From positions 1 through 38,827 of the forward strand of contig CAZPIK010000003.1 in assembly GCA_964586185.1 (NCBI GenBank): a stretch of DNA of 38,827 nucleotides, in the 5' to 3' direction. The notes below the pieces were generated by a model. The model did not search any database. It saw only the letters and a program-made list of their open reading frames with translations, and had not been told where the DNA came from. This document shows positions 1 to 38,827 of the stretch, piece by piece. Each line of letters begins with the position of its first letter. Position 1 is the first letter of the stretch. This DNA is from an uncultured Candidatus Sumerlaeota bacterium. Its GTDB lineage: Bacteria > Sumerlaeota > Sumerlaeia > MVZB01 > JAJFLK01. Both the position numbers and the translations under genes were made by a program.

Positions 1-1
1 G

Positions 2-1369
2 AAAGACGCGGGCGAGATCGCTGGATTCCACGTCCGACGCGTCATTGACGAGCCAACGGCCGCGGCCATGGCGTACGGTCTGGACAAGGGAAATGATCAG
101 ACGATTCTCGTTTACGATTTGGGCGGCGGCACGTTCGACGTTTCGATCATCGAAATTATGTCGGGCGTGTTTCGCGTCCTGGCGATTCACGGCGATACCA
201 AACTCGGCGGCGACGATTTCGACCGTCGGATTATGGATCATCTGCTGGGATTATTCCAGGCCGAGCACGGCCTCGATCTGCGCAACGATCCCGTCGCAAT
301 GGCGCGGCTGCGCGACGCAGCGGAAGAAGCCAAAATCGAACTTTCCGAAATGCGCGAATCGCACATCACGATTGAAGCCATCGCGATGACCGATCAAGGG
401 CCGTTGAATCTTGAAGCCACGCTCGAGCGCTCGCAGTTCGAGATGATGATTGAGGATTTGGTTCGCAAGACGATTCAGCCGATAGAGGCGAGCATCGCGG
501 ACGCCGGGTTGGAGCGCGGAAGACTCGATACGATTCTGCTCGTCGGCGGCTCGACACGCATTCCTTTGGTTCAACGCATCGTTAAAGAAAGTCTCGGCGT
601 CAGTCCTTCGCGCGATATTTCACCCGAAGAGGTGGTGTCGCTCGGAGCGGCTATTCAGACGATCGTCCTCGCGCCAATCGAAGGGGAAATTCAGAACACG
701 CTGGCCACGCACTATGCGAAAGAAAAACCGGTCATCATTCACATGACTCCTTTCTCGCTCGGCGTGGGTCTCCAGAACGACCAGTTCGGTCCGATCATCG
801 AACGGAACTCGACCTATCCGACGGAAGCCAAGGACATTTTCACGACGACGCGCGATTTTCAGGAGACCGTCTCTTTCCCGATTTATGAGGGCGAGGAACC
901 GGTTGCTTCGGAAAATACGTTCCTAGATCTTCTGCGAATCGAGGGGATCACGCCCGCCCCGCGCGGAGTTCCCCGCGTCGAGGTGACCTTCCGTCTCAAC
1001 GCGGATCGCATTCTCGAAGTTCGCGGCGAAGACCTTGCGACAGGAGCCGAGCGGAAGATCGTCGTCAACGCGACGGCCAACCGCCTATCGGATTCCGACA
1101 AATCGCGGATGATCAAAGACGCTCGCGAACGGGTTGCCCGCGAATTGCGCGACAAGATTCGCCGGAACGTTCAAGACGAGGCCGAAGACGTCATTTCACG
1201 CGCTGAAAGTTTGCTCGGACAGTATAGCGATCATCCTCGCGCCGACGACTTGCGCGATCTTTCGAGCCGTCTCCGCCAGAGCATTGGAAATTCCGAGCCG
1301 GAAGAGATTGAAGAGATGACCTACGACCTCATGCGGATCGTGAACGAGCTTGAAGCCTCGACGATGTAA
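2..1369 (+). CDS. Hsp70/DnaK-family chaperone paralog, 5' end cut by the window edge
   Basis: Open in frame from nt 2 (KDAGEIAGFHVRRVIDEPTAAAMAYGLDK). Shows LVYDLGGGTFDVSIIEI, GDTKLGGDDFD and LVGGSTRIP actin-fold ATPase motifs and a beta-sandwich substrate domain (RGVPRVEVTFRLNADRILEV). The helical lid is short and atypical, with no canonical DnaK tail. Confidence 0.9.
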   Translation, partial: KDAGEIAGFHVRRVIDEPTAAAMAYGLDKGNDQTILVYDLGGGTFDVSIIEIMSGVFRVLAIHGDTKLGGDDFDRRIMDHLLGLFQAEHGLDLRNDPVAMARLRDAAEEAKIELSEMRESHITIEAIAMTDQGPLNLEATLERSQFEMMIEDLVRKTIQPIEASIADAGLERGRLDTILLVGGSTRIPLVQRIVKESLGVSPSRDISPEEVVSLGAAIQTIVLAPIEGEIQNTLATHYAKEKPVIIHMTPFSLGVGLQNDQFGPIIERNSTYPTEAKDIFTTTRDFQETVSFPIYEGEEPVASENTFLDLLRIEGITPAPRGVPRVEVTFRLNADRILEVRGEDLATGAERKIVVNATANRLSDSDKSRMIKDARERVARELRDKIRRNVQDEAEDVISRAESLLGQYSDHPRADDLRDLSSRLRQSIGNSEPEEIEEMTYDLMRIVNELEASTM

Positions 1370-1390
1370 TTCCGGCGGGAGGCGGTTTGG

Positions 1391-1894
1391 ATGATGACCT
1401 CCCCAGCTCTGTCATTTAGCCCTGAAGAACTTCATCTCATTAAGCGCGCCCGTGAAAAGGCGCACATACTTTACGAGGGAAAGCTCACGCCTCACCGTTC
1501 GTGCGGCGTTTGCCTCGCGGAGACTTTCGGCGTTCCGTGGCGCGCGTATCAATCGCTGCGCCGCGGCGGGATTACGGGCGAGGGTGCATGCGGTGCGATT
1601 CGCGCGGGCGAAATGATTCTCGGCGAATTGCTGGGACCGCAGAATCCCGAAGACCCCGTCGGGCAAACGTTGAAGGACGCAGTGATTTATTATCAGTCGA
1701 AATGGAAAGAAAAGCAGTCCGCCGCCGGGTGGCGCGATACGATTTGTAATACGTTGGTCGCGCCGTTCCCCGATTTCAAAAGCGAAGCCCGCGTTGGATT
1801 CTGCACAAACATGGCCGCCGATACCGCCGAACTCGTCGCCGAAACGCTAATTCGGTTTGGGCATCCTTTCAAAATTGAAGCCTTCAAATGTTGA
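1391..1894 (+). CDS. C_GCAxxG_C_C family putative redox-active protein
   Basis: 167 aa. The Cys pattern SCGVCLAETFG ... GEGACGAIRAGEMILG ... CNTLV ... FCTNM matches the spacing of the C_GCAxxG_C_C family. Starts 22 nt after the Hsp70 stop. Confidence 0.65.
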   Translation: MMTSPALSFSPEELHLIKRAREKAHILYEGKLTPHRSCGVCLAETFGVPWRAYQSLRRGGITGEGACGAIRAGEMILGELLGPQNPEDPVGQTLKDAVIYYQSKWKEKQSAAGWRDTICNTLVAPFPDFKSEARVGFCTNMAADTAELVAETLIRFGHPFKIEAFKC

Positions 1895-1924
1895 TGCTCT
1901 TTCTCGAACTCGGAGACAAGTGAA

Positions 1925-2965
1925 TTGAGTCCCGTTGAAACCGCCCATGCCGTTGATCCGAGACGCCAATTGACACTGGCGCGGATACTCGGACACGCCG
2001 CCGCGAGAGACTACCTCCTGCGTTCCATTCGCGAGCGCAAGCTTCCGCAAGCGATCCTTATTTCTGGAGCTATGGGCGTCGGCAAACGGACGCTCGGCTG
2101 GGCGCTGGCTCGTGAAATCGTCGCCGCGAGTGAGGGCGCGGACGCCGAGTCGCATTCGGGTTCGCATAAAATTTCACGAGGCACACACCCGGACGTTTTT
2201 CTGCTCGAACCGAATTCTCCATCGGGTCAATTGCTCGTGGACGACGTCCGCGCTTTTGAAGATTGGGCTTCGCGATATCCCATCCAGATGGAATCAAAGA
2301 TCGGTCTATTGCATTTCGTCGAACGGATGAACGTGAGTTCCGGGAATGCGCTGCTGAAGTTGCTCGAGGAGCCGCCCCAGCATTTGCAACTCATCCTTAT
2401 TTGCAGCGATCCTGCGCGGCTATTGCCCACGATTCGATCTCGATGCGCGCCGCTTCCGCTTGAAGCCGTTTCGACGGAGGAACTCGTGCCGTGGCTCGTC
2501 GAACGCGCAAAGGTTGGGGCGGATCGCGCGAAACTCGCCGCCGAACTTGCGGAGGGACGCCCCGGCTTTGCGCTGCAATTGCTCGGAGAGGGCGGTCTGG
2601 AGAAACGGGAGAAAATCGTTCGGGAAATGGCCGCGCTCAAGCAGCACGGATTCGCTTCGGTGTTTGGTGTTGCCGACCGATTGAATTCAATCCATCCCAA
2701 CGATGCGTCGTCCACTTTGCGAACGCTCGTGGCCATCCTGCGGGATGCGCTTGCGCTCGCGATGGGTTCAACATCCATTCTGAATCGTGATCTTGAACGC
2801 GAACTCCGCGCGCTGGGCGACGGACTCTCGACCGAAGGCTTGCTCGAAGCCGCAATGGCCGCCGAGACCGCCGCCGCTGAAGCCCCCTACTATTTCGGCG
2901 CGGCTTCAAATCATTTTCTTGAAACGTTGATGATGCGGATGGGAAAACGGCTTCGTCGTGGCTGA
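1925..2965 (+). CDS. holB: DNA polymerase III delta-prime subunit
   Basis: 346 aa with GAMGVGKRT P-loop, HPDVFLLEP, GNALLKLLEEPP and LPTIRSRC (SRC motif) of the clamp-loader delta-prime. TTG start with GGAG 9 nt upstream. Confidence 0.85.
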   Translation: MSPVETAHAVDPRRQLTLARILGHAAARDYLLRSIRERKLPQAILISGAMGVGKRTLGWALAREIVAASEGADAESHSGSHKISRGTHPDVFLLEPNSPSGQLLVDDVRAFEDWASRYPIQMESKIGLLHFVERMNVSSGNALLKLLEEPPQHLQLILICSDPARLLPTIRSRCAPLPLEAVSTEELVPWLVERAKVGADRAKLAAELAEGRPGFALQLLGEGGLEKREKIVREMAALKQHGFASVFGVADRLNSIHPNDASSTLRTLVAILRDALALAMGSTSILNRDLERELRALGDGLSTEGLLEAAMAAETAAAEAPYYFGAASNHFLETLMMRMGKRLRRG

Positions 2966-2979
2966 AGAGCAATTCCGCG

Positions 2980-4311
2980 TCAGAAAAGTTCCATGATGGG
3001 TTTGCCCTTGTCGGCAACGGTGAAAGGACGACCCGATGGCGAGTAAAGGATTTTGTCGAGCGGGATGCCCTGCGCTTGCGCGATCGTGGCGTTGAAATCG
3101 GGAACGCCAACTTCGTTCTCGATGACGTCTTCTCCGCGTTCATCGGTCTTGCCCCAAACTTGTCCGCCTTTGATACCGCCGCCCGCCAGCAGACACGAGA
3201 ATGCTTTGGGGTGATGGTTGCGGCCTTCGGTTTCGTTGATCTTGGGTGAACGACCAAATTCCGTCGCGACCACGACGAGAGTTGAATCGAGTAGGCCGCT
3301 GGATTTGAGATCATCGAGCAATGCGGAGAGAGCGCGATCAAGCGAACCCGCAAGGTCCTCGATCCGCTCGAAGTTGTCCACGTGCGTGTCCCAGCCGCCC
3401 GAATTGACCTCGACGAACCGAACGCCGTGCTCGACGAGACGCCGCGCGAGCAAGCAGCCCATGCCGAAATCGGTTTCCCTGGCGTTGGCCTTTGCATTCG
3501 CGCCGCCTTCGCCGCGTGATTGTCGAAGATACCGCGCGCGGGTTTCGTCCGATTCCTGACTGAGATCAAACGCCGCCAAGTCCTGGCTCTTCATGAGGCT
3601 CAAGGCTTCCTTATAGAGATCGTTGTAGGCTCGGACTTCTTGAGTGTCGTATTCCTTGTGGAACTCGCGGTCGAATTGATCCACGAGCGTGAGGCGTTTC
3701 TGCAGCTGCTCTTCGGTAACGCCCGCGGGTAATTTGCTGTTCTGCAATCCCGCTTCGGGGTCGCCGATAGGAACCGGCGCGCAGCTTGCCTCGAAAAATC
3801 CCGCGCCCGGATGACGACTCCCGCCGGAGACGAGCACATTGGCGGGCATCGTCGGATTGATCCGACCTTTCATTTTGGTCGTCCATGCGCCAAGCGATGG
3901 ATGAACGATGGTTCCGCGTTTGGTGTATCCCGTATGCATAAAATGAACGCCGCGCTCGTGATCGCCTTGCGTTGACTTGAGCGAACGAACGACCGCGACA
4001 TGATTCATCCGCTTCGCCATTTCCGGCAGATGCTGGCTGATACGGATGCCATCCACGTTGGTATTTATAACCTGAGTGGGACCTTGCTCTTCGGTTCCAG
4101 GTTTGGGATCAAAGGTATCGAGGTGGCTCATACCGCCGGAGAGATAAAGATAAATGACCTGCTTGGCTTTTCCCTCGGCAGGAGCGGCATTGCCGAAGAC
4201 CTGATTCGCGCCGATGAGCGGTCCCGCCGTGACGCCGAGGAACGAAGTCGCCGCCCACGACATAAATGAGCGGCGCGTGATTTCGTCCTGATGATTGAGA
4301 AATGATTTCAT
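2980..4311 (-). CDS. DUF1501 domain protein (sulfatase/phosphatase-fold, Tat-exported)
   Basis: 443 aa. Twin-arginine signal TRRSFMSWAATSFLGVTA. GGMSHLDTFDPKP and NSGGWDTH motifs are typical of DUF1501. Lies 21 nt downstream of the DUF1549/DUF1553 gene. Confidence 0.85.
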   Translation of the reverse strand: MKSFLNHQDEITRRSFMSWAATSFLGVTAGPLIGANQVFGNAAPAEGKAKQVIYLYLSGGMSHLDTFDPKPGTEEQGPTQVINTNVDGIRISQHLPEMAKRMNHVAVVRSLKSTQGDHERGVHFMHTGYTKRGTIVHPSLGAWTTKMKGRINPTMPANVLVSGGSRHPGAGFFEASCAPVPIGDPEAGLQNSKLPAGVTEEQLQKRLTLVDQFDREFHKEYDTQEVRAYNDLYKEALSLMKSQDLAAFDLSQESDETRARYLRQSRGEGGANAKANARETDFGMGCLLARRLVEHGVRFVEVNSGGWDTHVDNFERIEDLAGSLDRALSALLDDLKSSGLLDSTLVVVATEFGRSPKINETEGRNHHPKAFSCLLAGGGIKGGQVWGKTDERGEDVIENEVGVPDFNATIAQAQGIPLDKILYSPSGRPFTVADKGKPIMELF

Positions 4312-4332
4312 GGCTAATGGCTCCTTGCCGAA

Positions 4333-6825
4333 TTATCGGATGAACATGAATCGTTGTGTATTCAGAAGCGCCCAGACAAGTTCCTGAACGCCTTTGGTCG
4401 GATCGCTGCCAATCGTTTCTTGCGCGAGTTGAAGCTCGGCGCCCGTCGGATAGGTGTTGTAGATCATGAGGAAAACCGCTTCGGCCATATCGCTTGGTGT
4501 GCGACCCGTGAGGTCGAGCGTGCGATTGAGCTGCGAATTCGGTTTGGCGAGTTCCTTGTAACCGGGGCCATTGAGCAGCGTCAGGATTTGCGGGACGGTC
4601 GCGGTTGTATTCGCCCCTTCGATGGTCTCGCGATCGGATTGACCGAACTGTTCGAGGAAATGTCCGGCGGGAGCGGGCTGCTGCAATTCGGATGCGCGGA
4701 CGAATCCGGGATTGAACGGAACTTCCTTCGGCTTGGCCTTGGCTTTGGCCATCGCTCGCGCCTTGGCCTTGGCTTTAACTTGCTGAAGCATCCGTTGCTC
4801 CATCATTTCTTCGCGCTCGGCGATTTTTGAGGCGCGCTTCGGATTTGCCTTTCCGGCGGTCAAGACAAAAGGCGAAGACGATTCGTTCATCGCGTCGGAA
4901 AGTCCTTTCGCTTTTTTCGCAGGAGCCGCGGGCGACATCATTTCATCATCCGAACCGACTTCGGGCGCGGCTTTTTTGGCTGGCGCTTTCTTCGGTCCTC
5001 GGCGATTCGCAAGTTCCTCGGCAAGACCCAGCAACTCTTCCGGCGACATGTTTCGAATTCGCTCGATTTCCTCCAACGATTCGCCGTAACCCTTGTTGCG
5101 CTTGCCCTGGCGTTGATCAATTCCCGGAACTGTGAGCGTCATCACCGAATCCCAAATCTGTTCGGCGGACATCCGACGTAAAACGGGTCCGGGGAAATGG
5201 TAAACGGCATCGCCGCCTTCAAAGACCGAGGATTGGCGTTGGTAGGTCTTCGTATTGTAAATGATTCGCAGGAATTCCTTTTGGTTGTACTTGAGGCTTT
5301 TCATGAGTTCAGTGAGGTAAGCCATGAGCGCGGGATTCGAAGCCTGAGTATCGTCCTTGATGTCGTCAACGGGTTCGATGAGACCGCGCCCCATCGCCTG
5401 CTTCCAGAGACGATTGGCAATGACCATCGCGAAACGGGGATTATCCGGCGAAGTCATCCAATCGGCGTAAGCCTGAAGACGACTCTTGGGATGGAGCGGG
5501 GCGGCTTCCGCATTGAAGAGAGCCGCGGGCGCGACGACCGATTTTGGCTTTGCGTCCTCGTATTTATAATTGTCGGGAAGTCGAAGTTGCCGTTTGGGGT
5601 CTTCGCTGACAAAACCATATCGGGTGTCGCGAACCAGCTTCCGCGCCGTTTGTTTGACGTTGTTATCGAGATCCATTTGAGCAAGGACTTGATACTTTTG
5701 TCGTTCCCCCTTTTCAGGCCGGCGCACCGTCTCGACTCCCGCCGTGAAGGCAGCCATTTCGAAAAATTCCTTTTGGGTCCATTTATCGAAGGGATGATTG
5801 TGGCATTGCGCGCACGAAAGGCTTGTGCCGAGGAACAGCTGCACCGTATTGGCCATGTTATCAAGCGGCATTCCGCTATCGCGGAGATAATATCCCGACG
5901 CGCCGTTTTCGTAGATGTGCCCGTCGGCGGTCAGCAACTCGCGGACAAACTGATCGTACGGTTTCTCCTTGCGAATCGAGTCCTTCACCCAATCCTGATA
6001 ATTCCCCGAACTGACTTGCCGGAACCGGCTTTGCATCCGCAGGAGATCGGCCCAGTAATTGTATTGACGGCTAACGTAGGCTTCGGAGCCGAGGAGCGCG
6101 TTGATCAATTGTTCGCGTTTATTCGGTGCGGCAGATTCAAGAAATGAAACCGTTTCGTCGTAGGTTGGAATGCGCCCGGCGGCATCAAGATAAATACGAC
6201 GGAGAAACGTGGCGTCGTCCGTTGCGGGATTCGGTTGGACGTTATGCGTTTTGTAATTTGCCGCGACGAGTTCATCTATCTGACGCGCGGCTCCCTTCAG
6301 CGATCTATCAACGGGAACAGGCGAAACGGGAACGGCGAAGGAAATCGGCGCTTTGGCGACGGACTTCGCGGCTTCGGCGGGTGCAGGCGAATCCTTCTTT
6401 TTCTCCGAAGTCGCGGCCGATTTCGTTGCGCCGAAATCATGCGCCGTCCATGATCCGAAGTTACAACCCTCGGCGATCCACTCGCGGAGTTTGTTAAGTT
6501 GTTCCGGCGTTAGGGGTTCCCCTTTTCCTTCGGGCGGCATCACGTCCACGTCGTCTTTGGGAAGCGAAGCTAATTTATAAAGGAGACTTTCATCGGGTTT
6601 TCCGGGAACGATGATCTTATTTTTTTTGCTTCCGCGCAGAATGCCTTCGGAGGTATCGAGCCGAAGTCCGGCTTTGGGCGCGCCTTTAACCGTGCTATGG
6701 CATTCCATGCACTTGGATTCGAGAACCGGTTCGATATCGCGGCTGAAATCCACAGCGGCGGAGGCACCAAAAGCGATCGCAAAAATCGCGCTTCCAAGCG
6801 ACAAAACTCGATTTATTCGCATCAT
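4333..6825 (-). CDS. PSCyt1 / DUF1549 (PSCyt2) / DUF1553 (PSD1) multidomain exported protein
   Basis: 830 aa. Signal peptide, CMECHS (CxxCH) near the N-terminus, FLRRIYLDAAGRIPT (DUF1549-like), CAQCHNHPFDKW, and a long C-terminal DUF1553-like region. GGAGGAA RBS at 6833-6839 on the minus strand. Confidence 0.85.
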   Translation of the reverse strand: MMRINRVLSLGSAIFAIAFGASAAVDFSRDIEPVLESKCMECHSTVKGAPKAGLRLDTSEGILRGSKKNKIIVPGKPDESLLYKLASLPKDDVDVMPPEGKGEPLTPEQLNKLREWIAEGCNFGSWTAHDFGATKSAATSEKKKDSPAPAEAAKSVAKAPISFAVPVSPVPVDRSLKGAARQIDELVAANYKTHNVQPNPATDDATFLRRIYLDAAGRIPTYDETVSFLESAAPNKREQLINALLGSEAYVSRQYNYWADLLRMQSRFRQVSSGNYQDWVKDSIRKEKPYDQFVRELLTADGHIYENGASGYYLRDSGMPLDNMANTVQLFLGTSLSCAQCHNHPFDKWTQKEFFEMAAFTAGVETVRRPEKGERQKYQVLAQMDLDNNVKQTARKLVRDTRYGFVSEDPKRQLRLPDNYKYEDAKPKSVVAPAALFNAEAAPLHPKSRLQAYADWMTSPDNPRFAMVIANRLWKQAMGRGLIEPVDDIKDDTQASNPALMAYLTELMKSLKYNQKEFLRIIYNTKTYQRQSSVFEGGDAVYHFPGPVLRRMSAEQIWDSVMTLTVPGIDQRQGKRNKGYGESLEEIERIRNMSPEELLGLAEELANRRGPKKAPAKKAAPEVGSDDEMMSPAAPAKKAKGLSDAMNESSSPFVLTAGKANPKRASKIAEREEMMEQRMLQQVKAKAKARAMAKAKAKPKEVPFNPGFVRASELQQPAPAGHFLEQFGQSDRETIEGANTTATVPQILTLLNGPGYKELAKPNSQLNRTLDLTGRTPSDMAEAVFLMIYNTYPTGAELQLAQETIGSDPTKGVQELVWALLNTQRFMFIR

Positions 6826-6950
6826 GATTTTGTTCCTCCAACCCCGAAATGGGGACTTCGTTCAGCCGCAGCGTCCCATATCGTACATCTGCAGCCAAGC
6901 TTACACCCGATTCAGGGTTGGAGCAACGATTAGGCCAATTGAATACCAAC

Positions 6951-7517
6951 TTACGGGCCAAATCGCATCATATCGCCATTGCTTACCGTGCCGTTGCTGG
7001 GATCATAAAGTGTTGTGCCGTGATCGTCGTCGAGATCGGGGCCAAACGACCAAAGCGTCCACTCCACGGCACGCTCCTGACCGGTCAAGCTCAGGAAGTG
7101 TTGATGGACGTGCCCCGCCGGCTGAAACTTCCCAAGGTAAATCACTTCATAGTTGTGCATATAGAAATAGGTCGTCGGCTCCGAATGATCCAATCCCGTC
7201 CGGTCGCCGGGAAAGGGATCGAGAGGAAGGCTTGTCATATACGCGATCGGAGTCGTGATCGAAGTTGGAATGAACACAACCGGCTCGCCGAAACCCAACG
7301 CATAATCGCGGGGATTATCGTAGGGGGGGTACATGTTGTGATCCACGGCGTAGGCTTCGAGCGCCGTGGCGACGGATCGCTGGTCGGCCTGCGCGCGGGA
7401 AATTTTCGCCCGCGTCTGCGCCTCCAAAAAATTGGGAACCGCAATGGCCGCAAGGATCGCAATGATCGCCACGACGATCAGAAGTTCGATGAGAGTGAAA
7501 GCGCGATGCATGGACAT
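6951..7517 (-). CDS. Prepilin-type N-terminal cleavage/methylation protein (GspG-like pseudopilin)
   Basis: 188 aa from ATG 7517: MSMHRAFTLIELLIVVAIIAILAAIAVPNF, with a GspG-like C-terminus (SFGPDLDDD...NGD). The longer ORF-track start at 7628 overlaps the upstream gene and adds an Arg/Ser-rich stretch that does not look coding. Confidence 0.85.
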   Translation of the reverse strand: MSMHRAFTLIELLIVVAIIAILAAIAVPNFLEAQTRAKISRAQADQRSVATALEAYAVDHNMYPPYDNPRDYALGFGEPVVFIPTSITTPIAYMTSLPLDPFPGDRTGLDHSEPTTYFYMHNYEVIYLGKFQPAGHVHQHFLSLTGQERAVEWTLWSFGPDLDDDHGTTLYDPSNGTVSNGDMMRFGP

Positions 7518-7527
7518 TGAATCCGCC

Positions 7528-7893
7528 TTATTTCGCCTCTTCGGCCTTCTCGATGATGATGGCGCGAAGTCCTTCCCGCTCGACGATCTCGCCGGTCGCT
7601 TTGACCTTCTTGCCCCAGAGTTCGGCAAAGATTTCCGACGGCTTCGACCCGCCCGAGGTCATGACGAGGTAAAGTTCCTTCTTGCCATTTTCCTCGATCA
7701 AGAAACCAGCGGGCTGCCCTTTTTTGCCGACGCAGTTTCTGGCGCAGCTCGCGCTGTTGTGACCATCAACCAGATAACAGGCGAGGTCTATCGGTTCGCC
7801 CGTGAAGCTCTTGGCCTTTTCTTCCGCGCGGATCGCGAAGGGAACCCATGCGATAAGCGCCAGCATAAGAACCACGATGATATTCCGTTTCAT
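7528..7893 (-). CDS. Small secreted Cys-containing hypothetical protein
   Basis: 121 aa. Sec signal MKRNIIVVLMLALIAWVPFAIRA, three Cys (ACYL, SCARNC), GGAG RBS 8 nt upstream. The stop lies 10 nt before the pseudopilin start. No family recognised. Confidence 0.6.
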   Translation of the reverse strand: MKRNIIVVLMLALIAWVPFAIRAEEKAKSFTGEPIDLACYLVDGHNSASCARNCVGKKGQPAGFLIEENGKKELYLVMTSGGSKPSEIFAELWGKKVKATGEIVEREGLRAIIIEKAEEAK

Positions 7894-7939
7894 GATGCAT
7901 TCTCCTTTTCATCCAAACTGTTTCAAAGAGGTGAATGAC

Positions 7940-7963
7940 GGGGTCATCCCGACCGATGACCCC
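7940..7963 (-). other. Intercistronic hairpin between the LamG gene and the small secreted protein gene
   Basis: 9-bp stem GGGGTCATC / GATGACCCC with a 6-nt loop. No clear U-tract on the transcribed (minus) strand, so it may be an attenuator, processing or stabilising structure. Confidence 0.4.
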
Positions 7964-7985
7964 GCCGCCCATCCGGGACACAAGA

Positions 7986-9665
7986 TCAATCGTATTTGAT
8001 CCACTCCGGTCCCGCCGAATTGCAAAGCCCCGTGCCGCGGCCATTATCAAAAGGTCCCGCGACCGCGCCGTTTTGGCTCCAGTCCTTGTTCCACATCGTC
8101 ACTTCATCCAAATAAGTCTTTCCGATGAGGTTGTTGATGCGGAGTTTGCTCGCGTCGTGAACCTTGAGAGCTGTCAAATCGAGATTCGTCGTCGTGACTC
8201 CCACCGGTTCGCCGTTCAAATAGAGCCTCGCCAAAGTTCCCGTGCTGTAAACGTCGTGATCAATCGGCAAGGGTTCATAGTGCTGTCCCACCGAATGAAT
8301 CGCGAGGCCGACGTGCAACCATTGACCGAGCGGAGCCATGGAGGGGCTTACCGCGCCCCAATTCGTGAACCCGGGAGCCGGACGGTAATCGCCGTGCGTT
8401 CCCGCAACGCCAAATCGGTCGTTAACCGGATTCAGCGTATCGCGGCGCAATGCGATTTTTGCGCCGCTTTGCAGGCCGAACTCGACGGATGCCGAGGTCA
8501 ATGAGTTATCCCACTTGAACCACGCTTCGATGGATAGATCGCCTGCGAGACCGGATAGCGTATCCACGCTGGCCGAGGATTGCGCGGACTGAAAATACAT
8601 CGAGTGGGAGGCAAAGATTCCAGAGGGAACGTCCACGGAAGTTACCATATCGGTTCCCGCGGGCGAGCCAATCAGCAGACCGCGCCCAACCGGCAGGCAC
8701 TGAACCGTCGGAATGATTTGCCCCGGATCGTGGAACGGCGGTTCAAAATGATAAACGCCGAGCGCAAACGGATCGGAGTCGTTCACGCGCGTCCACGGCA
8801 TTCGACAATTTCCCACTCCGCGCCCGTCGTCAAACGGATCCAGATTTGCGCCGTTGTCCGACCAGTCTCTACTCCATATCGCGACCTCATCAATCAGGAT
8901 GTTGCCGCCCGCAATATTGTTGACCCGAAGTTTGGAGGCGTCATGCACCTTGAGTCCCGTGAGGTCGAGCGTGAACGGAAAACTCCCCGTGGGATGGCCA
9001 TTCAGAAAGAATCGCGCGAGCGAACCGGTGCTATAAACGTCATGCGCCGCGACGGTGTCAAAATGCTGTCCGGTCGAATGAATCGTCAGGCCGACGTGAA
9101 GCCATTCATCGAACGGAGCTTCGCTGACCCCCGCCGTCGGCCAATCAATAAAGCCCGGTGCGTCGCGATAGTCGCCATGCGTCCCCGCGATGCCAAACCG
9201 ATCCTTCGAAGCATTTGTAATGTCACGCGTTAAGGCAATCCGCGCGCCGCTCCGCAGACCAATTTCAATGGATGAGGAGGTCATCGAGTTTTCCCATTTG
9301 AACCAAAACTCGATGGTGAGATCGCCCGCGAGATTTAAGAGCGTCTCGGTCGTCTCAGCGTTTTGCGCCGAGGCGTAACGGATCGAACGGGGACCAAAGA
9401 TCGGTTCGACGAGATCAATCGAGGTCGTCAGATTGGCTCCGCTCGGCGTTCCGATATAGAGTCCGCGCCCGATGGGAACGCAGGTATCCGATTCGAAGAT
9501 TTCGCCGGGGTTTTGGCTGTTGCTGTTGAAGTGATAAAGCCCCAGCAATTGCGGATCAGCGGCGTTGACGCGCGTCCAATCCACATGCGCGTAGGCTGAG
9601 GCAGCCCACAAGAAAGTGAGGAAGACCGCAATCCCGCAGGATCGCAGCCGCGATATGCAAAACAT
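7986..9665 (-). CDS. Secreted protein with two tandem LamG/concanavalin-A-like domains
   Basis: 559 aa with a signal peptide. Two ~265-aa repeats each carry LAGDL(T/S)IE(F/A)WFKW, WLHVGL(T/A)IHS, LNG(H/E)P(T/V)G and IDEV(A/T)(I/M)W, as in Laminin_G_3-type domains. Confidence 0.8.
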   Translation of the reverse strand: MFCISRLRSCGIAVFLTFLWAASAYAHVDWTRVNAADPQLLGLYHFNSNSQNPGEIFESDTCVPIGRGLYIGTPSGANLTTSIDLVEPIFGPRSIRYASAQNAETTETLLNLAGDLTIEFWFKWENSMTSSSIEIGLRSGARIALTRDITNASKDRFGIAGTHGDYRDAPGFIDWPTAGVSEAPFDEWLHVGLTIHSTGQHFDTVAAHDVYSTGSLARFFLNGHPTGSFPFTLDLTGLKVHDASKLRVNNIAGGNILIDEVAIWSRDWSDNGANLDPFDDGRGVGNCRMPWTRVNDSDPFALGVYHFEPPFHDPGQIIPTVQCLPVGRGLLIGSPAGTDMVTSVDVPSGIFASHSMYFQSAQSSASVDTLSGLAGDLSIEAWFKWDNSLTSASVEFGLQSGAKIALRRDTLNPVNDRFGVAGTHGDYRPAPGFTNWGAVSPSMAPLGQWLHVGLAIHSVGQHYEPLPIDHDVYSTGTLARLYLNGEPVGVTTTNLDLTALKVHDASKLRINNLIGKTYLDEVTMWNKDWSQNGAVAGPFDNGRGTGLCNSAGPEWIKYD

Positions 9666-9731
9666 GGAAGCAGAACCTTTCCGAGTCTATTAAGAGGGGA
9701 AAAACCGAAATCCGAACGACGCTAGGTTATC

Positions 9732-9777
9732 GTAGGTCGGCTCTTCGAGCCGACGTCGGGTCGGAGACCCGACCTAC
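9732..9777. repeat. Twin-hairpin REP-like element
   Basis: GTCGGCTC-TTC-GAGCCGAC (9736-9754) is followed directly by GTCGGGTC-GGA-GACCCGAC (9755-9773), enclosed by GTAGG...CCTAC. Located between the stop at 9815 and the LamG gene start at 9665. Confidence 0.85.
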
Positions 9778-9814
9778 ACCTAAACGCAACGGGATTCGCC
9801 GGACGATCCGGGAT

Positions 9815-10270
9815 TTAGCTCGGAAAGGTTTTAGGAGGTGGAGCAATCGGCCCGCGAGTCATGCTGGCCGGAATATCGAAAAATGCGGGTGACTTCTCGC
9901 GGTTGATGGATGCGATGAAGGGGACTTCCGAATCAGGCGACAAGAACAAATAGGCCAACGATGCAGGAAACAAATCGTTTTGCGAGGAGCCCCCTTCACG
10001 ACAAGGAGGAACATTGAAGGCGATTCCCAAACCCGCAACGGGCGCGGGCTTCTTCATACAGACGTGGCCTTGCCCCGTGAAACAGGCGTCGGTGCAGTGG
10101 GGACAATTATGATCCGAATCCTCCGGCTCAGCGGCAGGTTCGGCGACTTCGACGGGAGGGTGAGTTTCAGCAAGAGACTTCGCGACGAGCAGCCCAAGCT
10201 CAATGGAGCCGTTCAGAAGAACAACCCCAAGCGCCAGCCAAGCCGCGAACTGTCTGAGCTTCTTTCCCAC
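9815..10270 (-). CDS. Hypothetical membrane-anchored Cys/His-rich protein
   Basis: 151 aa. N-terminal TM helix (FAAWLALGVVLLNG), acidic Pro-rich linker, then HNCPHCTDACFTGQGHVC cluster. The overlapping plus-strand ORF is Arg-rich and shadow-like. No family recognised. Confidence 0.5.
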   Translation of the reverse strand: MGKKLRQFAAWLALGVVLLNGSIELGLLVAKSLAETHPPVEVAEPAAEPEDSDHNCPHCTDACFTGQGHVCMKKPAPVAGLGIAFNVPPCREGGSSQNDLFPASLAYLFLSPDSEVPFIASINREKSPAFFDIPASMTRGPIAPPPKTFPS

Positions 10271-10372
10271 CGCAATGCTGCTCCCGCGCCACTCATACAG
10301 GATGACCGCCCCAAATTCAATGCGGTTTGGCGGACTGGATTTTTTGCGGTGCTGTCCGAAGGGAATTCTTCG

Positions 10373-10744
10373 TTAACGCAATCCACCCAATCGGAGTGAG
10401 TAATTGCGCATGGGTTTGAGAGTGCCGCTGGTGGGATCCACGGCCATGCCGAGTGCTTCAAGCGCTTCGACGCCGAGTAAAGGTTCGTCACAATCCATGA
10501 TGAGTGCGGGGGTGGCCACGGATCGATCCCCGATTTGGACTCGAACGAGCGCAATATCAGCCTCGATTTTCTGACCATTCGCCAAGGTCACTTTTTCCTT
10601 CGTCGGAAAGGGAGCAAGCCCCAGCCGCTTGGCCAATTCGGGAGAAACCAATGAATAGGTCGCGCCAGTATCTACAAGTAGCGAAACTTTTTCGGAGTTC
10701 ACGCCGCTGAGTGTCGTTTCTTGCATGACATGCCCCATCGCCAT
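10373..10744 (-). CDS. Retropepsin-like (clan AA) aspartic protease, single domain
   Basis: 123 aa from ATG 10744 (or 10738). LLVDTGATYSLV active-site motif, a conserved-looking EPLLGVEALEALG tail, GGGAG RBS at 10748-10752. The ORF-track start at 10786 lacks an RBS. Confidence 0.75.
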   Translation of the reverse strand: MAMGHVMQETTLSGVNSEKVSLLVDTGATYSLVSPELAKRLGLAPFPTKEKVTLANGQKIEADIALVRVQIGDRSVATPALIMDCDEPLLGVEALEALGMAVDPTSGTLKPMRNYSLRLGGLR

Positions 10745-10931
10745 TTTCTCCCGGTAACTAAATCCATCTCTCTCTTCATTATCCATATTTCTTGTTTAAC
10801 GGCGAGTGATAATGCCGATTTTGGCTCGATTGCTGAAATTTAAGAATGGAGCTTCGCCCGCGCATCGAGCAAAATCATGTGCTTCGAGAGCGCTCTGCGC
10901 TGAATTGACAACCGCGAGGTAAATACGTCCG

Positions 10932-12233
10932 ATGTCCAAACTTGCCCTTCAAGGCGGATTCAAAGTCCGCACAACGCCCTGGCCTGCGTGGCCGATTCAC
11001 GACGAGGAAGAAGTCCGCGCCGTTACTGAGGTCGTACGGTCCGGTCAGTGGGGCGGATATCCGATGCCGAACGTCCACGCGAAGGCTTTCGCCGAGGCGT
11101 TCGCGAAGCACCACAACGCGAAGCACGCGCAATGCGTTGCGAACGGAACGGTGTCGCTTGAAATTGCGCTTGAGGCGTTGCGCGTCGAGTCGGGCGCGGA
11201 GGTCATCGTCCCCGCTTACACGTTCGAGGCGACCGCCGCCGCCGCGCTTTACAACGGCTGCGCGCCGGTCTTCGTGGATATTGACCCGGCGACCTACACG
11301 ATTGATCCCGCCGCCATCGAAGCCGCGATCACGAGCAAGACGCAGGCGATCATCCCCGTCCATCTTGCGTGTCGCATCGCCGACATGGATCGGATCATGA
11401 AAATCGCAAAGAAGCACGGCCTCAAGGTCTTGGAAGATTGCGCGCACGCCCACGGCGGAAAATGGAACGGCAAAGGAGTCGGCTCGCTCGGCGACGCGGG
11501 ATCGTTCTCGATGCAATCGAGCAAACTGATGACGGCGGGCGAAGGGGGAATCGTCACGACGAATCACGACGAGGTCTTCGATTACCTTTTCGCACTGACC
11601 AATTGCGGGCGTCAACGTCCCGAAGGAGCGCTCGGCGCGGAAGTCATCGGCCATAATTATCGGCTCTCCGATTTGCAGGCGGCGATTTTGGAAGTTCAAT
11701 TCAAACGTCTCCCCGCGCAGCACGAATTGCGCAACAAAAACATGAAAGTCATGGATGAGGGCTTGCCGAAAATTCCCGGGCTTTCGACTTTGAAACGTGA
11801 TCCGCGCATCACGACTCAAGCGGCCTACCAGTACGTTTTCAAATATAACGCCGAGGCGTTTGGCGGCGTCTCGCGCGATGCGTTCGTTGTCGCCTTGAAT
11901 GCCGAAGGGGTTCCATGCGACGGCCTCTTTTACGAATGCCTTTACGCAAGTCCGCTCATGAAAGTGAACGCCAAACGCTATCCCGCATGGGCAGCGACGG
12001 CAGCTTCGCGTGAATACGATTGCCCGCATAGCTGGCGCGCGGCGTACGAAGAGGCCGTGTGGATTCCGCACCAACTTTTCCTCGGAACCGAGGCCGACGC
12101 GAAACAAGTCTTGGAGGCGATTGAAAAAGTCTGCGCGAACCACAAGGACCTGATCGGGTTTGAGCATCCTGAAATCGAAATCGCGGCAACTTCGCGACTC
12201 AAGCGGACGGAACTTCAGGTGCGGAAGAAATAG
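10932..12233 (+). CDS. DegT/DnrJ/EryC1/StrS-family PLP-dependent sugar aminotransferase
   Basis: 433 aa. PxWP ... EEVRAVTEVVRSGQW, IPVHL, EDCAHAHG and FSMQSSKLMTAGEGG (PLP lysine region) are typical of this family. Confidence 0.9.
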   Translation: MSKLALQGGFKVRTTPWPAWPIHDEEEVRAVTEVVRSGQWGGYPMPNVHAKAFAEAFAKHHNAKHAQCVANGTVSLEIALEALRVESGAEVIVPAYTFEATAAAALYNGCAPVFVDIDPATYTIDPAAIEAAITSKTQAIIPVHLACRIADMDRIMKIAKKHGLKVLEDCAHAHGGKWNGKGVGSLGDAGSFSMQSSKLMTAGEGGIVTTNHDEVFDYLFALTNCGRQRPEGALGAEVIGHNYRLSDLQAAILEVQFKRLPAQHELRNKNMKVMDEGLPKIPGLSTLKRDPRITTQAAYQYVFKYNAEAFGGVSRDAFVVALNAEGVPCDGLFYECLYASPLMKVNAKRYPAWAATAASREYDCPHSWRAAYEEAVWIPHQLFLGTEADAKQVLEAIEKVCANHKDLIGFEHPEIEIAATSRLKRTELQVRKK

Positions 12234-12341
12234 CGAACGACAAATGCTAACAGCCGCCGAATGTTGTTCAAGAATTGAAGTTTTAAGGCCGTTGCGGAGC
12301 AACCAATTAGCGTGGTAAATTTCCGAACGGGAGACGCGATC

Positions 12342-12551
12342 ATGCATACCTTCACGGCGGTCATTGAGCATTGTCCCGACACGGGCATGTTTGTGGGTTA
12401 TGTGCCCGGATTCCCCGGCGCGCACAGTCAGGGCGAGACCTTGGACGAGCTGAACGCCAATCTTCAAGAAGTCATCGAGATGCTGCTTGAAGACGGGCTT
12501 CCGAAGATGCAGTCCGATTTCGTCGGCACACAATTGGTTTGTGTTTCTTGA
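12342..12551 (+). CDS. HicB-family antitoxin-like protein (UPF0150 fold), no intact hicA partner
   Basis: 69 aa. MHTFTAVIEHCPDTGMFVGYVPGFPGAHSQGETLDELNANLQEVIEMLLE matches the HicB N-domain pattern. GGGAG RBS 8 nt upstream of ATG 12342. Confidence 0.75.
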   Translation: MHTFTAVIEHCPDTGMFVGYVPGFPGAHSQGETLDELNANLQEVIEMLLEDGLPKMQSDFVGTQLVCVS

Positions 12552-12685
12552 TCCGTTTCCGAATTTCAATCTCCGTCGCCCACGTACGTGGGCTTGAGGA
12601 TTTTGGATGGCGCCTTTTCCAGCGTTCGTCTCGCTCCGCGAGACTTCACGCTTCGCTTTATTACGCCATCCGCTTCGCGGATTGA
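12548..12685 (+). pseudogene. Possible decayed hicA remnant
   Basis: A TTG start overlaps the hicB TGA. The 45 codons read (M)IRFRISISVAHVRGLEDFGWRLFQRSSRSARLHASLYYAIRFAD. LEDFGW..FQRSSRSARLH lines up without gaps against the HicA core LEKxGF..RQKGSHHILRH, but the GSH His is replaced and the C-terminal half is missing. Confidence 0.2.
12578..12593. repeat. Perfect 16-nt palindrome GCCCACGTACGTGGGC
   Basis: Read directly from the sequence. Lies 27 nt downstream of the hicB-like stop and is followed by TTGAGGATTTTGG. Could be a hairpin/terminator or a dimeric binding site. Confidence 0.6.
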
Positions 12686-12715
12686 AGAAAGAACTGTTGG
12701 GGAGGAATACGCGGC

Positions 12716-12916
12716 CTAAACCGCCTCAAATTCGAGCGCGTGCGGTTTAAGGTTCGATGTGCGCTTGGATAGATGAAGCATCTCGATGCCGACGACTTCG
12801 TTGTGCTCGTTGTAATCCAGAATGACTCCGGGCGCGACTTCATCCGATTCCACTATTTTAGAATCATCCAGCCGCAAGTAGAGGGCATCGGCGGTCTTGT
12901 CCACGTGAAGTCTCAT
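12716..12916 (-). CDS. DUF2283 domain protein (putative antitoxin-like partner)
   Basis: 66 aa. VDKTADALYLRLDD ... GVILDYNEHNEVVGIEMLHLSKR matches the DUF2283 pattern. Overlaps the upstream DUF4258 gene by 4 nt (ATGA). Confidence 0.75.
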   Translation of the reverse strand: MRLHVDKTADALYLRLDDSKIVESDEVAPGVILDYNEHNEVVGIEMLHLSKRTSNLKPHALEFEAV

Positions 12917-13164
12917 ATTTTTTCCCTCATCCCACGGTCAAAGAATACACTTACAACCCGATGCGGTTCAACCGTCGTGTTGACGGCCACACGAAGAACC
13001 CGCCCGTTATATTCAGGAATCCGCCGAAAGTAGCGCGTTACTGTCGCATCGTCAGGATCAAGTTGTCTCAACTCTGGTTCAGTCAATGTGCGATCCACCC
13101 ACTCCAACGGAATTTCGCGTTCGGCCAATGCTTTTGCGGCGTGTACGGTCAGTTCGAATTTCAT
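12913..13164 (-). CDS. DUF4258 domain protein (putative toxin-like partner)
   Basis: 83 aa. LTVHAAKALAEREIPLEWVDRTL ... GRVLRVAVN ... VVSVFF resembles DUF4258. Confidence 0.7.
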   Translation of the reverse strand: MKFELTVHAAKALAEREIPLEWVDRTLTEPELRQLDPDDATVTRYFRRIPEYNGRVLRVAVNTTVEPHRVVSVFFDRGMREKI

Positions 13165-13331
13165 CCCGTTCTCTCGCCCTTCCCTGCTGGTTCTTGATCA
13201 TACACAGTGCGGGTACGCATAATCCATTAAGACATGAAAGATCAAGTCCTTGCAGTGATTAGATAAATTGTAAACAAACCCGTATTCGCGTAGCGTTCCA
13301 GCCTACCCCAGTTTAGGTATGGAGTAACCTC

Positions 13332-14735
13332 ATGAAGAATATTTGGCTCGCGTTAATGGTGCTCGCTCTCGCGACCGCTTGTGCGACCTCCGGCGGCGCG
13401 CCAGAAGCAGATCCTATACTCGGTGAATGGATTGGTAGTCTTGAAGGCGACCCGTTTAAGTATGTATTTAATGTGGATAGCACGGCAACCATGACATTTG
13501 ATCAATCAGTGGAACAGTTGAAGTTCCACTGGTTCCGGGATGCGGATGGGACATACCAATTTCGCGAAAAGCCCGATTCCACACGATCGTTTGTAACTGG
13601 CGTTATTGAAAAAGATGGGCGGCTCGCAGTTAGAGACGCTGAGGATGACCACCGTCGAGTAATTTATCTGAAGCGAGGCGTCCTCAAGCCAAAACCTGAT
13701 CCAGCCAAACCTAAACCCAAAGCCGCAGTCCAGGCCGTTGATCCAAAAGATGATCCTGTCATTGGCGAATGGGTGGGCACGGGGATTTATAAAATACTAA
13801 AAGTGGTTTTCAAAGCGGACAAGTCCGTAGTGGTAGGTGAGGAAAATGCCAAGTGGACTCGCGATTCCTCTGGGACATATCTCATATATTATAAAGAAGG
13901 CGAACCCCCAGATGAAGGTATGAAGGCTACCTTAGAGTCCGATGGTCGGTTGGGACTTATGATGGACCCGGAGTCAGATGAGGTCATTCATCTGAACCGT
14001 CCCGGCGCGGGCAAACCTACTGGACCCCCGCCCGATCCAAAAGCCTTGGTTGGCGAATGGACGTTTGTTTACACCAAGAATGCGATCATGCCCATTGCGC
14101 CAGGCTTTACTTCCATCGCATTTGACGGCGATGGCGGCGTACGTTGGATCAGTCCGTTTTTGGAAAAGGATATGAAGGGCAAGGTCAAAGCCAAAGACCG
14201 GACACTTACCTTTAGCGGAGGAGGATCGGGGAGCGGCAGTACCAAAGTCGCGAACTCCGGCGACTTCGAGTATGCATTCGAGGACGATGGCAAGACGCTG
14301 ATCCTTGCGCCCCAATCCCATGCTCCCGATATTACTGCCGATTGGGTGTTCAAGAAGAAAGCCGACATTCTGGCCAATCCGATTGTCGGAACTTGGATGT
14401 CGAAAAACGAAGAACTGGGACTGGACGCAGATGTGGAGCTTGAAGTGCTTGCGGACGGACGCCGAACTTTTACCATGCACTTTCCGCCGGACTCCGAATT
14501 TGCAAAAAATCCCCCGCCACCGAATAAGGACGGCTTCTTTGTATTCTGGCAATCTGCGCTCGGACCCGCCGTGACGCACGTCAACTTCGCCCGCGAAATG
14601 GGAATGTTCAGCTTCGACCTGATGCTTTATGAGCGTAAAGGGGAAACTCTCACCACCACGCCGATCCGGGTGGACCCGGAGGGCGGAATGAAGGCCGTGG
14701 AAGAGGTCAAGATGACGTGGACGCTTAAGAAATAA
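13332..14735 (+). CDS. Lipoprotein with four lipocalin-like repeat modules
   Basis: 467 aa. Lipobox LALATAC. Four ~90-120-aa modules each open with (D/N)P(I/V)(L/I/V)G(E/T)W (DPILGEWIGS, DPVIGEWVGT, KALVGEWTF, NPIVGTWMS), joined by Pro/Lys-rich linkers. Confidence 0.8.
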   Translation: MKNIWLALMVLALATACATSGGAPEADPILGEWIGSLEGDPFKYVFNVDSTATMTFDQSVEQLKFHWFRDADGTYQFREKPDSTRSFVTGVIEKDGRLAVRDAEDDHRRVIYLKRGVLKPKPDPAKPKPKAAVQAVDPKDDPVIGEWVGTGIYKILKVVFKADKSVVVGEENAKWTRDSSGTYLIYYKEGEPPDEGMKATLESDGRLGLMMDPESDEVIHLNRPGAGKPTGPPPDPKALVGEWTFVYTKNAIMPIAPGFTSIAFDGDGGVRWISPFLEKDMKGKVKAKDRTLTFSGGGSGSGSTKVANSGDFEYAFEDDGKTLILAPQSHAPDITADWVFKKKADILANPIVGTWMSKNEELGLDADVELEVLADGRRTFTMHFPPDSEFAKNPPPPNKDGFFVFWQSALGPAVTHVNFAREMGMFSFDLMLYERKGETLTTTPIRVDPEGGMKAVEEVKMTWTLKK

Positions 14736-14762
14736 GGTAAGACTTATGCCAAGTTTGAATTC

Positions 14763-14831
14763 TAGCCGCGAAAAGGCGCAAGAGACGCAAAAGTAAAATT
14801 GTTTTGTGCCTTCTGCGCTTTTTCGCGGCTA
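14763..14831. repeat. Long imperfect hairpin repeat, family 1, copy A
   Basis: 30-nt arms TAGCCGCGAAAAGGCGCAAGAGACGCAAAA / TTTTGTGCCTTCTGCGCTTTTTCGCGGCTA with a 9-nt loop. 25/30 Watson-Crick pairs, and 3 of the 5 mismatches are G-U. Starts 27 nt after the lipoprotein stop. Confidence 0.85.
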
Positions 14832-14846
14832 AAATCTTGAAGGATT

Positions 14847-15851
14847 ATGAAAGAAGTGGGCGACATTACCTTGAATCCCCCCGGATCCACTATTCACCTA
14901 GATGAACTTCCGGATGGGCGTCGGCGTGTGCGCGTCGAGCTGGCCGATCCGTCGGTCTTTTCGCCCCGGCTTTCATTTGATACAACTTATCCCCCCGAAC
15001 TGATCGAAGCGTTACTGGAGATCAAAGGTCCCGCCTACCTTTGCGATGAACTTGCGCGGGATGAGGATCCGACTTGCATCGAGGAGCGCCTCATGAAGAC
15101 GCTCCTAAGTTACGTTGATGAAAAAGATTTTTGCGGCAAGCGCATACTGGATTTTGGCTGTGGGAGCGGCGCTTCGACGATGATCCTTGCGCGGAAGTTT
15201 CCCGAAACGGAGATCGTGGGGATCGAACTCAACGCGCGGTTGCTTTCCGGCTCGGAGGCGCGGCTCAAGCATTACAAATATCCGCGCGTGACGCTCAAGC
15301 TCTCCCCCACCGGCACGGAACTCCCCGAAGGGATCGGGACGTTCGACTTCATCATCATGAACGCGGTTTTCGAGCACCTGCTGCCGGATGAGCGACGCGA
15401 ATTGATGCCGAAGCTTTGGCGGATGCTGAACAAGGACGGCATCCTCTTTATTGACGAAACGCCCAACCGTATTTATCACACCGAAGGGCACACGACGCGT
15501 TTGCCCCTTATCAATTATCTTCCCGATTCGCTGGCTCACGCGGCGGTGCGGCGATTTTCCTTTCGTTTCAGAAATCAATCGTGGCCGACTTTACTGCGCG
15601 AAGGAGTGCGCGGCGGAACCGAAAGCGAGTTGCTCGGCCTGCTCGCGGGTGAGAGCGGCCATCGCCCAGCGATTTTGGAGCCTTCCCACATGGGGCTGAA
15701 CGACCGCATTGACCTTCAGTTTTCGCTTTATCGGCGAGCGCAATTCGCCACGTTCAAGCATCGGTTCCTGCGCGGCTCGCTAAAAATCTTCAAGCGCATT
15801 ACAGGGATTACTTATCTGCCGGTGCTCTCGGTCGCGCTCAAGAAGTCATAA
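14847..15851 (+). CDS. Class I SAM-dependent methyltransferase
   Basis: 334 aa. ILDFGCGSGASTMILA (motif I), EIVGIELN and FDFIIMNAVFEHL follow a ~95-aa N-terminal extension. Confidence 0.8.
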   Translation: MKEVGDITLNPPGSTIHLDELPDGRRRVRVELADPSVFSPRLSFDTTYPPELIEALLEIKGPAYLCDELARDEDPTCIEERLMKTLLSYVDEKDFCGKRILDFGCGSGASTMILARKFPETEIVGIELNARLLSGSEARLKHYKYPRVTLKLSPTGTELPEGIGTFDFIIMNAVFEHLLPDERRELMPKLWRMLNKDGILFIDETPNRIYHTEGHTTRLPLINYLPDSLAHAAVRRFSFRFRNQSWPTLLREGVRGGTESELLGLLAGESGHRPAILEPSHMGLNDRIDLQFSLYRRAQFATFKHRFLRGSLKIFKRITGITYLPVLSVALKKS

Positions 15852-15927
15852 ATATGACCGCAGCGATACTCGATTGGGCTTGCGCATTTTATTCGTCCAT
15901 CCGAGCATACCTCTAAAGAGTTTTGGA

Positions 15928-16287
15928 ATGGCCGATCTGAAATTTGAGCGCCGCTCGAACTATCTTCTCGTCCAACTCGAAGGATCGGTTGGCGCGGGGG
16001 ATTTGGTCCATTTTCCGACCGCATTTGAGCACATGCGAAGCGGCGGATATGACACCATGCTGGTGGATATTCGCCGTGCGGAACTTAAATTGGACGGCAT
16101 GGGTCGCTGGCTTATGGGATTCGATCTCGCCAAGTCCATTCCCGCGAACCTCCGATTCGGTGTTCTTGTTTCTCCCGATCACCTAAGCGTAGGTCGTCCC
16201 GTCGAGCTTGTGCTCAAGAATCGTTTGCCCGGTTTCCGGCTCTTCGAAGATTCAGCCGAGGCCGAAAAATGGGCTTCCGGAGCGTAG
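15928..16287 (+). CDS. Hypothetical protein, possibly STAS/SpoIIAA-like
   Basis: 119 aa from MADLKFERRSNYLLVQLEGSV. The size and alternating pattern fit a STAS-like fold, but this is a weak call. The ORF-track start is at 15874. Confidence 0.4.
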   Translation: MADLKFERRSNYLLVQLEGSVGAGDLVHFPTAFEHMRSGGYDTMLVDIRRAELKLDGMGRWLMGFDLAKSIPANLRFGVLVSPDHLSVGRPVELVLKNRLPGFRLFEDSAEAEKWASGA

Positions 16288-16362
16288 TCGCTTTCCTCAC
16301 TTCATTTTTAACCCGCCATTGCGGTCATTAACAGAGCATGAGAATATAAGCCGTTTCCCAAT

Positions 16363-17709
16363 ATGGGAAAATCGGAACGACCCCCAATGACCCTCAGTTA
16401 CCACGTCACCACCTTCGGCTGTCAGATGAATCAGGCCGATACCGAAATGATGGAAGGGATCATGGCGGCCAAGGGTTGGAGTCGCGCTGAAGTCGAGAAG
16501 GACGCCGACGTCATTCTCTATAACACGTGCGTCGTGCGTGAACATGCCGAGGAACGGGCGGTCATGCGGCTTTCACAATTGAAACGTCTCAAGACCGATT
16601 TTCCGAACAAGATCGTCGGCGTGACCGGTTGCATGGCGCAGAAGGAAGCGGAAAAAATTCACGAGAAACTTCCTCATGTGGATTTGGTCATGGGAACTCG
16701 CGCCATTCCGCAACTCGGCGGTTTGTTGGATCGCATCCTCAGCACCGGCGAACCGCAAACCTGCGTGGACATTTTGGACGGCGATTTTCCCGCGGGCGTT
16801 GTGCCTCTGCGTCAGCGACCCTTGAAGGCGCTCATCAATATCATTCTCGGCTGCAATAAGAATTGCTCTTACTGCATCGTGCCGAGCACACGAGGCCGCG
16901 AGGTCAGTATTTCTCCCGAATCTATCGTTCAAGAAGCGAAGCATCTCGCCGAGCATGGTTACAAAGAGATCATGCTCGTCGGGCAGAACGTGAATTCTTA
17001 TCGCGGAACCGATGCCTCGGGCAACGCCGTGGATTTCGGCGGACTCGTTCGCAGGGTCAACGCGGTTTGCGAGGGCGTTCGGATTCGCTATATCACTTCG
17101 CATCCGCGCGATTGCAACGAGGCGCATATCTCGGCGGTCGCGGAGTGCGCAAACGTCTGCGAGAATTTCCATCTTCCGGTTCAATCGGGGAGCACACGCG
17201 TTTTGAAAAAAATGTATCGTGGCTACTCGCGCGAACGTTACCTGCGCCTCATCGAACGCGCGCGCGCCGCGGTTCCGGACGCCACTTTTACAACCGACAT
17301 CATTGTAGGTTTCCCCGGCGAGACGGAAGAGGACTTCCTCGAAACGATGAGCCTCGTTAATGAAGTCCGTTACGACTCCGCCTACATGTATATGTATTCG
17401 ACTCGGCCCGGAACTCCCGCCGCCGAAAAGTTCGAGGATCATCTTCCGCTCGAAATCAAAAAGGAACGGCTGGCTCGGCTCATCGCGCGGCAACAGACCA
17501 TCAGCCTCGAAATCAATCAGAAGCTCATCGGCAAGCGGATCGAAGTATTGATCGAAGACGAAGCGCCGCGGACTCCCGGCGACCTCCTCGCCCGAACCCG
17601 CGGCGACAAGATGGTCATCCTCCCCGGCCCCAAAGTATGGATCGGACGGTTCGCCGAAGTCGAAATCCGCGACGCCACGGCGCATACGCTGCTCGGGCGC
17701 GTTCAATAG
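16363..17709 (+). CDS. miaB: tRNA-2-methylthio-N6-dimethylallyladenosine synthase
   Basis: 448 aa. YHVTTFGCQMNQADTE (UPF0004 domain), CNKNCSYCIVP radical-SAM CxxxCxxC, C-terminal TRAM domain. The start may be ATG 16387 (MTLSYHV). Confidence 0.95.
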   Translation: MGKSERPPMTLSYHVTTFGCQMNQADTEMMEGIMAAKGWSRAEVEKDADVILYNTCVVREHAEERAVMRLSQLKRLKTDFPNKIVGVTGCMAQKEAEKIHEKLPHVDLVMGTRAIPQLGGLLDRILSTGEPQTCVDILDGDFPAGVVPLRQRPLKALINIILGCNKNCSYCIVPSTRGREVSISPESIVQEAKHLAEHGYKEIMLVGQNVNSYRGTDASGNAVDFGGLVRRVNAVCEGVRIRYITSHPRDCNEAHISAVAECANVCENFHLPVQSGSTRVLKKMYRGYSRERYLRLIERARAAVPDATFTTDIIVGFPGETEEDFLETMSLVNEVRYDSAYMYMYSTRPGTPAAEKFEDHLPLEIKKERLARLIARQQTISLEINQKLIGKRIEVLIEDEAPRTPGDLLARTRGDKMVILPGPKVWIGRFAEVEIRDATAHTLLGRVQ

Positions 17710-17724
17710 TCGAAGAGAAGCCCG

Positions 17725-18525
17725 ATGTACCTCGTTTACCTTGATGAATCCGGCAACTCAGGACTTAATCTTGCTGATCCAGCACAGCCCATCTTCGTAC
17801 TTGCCGCTCTTGTCGTTCCCGAGGAGATTTGGATACCCTTGGAAAACGATCTCATGGGCGCCGTGGAAAAGTTTTTCCCCTCGCCGCGCCCTGAAAAGTT
17901 TGAGATCCATGCAAAGGCTATTCGAAATGGCGAAAACTATTTCCGCCGCTTCAAGATCGCCCACCGCCTTGAGTTTCAGAGCACATGCCTTCAACTTGCG
18001 CAAAAGCATAAGATCCGACTCATATATCGCGCAATTTCTAAGAAGCGGTTTCTTCGCTGGATCGAAATCACATTTGGTACTGGTGTCATTATTAACCCAC
18101 ATGTCGCCGCGTTTCCCCTTGTCGCACGGGTTGTTGACGAATACCTAAAGTCTTTGTCCGGCGCTCCGCTTGGGATATTCATCGCGGACGAAAACCGTGA
18201 GATCATTGGCGATGTGGAAAAGGCCATCCGACTGCTCCGTTTTGCGGAAGGAAGCCTCAAACTGGAGCGAATCATCGAAAAGGGTTTCTTCATCCAATCC
18301 GAAAAAAGTCTGGTTCTTCAATTGTGCGATTTGTGCGCCTATAGCGCCAAAAAGAAGGAGGAAGCCGAAGCCGGAATCCCGTTAAAAGAAATTGATCGCG
18401 CGGGGATCGAGTTGATCGAACCGATTATTCATCATGGCAAAGAATCTTTAGAGGATACGCTCGGTTGGTTGATCCAGCAGCATCAAAAAAAGGAGCGGCC
18501 AGGGGACAAGCCCGGGTCGGTATGA
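17725..18525 (+). CDS. DUF3800 domain protein
   Basis: 266 aa. MYLVYLDESGNSG, then a C-terminal LQLCDLCAY motif, both typical of DUF3800. GC is 44-49% in two hand-counted 120-nt samples, against 67% in the last 120 nt of miaB. Confidence 0.8.
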   Translation: MYLVYLDESGNSGLNLADPAQPIFVLAALVVPEEIWIPLENDLMGAVEKFFPSPRPEKFEIHAKAIRNGENYFRRFKIAHRLEFQSTCLQLAQKHKIRLIYRAISKKRFLRWIEITFGTGVIINPHVAAFPLVARVVDEYLKSLSGAPLGIFIADENREIIGDVEKAIRLLRFAEGSLKLERIIEKGFFIQSEKSLVLQLCDLCAYSAKKKEEAEAGIPLKEIDRAGIELIEPIIHHGKESLEDTLGWLIQQHQKKERPGDKPGSV

Positions 18526-18639
18526 ATCCGGCCACACTGGTCGCTAAGGCGAAATTCTAGCATTCCAATGTGTCCGCAATCAAGGTTTAAGAGTCCCCAT
18601 AGCCTTCGTTCGTTTATCGTCGCATTTATCCCATTGCCC

Positions 18640-18668
18640 TTGGAGTTCTAACGCCCGTCGTGTAGAAT
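18640..18668 (+). promoter_or_regulatory. Putative sigma70-type promoter for rseP
   Basis: TTGGAG - 17 nt - TAGAAT, about 30 nt upstream of the GTG/ATG start. This is pattern matching only, and the promoter consensus for this lineage is unknown. Confidence 0.3.
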
Positions 18669-18696
18669 ACGGCTGGATGGGATCACAAGGAATCCT

Positions 18697-20121
18697 GTGA
18701 ATATGATGCCTTATCTGATTGGCGGCCTCAGCATCGTCCTGACTTTCGGTCTGGCCGTGTTCATCCATGAACTAGGACATTTCATGTTTGCGCGGCTTCG
18801 CGGCGTCGGCGTCGAGGAATTCGCCATCGGCATGGGACCCACGATTTGGTCGTTCAAATATGGAAAAACGGTTTATGCCTTGCGCTGCCTGCCGCTTGGA
18901 GGCTTCGTCAAGCTGCATCAGATGGTGCGCGAGGAAGCCGAGGAAGATGCCAAGGCGGAGGCCGAAGCGACTTCCGAAGATGAAAAGAAATCGCTCGGCT
19001 CGATGGCGCATCAGGATATGGCCGCGCTTTACGACAAGGATTTGTTGACCAAACTTCTCGTCTTCGGCGGCGGAGTTTTTTTCAATTTCTTAATCGCGAT
19101 GGTCGCGACGGCGCTGCTCTTTGGTATCGGCTTCGAACAGGCTAAACCCGGTCCGGCGTGGATCGCTCCCATCGCGGAAAATTCCGCGCTTTGGAACGCA
19201 GGACTGCGTGGCGGCGACTTCCTCATCGAAATTCAGGGTAAAGCCGTTGATAACGCGGAGTCTGCATCCATCGAACTTTCCAAAGCCATTGAAACCGGGT
19301 CGGCCAAAGAAAAACTTTTGGTCAAGGTTCGGCGCGGAAGTGAAACGCTCGAACTTTCGCTTCCGCCTTTCACCGAAGAAAATCAGGAAACGTATGCCGG
19401 CGCATTTTGGGAATTTCCCGCCATCGTTGCTGGAGTCACGCCGATGGGTCCCGCCGATAAGGCCGGGATCAAAGAGGACGATATGATCGTTGCGGTCAAC
19501 GACCGCCCCGTCGAAAGCTGGAGCCAGATGTCGAAGATCGTGAAAGCCAATCTAAACGAGGCGATTGCGGTCAGCGTCAAGAGGAAAGGCGAAGAGAAGC
19601 CGCTAAATTTCAGTCTCGTTCCGATTGAGAATCCGACCGACCCCGGAACGGGCATGATCGGCATTGCTTCGGGCGGATCCCTCGAAAAAACATGGGTTCA
19701 GGAATCCGTATTGTTGGCGGCGGCGAACGCGCCCAAACGCACGGCTGTGCATCTCGTCCGATTGGTTGAGGCGCAAATCCATGGGGTCAGCACGATTATC
19801 GAGAAATCGGGAGCCAAGGGATTGCAAAAAGCTCTGGGCGGCCCCATCGCCATTGCCGTCATGACAAAGAAACAAGCGGAGAAGGGATTCCGCGAAAGCC
19901 TGAATTGGTTCATCGTCTTTAACCTGATTCTGATTTTCATGAACCTCCTGCCGATTCCGGTGCTCGATGGCGGTTTCATCGTTCTTGCGTTGCTTGAGGC
20001 TGTTTTCCGCCGTCCCGTGCCGATCAGCGTTCTGAATCCCATCTTCACCGTGTTCGTTCTGGGGTTCATCGGCCTCGCGGTGATGGTGAGTTACAACGAC
20101 GTGCTGAACGCGTTTTTCTAA
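18697..20121 (+). CDS. rseP: RIP (site-2) zinc metalloprotease
   Basis: 474 aa. HELGHFMFAR HExxH in TM1, PDZ-like central region, NLLPIPVLDGG motif near the C-terminus. The start may be ATG 18703. Confidence 0.9.
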   Translation: MNMMPYLIGGLSIVLTFGLAVFIHELGHFMFARLRGVGVEEFAIGMGPTIWSFKYGKTVYALRCLPLGGFVKLHQMVREEAEEDAKAEAEATSEDEKKSLGSMAHQDMAALYDKDLLTKLLVFGGGVFFNFLIAMVATALLFGIGFEQAKPGPAWIAPIAENSALWNAGLRGGDFLIEIQGKAVDNAESASIELSKAIETGSAKEKLLVKVRRGSETLELSLPPFTEENQETYAGAFWEFPAIVAGVTPMGPADKAGIKEDDMIVAVNDRPVESWSQMSKIVKANLNEAIAVSVKRKGEEKPLNFSLVPIENPTDPGTGMIGIASGGSLEKTWVQESVLLAAANAPKRTAVHLVRLVEAQIHGVSTIIEKSGAKGLQKALGGPIAIAVMTKKQAEKGFRESLNWFIVFNLILIFMNLLPIPVLDGGFIVLALLEAVFRRPVPISVLNPIFTVFVLGFIGLAVMVSYNDVLNAFF

Positions 20122-20153
20122 AGCAAAAAAACGAAACAAATGAGACGGACAAA

Positions 20154-20891
20154 ATGAAATTCCGCGCTTCGCTCTTTCTAAAACAAAATCATCCCGTCCA
20201 TCCTCTTCATTCCTGTTTGATTCTTCTTTCTCTTCTCATCTCACTTTGTCTCCATCACAGTCGGGCGGCGGAATCTCAGTCCGCGCCGCCGATCAACGCC
20301 GCTCCTCCCGAAGCCATCCTCTCGGAATTCAAATCCAAGTGGGAGGCGGTCAAGGATTACACCTGCAAAATGGACACGACCGTCACCAAGGGAAAAGTGA
20401 CCCAGCGCAACGTCATCGCTTACGCGTTCAAGCGTCCGAACCTCTGGCGCAATGAAGTTCTAGAAGGAAAAGATGAGGGCGGGGCTGCCGCGCTCGGACG
20501 CAACGGCAAGGTCCGCGCGCATGGAGGCGGCGTGCTGAGCGTGATCAAGGTGACGATGGACCCCGAGGATAAACGATTGCTTGACCTTCGTGGCGCTCGC
20601 GCGGACGAAGCCGATTTCGGTTCGATGGTTCGGCTTTTCGAAAAACGTGGCGAAGATTGGAACACGAAACGCCTTCCCGATGAAACTCTTCGGGGACGCC
20701 CGTGCTTTGTGATCGAGCGCTCGGGCAAACCTAACGCCGACGGCGAAACACGGCAGGTTCTCTACTTCGACACACAAACCATGATGCTCCGCGCGTCGAA
20801 GCTCTACGAAGGCAGCCGGATCGTGGATGACACTTACTACGACGAAGTGAAACTGAACGCGAACCTTGATGATTCTTACTTCGTGCTTTAA
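20154..20891 (+). CDS. Exported LolA-fold / lipoprotein-sorting-like protein (DUF1571-like)
   Basis: 245 aa. Hydrophobic signal region. The KDYTCKMDTTVTKGKVTQRNVIAYAFKRPNLWRNEV pattern resembles LolA-like beta-half-barrel proteins. The family call is tentative. Confidence 0.5.
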   Translation: MKFRASLFLKQNHPVHPLHSCLILLSLLISLCLHHSRAAESQSAPPINAAPPEAILSEFKSKWEAVKDYTCKMDTTVTKGKVTQRNVIAYAFKRPNLWRNEVLEGKDEGGAAALGRNGKVRAHGGGVLSVIKVTMDPEDKRLLDLRGARADEADFGSMVRLFEKRGEDWNTKRLPDETLRGRPCFVIERSGKPNADGETRQVLYFDTQTMMLRASKLYEGSRIVDDTYYDEVKLNANLDDSYFVL

Positions 20892-20898
20892 TGGGGAA

Positions 20899-20974
20899 TT
20901 AGCCGCGAAAAGGCACAGATGACACAAAAATAAAAAGCATCTTTTTTGCGCTTTCTGTGCTTTTTTGCGGCTAA
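20899..20974. repeat. Long imperfect hairpin repeat, family 1, copy B
   Basis: 32-nt arms TTAGCCGCGAAAAGGCACAGATGACACAAAAA / TTTTTGCGCTTTCTGTGCTTTTTTGCGGCTAA with a 12-nt loop, 26/32 pairs. Begins 8 nt after the stop at 20891 and shares the TTAGCCGCGAAAAGGC terminus with copy A. Confidence 0.85.
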
Positions 20975-21014
20975 ATACAGCATCTCAATTGATACAAGAT
21001 GATACAATGTCTGC

Positions 21015-22940
21015 ATGAACGTATTTCGATCAGCACGTCGTCATGTTCTGCAACTATTCGTAAGTTTGTCGGTATTTATCGTGCTGCCTACGCGGCAAGT
21101 CGAGGCAGAGCACGTTGATCTGGTTTCGCTGGTTCCGCCCGGAGCCGAGTCCGTCGTCTGGATTCGCGATGTGCCCGGCACACTTGAACTCATCCAAAAA
21201 TCGGCGTTTTTCAAATTCTATAACAATCCCGACGCGGGCGATTTTTTGGAACCGCTCCGCAAAACGATGGGAGGCCGCGCCGCAGAACTGGTTAATCTTT
21301 TGTCCACGCGGAACGCAGAGAATCTGGGCGCGCTGAATGGTGGTCTCATTGTTGCGCGATGGAGTTCTCCTTCCGAAAAAGACAAACCCAAACCAGAGGA
21401 CGACGCCTATCTTGTGATCTACGACTACGATGGTCGCGCTGATGCTCTCGCGCCGTTTCTCGAACGCGAAGTGAAAAAAGGCGAACACGCAAACATTACT
21501 GAAGCTGAGGCGTATGGTTTCAAATACGAGCGGCGTCAATGGACGCGCGAAGTCAGAAAGGAACAATATGAGCCGCGCGGGAAGCGGAGCAATGAGCGTT
21601 TGAGCGGTCTTACCTCCTCGCCTGGAGTTCGCCGCGCGCGGCATCTCGAATCCGAAGAAGAATTGCGTTACGTCGGCAAGCGGCTCGTCATACGCGCGTG
21701 GGGCGGCCAGGCGATAATGGAATCGGCTTTGAAACGTCTGCGCGAACCGGGCAAGCATCTTTCCCTCGCGAGCGACGCCGACCGCAAGGGCGCGGTGAGC
21801 GGATTCGACGAGCCGCCCCAAATCGAAATTTACTATGACTTCCAAGCTCTCGCGCGGGGCGGCAAGGGCTGGGTTGACGAGTCGCTTCTGGGTCGTGACG
21901 GCGATATTTCGAAATTGGGACTTAACGAAATCAAAACCGGCGCACTCGGAATGTTTCTCAAACCCGACAGGATGTTCGCGCGAGTCAACGTTTACGCGCC
22001 ACCTCCGCGCGAAGGGATCGGCAAGCTCCTTTTCATCAACGAGCCGCTGATCGAGATCGCAGAGGCAAACGTCGCGACGACGCCGACGACCGCGCGCGCC
22101 GCGATGCTTCGTGCGATACCCAACGATGCGCTCGGTTACGCAGTCTATCGCGCCGATCTTCCGCAAGTCTGGAGCGATTTCCGCCGCATCTTCCGCGAGA
22201 GCATTCCCGCCGCAAGTCAACTCGTAGATAGCTATTTGAAATCGCTCAGCGAAGCGGTGGATGCCGATCTCGAAAAAGAACTCGTCTCCAAACTCGGTTC
22301 GCATTGGGGAATGTTCACCCGACCCGGACCGCGACGCGGGCGCAAAGAAAAAATTGAAACGACCTATATGTTAGAAATTCGTCCGGGCACAAACGCCCGT
22401 GCGACGGTCGAGAAGTGGCTGAAAAAAGTCGCGACGACGCTGAATTACCAACTCGATCAAAGCGAGGTCGGGAAGAATGTTTATTATCGGCTGAACGGCG
22501 CGGAAGTTTCCGAAGGGGCGTACGTGGACCTCGAACAGTTCGCGAAGTTCTGTCTCGCCGATGATCGGTGGCTTTTTATTTCGCCGCGTTTCGAAGCGAT
22601 TCAGGCGGCGGTCAAAAAAATGGAGACGCCGGAAAAGGAATCGAATCGCGATCGCGAACTGCGTGAAGGCCGCGAACGGGCGCTGGCGCAATTACCCGCC
22701 GACCGATTCTTTGAAGCTTATTCCGCGCCGACCTCGTTTACGACCATCGCCAACGATCCGTTCATCGGCATTTTCGGCGGCGCGCTTCGGGGGATCGGCG
22801 GCGAAATCATTGCGCTTGATGAAACGCCGAATGACGACCTCTGGCGATTCCACTTCGGCGCGACGTCGGCCTCGCTCCGCGCGACGGAAGATCAAATTCA
22901 ATTAACACTTCAACTTCTCTACGCGGGGAATCGGCCATGA
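21015..22940 (+). CDS. Secreted hypothetical protein (possibly DUF3352-like)
   Basis: 641 aa. Signal peptide LFVSLSVFIVLPTRQVEA, codon usage that looks coding, stop overlaps the next start (ATGA at 22937). Confidence 0.65.
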   Translation: MNVFRSARRHVLQLFVSLSVFIVLPTRQVEAEHVDLVSLVPPGAESVVWIRDVPGTLELIQKSAFFKFYNNPDAGDFLEPLRKTMGGRAAELVNLLSTRNAENLGALNGGLIVARWSSPSEKDKPKPEDDAYLVIYDYDGRADALAPFLEREVKKGEHANITEAEAYGFKYERRQWTREVRKEQYEPRGKRSNERLSGLTSSPGVRRARHLESEEELRYVGKRLVIRAWGGQAIMESALKRLREPGKHLSLASDADRKGAVSGFDEPPQIEIYYDFQALARGGKGWVDESLLGRDGDISKLGLNEIKTGALGMFLKPDRMFARVNVYAPPPREGIGKLLFINEPLIEIAEANVATTPTTARAAMLRAIPNDALGYAVYRADLPQVWSDFRRIFRESIPAASQLVDSYLKSLSEAVDADLEKELVSKLGSHWGMFTRPGPRRGRKEKIETTYMLEIRPGTNARATVEKWLKKVATTLNYQLDQSEVGKNVYYRLNGAEVSEGAYVDLEQFAKFCLADDRWLFISPRFEAIQAAVKKMETPEKESNRDRELREGRERALAQLPADRFFEAYSAPTSFTTIANDPFIGIFGGALRGIGGEIIALDETPNDDLWRFHFGATSASLRATEDQIQLTLQLLYAGNRP

Positions 22941-24064
22941 AGGAGTGGACTGATTTTGTAGAGACAACGCGTGTGGAGTATCCCAGGGCGAGAATCGAAT
23001 CCGCAGGCGATGACGATTCGGTAATTCGTTGGTTCGGCGACGCAGCGGCAGAGTATCGTGCCTGCATGGAATCGGTCGCGCTGAATCCCAATCCCGATTG
23101 GGCATCGTTCCGCGCAAAAGGTCCTGACGCGCTGGATTATCTCCATCGGCGACTTTCGCAGGACCTCCGTCCGCTTGCCGATCAATCTGGGGCGCACGCA
23201 TTGCAACTCGACGCCGACGGACGAATGCTCGCGGAACTTTTAGTTTATCGCGACGGCGAGTCGCTCGAACTTCTGAGTGACCGATTCAATGTTGAAGCCA
23301 TCGCGATCACGACCGACAAATTCACATTGATGGACCGCGTCGAGATCGAGCGGACATGGGCGACGGACACAATAATCAGTCTTGTGGGAAGGAAAGCCGA
23401 TGCGCTCATTGAATCGCTGGCCGGAAAGCCGACGGCGAATGACTGGGCGCTCATTCCTACCTTTCAAATCGCAGGTATCTCTTGCCGTGCGATGCGGGAT
23501 GGACGGTGGACGATACCTTACTACCATCTTGCCGTCCCTAAGAATCGTCTGGCCGAAGTGATGACGGAACTTGAGCGACGATGCCGGGAAATGGGCGGCG
23601 GCCTCATGGGGATCGATGCGCTGGAGTTTCTCAGCATCGAATTGGGAATTTCGCGGTTCGGCAAAGACACGAATATCGGCACGATTCCGCTCGAAGCCTC
23701 GCTCGATCCGGCTATCGGGTTCGATAAGGGTTGCTATCCGGGACAGGAGATCATCGCGCGGATTCGCAATCTTGGCCATCCTGCGCGGCAGATCGTGAAA
23801 CTGGATGTAGAAGGAGAACACTCGGTCAGCGCGGGAGCCGAAATTCGCGTGAACGGCCAAGCCGCCGGAAACGTGACCTCCGCAATGACGTTGGCGGGGA
23901 TAGGCCGCACGGTTGCGATCGGGTTCGTCAAATGGCGTTTTCGCGATGCGGCATCGGCGGCAATAATTTCCGCGAGCGGCGAGATTCCGGCGACAATGAA
24001 ACCGATCAGCGTCGAGCGTCCCGATTCGCGGCTCAAGGAAATCCGAAGTTCGCTTGGATCGTGA
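22937..24064 (+). CDS. YgfZ/GcvT-family folate-binding protein
   Basis: 375 aa. The KGCYPGQEIIARI signature (KGCYxGQE) of YgfZ/CAF17-type aminomethyltransferase-fold proteins. Confidence 0.8.
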   Translation: MKEWTDFVETTRVEYPRARIESAGDDDSVIRWFGDAAAEYRACMESVALNPNPDWASFRAKGPDALDYLHRRLSQDLRPLADQSGAHALQLDADGRMLAELLVYRDGESLELLSDRFNVEAIAITTDKFTLMDRVEIERTWATDTIISLVGRKADALIESLAGKPTANDWALIPTFQIAGISCRAMRDGRWTIPYYHLAVPKNRLAEVMTELERRCREMGGGLMGIDALEFLSIELGISRFGKDTNIGTIPLEASLDPAIGFDKGCYPGQEIIARIRNLGHPARQIVKLDVEGEHSVSAGAEIRVNGQAAGNVTSAMTLAGIGRTVAIGFVKWRFRDAASAAIISASGEIPATMKPISVERPDSRLKEIRSSLGS

Positions 24065-24087
24065 ATGTGCCCAAGGGAAGAAAACAA

Positions 24088-24266
24088 CGCAGAGACGCAA
24101 AGGCGCAGAGTCGCAAAGAGGATCACATCAATCGAAATGTTAAAGTAGGATGATGATTGTAATGCTGGTTCGGAAGATGAATATGAAAATAAGAGACCGT
24201 AATTACCAAATGAACCTACCGCACGCCAAAGACCTCCTTGCGTCTTTGCGCCTCTGCGTCGTTGCG
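24088..24266. repeat. Octamer-array inverted-repeat element (family 2, copy 1)
   Basis: Left arm CGCAGAGA CGCAAAGG CGCAGAGT CGCAAAGA (24088-24119). Right arm is the inverted array TCCTTGCG TCTTTGCG CCTCTGCG TCGTTGCG (24235-24266). The ~110-nt spacer is AT-rich. Outer flanks are GAAAACAA / TTAAATTC. Confidence 0.9.
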
Positions 24267-24464
24267 TTAAATTCTTCCGCGCTGCAGCGCATTCAACGTC
24301 ACACCCTCCGTCGAGGTCACACCCGAATCGAAGCAACCTTTGCGATCGTCTTTCTCGCGCTCGCGGCGGTGGGCATGTGGTTGGCCTTTGGTCACGAAAT
24401 CGCCGAGACCACGCGCGATATGATGGAACACGCGCGGACATGGCTACCGACGAAAGGCAAATAA
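24150..24464 (+). CDS. Questionable small membrane protein ORF upstream of tag
   Basis: 104-aa ORF starting in the AT-rich spacer and reading through the right repeat arm. Only the last ~60 codons look coding (GC-rich third positions, TM helix IEATFAIVFLALAAVGMWLAF). TAA lies 1 nt before the tag ATG. Confidence 0.25.
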   Translation: MMIVMLVRKMNMKIRDRNYQMNLPHAKDLLASLRLCVVALNSSALQRIQRHTLRRGHTRIEATFAIVFLALAAVGMWLAFGHEIAETTRDMMEHARTWLPTKGK

Positions 24465-24465
24465 C

Positions 24466-25032
24466 ATGAAGAAGATCATCCGGTGCGCTTGGCCGTCTGA
24501 TGATCCGTTGATGATCGAATACCACGATACCGAGTGGGGCGTGCCCGTGCATGACGACGCGAAGCATTTCGAGTTCATTATTCTGGACGCGAATCAAGCG
24601 GGACTTTCATGGAAAACGATTTTGCATAAACGCGAAAATTTCAGGCGGGCTTTCGCGGGATTCGATGTTCAGAAAGTCGCGAAGTTTGGCGCACGCGACC
24701 GAGCGAGGCTTTTGAACGACGCTGGGATCATCCGCAATCGTCAGAAAATTGACGCTGCGATCATCAACGCGCAGAAGTTCATCGAAGTTCAGAACGAATT
24801 CGGCTCATTCGACGATTTTATTTGGCGCTTCACGGACGGCAAAACGATCCGCAACGCGCCGAAATCGCTCCAGGAATTGGCCGCGACCTCCCCCGAATCG
24901 GACGCGATGAGCAAGGACTTAAAATCCCGTGGATTCAAGTTCGTTGGCTCGACGATTTGTTATGCCTACATGCAGGCTGCGGGGATGGTCAACGACCACG
25001 TTGTCGGATGCTTTCGACGTGGAAAGCGATAA
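24466..25032 (+). CDS. tag: DNA-3-methyladenine glycosylase I
   Basis: 188 aa. CAWPSDDPLMIEYHDTEWGVPVHDD, ILDANQAGLSWKTIL and C-terminal Cys/His zinc ligands are typical of Tag. Confidence 0.95.
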   Translation: MKKIIRCAWPSDDPLMIEYHDTEWGVPVHDDAKHFEFIILDANQAGLSWKTILHKRENFRRAFAGFDVQKVAKFGARDRARLLNDAGIIRNRQKIDAAIINAQKFIEVQNEFGSFDDFIWRFTDGKTIRNAPKSLQELAATSPESDAMSKDLKSRGFKFVGSTICYAYMQAAGMVNDHVVGCFRRGKR

Positions 25033-25254
25033 CGGGATAGCCAGCGCAATAGGGTATGGCACGAGAACCAAAATACCCAAAAACACGTAACCACAAATAC
25101 CCAAATGCACGTTTTTGCATAAAAAAGCCAACTAAGAGTCCAGCTTATCGTTGCAAATAATATCCCGACTGTAATTGTATATATATATGTATTCAAATGA
25201 CTTACATCTTGTATGCCGCTGTTTTAAATGTTGAATAGAGAACTGACCCGACTC

Positions 25255-25270
25255 TGGTACGGGCGTTGCT
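25255..25270 (+). promoter_or_regulatory. Candidate sigma54 (RpoN) -24/-12 promoter
   Basis: TGGTACGGGCGTTGCT against the consensus TGGCACGNNNNTTGCW. GG and GC have exact spacing and there is one mismatch. Lies 66 nt upstream of the pilin ATG at 25336. Confidence 0.5.
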
Positions 25271-25335
25271 TGGGTTAGTTCTGCGGTTAAACTGGGACAT
25301 AGTCCCTAAAATAAGTCATGAGGAGGTGCACAATC

Positions 25336-25725
25336 ATGAAACTTGTCCGTAAGATTAAAGGGTTTACGCTGGTTGAGATCATGATCGTGGTTGCCATTAT
25401 CGGCATCCTGATCGCGATCGCAGTTCCCGGCTTCATTCGCGCTCGTTCGATGAGCCGTATGAAATCGTGCCAGGAGAACTTGACGAAGATCGAAGGTTCG
25501 ATCGAGCAATGGGCGCTTGAAAACAACAAGCTTCCCAGCGCACCGGTCACCTGGGGCGACATCATTCTCCCCGGCAAGGAAGGGTATCTCAAGACCCAAC
25601 CGAGCGAGCCGTCGGGTGGTACGTATCTAATCGCGGCCGTAAACGTCGAGCCGGCGTGCGATACCAATTTCCCCGGCCATTCGTTGCAGTCGATTGGTCA
25701 GGCCATCACGGAACTTGAGCAATAA
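25336..25725 (+). CDS. Small type IV pilin / pseudopilin-like protein, paralog 1
   Basis: 129 aa. MKLVRKIKG|FTLVEIMIVVAIIGILIAIAVPGF prepilin motif, AGGAGG RBS 9 nt upstream, conserved Cys pair (KSCQENL ... PACDT), C-terminal GQAITELEQ. Confidence 0.85.
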   Translation: MKLVRKIKGFTLVEIMIVVAIIGILIAIAVPGFIRARSMSRMKSCQENLTKIEGSIEQWALENNKLPSAPVTWGDIILPGKEGYLKTQPSEPSGGTYLIAAVNVEPACDTNFPGHSLQSIGQAITELEQ

Positions 25726-25752
25726 TTGCTCTCGCTAAGGTTGAAACGAATT

Positions 25753-25786
25753 GGGGCGGATGGTTAGCTCCATCCGCCCCTTCTCC
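25753..25786 (+). terminator. Hairpin terminator/attenuator between the two pilin genes
   Basis: 11-bp stem GGGGCGGATGG / CCATCCGCCCC, 6-nt loop, followed by TTCTCC (weak U-tract). Confidence 0.5.
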
Positions 25787-25829
25787 AAAAGAGCGTCGGG
25801 GTCGGCGAAGGTTCAGTTGGAGGCAGGTC

Positions 25830-26261
25830 ATGTTTTCGCTCATTTTTCCAAATTCACTCAACAAAACAATACGCGGTAAATTCCGGGGTTTTACTCTGAT
25901 CGAGATCATGATCGTGATGCTGATCATGATGATGGTCGTGGCGATTGCGGCCCCCGCGTGGATTCGCGCTCGCTCACAGAGCCGGATGAAAACGTGCCAG
26001 GAGAATCTTTCAAAGATTGACGGTGTTAAGGAACAATGGGCATTGGAACATCAAAAACTTCCTGATGCTACTCCTGGCGAGCGCGATCTGGTCTTGGGAC
26101 CGAATCCTTCGAAATCCGGGTATCTCGCTTACTTTCCCACCGAGCCTTCAGGTGGAAGTTACATTATCGGACGAATGGATGAAGAAGTTCGATGCGACAC
26201 CGGCTTCCCCGGCCACGATTTGGCTTCGGTCGGCCAGACGATTACTGAGCTTGAGCAATAG
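25830..26261 (+). CDS. Small type IV pilin / pseudopilin-like protein, paralog 2
   Basis: 143 aa. 20-aa leader, then G|FTLIEIMIVMLIMMMVVAIAAPAW. Same core as paralog 1 (MKTCQENLSKIDGVKEQWALE, EPSGGSY, RCDTGFPGH) and C-terminal GQTITELEQ. GGAGG RBS. Confidence 0.85.
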   Translation: MFSLIFPNSLNKTIRGKFRGFTLIEIMIVMLIMMMVVAIAAPAWIRARSQSRMKTCQENLSKIDGVKEQWALEHQKLPDATPGERDLVLGPNPSKSGYLAYFPTEPSGGSYIIGRMDEEVRCDTGFPGHDLASVGQTITELEQ

Positions 26262-26349
26262 TTTGCTCGCGGGAATCGTGAAGTCATCTTCAAGATTTTT
26301 TCGGCGAATTTCGCCGAACGCAAGAAACTTCCTCTCATCCCTGCCCCAT

Positions 26350-26386
26350 GGCCCCGGGTCTGCCCAACCCGGGGCCTCTTCATTTC
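26350..26386 (+). terminator. Rho-independent-type terminator after pilin paralog 2
   Basis: 9-bp GC stem GGCCCCGGG / CCCGGGGCC, 9-nt loop, then TCTTCATTTC. Confidence 0.5.
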
Positions 26387-26442
26387 AAGAATTCAAATGA
26401 CACTTTACGGAACCCGAATATATGATAGGGAGGCAATTATTG

Positions 26443-26499
26443 ATGCGCGGTGAGCTAAAGCGCGGTCTTTGTGACGCCATTACCGGGCAAGAAGGATAG
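26443..26499 (+). CDS. Possible 18-codon upstream ORF
   Basis: GGGAGG at 26428-26433 lies 9 nt before ATG 26443. Encodes MRGELKRGLCDAITGQEG and ends at TAG. It is in the same frame as the 566-aa ORF that starts 6 nt later. Confidence 0.2.
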   Translation: MRGELKRGLCDAITGQEG

Positions 26500-26505
26500 A
26501 GCACG

Positions 26506-28206
26506 ATGTCGGATGAAGCCACAGGCGGAAAAGCTAAAACCATCGCATTCTGGTGCGTGATTCTTGGTGTTTTGGGAATATTTGTGGTTCCCAAGCTGAT
26601 CAATCCGCCGCCCGATCCGATTCGTGATAATCAAAAAGATCCCGTCTCCGCCGCCAAGCTTTATCAAAAGGTCGCCTATGGACTTATCCATCAACAGGCC
26701 GATAGCGGATTTATGACGCTTGAAAAAACGGTGACCAAGGCCGATTGGGAATGGTTCAACACAAATTGGGAAAACTTGGGTGGGGCGGGCGATCCGCTCG
26801 GCGGAGACCCATTTGGTCTCAAGACGGGCGCCGATCCCACGCAAGTTCATGCTTTGGGCAAACATTTGGCGCTGGTATCGGTGCTTGAGGCGGGTTCGTG
26901 TAGTCCCAACGACGAGGTGATCAATACGGATATCCGCGAAAACGAGGCGTTCATTACCGTTCGCCATACAGATATTCAGTCGCAGGGCACGACGGACTTT
27001 CGCATGCACGTCGTCAAAGAGGGAAAGTACTGGGTCGTCGAGGGATTCGGATGCGGTCGGCGTGTCATCGAGAACACGACTTCCGATGGGGAAGTCGTTC
27101 ATTCGGGCATGGGTGACGCAATTGGCTCTTTAGACGCGGACGAAGATGGAGACCAAGCTCCAGAAAAGTCCGTTGCTGCAGCGGAAGGCGCCGGGGCTGA
27201 GACGTCATTGGCGGGAACTTCCGAACAGAGGGCAGCTAACGCGATCGAAAGCTCGGTTGAAAAAAGCCCTTGGGATGTGGCGGACGCAGAGACGGTGAAT
27301 GAAACATCGCCGGTTACTGAGACCAAATCCGGTGAAGCCAGTCCGTGGGATTCGGAGCCTTCGGCTTCAACTCCTGAGGCGTCGCCTTCGTCAGCCGCTT
27401 CCGGTGAATCCACGACGGCAGAAGCGAATCCATGGGCGTCGGACGAAACGAAGTCTTCAGGAAACGAAACCTCCGCCGAAGCTTCGCCCGCCGAAAAATC
27501 CGAAGAAGTAAACGCTGCGGACAATCCCTGGGTTGAAGCCGAAAATGCAGTTTCGGATACGGCCGCAACTGAAGCGGCAACCGAAGCGCCAGCAACACCG
27601 GAGCAATCCGAAAAGAAGCCGCTTCTCGGTAAGGGCGGACGGCCCAAAATGACGACGGAAAGTTTGAAGCAAGCCTTGGCGGGCGTGACGCAAACCTCTG
27701 CGACGGGCACTTCGCCAACCGCACAAAAAGCCGCTGTTAATGTGGCCAAAGCCAATACGGCAGCATCAAGACCTCCGGCAGGAGGAGGCGCCGCAAAGCC
27801 AGCAGGCGCACCCGCCGCTGGCACAAAAGTGGCCGCTGCAAAGCCTGCGGGAGCCGGAGCAAAACCTGCGGGAGCTGGCGCGAAACCTGCGGCCGGTCCG
27901 GGCGCCGCCAAACCTGCTGCTGGCGCGAAGCCGGCTGGTCCCGGCGCAAATGCCGTGCCCGGGGCGATACTGGGGAGTGCCGGGGATTCCACGCTCAAGA
28001 AATTTGATCCCGTGGCCGTTCAGTCGGCCGACATGTTAATTGAAGAAGCGCGAAAGAATTGGGATCAGGGAAAATTCAAACTCTCAGTCATCAACGCGGA
28101 AAAGGCGCTGACGATCTACCAGCGGTATCTCAAGGAAACCCATCCTAAGATCGTGAAGGTCAAGGGAATGATCAAAGCGGCGAAGGAAAAATCCGAAGCT
28201 TCGTGA
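26506..28206 (+). CDS. Membrane-anchored repeat-rich hypothetical protein
   Basis: 566 aa. One N-terminal TM helix (IAFWCVILGVLGIFVV), a ~160-aa globular region, an acidic Ser/Glu/Thr-rich segment with four [S/N]PW motifs, a basic Ala/Pro/Gly/Lys segment with KPAG repeats, and a C-terminal helical (TPR-like) end. Confidence 0.8.
   Translation: MSDEATGGKAKTIAFWCVILGVLGIFVVPKLINPPPDPIRDNQKDPVSAAKLYQKVAYGLIHQQADSGFMTLEKTVTKADWEWFNTNWENLGGAGDPLGGDPFGLKTGADPTQVHALGKHLALVSVLEAGSCSPNDEVINTDIRENEAFITVRHTDIQSQGTTDFRMHVVKEGKYWVVEGFGCGRRVIENTTSDGEVVHSGMGDAIGSLDADEDGDQAPEKSVAAAEGAGAETSLAGTSEQRAANAIESSVEKSPWDVADAETVNETSPVTETKSGEASPWDSEPSASTPEASPSSAASGESTTAEANPWASDETKSSGNETSAEASPAEKSEEVNAADNPWVEAENAVSDTAATEAATEAPATPEQSEKKPLLGKGGRPKMTTESLKQALAGVTQTSATGTSPTAQKAAVNVAKANTAASRPPAGGGAAKPAGAPAAGTKVAAAKPAGAGAKPAGAGAKPAAGPGAAKPAAGAKPAGPGANAVPGAILGSAGDSTLKKFDPVAVQSADMLIEEARKNWDQGKFKLSVINAEKALTIYQRYLKETHPKIVKVKGMIKAAKEKSEAS
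27781..27950 (+). repeat. In-frame ~21-nt tandem repeat encoding (A)KPAG(A/P)G(A)
   Basis: AAGCCTGCGGGAGCCGGAGCA / AAACCTGCGGGAGCTGGCGCG / AAACCTGCGGCCGGTCCGGGCGCCGCC / AAACCTGCTGCTGGCGCG / AAGCCGGCTGGTCCCGGCGCA, read directly from the sequence. Confidence 0.85.
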
Positions 28207-28238
28207 CCCCGGCTCGATAAGGGGGCGAGTTCGCTTCC

Positions 28239-28766
28239 ATGCTCCTCGAAATTTTCATCACGATGTTCATCACGCTTGCGGCGGCCACGGGCACTCCGGC
28301 GGCGATTGTGATTCTCGTGGTTGCGGCCATCGCCTCATTCGCGCTGTGCGGTTTCCTTGCGAATCTCGCGACGGAAGCACTTCTGGGTCCGAGTCAGTTT
28401 CGGGGAGGCGAAAAAACCCAACCGGGCTTTTCGACCATGGACGAATTCGAACTGGCGCGATGGATCAGGCGGAACCCCAAGGATATTCGCGCGGTGATGG
28501 AGCAGGCGGAGCGTTTGCGAAAAACGGGGGATCTCAAGGGTTACGTCGAGCAAATGCGCGCGGTGATCAAGCGGCGTGGCGCTCTTGATCTCGATGAAGT
28601 TTGCTCGATCCACCACCAAATCGCCGATTTATATTTGGGTCCGCTGGATAGCCGCGATGAGGCCGTGAAAATTCTTCAGGCGTTTGTGGACGCGAATCCC
28701 GATACCGCTCAAGCCGAACGCACTCGCGAACGAATCGGGCGCGTTGCGGGGATGGTCAAAGTCTGA
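28239..28766 (+). CDS. Hypothetical membrane protein with C-terminal helical (TPR-like) domain
   Basis: 175 aa. Two predicted N-terminal TM helices followed by helical-repeat-like sequence. Starts 32 nt after the preceding gene. Confidence 0.6.
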   Translation: MLLEIFITMFITLAAATGTPAAIVILVVAAIASFALCGFLANLATEALLGPSQFRGGEKTQPGFSTMDEFELARWIRRNPKDIRAVMEQAERLRKTGDLKGYVEQMRAVIKRRGALDLDEVCSIHHQIADLYLGPLDSRDEAVKILQAFVDANPDTAQAERTRERIGRVAGMVKV

Positions 28767-28782
28767 GGGAAGAAGTTCGTTC

Positions 28783-29004
28783 CTACTTCAGCAATTTTAA
28801 GAATTCTTTCTCTGTCAGACCTGCACGCTTGATTTGGGAGCGCAGTAAGAAGGGCGCGACCTCCTGATGAAGCGGAATTACTAAGATCGGGTAACCAAGC
28901 TTTTTAAGCGTAACGTGACTACCTTCGGGAACTCCGGAAGCAAAACCAGCGCGTTCGAATGCCTTCACGGCATTCTTGCCAGAAATACCGACCAAGCGTC
29001 CCAC
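28783..29004 (-). CDS. hicA: HicA-family mRNA interferase toxin
   Basis: 73 aa. AVKAFERAGF ... EGSHVTLKK ... VIPLH ... LLRSQIKRAGLTEKEFLKLL fits the HicA pattern including GSH. Starts 1 nt after the hicB stop. Confidence 0.8.
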   Translation of the reverse strand: MGRLVGISGKNAVKAFERAGFASGVPEGSHVTLKKLGYPILVIPLHQEVAPFLLRSQIKRAGLTEKEFLKLLK

Positions 29005-29005
29005 T

Positions 29006-29221
29006 TCAAACCTCGACTTGCGCCGACAAGATTAATCCGGGTGCTGTGCGAGATCGCTTGTCGGCTGCTGTTGCTCGGCGATAGGCCGTGATAGCTTTTT
29101 TGGCGCTGGCAAGCGCCTTCTCAACCGTTTTGCCTTGCGACATACAGCCAGGCAACTCGGGCACATCCGCCACATAGCCCCGGTATTCCGGGTCGTAAAT
29201 TAGATTCACCCAATATTTCAT
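29006..29221 (-). CDS. hicB: HicB-family antitoxin
   Basis: 71 aa from MKYWVNLIYDPEYRGYVADVPELPGCMSQGKTVEKALASAKKAI (UPF0150/HicB N-domain pattern). Confidence 0.8.
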   Translation of the reverse strand: MKYWVNLIYDPEYRGYVADVPELPGCMSQGKTVEKALASAKKAITAYRRATAADKRSRTAPGLILSAQVEV

Positions 29222-29329
29222 TGACCTACCTCGTTTGATGACAGCGAACATTTCGTAGATGGGTTTGAATGATCCTTGTTTTGATATTCATCGTGTTTCT
29301 CATGTAAATCATTAGAATGGGTATGAATC

Positions 29330-31168
29330 GTGATGTCAAACTCTTCAGCCCCCATGCCAGCGATACCGAACCGCGAACACACCTTCGCGCCAGCGGTCAT
29401 CATCTTCGCCGTCACGTTTCTGTTTCTTTCGCCAGTGTTGAACGCGGTTTTCATCTGGGATGATGCGCTCTACATCATCCAACCGATCCCGTTGAAATCG
29501 TGGGGCGGCATTTATGACATCTGGACTCAACCGTACTCGACGCCCAGCCCTTATCCGCTGGTCATGTCGGCGTTCTGGGCGATGTATCGCGTGTGGGGCG
29601 AGCATCCGGTCGGATACCATGCTGTTGGACTTCTCCTCCATGCCGTCAACGCCATTTTGCTTTGGCGGCTATTGTTTCGATTGAACATCTCGGGCGCGCT
29701 CTTGGCCTCGTTGCTCTTTGCCATCCATCCGATTCAAGTCGAATCGGTGGCTCATGTGAGCGAACTGAAAAACACGCTGTCGGGTTTTTTCTTCTTTCTG
29801 GCGATTCACGCGTGGCTGCGATTTGAAGCGAACGATACGCGGAACAACTACCTCGCGCTTGTGGGCTTGTTTACGGCGTCCATGCTGAGCAAGACGGTAA
29901 CGTGCGTGCTCCCCCCGTTGCTCGGAACGCTTATACTTTGGCGGCGACCCGAACGAATGACGCGGCGTTTGCTCCAGACGATTCCGCTCTATGCGCTTGC
30001 GCTCGCGCTCGCGGGACTGACGATCTGGTGGGAAAAAACGCGCACGGGCGCGTCGAGCGATTACGTCCGACATTCGATCTCGGAACGAATCTGGATCGCC
30101 GCGCGCGCTCTGGAGTTCTACCTCGGAAAATTGGCTTGGCCATTTCATCTCCAGACGACATATCCAAAATGGAATTTGAATTTGTTCGAGGGTTCGGTCT
30201 CGCTGATCGGACTCACGCTGGTTTTGTGTGGATTGGTTTTTGCGATGCGTAATCGCGCGGCGTCGCGATCACTGACGGTTGCCCTCGCGTCGTTTGCCAT
30301 CCTGATTTTTCCCGCGCTTGGGTTCTTCGATTTTTCCACGATGTATTACTCTTACGCCGCCGACCACTACGCTTATCTGTCGTCGGCGGTTCCGTTCGCA
30401 GTGGTAGCGGCCTTAGTCTCGACGGGATTGCGTCATTCCGCGCGGATAAGACAGGCAGGAATCCCCGCGCTCGCAATATTCGCTCTAGGAATGCTTTCGG
30501 CCGAAGAGGCATGGAGATACCGCGACGCGGCACTGTTCTGGGAGAGCAACGCGAAGCAGAATCCAAAGTCGCCGCACGCGCTTTACGATTGGGGACTCGC
30601 CCTCATGATGAAGAACGAAAATGAGGCCGGGGCAGAGAAATTACGCGAGGCGGTGAAGTGCGATCCCGATTACGTGGGCGCGCACGTCATGCTGGCTCGC
30701 GCGGCTCTCGAGCGGAACGACAAGGCGGGCGCGAAGAAACATTACGCGCTGGCGGTGGCGGTTAAGGCGGGGAATGAGAAACTGCGGAACATGCAGGCGC
30801 TCGCGCATAATAATTTGGCAACGCTGCTTGCCGAAGAAGGGAAGCACGAGCAAGCGATAAAAAATTATGAGGCGGCGCTTAAGATACTGCCGCGATATCC
30901 ACAGGTGCATGTTTCGATGGCGTTGCTTTATGGAAAGCAGGGGGATTTTCGGGAGGCCGCGCGTCATTGCCGAAGGGCCGCGAATCTGGATCCCCTGAAC
31001 GCCGATGCGCAGTTTTGGCTAGGACGCGCGGAAATGCGGATGGGGCATCCGAAGCTTGCGAGGAATGCTTTTGCGCGCGCGCTGGAGATCAATCCGAATT
31101 ACCCCAACGCGCGAGAGGAATTGGAAAAGGCCGAGGCCGCGATGAGCACGGACACAAAACTGCCATGA
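29330..31168 (+). CDS. Polytopic membrane protein with C-terminal TPR repeats (TMTC/PMT-like GT-C candidate)
   Basis: 612 aa. About 400 aa with many TM helices (WDDALYI ... YHAVGLLLHAVNAILLWRL), then TPR repeats (KSPHALYDWGLALMMKNE ..., PNYPNAREELEKA). Confidence 0.75.
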   Translation: MMSNSSAPMPAIPNREHTFAPAVIIFAVTFLFLSPVLNAVFIWDDALYIIQPIPLKSWGGIYDIWTQPYSTPSPYPLVMSAFWAMYRVWGEHPVGYHAVGLLLHAVNAILLWRLLFRLNISGALLASLLFAIHPIQVESVAHVSELKNTLSGFFFFLAIHAWLRFEANDTRNNYLALVGLFTASMLSKTVTCVLPPLLGTLILWRRPERMTRRLLQTIPLYALALALAGLTIWWEKTRTGASSDYVRHSISERIWIAARALEFYLGKLAWPFHLQTTYPKWNLNLFEGSVSLIGLTLVLCGLVFAMRNRAASRSLTVALASFAILIFPALGFFDFSTMYYSYAADHYAYLSSAVPFAVVAALVSTGLRHSARIRQAGIPALAIFALGMLSAEEAWRYRDAALFWESNAKQNPKSPHALYDWGLALMMKNENEAGAEKLREAVKCDPDYVGAHVMLARAALERNDKAGAKKHYALAVAVKAGNEKLRNMQALAHNNLATLLAEEGKHEQAIKNYEAALKILPRYPQVHVSMALLYGKQGDFREAARHCRRAANLDPLNADAQFWLGRAEMRMGHPKLARNAFARALEINPNYPNAREELEKAEAAMSTDTKLP

Positions 31169-31185
31169 GAAAGAAAAGAAATTAT

Positions 31186-31294
31186 CGCAGAGACGCAAAG
31201 TCGCAGAGGCGCAATGAAGTTTACTTCCCTTTGTGCAGTGCTCCCATCGGATACAAGCAACCTCCTTACGCGTTTGCGCCTCTGCGCCTCTGCG
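31186..31294. repeat. Octamer-array inverted-repeat element (family 2, copy 2)
   Basis: Left arm CGCAGAGA CGCAAAGT CGCAGAGG CGCAATGA (31186-31217). Right arm TCCTTACG CGTTTGCG CCTCTGCG CCTCTGCG (31263-31294). Spacer is 41 nt. Flanks are GAAATTAT / TTAACTTG. Confidence 0.9.
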
Positions 31295-31313
31295 TTAACT
31301 TGTTCATGCAACA

Positions 31314-33221
31314 ATGGGCCGAAGGTTTACTGTGAAATCCACGCCGATCTCGACCGAATCGGAACAAATCCCGGACGCTCTTCCCTCCGGAATGCAAGCC
31401 GAAGATATTGATCGTCTGCCCGCTTTGCCCGGCATTTACATCATGAAAGACGCGGCGGGGAAGGCGATCTATATCGGCAAAGCGGCGGATTTGCGCTCGC
31501 GCGTGCGAAGTTATTTCACCCGCGCGGGCGATGCGCGATTCAATGTCCGGTTTCTCATGCGTTACGTCCGTTCGGTCGAAACGATTATTACCTCAACCGA
31601 AACCGAGGCGTTTCTTCTCGAAGACACGCTCATCAAAAAAGAGCAGCCTAAATATAATATCCGCCTACGCGACGATAAGACGTATGTGAGCGTGCGGTTC
31701 AATATGGATCACGAGTGGCCGCGGGCGGTCGTCATGCGGCGGCGACATGAACGAAAGGATGGAGGTTTATATCTCGGTCCCTTTTCGTCGGCGCATTCGA
31801 CCCGCGCGACGCTTCGGATGCTTCAGAAGGTTTTTCCCATTCGCTCGTGTCCTGATTCCGTTTTGCGCAATCGAACTCGCCCGTGCCTGCTCCATCCCAT
31901 CGGAAGATGCGCCGCGCCGTGCGTGAAACCGGTCGAGAAAAAAGATTATGACGAATGGATTCAGGGAACGATTCTCGTGCTGAAAGGGAAGACCGAGGAG
32001 GTTCTCGCGAAACTGCGCGGAGAGATGGCGAAGTGTTCGGAGCGGATGGAATTCGAGCGCGCGGCGGCGATCCGCGACCGCATCGCCGCGATTGAAAGCA
32101 CGGGCGAATCGCAGCGAGTGCACAAACATGAAGGAGGCGACCGCGATGTCGTTGTTTGCGAACGCTCGGGCGGTCGGCTCGGCTTCGCGCTTTTCTCCTA
32201 CCGCAATGGAATTTTGGTTCGGAGTCGTCCTTACATTTTCAAGGATTTGGGCCGCGAACTGGGTGAGGTCATGGCGGAATTCCTTGCGCGATACTACGGC
32301 AACGAAACGCCGCCTGCTGAAATATTATTGCATCCGGAGCCGAGCGATTCCGCGGCGCTCGCGCAGTGGCTCGGAGTAAGGCGCGAAGGGACATGCCATT
32401 TGATCTCGCCTCAGCGCGGCGAAAAAGTTCGGCTGATCGAGATCGCGCGGGAGAATTGCACACGATGGATCGAGCAGCACGTTGGCGGGCAAACCACGCG
32501 CGAGGAGATTGGTCGCGAGCTGATGGAAAAGTTCCAGCTCGATGAAGCTCCCGACGCGATCGAGTGTTACGACATCTCGACGCTTCAGGGCTTCGCAACG
32601 GTCGGATCGCAGGTGGCGTTCCGCGAGGGACAGCCCGACAAGGCGCGTTACCGGCGCTATCGGATCAAAACGCTTGATGGACAAGACGACTTCGGCGCGT
32701 TGCGCGAAATGCTGACGCGCCGATTCCGCAAAGTCGTGGAGGGAACTGATCCTCCGCCTGATCTCGTGATGATTGACGGCGGCAAGGGACAACTCAACGT
32801 CGCCTGCGCGGTCTTCGAGGAATTGGGCGTCACGGGCGTTGGTCTTGTCTCCATCGCGAAAAGCCGAGTGAAACACCGGGGCGACAAAACCGAACGAACG
32901 GAAGAAAGGTTTTTTCTGCCGGGTCGCAAGAACCCGGTCACGTTCGCGGCGAATTCACCAACCCTCTACCTTCTTCAACAAGTTCGCGACGAGGCGCATC
33001 GGTTTGGGATTACGTATCACCGCGACCTGCGCAAGAAACGTAATTTACGTTCGGCGCTCGAAGATTTGCCCGGCGTCGGCAAAATCCGCGCGGCGACGTT
33101 GCTTCGGGCGTTCGGCTCCATGCGCGCGCTCCGCGAGGCGACGGAAGAACAAATCGCGGCGACGAAGGGAATACCCGCGCACGTTGCGACGACCGTACAC
33201 AAATTTCTCCACGAGGCGTAG
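31314..33221 (+). CDS. uvrC: Excinuclease ABC subunit C
   Basis: 635 aa. GIY-YIG domain (PGIYIMKDAAGKAIYIGKAADLRSRVRSYF), UVR domain, RNase H-like endonuclease domain and C-terminal (HhH)2. Confidence 0.95.
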   Translation: MGRRFTVKSTPISTESEQIPDALPSGMQAEDIDRLPALPGIYIMKDAAGKAIYIGKAADLRSRVRSYFTRAGDARFNVRFLMRYVRSVETIITSTETEAFLLEDTLIKKEQPKYNIRLRDDKTYVSVRFNMDHEWPRAVVMRRRHERKDGGLYLGPFSSAHSTRATLRMLQKVFPIRSCPDSVLRNRTRPCLLHPIGRCAAPCVKPVEKKDYDEWIQGTILVLKGKTEEVLAKLRGEMAKCSERMEFERAAAIRDRIAAIESTGESQRVHKHEGGDRDVVVCERSGGRLGFALFSYRNGILVRSRPYIFKDLGRELGEVMAEFLARYYGNETPPAEILLHPEPSDSAALAQWLGVRREGTCHLISPQRGEKVRLIEIARENCTRWIEQHVGGQTTREEIGRELMEKFQLDEAPDAIECYDISTLQGFATVGSQVAFREGQPDKARYRRYRIKTLDGQDDFGALREMLTRRFRKVVEGTDPPPDLVMIDGGKGQLNVACAVFEELGVTGVGLVSIAKSRVKHRGDKTERTEERFFLPGRKNPVTFAANSPTLYLLQQVRDEAHRFGITYHRDLRKKRNLRSALEDLPGVGKIRAATLLRAFGSMRALREATEEQIAATKGIPAHVATTVHKFLHEA

Positions 33222-33278
33222 GTTGGCACGTTGCCACCCGACTTGCCTCATCAGCGATTTCGTGGCAAAATAACGCCC

Positions 33279-33566
33279 ATGAAACCGTCGCTTGACATTG
33301 CTGCTGACGTGCGACAGGCCGCCGAAGTCTTGCGACACGAGGGCGCGCGCGAAGTTTATCTTTTTGGCTCGACCGCACGGGGAACATCCCGAGTCGGATC
33401 GGACGTTGATCTTGCGGTCACTGGACTCCCACCCGCGCGGTTTTTCGAGGCTATGGCACGGGCTGCCGAGCAACTTAACGGACCGCTCGATCTTGTGGAC
33501 CTCGACGAAGACACACCGTTTACGCGCTACCTTAAGGAAGAAAACGAACTCGTCCATGTCGCGTAA
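33279..33566 (+). CDS. Minimal nucleotidyltransferase (MNT/MntA-like antitoxin)
   Basis: 95 aa. YLFGSTARGTSRVGSDVDLAV = the GSxxRG...DxD polymerase-beta-type NTase motif. Confidence 0.8.
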   Translation: MKPSLDIAADVRQAAEVLRHEGAREVYLFGSTARGTSRVGSDVDLAVTGLPPARFFEAMARAAEQLNGPLDLVDLDEDTPFTRYLKEENELVHVA

Positions 33567-34035
33567 GCTCGCTCTTCAGATACGCGTGGATATCGAGCAG
33601 CTTTGCACACTCATGCACCGTCACCGTGGCCTGATCGAGGAATGCAAAGTTCGGACTCCCACTGAAGTTGAAATTGATGCTTTGGCATCGCAACTTCATT
33701 CTTTCTATTCGGACATTGAGAATGTCTTCAAGCGGATTTGCATCGAATTGGATGAGGAAGCGCCCACAGGTGAATTTTGGCACGCGCGGCTTCTGGACGT
33801 GATGGTTCATCCAGCCCCGAAGCGCCCCGCCGTCGTAACCGAAGATTTGAAAACATTACTTCGTCCCTACTTGGAATTCCGCCACGTTTTTCGTCACGCC
33901 TACACCTTTGAACTGAAGTGGGACAAGATGGCCCCGCTTGTTCTTGGAGTTCTGGAAGTGTTCGATACGTTTGAGCGTGAAATACAAATCTTCCTCACAT
34001 TTTTGGACTCACGGAATCTGCCATCGCAATCGTAG
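33556..34035 (+). CDS. HEPN-type (HepT-like) putative RNase toxin
   Basis: 159 aa from ATG 33556, overlapping the MNT gene by 11 nt. YLEFRHVFRHAY contains an Rx4H HEPN motif. The long N-terminal extension in the ORF track lies inside the MNT gene. Confidence 0.6.
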   Translation: MSRKLALQIRVDIEQLCTLMHRHRGLIEECKVRTPTEVEIDALASQLHSFYSDIENVFKRICIELDEEAPTGEFWHARLLDVMVHPAPKRPAVVTEDLKTLLRPYLEFRHVFRHAYTFELKWDKMAPLVLGVLEVFDTFEREIQIFLTFLDSRNLPSQS

Positions 34036-35496
34036 CATTAGGGCAAAGAGTGCAAGGAGCGTTCCGAGAATCGCGGCTTGCGAGCGGGCGATGGGGTTTC
34101 CGGGTTTCCAAGCTCCGGCGAGAATGAGCGGCATGAGCGGAACCCAAATTCTTCCGACCTCGCCGCGTACGGAACCGGAAAGAGTTAGCAGACCTAGACC
34201 CAACAGGACTCCGCGAGAGAACTCCGATTGACTCGATGTGATAAACATGACGATCAGCGGCACGCCGCAGAGCAAAATAAAATCGAGGGGATTGAAGAGC
34301 AGCCACGTTAGATACGAGCGGTCGGCAGTGATCAGGTGATGATTGGAGAGAGCCGTGCGAAAAATCGCGAGTGGGTTGGCCGGAGATAAAATGAAAGGCG
34401 CAAGAAAGCTTAGCGCGGCGATGGCGGCTGCGATTCCCAATCGGCGGATGGCAAGCGGCGAATCATTGGAATTGTGCGAGGACATGAAAGCGACGATGAC
34501 CGCGATGGCAAAGAACGCAATCGCTCCATAGGTGAGGTTGGTGGCTACGCCTGCGATAACGCCTGCCAAGACTGCGGCGAAAATTCCGGTTGTGCGATGG
34601 TGGCGGGGATCAAGCGCGACCATCAAAAGCGCGGCCAAGCCAGCAATGGGCAACGCCAATGCCGAGTCGAGCTGCGAGGTCGTGACGGCCGATCCGGGGA
34701 TGAGCGGCCATATCGCGGCGATTCGCGCGGAGGAGACTGGATCGTGGCCGAGAATCTGCGCCAGCCGCGCAATCGGCCAACACGCGAGAAGGTTCAGCAG
34801 CATGAGCAAAATCGGCGCAAGCAACGCAGCGGCAAGTTCGGAGCGCGAGAGGTGCGGCTGAAACTCCGATTCGGAAATCCCCGCGCGTGAAGCCGCTCCG
34901 GCCAACGCGTCGGTCAACGGTGGTAGCATTTCGCAAAGGTCCATTGTCAGCGCGTAAAACAAAACGGCACCGGGAGGATGCGTCACCGCGTGGAGGTAAC
35001 GGTATAGATCGGTTCCGCGCGACCAATTGTTGTAATTCGCGTAGAGTCCGCGCGGCGACTCCGCCCAATCCATCCGCGCGACGGAATAGTAGGAGGTGAA
35101 TGAACTATCCGCCGTTCGCTGGACCAGTGAGGCCGCGACGCTGCCCTTGCCCACCGGCTTCGTGAGTCCCCAATGGAATCCGAACCCGAAGAGAATAGCC
35201 GTGAGTAGTAACGCCCGCGCCGCGAGTTTTGGACGGCGTTTCGCCCACTCGCCGCCGGAGACTGCGAGTATTACGATCAAGAAAAACGCGCACGGAATAG
35301 CGGTTACGCCCAACGACGAGATTGGTTTGGGCTGAAACGTCCATCGCCAGTTTCCCCACGTCGGCCCGCGCCAAATAGATGGAACATCGAGCGCAACAGC
35401 AACGAGCAGCACCAAGGAAACAATAATGCCGATTAGAAATAGAGGCTCAGTCGTTACGAAGGCCGCGTTGGAATTACGCTTCAATTTTCTCCGCAT
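34009..35496 (-). CDS. Polytopic integral membrane protein, unknown function
   Basis: 495 aa from ATG 35496 (MRRKLKRNSNAAFV...), with 10 or more hydrophobic helices. The ORF-track start at 35661 would read through a repeat arm (LCAFASLRLCV). The 3' end overlaps the convergent HEPN gene by 27 nt. Confidence 0.7.
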   Translation of the reverse strand: MRRKLKRNSNAAFVTTEPLFLIGIIVSLVLLVAVALDVPSIWRGPTWGNWRWTFQPKPISSLGVTAIPCAFFLIVILAVSGGEWAKRRPKLAARALLLTAILFGFGFHWGLTKPVGKGSVAASLVQRTADSSFTSYYSVARMDWAESPRGLYANYNNWSRGTDLYRYLHAVTHPPGAVLFYALTMDLCEMLPPLTDALAGAASRAGISESEFQPHLSRSELAAALLAPILLMLLNLLACWPIARLAQILGHDPVSSARIAAIWPLIPGSAVTTSQLDSALALPIAGLAALLMVALDPRHHRTTGIFAAVLAGVIAGVATNLTYGAIAFFAIAVIVAFMSSHNSNDSPLAIRRLGIAAAIAALSFLAPFILSPANPLAIFRTALSNHHLITADRSYLTWLLFNPLDFILLCGVPLIVMFITSSQSEFSRGVLLGLGLLTLSGSVRGEVGRIWVPLMPLILAGAWKPGNPIARSQAAILGTLLALFALMLRLRWQIP

Positions 35497-35522
35497 CACC
35501 GCTCCTGCGTTCAAGAAATCAA

Positions 35523-35723
35523 CGCAAAGGCGCAAAGACGCAAAGGCGCAAAGACGTTTCTTGAGTGCCTTCGGGCGACTCCAATCTTGGCGCGGTTTGA
35601 GGGCGTCAATCATTGTTCGCGCAGCTTGAAATAAATTGTTGTCGTTTTCATCAGTCCCCATTTTATCTAACCGTCTAACTTGCCTTGGTCATCCTTGCGC
35701 CTCTGCGTCTTTGCGCCTTTGCG
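35523..35723. repeat. Octamer-array inverted-repeat element (family 2, copy 3)
   Basis: Left arm CGCAAAGG CGCAAAGA CGCAAAGG CGCAAAGA (35523-35554). Right arm TCCTTGCG CCTCTGCG TCTTTGCG CCTTTGCG (35692-35723). Spacer is ~133 nt. Flanks are GAAATCAA / TTTACTTC. Sits in a divergent intergenic region. Confidence 0.9.
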
Positions 35724-35833
35724 TTTACTTCTTCCTCCGCAAAAGCCTAGCCTTGGCCCGCGATTTGGGCGAACATATTCCCGCATTTTCAATCGCGCGG
35801 CAGACGCGCACGGAAGCGAAATATTCATTCACC

Positions 35834-37060
35834 ATGACCGACCGACTTGAAATCCTGAAACGCCACGCCGAAAAGAACGACAAGAAAATCGTCCTGCTTG
35901 TCTTGGACGGCGTCGGGGACATTCACACTGCGGCGAGTCCGCAAACCTCGCTCGAAAAGGCCAAGACACCGAACCTCGACGCGCTTGCCAAACGCGCCTC
36001 GCTCGGGCGGACTCTTCCGGTGGATTACGGCATTACTCCCGGATCTGGTCCGGGACATCTCGCGCTTTTCGGCTACGATCCGATGGAGGAGCGTTATCAA
36101 ATCGGTCGCGGCGTGCTCGAGGCGCTCGGCATTAATTATGATTTGAAAGCCGGACAGGTCGCGGCGCGAGGAAATTTCTGCACCGTGGACGCGGCGGGTC
36201 TCATCACCGACCGTCGCGCCGGACGCCCCAGCAATAATGATTGCAAACGCGTTTCTACGCTGCTCGACGACGCCATCATGCAAATTGACGACGTGCGGAT
36301 TCGCGTGCTGCCGGTCAAGGAACACCGCTTTTGCGCAATCTTTGACGGACCGAATCTTGATCCCGATTTGGAGGACACCGATCCGCAGAGGGTCGGCGTG
36401 AAGACGCTGCCCGCCAAAGCGCGGAAATCGGGGCCTCATTCGGCGCGGACACAGGGTATCGTCCAAAAGTTTCTGGATCGCGCGTTCGAGGTCTTGAAAG
36501 GTGAATCGAAAATCAATTCGCTCACGCTGCGTGGATTTTCGGCTTATCCCGATGTTGCGACTTTTCGGCAACTCTATCATTTGAATCCGCTCGCGGTTGC
36601 GGCGTATCCCCTTTATCTCGGCGTCGCGCGGCTTGCGGGAATGAAGACAATTGAGACCGGCTCGACCCCTGCGGAGCAATTTGCCGCCGTCGCCGAGCGA
36701 TGGAACGACCATGATTTCTTCTTCATCCACATCAAGAAAACAGATTCGAGCGGCGAGGACGGCAACCAAGTGATGAAGGTCGCGGCGATCGAGGCCGTGG
36801 ATGCCGCGCTGCCGCAATTGCTCGCTCTGAATCCCGACGTCATCGCGATCACGGGCGACCACTCCACTCCGTTCGTCATGAAGGGACACTCGTGGCATCC
36901 GGTTCCATTGCTCATCGCCGCGCCGTTCGCTGACGTGGACGCTTGCGAGCGACTGACCGAAACCGATTGCTTGCGCGGTTCACTCGGGACGATCCCGGCG
37001 AAAGGGCTGATGGCGCTCTTGCTTGCACACGCCGGAAAATTGGTCAAATTTGGGGCTTAA
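35834..37060 (+). CDS. apgM: Cofactor-independent phosphoglycerate mutase, archaeal-type (ApgM family)
   Basis: 408 aa from MTDRLEILKRHAEKNDKKIVLLVLDGVGD. TGDHSTP and HSWHPVP metal-site motifs. The upstream 66 codons of the ORF-track call read through the repeat arm. Confidence 0.85.
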   Translation: MTDRLEILKRHAEKNDKKIVLLVLDGVGDIHTAASPQTSLEKAKTPNLDALAKRASLGRTLPVDYGITPGSGPGHLALFGYDPMEERYQIGRGVLEALGINYDLKAGQVAARGNFCTVDAAGLITDRRAGRPSNNDCKRVSTLLDDAIMQIDDVRIRVLPVKEHRFCAIFDGPNLDPDLEDTDPQRVGVKTLPAKARKSGPHSARTQGIVQKFLDRAFEVLKGESKINSLTLRGFSAYPDVATFRQLYHLNPLAVAAYPLYLGVARLAGMKTIETGSTPAEQFAAVAERWNDHDFFFIHIKKTDSSGEDGNQVMKVAAIEAVDAALPQLLALNPDVIAITGDHSTPFVMKGHSWHPVPLLIAAPFADVDACERLTETDCLRGSLGTIPAKGLMALLLAHAGKLVKFGA

Positions 37061-37120
37061 GAGTACGCAGATACTGAACGGGTGAATAAGTTACCTTGAT
37101 TCTTCATCAAACTTTCTTCA

Positions 37121-37295
37121 GCGCCGAAGGCGCGCGTCATTTCCAGCCTGGGGCAACGCCCCAGGAAAATGGTCACCCCAAAAGTCTTGAGGGCTGTAAG
37201 CCCGCTCCAATTGGGTCGGGCTTACAGCCCTTGAATTCTGTGCCAGCTTTCCTAGGGCGTTGCCCTAGGCTACTATAGATTCGCGCCATTGGCGC
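37121..37295. repeat. Five-hairpin palindromic REP-like element
   Basis: Hairpins: GCGCC-GAA-GGCGC (37121-37133), CCTGGGGC-AAC-GCCCCAGG (37147-37165), a central 15-bp perfect stem AGGGCTGTAAGCCCG/CGGGCTTACAGCCCT (37190-37231), CCTAGGGC-GTT-GCCCTAGG (37251-37269), GCGCC-ATT-GGCGC (37283-37295). The two halves are inverted copies of one another. Confidence 0.9.
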
Positions 37296-37356
37296 TCGGC
37301 ATGTGTGATTGCGTAAGCGATGGGAAATGGGCTTGATAAAGGATTAGGGTGACTTT

Positions 37357-37482
37357 ATGAATCAGCGGTTGCGCGTTCTTGTCACTCTCGCTAAACGATA
37401 CATGCTGTTCGAACTTGTTGGATACACGGCGCTATTGTTGTCCCTCTGTGTCTTGATCCTGCTTTTATATATGATTCGATAA
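37357..37482 (+). CDS. Possible 41-aa hydrophobic micro-protein
   Basis: MNQRLRVLVTLAKRYMLFELVGYTALLLSLCVLILLLYMIR. Too short for the ORF track. Ends 3 nt before the GTG start of the RmlD-like gene. The RBS is weak (AGGGTG). Confidence 0.2.
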   Translation: MNQRLRVLVTLAKRYMLFELVGYTALLLSLCVLILLLYMIR

Positions 37483-37485
37483 TCT

Positions 37486-38436
37486 GTGAATCTCATGACC
37501 GACAAGCCCCCGCTCATTGTGACCGGCCTGTCGGGATTGGTCGGATCGTGCCTTGCGCCTGCCATCGGAAAATGGTTCGAGCTTGTCCCGTTCGATCTCG
37601 AGTCCAAGTGCGACATTCTGAATCTGGATTCGCTGCGCAAGAAACTCGCGGAGCATCCGAACGCCAACGTGCTCGCGCATCTGGCCGCCTATACCGACGT
37701 CTCGCGCGCCTACGCGCAGACAAACGATAAGAGCGGACCGTGTCATCGCTTGAACGTCGTCGGGACGGAGAACGTCGTTAAGGCGTGCGCCGAGCGCGGC
37801 ATTCACGTCATTTTCGTTTCGACCGATTTTGTCTTCGATGGCTCCAAGCCCGCCAAGCAAGGGGCGTATGTCGAGACCGATCCGCCGCGTCCCATCGAAT
37901 GGTATGGCCGAACGAAGTTCATGGCGGAGGAAGTCGTCCGAAAATCTCCCGCGTGGACGATCATCCGAATTGCCTATCCCTACGTTTCGGGTGATGCGCC
38001 GCGTTCCGATCTCGTTCGCAATATTTACGCGAAATTGGTCGAGGGGTTGGAGGTTTCGCTTTTCACCGATCAGGTCATCACGCCGACGTTTGGAGCCGAC
38101 ATTGCGAAGGGAATCGGACTTCTCGCGCGGATGCGTCCCAAAGGCGAGACCTATCATTTGGTCGGATCCTCGCCGACGACGCCCTTCGATCTTGGGCTGA
38201 AAATCGCGCGGGCGTTCAACTTCGATCAGCGGCTCGTGAGACCGGGAACGCTCGCCGAGTATTTGAAAAAGGATCCGCGACCACGCCACCCGCGGCTGCA
38301 TCTTTCCAACGCCAAATGGACGGCGCTCGCGCTCCGGCATGGATTGCATCAGCCGCTCACGCTCGACGAAGGACTTGCGCGGGTCGTGCGCGATCAACCT
38401 TCGCCGACGAAAAGCGATCTATCAAAAACGGAATAG
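37486..38436 (+). CDS. dTDP-4-dehydrorhamnose reductase-like SDR (RmlD family)
   Basis: 316 aa. VTGLSGLVGS Rossmann motif, HLAAYTDV, VFVSTDFVFDG and YGRTK (YxxxK). The start may be ATG 37495. Confidence 0.8.
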   Translation: MNLMTDKPPLIVTGLSGLVGSCLAPAIGKWFELVPFDLESKCDILNLDSLRKKLAEHPNANVLAHLAAYTDVSRAYAQTNDKSGPCHRLNVVGTENVVKACAERGIHVIFVSTDFVFDGSKPAKQGAYVETDPPRPIEWYGRTKFMAEEVVRKSPAWTIIRIAYPYVSGDAPRSDLVRNIYAKLVEGLEVSLFTDQVITPTFGADIAKGIGLLARMRPKGETYHLVGSSPTTPFDLGLKIARAFNFDQRLVRPGTLAEYLKKDPRPRHPRLHLSNAKWTALALRHGLHQPLTLDEGLARVVRDQPSPTKSDLSKTE

Positions 38437-38827
38437 AACGGACTGGCGGGATCGTTCTCGTGGCGGATTTCGTCTACGACCTCGCGCTTTCCTTCGCCTT
38501 TATACAGCCGATCCGGGAGGTTGATGACCCAGCCGGGACCAACCGAGACGCAGCGATAGGCGTGAATGACGCCCGGCGGAACAACGAGCGCGATGGATGA
38601 CGCTTCGCCGTAGGTTCCACGAAACGATTTCTTGTGCGTCGCGCTCGCGGGGCGATTGTCGTAAAGACAGACTTCAAAACTTCCCGGACCCGCGAAAACA
38701 AAGAGATCGGATTGGTCGCGGTGTTCGTGTGGCCCGCGAGCGATGCCGGGGAGCGTGACCGAAATATATCCCATCGCGGGCTGGTGCGCGGATTCGTCGC
38801 GGCGATGAAACTCGGCGAGCCACCCGC
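38394..38827 (-). CDS. RmlC-like cupin (dTDP-4-dehydrorhamnose 3,5-epimerase-like), 5' end beyond the window
   Basis: The frame stays open upstream of the ORF-track Met to the window edge (GWLAEFHRRDESAHQPAMGYISVTLPGIARGPHEH). The RGPHEH ... VPPGVIHAY pattern is epimerase-like. Overlaps the convergent RmlD-like gene by 43 nt. Confidence 0.6.
   Translation of the reverse strand, partial: GWLAEFHRRDESAHQPAMGYISVTLPGIARGPHEHRDQSDLFVFAGPGSFEVCLYDNRPASATHKKSFRGTYGEASSIALVVPPGVIHAYRCVSVGPGWVINLPDRLYKGEGKREVVDEIRHENDPASPFYSVFDRSLFVGEG

Follow-up and report, generated by a model that had tools for sequence, protein, structure and literature searches.

The window, i.e., the whole 38.8-kb stretch of DNA that was analysed, contains three intergenic loci with housekeeping genes as their neighbours, and no integrase was found in it. 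As read directly from the sequence, each locus consists of four CGCARAGN octamers that face four inverted octamers. A two-unit octamer pattern gave 17 matches in the window, all of them within the three loci, compared with 0.06 expected from shuffled sequences, which bears out the shared architecture that was proposed in a preliminary description of this DNA. The left arm of copy 1 (24088-24119, + strand) is composed of the units CGCAGAGA, CGCAAAGG, CGCAGAGT and CGCAAAGA, in this order, while its right arm (24235-24266, - strand) reads, as the reverse complement, CGCAACGA, CGCAGAGG, CGCAAAGA and CGCAAGGA, with the latter being the inner unit on the minus strand, which is followed by GG. These arms enclose a 115-nt spacer (24120-24234) and are bordered by two mutually complementary outer flanks, GGAAGAAAACAA (24076-24087) and TTAAATTCTTCC (24267-24278). 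Copy 2 (31174-31306) has flanks at 31174-31185 and 31295-31306, arms at 31186-31217 and 31263-31294 and a 45-nt spacer (31218-31262); the fourth unit of its left arm, CGCAATGA, and two units of its right arm, CGCAAACG and CGTAAGGA, are imperfect. In copy 3 (35511-35735), almost perfect arms (35523-35554 and 35692-35723) lie between flanks at 35511-35522 and 35724-35735 and enclose a 137-nt spacer (35555-35691). With arms of 32 nt, the spacers measure 115, 45 and 137 nt, which corrects the initial values of 110, 41 and 133 nt.

Copy 2 fills nearly all of the gap between a PMT_2/TPR gene (stop at 31168) and uvrC (ATG at 31314). Copy 3 is placed in the divergent gap between a membrane-protein gene (34009-35496, - strand), the start of which is supported by a GGAG Shine-Dalgarno sequence, and an apgM-like gene that begins at about 35815 (+ strand). 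The elements had been called strictly intergenic, which holds when the most plausible gene starts are used but not for mechanically predicted ORFs, which cross the arms. One predicted ORF (24150-24464) begins in the spacer of copy 1, crosses the right arm and stops 2 nt before the tag start. The expectation that the arms seed spurious ORFs was also correct, e.g., ...RRDAKAQSRK... and ...TLRLCVSALF.... The window elements look like passengers; an effect on local expression is possible because copy 2 precedes uvrC and copy 3 lies between divergent promoters. A promoter scan of the window revealed no promoter-like sites in any of the three spacers.

All six half-elements of the window have about 45 nt in common, i.e., GGAAGAAWTTAA and four octamers. 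As the preliminary description had stated, the outer flanks are similar at all six ends and complementary between the two ends of an element (AAGAAWTTAA before CGC on the left and TTAAWTTCTT after GCG on the right, which is the TTAA type), the three spacers are unrelated, with no alignment between them, and the spacer of copy 1 is AT-rich (39% G+C compared with 55% for the whole window). The arms were also correctly thought to be able to pair as a long stem; in the predicted folds they pair with z-scores of -6.5, -3.1 and -6.6 for copies 1, 2 and 3, respectively. The motif AAGGAGG is found, as was reported for two copies, on the minus strand at the inner end of the right arm of copies 1 and 2, while copy 3 has AAGGATG. 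A degenerate fourth relative (14759-14835) is located between two + strand genes and consists of a 34-nt inverted repeat that is 82% complementary, with a 9-nt loop and the units CGCGAAAAGG, CGCAAGAGA and CGCAAAA. The three window loci are genuine gene-less copies of a hairpin-forming repeat.

Beyond the window, a three-unit pattern had at least 120 matches in the genome collection and at least 120 in the viral collection, which confirmed that the loci belong to a genuine family with numerous further copies in other genomes and mostly paired arms. The carriers among the matches listed belong to more than 10 phyla, plus phage contigs. The octamer foldback repeat is spread over many bacterial phyla and phage contigs and is not lineage-specific, which is a much wider range than the PVC and candidate phyla in which relatives had been anticipated. 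The organism from which the window derives is Sumerlaeota-like. The number of exactly four units, which had been regarded as fixed, holds inside the window and is confined to it; in the family as a whole, three units were the most common, although the search pattern itself required at least three. In the usual order, among the matches listed, a purine-rich arm is followed by a spacer of 11-185 nt and a complementary arm: 50 strict and 33 degenerate pairs at the genome loci had the purine arm first compared with six to eight of the opposite polarity, a family-wide bias of about 10:1. Single modules that have the flank but no partner were also found (about 55 in the genome loci among the matches listed). 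Directly outside the arrays, the outer flank reads TYTCR or TTTAA/TTCAA, with the TYTCR type in most genomes; among the matches listed, positions -5 to -2 are T (66%), Y (83%), T (71%) and C (59%) or A (32%). This conservation is alike in paired and unpaired arms as well as in genome and viral loci. The inverted repeat continues 5-10 nt past the arrays, and the partner arms agree at 83% of the R positions (50% expected) and 57% of the N positions (36% expected), with 87.6% of arm positions in Watson-Crick pairs. The period of 8 nt is kept while the core varies (CGCARAG, CGCCAAG, CACGAAG and CGCAGAA). In places, the arrays reach 12-35 units, and some elements are nested within others, such as at locus L268, where CACGGAGN arms surround a CACGAAGN element. 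The octamers CACGARG and reversed GARACGC had been chosen as negative controls, but their 16 and 37 stretches in the viral collection share the architecture and flanks of the family, which makes them relatives and rules out their use as a null. A search of the PLSDB plasmids with an idealised element gave a single match, in Nostoc, probably because of low-complexity masking. In the literature, 15-mers of the repeat matched no paper and the 7-mer matches were primers.

The analysis of the neighbouring ORFs linked the arms to one protein family. GxxExxY (TIGR04256 / PF13366), the gene for which encodes 125 aa and is bracketed by arms in many other genomes, ranked first among the Pfam families of the ORFs near arms, with 5 of 148 ORFs, which came from five phyla. 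Conversely, when 80 GxxExxY loci were collected solely on the basis of protein similarity, 53 of them had arms within 250 nt of the gene (upstream in 48 and downstream in 44 of the 80). The rate per GxxExxY flank was 55-60%, compared with 2.5% of the control windows (10/408), and the distance between an arm and the start or stop codon was typically 1-40 nt. A motif-blind detector of repeats with a period of 7-9 found arrays in 37 of the 80 loci compared with 7 of 288 controls, and nearly all of those at the GxxExxY loci were of the CGCAAAG type. The commonest layout was arm-gene-arm (18 loci), with outer flanks as in the gene-less elements and arm-to-arm distances of up to about 500 nt when the gene is inside. 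Among the ORFs bounded by arms, GxxExxY accounted for 36 of 87 and was the sole recurrent cargo. About 27 of the 80 loci had no arms, with some of these contigs being incomplete. The 38.8-kb window contains no GxxExxY gene, and tblastn at E up to 10 found no remnants of one in its spacers, that of copy 1 included. An AlphaFold2 model of the protein (pLDDT 79.5) had Cas4 SSO0001 as its best structural match in the PDB (E = 5e-4, TM-score 0.54). Profile comparisons, including the defence-system libraries, gave weak Cas4-like matches only, and a PDB sequence search with the GxxExxY profile gave no match. The model, supported by the weak Cas4 profile matches, suggests that GxxExxY adopts a minimal Cas4/RecB-like PD-(D/E)XK nuclease fold. 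A homologue search returned at least 8000 candidates, and in a survey of PD-(D/E)XK proteins, the entry for PF13366 reads "Unknown... multiple transfers" (PMC3424549).

Because the same arms bracket a GxxExxY gene in other genomes, the octamer foldbacks probably constitute a mobile-element family, one that is undescribed in the literature that was searched. On balance, we favour the explanation that the three loci and the decayed fourth are ORF-less foldback copies, the ORF-bearing form being parental and the gene-less forms MITE- or REPIN-like derivatives of it. Each end of such an element is a module of about 35-45 nt, a short outer flank followed by three to four tandem CGCARAGN octamers, and two facing modules enable either DNA strand to fold into a long hairpin with a variable loop. 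The arm-GxxExxY-arm form would represent the autonomous or parental cassette, while the gene-less forms may have arisen by internal deletions, persisting and perhaps spreading in intergenic DNA. The elements are presumed to move, with the GxxExxY nuclease as their putative mover or maintainer; the protein would probably act as an oligomer that reads the 8-nt register or the folded arms. The window copies would rely on a GxxExxY gene elsewhere in the same genome and may be largely neutral passengers. The simplest account of the AAGGAGG on the minus strand is that it is the vestige of a ribosome-binding site, since the purine arm adjoins the GxxExxY start codon in the ORF-bearing relatives. A broader reading, which we put forward tentatively, is that the foldbacks and GxxExxY form an unrecognised class of bacterial mobile elements in which a Cas4-like nuclease, and not a DDE, HUH, serine or tyrosine recombinase, recognises the octamer ends or their hairpin or cruciform and drives both the cassettes and the far commoner ORF-less derivatives. 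As conjectured here, such a class could extend over Acidobacteriota, Bacteroidota, Cyanobacteria, Chloroflexota, Planctomycetota, Verrucomicrobiota, Proteobacteria, Sumerlaeota and the phages of these phyla. Alternatively, GxxExxY might not be the mover but a gene that is frequently carried in hairpin loops, or an enzyme that targets such loops.

Several loci behaved as members of a repeat family. At locus L024, four copies within 4 kb are alike over the whole element of about 140 nt, spacer included (81% column identity), in contrast to the diverging DNA on either side, and the two copies at L021 likewise include the spacer in their similarity. A 129-nt block distinguishes the orthologous loci L324 and L349 from each other and corresponds to one extra arm pair, the purine arm of which retains the GxxExxY leader TTCGGAGA; this difference could have arisen by a deletion (recombination between the arms) and not an insertion. 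A MITE with structured terminal inverted repeats, one of the readings that were offered at the outset, is the best fit to the whole-element families, the arm-pair indel and the ORF-bearing versions elsewhere. The unrelated spacers of the three window copies, unlike those of classical MITE copies, count against the favoured explanation. Among the loci that were compared, no transposition event or empty site was demonstrated. The flanking direct repeats were no longer than those in the shuffled-partner controls, i.e., no target-site duplication was detected, and TTAA, being self-complementary, is ambiguous as one. No elements were found in roughly 59 kb of sequence from three relatives that were among the closest available (UvrC identity of about 68%); the uvrC synteny of the nearest relatives (RDD-uvrC) differs from that of the window. 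Two further candidates were rejected. The genes of L024 are ordinary ABC-transporter and TPR genes, not those of an integron-like cassette array, and the long arm-to-arm intervals are not transposase-bearing autonomous elements, as only GxxExxY recurs in them and the other cargo ORFs are miscellaneous or spurious.

An alternative that we consider unlikely is that the elements function at the level of host RNA, the arms forming a long dsRNA stem in read-through transcripts that would serve as an RNase III site, an insulator or a 3'-end stabiliser while the loop (the spacer or the GxxExxY mRNA) is cut out or protected. In this respect, the elements would be comparable with the intervening sequences of 23S rRNA or with REP elements that lie in mRNA. 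The stems of 30-40 bp with strongly negative z-scores agree with such a role, as does the fact that 54 of the 68 paired elements, among the matches listed, follow a long ORF that ends no more than 200 nt upstream of them (median about 25 nt). Moreover, the 5' flanks of the window elements are rich in A and the 3' flanks in T, the purine arm offers a Shine-Dalgarno-like sequence immediately 5' of the GxxExxY start, and RNase III excision of ORF-bearing intervening sequences provides a precedent (PMC4990558). However, the G·U pairs showed no strand bias (sense 42 compared with antisense 43), which was also the case for G·U versus A·C, and the folding energies of the two strands were equal (21 against 20). 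The shares of elements in co-directional, convergent and divergent gaps, judged against an expectation that is our own estimate, resembled those of intergenic regions generally, and copy 3 lies in a divergent gap. At L024, the order of T-run, hairpin and A-run is the reverse of a terminator. The elements were absent from the 22 terminator-like sites that a scan of the window returned, and with loops of 45-137 nt, not 3-8, an intrinsic (Rho-independent) terminator was rejected. Membership in an Rfam RNA family was also rejected, as there was no match at the gathering score and only chance-level matches at E up to 10. These results, i.e., the lack of an Rfam match, of any difference between the strands in wobble pairing or folding energy and of terminator geometry, do not sustain the idea of a structured-RNA family that was raised initially. 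No rRNA was found in about 380 loci, and an intervening sequence of 23S rRNA (helix 25 or 45) was dismissed, with no rRNA in the window or any fetched element or GxxExxY locus.

It is improbable that the octamer arrays are simply duplex-DNA sites for a repeat-reading protein (a nucleoid or global regulator or a ribbon-helix-helix protein), with the inverted pair as a composite operator. MetJ, a ribbon-helix-helix protein, binds cooperatively to tandem 8-bp boxes. A strict 8-nt period with three to four units, which is kept despite changes in the octamer sequence, would suit such a protein, and so would the partnerless single modules with a conserved flank, as well as the position of copy 3 and some other elements in promoter regions. 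The same architecture was read in this way, as IHF/HU sites, by the authors of the Geobacter metallireducens study (PMC2700814). On the other hand, the partner arms co-vary and their complementarity extends into the non-conserved outer and inner flanks, which would be superfluous for pure duplex binding and argues against it. The spacing of the arrays is continuous from 11 to 185 nt, reaching about 500 nt with a gene inside, and no DNA-binding protein recurs beside the arms except GxxExxY. We know of no cross-phylum regulator with one fixed site. If the binding protein were GxxExxY, this alternative would overlap with the explanation favoured above. Lastly, the very remote idea that the loci arose independently, by ordinary microsatellite-like slippage or as inverted repeats formed by chance, to which the tandem octamers of other sequence from the two control patterns and the arrays of 12-35 units might point, is effectively refuted by the 0.06 window matches expected by chance, the family architecture and flanks of the control stretches, which make them relatives and not noise, the conserved outer flank, the polarity of about 10:1, the restricted unit number, the co-varying arms and the association with one protein family. 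A Csp-binding motif (GTCTTTG), a YC spacing like that of Rho rut sites, telomerase-like addition at the ends and the resolution of cruciforms by an Hjc-like enzyme were also considered but not retained.

The foldback elements share features with several known systems. The preliminary description had called the family undescribed-looking, which remains true of this octamer family but not of its architecture, since with other octamers it was catalogued in 2009 in G. metallireducens as putative global-regulator sites. Beyond the REP/REPIN literature, these class 1-3 "global regulator binding sites" of Aklujkar et al. (2009, PMC2700814, supplementary figures S3-S5) were the only published precedent in the literature that was searched. 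As in our elements, each Geobacter site has 3-5 tandem repeats of 7-9 nt, and the sites form opposite-strand pairs at a variable distance in intergenic DNA, with tens of pairs per genome (PMC2700814). The octamers differ (GTTGCTYN, TCTCCGTS[Y] and MTYCTGA), although the class 2 octamer, TCTCCGTS[Y], is similar in its reverse complement to the nested outer arms at L268. The Geobacter sites come from one genome, were interpreted as IHF/HU sites and had no reported link with GxxExxY (PMC2700814). In many class 1 pairs, an IS110 or IS481 element has inserted at a constant distance, and no such insertion was seen in the present elements.

REPs are targets of IS110-family insertion sequences. Like REP/BIME/REPIN elements, which are associated with RAYT transposases (PMC3116915; PMC3733652), the foldbacks are short, abundant, intergenic, hairpin-forming inverted doublets with a linker, and they form superfamilies across several phyla; the arm-GxxExxY-arm layout resembles a REPtron, in which the repeats bracket one small protein gene. 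However, the difference from ordinary REP hairpins that was noted initially was confirmed: a REP unit is an imperfect palindrome of 20-40 bp with a stem of 5-13 bp (PMC3733652), whereas a single arm here is a non-palindromic direct array of octamers, and its outer flank, T-Y-T-C-R or TTAA, has neither the GTAG nor the CGTC tag. Moreover, RAYT is a Y1 HUH transposase while the arm-associated GxxExxY has the predicted PD-(D/E)XK fold; the REPIN-type doublet hairpin is present, but Y1_Tnp was not one of the top families in the 296 neighbouring ORFs, where GxxExxY was found instead. A further difference is that GxxExxY genes are apparently multi-copy. The elements also resemble bacterial MITEs in their size of 110-225 bp (the window copies measure 133-225 nt overall), in having terminal inverted repeats of about 45 bp but no ORF and in being intergenic, with whole-element families in some genomes and an ORF-bearing counterpart with the same ends. 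They differ from MITEs in that no target-site duplication was detected, the interiors of the window copies are dissimilar (the spacers at L024 and L021 are shared) and the counterpart GxxExxY is not a known transposase.

In the foldback (FB) transposons of Drosophila, the terminal inverted repeats consist of short tandem sub-repeats, the middle is variable or absent and a snap-back hairpin can form; these are eukaryotic elements of kilobase scale with sub-repeats that measure 10-31 bp, and their mobility depends on transposases of the P or MuDR type. Ends of short tandem sub-repeats, a variable middle and a snap-back hairpin are common to the present elements and to FB transposons and their relatives, e.g., Galileo (PMC3573991), with no evolutionary relationship between them. 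The S23p intervening sequence in the 23S rRNA of Coxiella burnetii, which has a small ORF (PMC4990558), is similarly a selfish stem-loop; it is a few hundred nt long, may or may not have a loop ORF of about 120 aa and has a stem that leads to removal or tolerance by the host. It differs in lying inside rRNA helices, being cut by RNase III and encoding a four-helix bundle. An integron attC site was rejected, as GTTRRRY fits some right ends only (by eye; the GTTAAAT of copy 1 fits, GTTAACT and GTTTACT do not) and the window has no integrase. Cyanobacterial STRR are short tandem intergenic repeats that are common to distant lineages. Both the STRR and the TAACTGA heptamer arrays of Beggiatoaceae (PMC4679880) are, like the present repeats, short, tandem, intergenic and found across distant lineages, but they are direct only, have no obligate inverted partner and use other motifs.

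If the proposed relationship is true, GxxExxY (PF13366), a very large family of unknown function, would gain a concrete, testable substrate, i.e., the octamer arms, and there would be an explanation for a repeat that litters the intergenic DNA of many environmental phyla. In that case, annotation pipelines would be able to mask this repeat, which seeds spurious proteins (...RRDAKAQRR... and ...SLRLCV...). With a foldback element that is associated with a nuclease, the REP/RAYT paradigm would come to include another enzyme fold, and hairpin repeats that are domesticated with one small gene, or that parasitise it, would appear to be a more general pattern. Such an element might also provide sequence-programmable DNA- or RNA-binding modules.

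Direct reading of the sequence bore out the layout that the preliminary description had claimed for the three intergenic loci (copies 1, 2 and 3 at 24088-24266, 31186-31294 and 35523-35723), namely four CGCARAGN octamers on the left facing four inverse octamers on the right, and gave spacers of 115, 45 and 137 nt, respectively. When one mismatch was allowed, a two-unit pattern was found at 17 sites in the window, all 17 within the three loci, against a chance expectation of 0.06 in dinucleotide shuffles. The proposed stem was recovered on folding, with the arms paired in all three predicted folds (z-scores of -6.5, -3.1 and -6.6 for copies 1, 2 and 3). An alignment of the six half-elements revealed a common end of approximately 45 nt that consists of GGAAGAAWTTAA followed by four octamers, of which the innermost tends toward CGCAAGGA(GG), and the three spacers could not be aligned with one another. 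A decayed fourth hairpin built of related units lies at 14759-14835. The neighbours are a GcvT/YgfZ-like gene and tag for copy 1, a PMT_2/TPR protein gene and uvrC for copy 2, and a membrane protein gene and an apgM-like gene for copy 3; the genes in the window neighbourhood are those of an ordinary chromosome, and no transposase or integrase was found there. UvrC homologues placed the organism near Candidatus Sumerlaeota, the nearest relative being only 68% identical. A 104-aa ORF (24150-24464, +) begins in the spacer of copy 1, crosses its right arm (...LLASLRLCVVAL...), leads on into an N-terminal segment that is hydrophobic and TadE-like (RRGHTRIEATFAIVFLALAAV), and terminates 2 nt ahead of the tag start codon. 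Pfam gave no match for it; were the ORF genuine, copy 1 would have a right arm that is coding or part of a 5' leader.

Several other features of the window were recorded. At 9732-9777, two short palindromes abut (GTAGGTCGGCTCTTCGAGCCGAC / GTCGGGTCGGAGACCCGACCTAC), with GTAG at the beginning and CTAC at the end; they resemble a GTAG-tagged REP doublet, which is a repeat type distinct from the octamer elements. Between the apgM-like and RmlD-like genes (37120-37296), outer arms of 49 nt (78% complementary) surround a 21+21 nt perfect-type palindrome (AGGGCTGTAAGCCCGC...) in a compound region that is unrelated to the octamer arms. Directly downstream of uvrC, an ORF (33292-34035, +) has a HepT-like_2 domain (a HEPN/MNT-type toxin-antitoxin toxin); nothing matched its N-terminal approximately 125 aa, and a partner gene was not found. 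A retropepsin-like aspartyl protease ORF (gag-asp_proteas / Asp_protease_2; 10373-10786, -) and a DUF3800 ORF (17725-18525, +) lie among housekeeping genes, neither of them linked to the octamer elements.

The search for further copies was successful well beyond this genome. A search for three exact units across 185,579 species-representative genomes returned at least 120 matches compared with about two by chance (a rough estimate), and the same scan of the viral collection IMG/VR also gave at least 120, all of these abundances being lower bounds. Among the genome matches listed, the carriers included Flavobacterium, Pyrinomonadaceae and other Acidobacteriota, Chloroflexota, Planctomycetota, Verrucomicrobiota, Kiritimatiellota, Victivallales, Nostocales, Sorangium, Geomonas, Sphingomonas, and Gamma- and Betaproteobacteria; in the IMG/VR loci, the ORFs adjoining the arms were genuine phage genes. 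REP superfamilies of the GTAG and CGTC types, which cross phyla, are a precedent for such a broad distribution (PMC3733652). In the genome loci, the arms formed 50 strict pairs with the purine-rich arm first, 33 purine-first pairs with a degenerate partner and 6-8 pairs of opposite polarity, and about 55 were unpaired; because an inverted pair reads identically on either strand, the 5' arm is the purine-rich one in both readings. Arms there mostly have 3-4 octamers, and the gaps between them range continuously from 11 to 185 nt. Immediately outside the array, a conserved flank, T-Y-T-C-R (TCTCA or TCTCG) or TTTAA/TTCAA, accompanies paired and unpaired arms in genome and viral loci alike, the window copies having the TTTAA/TTCAA type. 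Arm length can grow far past 3-4 units, as in a giant foldback (L248, about 2318-2700) in which approximately 35 tandem units of CGCAGAAA, CGAAGAAA and CGAAGTAA are followed by a 29-nt loop and the inverse array. In two IMG/VR contigs from sister samples (L157, 6830-6967; L200, 1-80), uninterrupted runs of at least 10-17 GGCGCAGA units reach the contig ends, which reflects either assembly breaks in long arrays or true terminal repeats. At another locus (L061, 1366-1521), five three-unit arms in one orientation recur every 33 bp, and the arm there is a portion of a longer tandem repeat.

The elements behave as a repeat family. In a Pyrinomonadales MAG (L024), four copies within 4 kb share their whole length of approximately 140 nt at 81% identity, including the 83-nt spacer; they have TTAA at their bounds, are surrounded by divergent DNA and occupy successive gaps among ordinary ABC-transporter and TPR genes. 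Two copies with a common spacer were also found on an alphaproteobacterial contig, and elements were observed nested within elements. At L268 (about 2140-2295), an CACGAAGN foldback is nested within outer CACGGAGN arms, whose reverse-complemented units, TCTCCGTG, match the class 2 motif TCTCCGTS[Y] of Geobacter metallireducens. The octamers CACGARG and reversed GARACGC, which were meant as controls in the viral collection, occurred in 37 and 16 stretches, respectively, and on inspection these had family-like architecture and flanks (e.g., ttcacCACGAAGGCACGAAGGCACGAAG...CTTCGTGGCTTCGTGTCTTCGTGgttaa); conservation of period and layout therefore extends over a group of related purine-rich octamers. 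Around uvrC, approximately 59 kb of sequence from three of the closest relatives available for the window organism contained no arms, which is compatible with patchy acquisition, albeit on a small sample. Neither target-site duplication above control nor a clean empty site was found.

Pairing between the arms is maintained. At the variable R position, the two arms of a pair match in 83% of the units compared with 50% for shuffled partners, and at the N position in 57% compared with 36%; Watson-Crick pairs account for 87.6% of arm positions, and complementarity extends 5-10 nt, at times approximately 20 nt, past the arrays into copy-specific sequence. Strand preference, in turn, is absent. Would-be G·U mismatches are balanced between the top and bottom strands (64 vs 70) and between sense and antisense relative to the adjacent gene (42 vs 43), and folding energy did not differ between sense and antisense (21 vs 20). 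The elements occupy co-directional, convergent and divergent gaps much as intergenic regions generally do, the baseline being a rough estimate. A terminator scan found no terminator geometry in the elements, the flank order in L024 (T-run, hairpin, A-run) being that of a terminator reversed, and no Rfam family matched. The reading as a structured RNA acting on one strand therefore gains no support. Host-level RNA hairpins that serve in processing or stabilisation are, in our view, an unlikely explanation, one that the symmetry between strands and the lack of a positional signature make less probable; the data agree with a DNA-level hairpin or cruciform, or with one arm having been copied from its partner. 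Arrays that grade among CTTTGTA, CTTTGCG and CTTTGTG units were seen at L173 (5983-6077) and L073 (about 3430-3620). In the latter, GTGAAAAG/GTGTAAAG units stand opposite a CTTTGCG array, with which they could pair only by G·U wobble, and hence only as one-strand RNA, an exception to the general symmetry.

A Pfam scan of 148 ORFs within 400 nt of arms in the genome loci ranked PDDEXK_3 (PF13366) first; its five members came from as many phyla, all five matching TIGR04256 'GxxExxY protein' (E ~1e-38 to 1e-45). Arms abut the GxxExxY ORF on either side in L063, and the gene lies between hairpins in L001, L021 and L025. In the reverse test, 80 metagenomic loci were collected by protein similarity to those five and a sixth GxxExxY ORF (L043), with no DNA pattern used. 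Motif-blind tandem arrays of period 7-9 within 160 nt of the gene ends, nearly all of the CGCAAAG/CTTTGCG type, were present in 37/80 loci compared with 7/288 control windows. At least two units of the generalised octamer occurred in the upstream flank of 48 of the 80 loci and the downstream flank of 44 (10/408 control windows in each case), and in either flank of 53. The most frequent layout (18 loci) was purine arm, gene, pyrimidine arm, with TYTCR outer flanks and 1-40 nt between each arm and the start or stop codon (e.g., atttctCGCAAAGACGCAGAGACGCAAAGaaaaaaaatt[ATG...TAA]aaaaagCTTAGCGCCTTTGCGTCTTTGCGagaaaat). Gene calls in the fetched loci were crude ORF heuristics. GxxExxY was the sole recurrent arm-bounded ORF (36/87). 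At several loci, its ribosome-binding site is provided by the end of the purine arm; the Shine-Dalgarno-like AAGGAGG noted at the inner ends of window right arms is indeed present and can thus be read simply as the vestige of a lost cargo gene. Arms are gained or lost between relatives: in the orthologous loci L324 and L349 (81% identity), a 129-nt block adds one arm pair, and its purine arm retains TTCGGAGA, the leader found before GxxExxY in the other locus, as would be expected of an internally deleted derivative. In both, a CheY-like receiver-domain gene beside GxxExxY (L324, 1894-2387; L349, 2023-2514) is also bracketed by octamer arms, so ordinary genes may come to lie between arms. Neither a GxxExxY gene nor a remnant was found within the window contig.

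The GxxExxY family is huge, with at least 8000 candidates in a homologue search and approximately 80% identical members in Bacteroidota and Victivallaceae alike; a PD-(D/E)XK survey listed it as 'Unknown... multiple transfers' (PMC3424549). Its profile had no sequence match in the PDB. The structure nearest to an AlphaFold2 model (mean pLDDT 79.5, pTM 0.75) was Sulfolobus Cas4 SSO0001 (E = 5e-4, TM-score 0.54, 25% identity), with alkaline and lambda exonucleases next in rank, in agreement with weak Cas4 profile matches; the protein is therefore predicted to be a minimal Cas4/RecB-type nuclease core. Proteins of the GxxExxY and four-helix-bundle types may be found in rRNA intervening sequences; no rRNA was present in any locus examined.

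Full-text literature searches for the element sequences found nothing, but paired sites in Geobacter metallireducens are the same kind of object: 24 pairs of four tandem GTTGCTYN units, 21 of three TCTCCGTS[Y] units and eight of five MTYCTGA units, on opposite strands at variable distance (PMC2700814). Binding by global regulators that had not been identified, with IHF/HU as a possibility, was proposed for them in that work, and IS110 and IS481 insertions are frequent at a fixed distance from the sites (PMC2700814); no later work on these sites was found in the literature searched. That the elements are duplex binding-site arrays read by a repeat-recognising protein, as was also suggested for the window, seems improbable, since pairing that reaches into variable flanks is left unexplained; if the protein is GxxExxY, this idea merges with the mobile-element reading. 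Plain slippage or chance as the origin is excluded.

On balance, we lean slightly toward regarding the window loci as ORF-less members of a mobile or formerly mobile foldback-type family, in which members with an ORF have GxxExxY enclosed by the same ends. Of the earlier readings, the MITE-like one fits best: spacer-sharing copies elsewhere, the arm-pair indel and the ORF-bearing relatives favour it, whereas no target-site duplication rose above control and the window spacers are unalike. Under the foldback-family reading, the elements would be mobile, the GxxExxY nuclease may act on the arms, and the window copies would depend on GxxExxY encoded at another place in the same genome.
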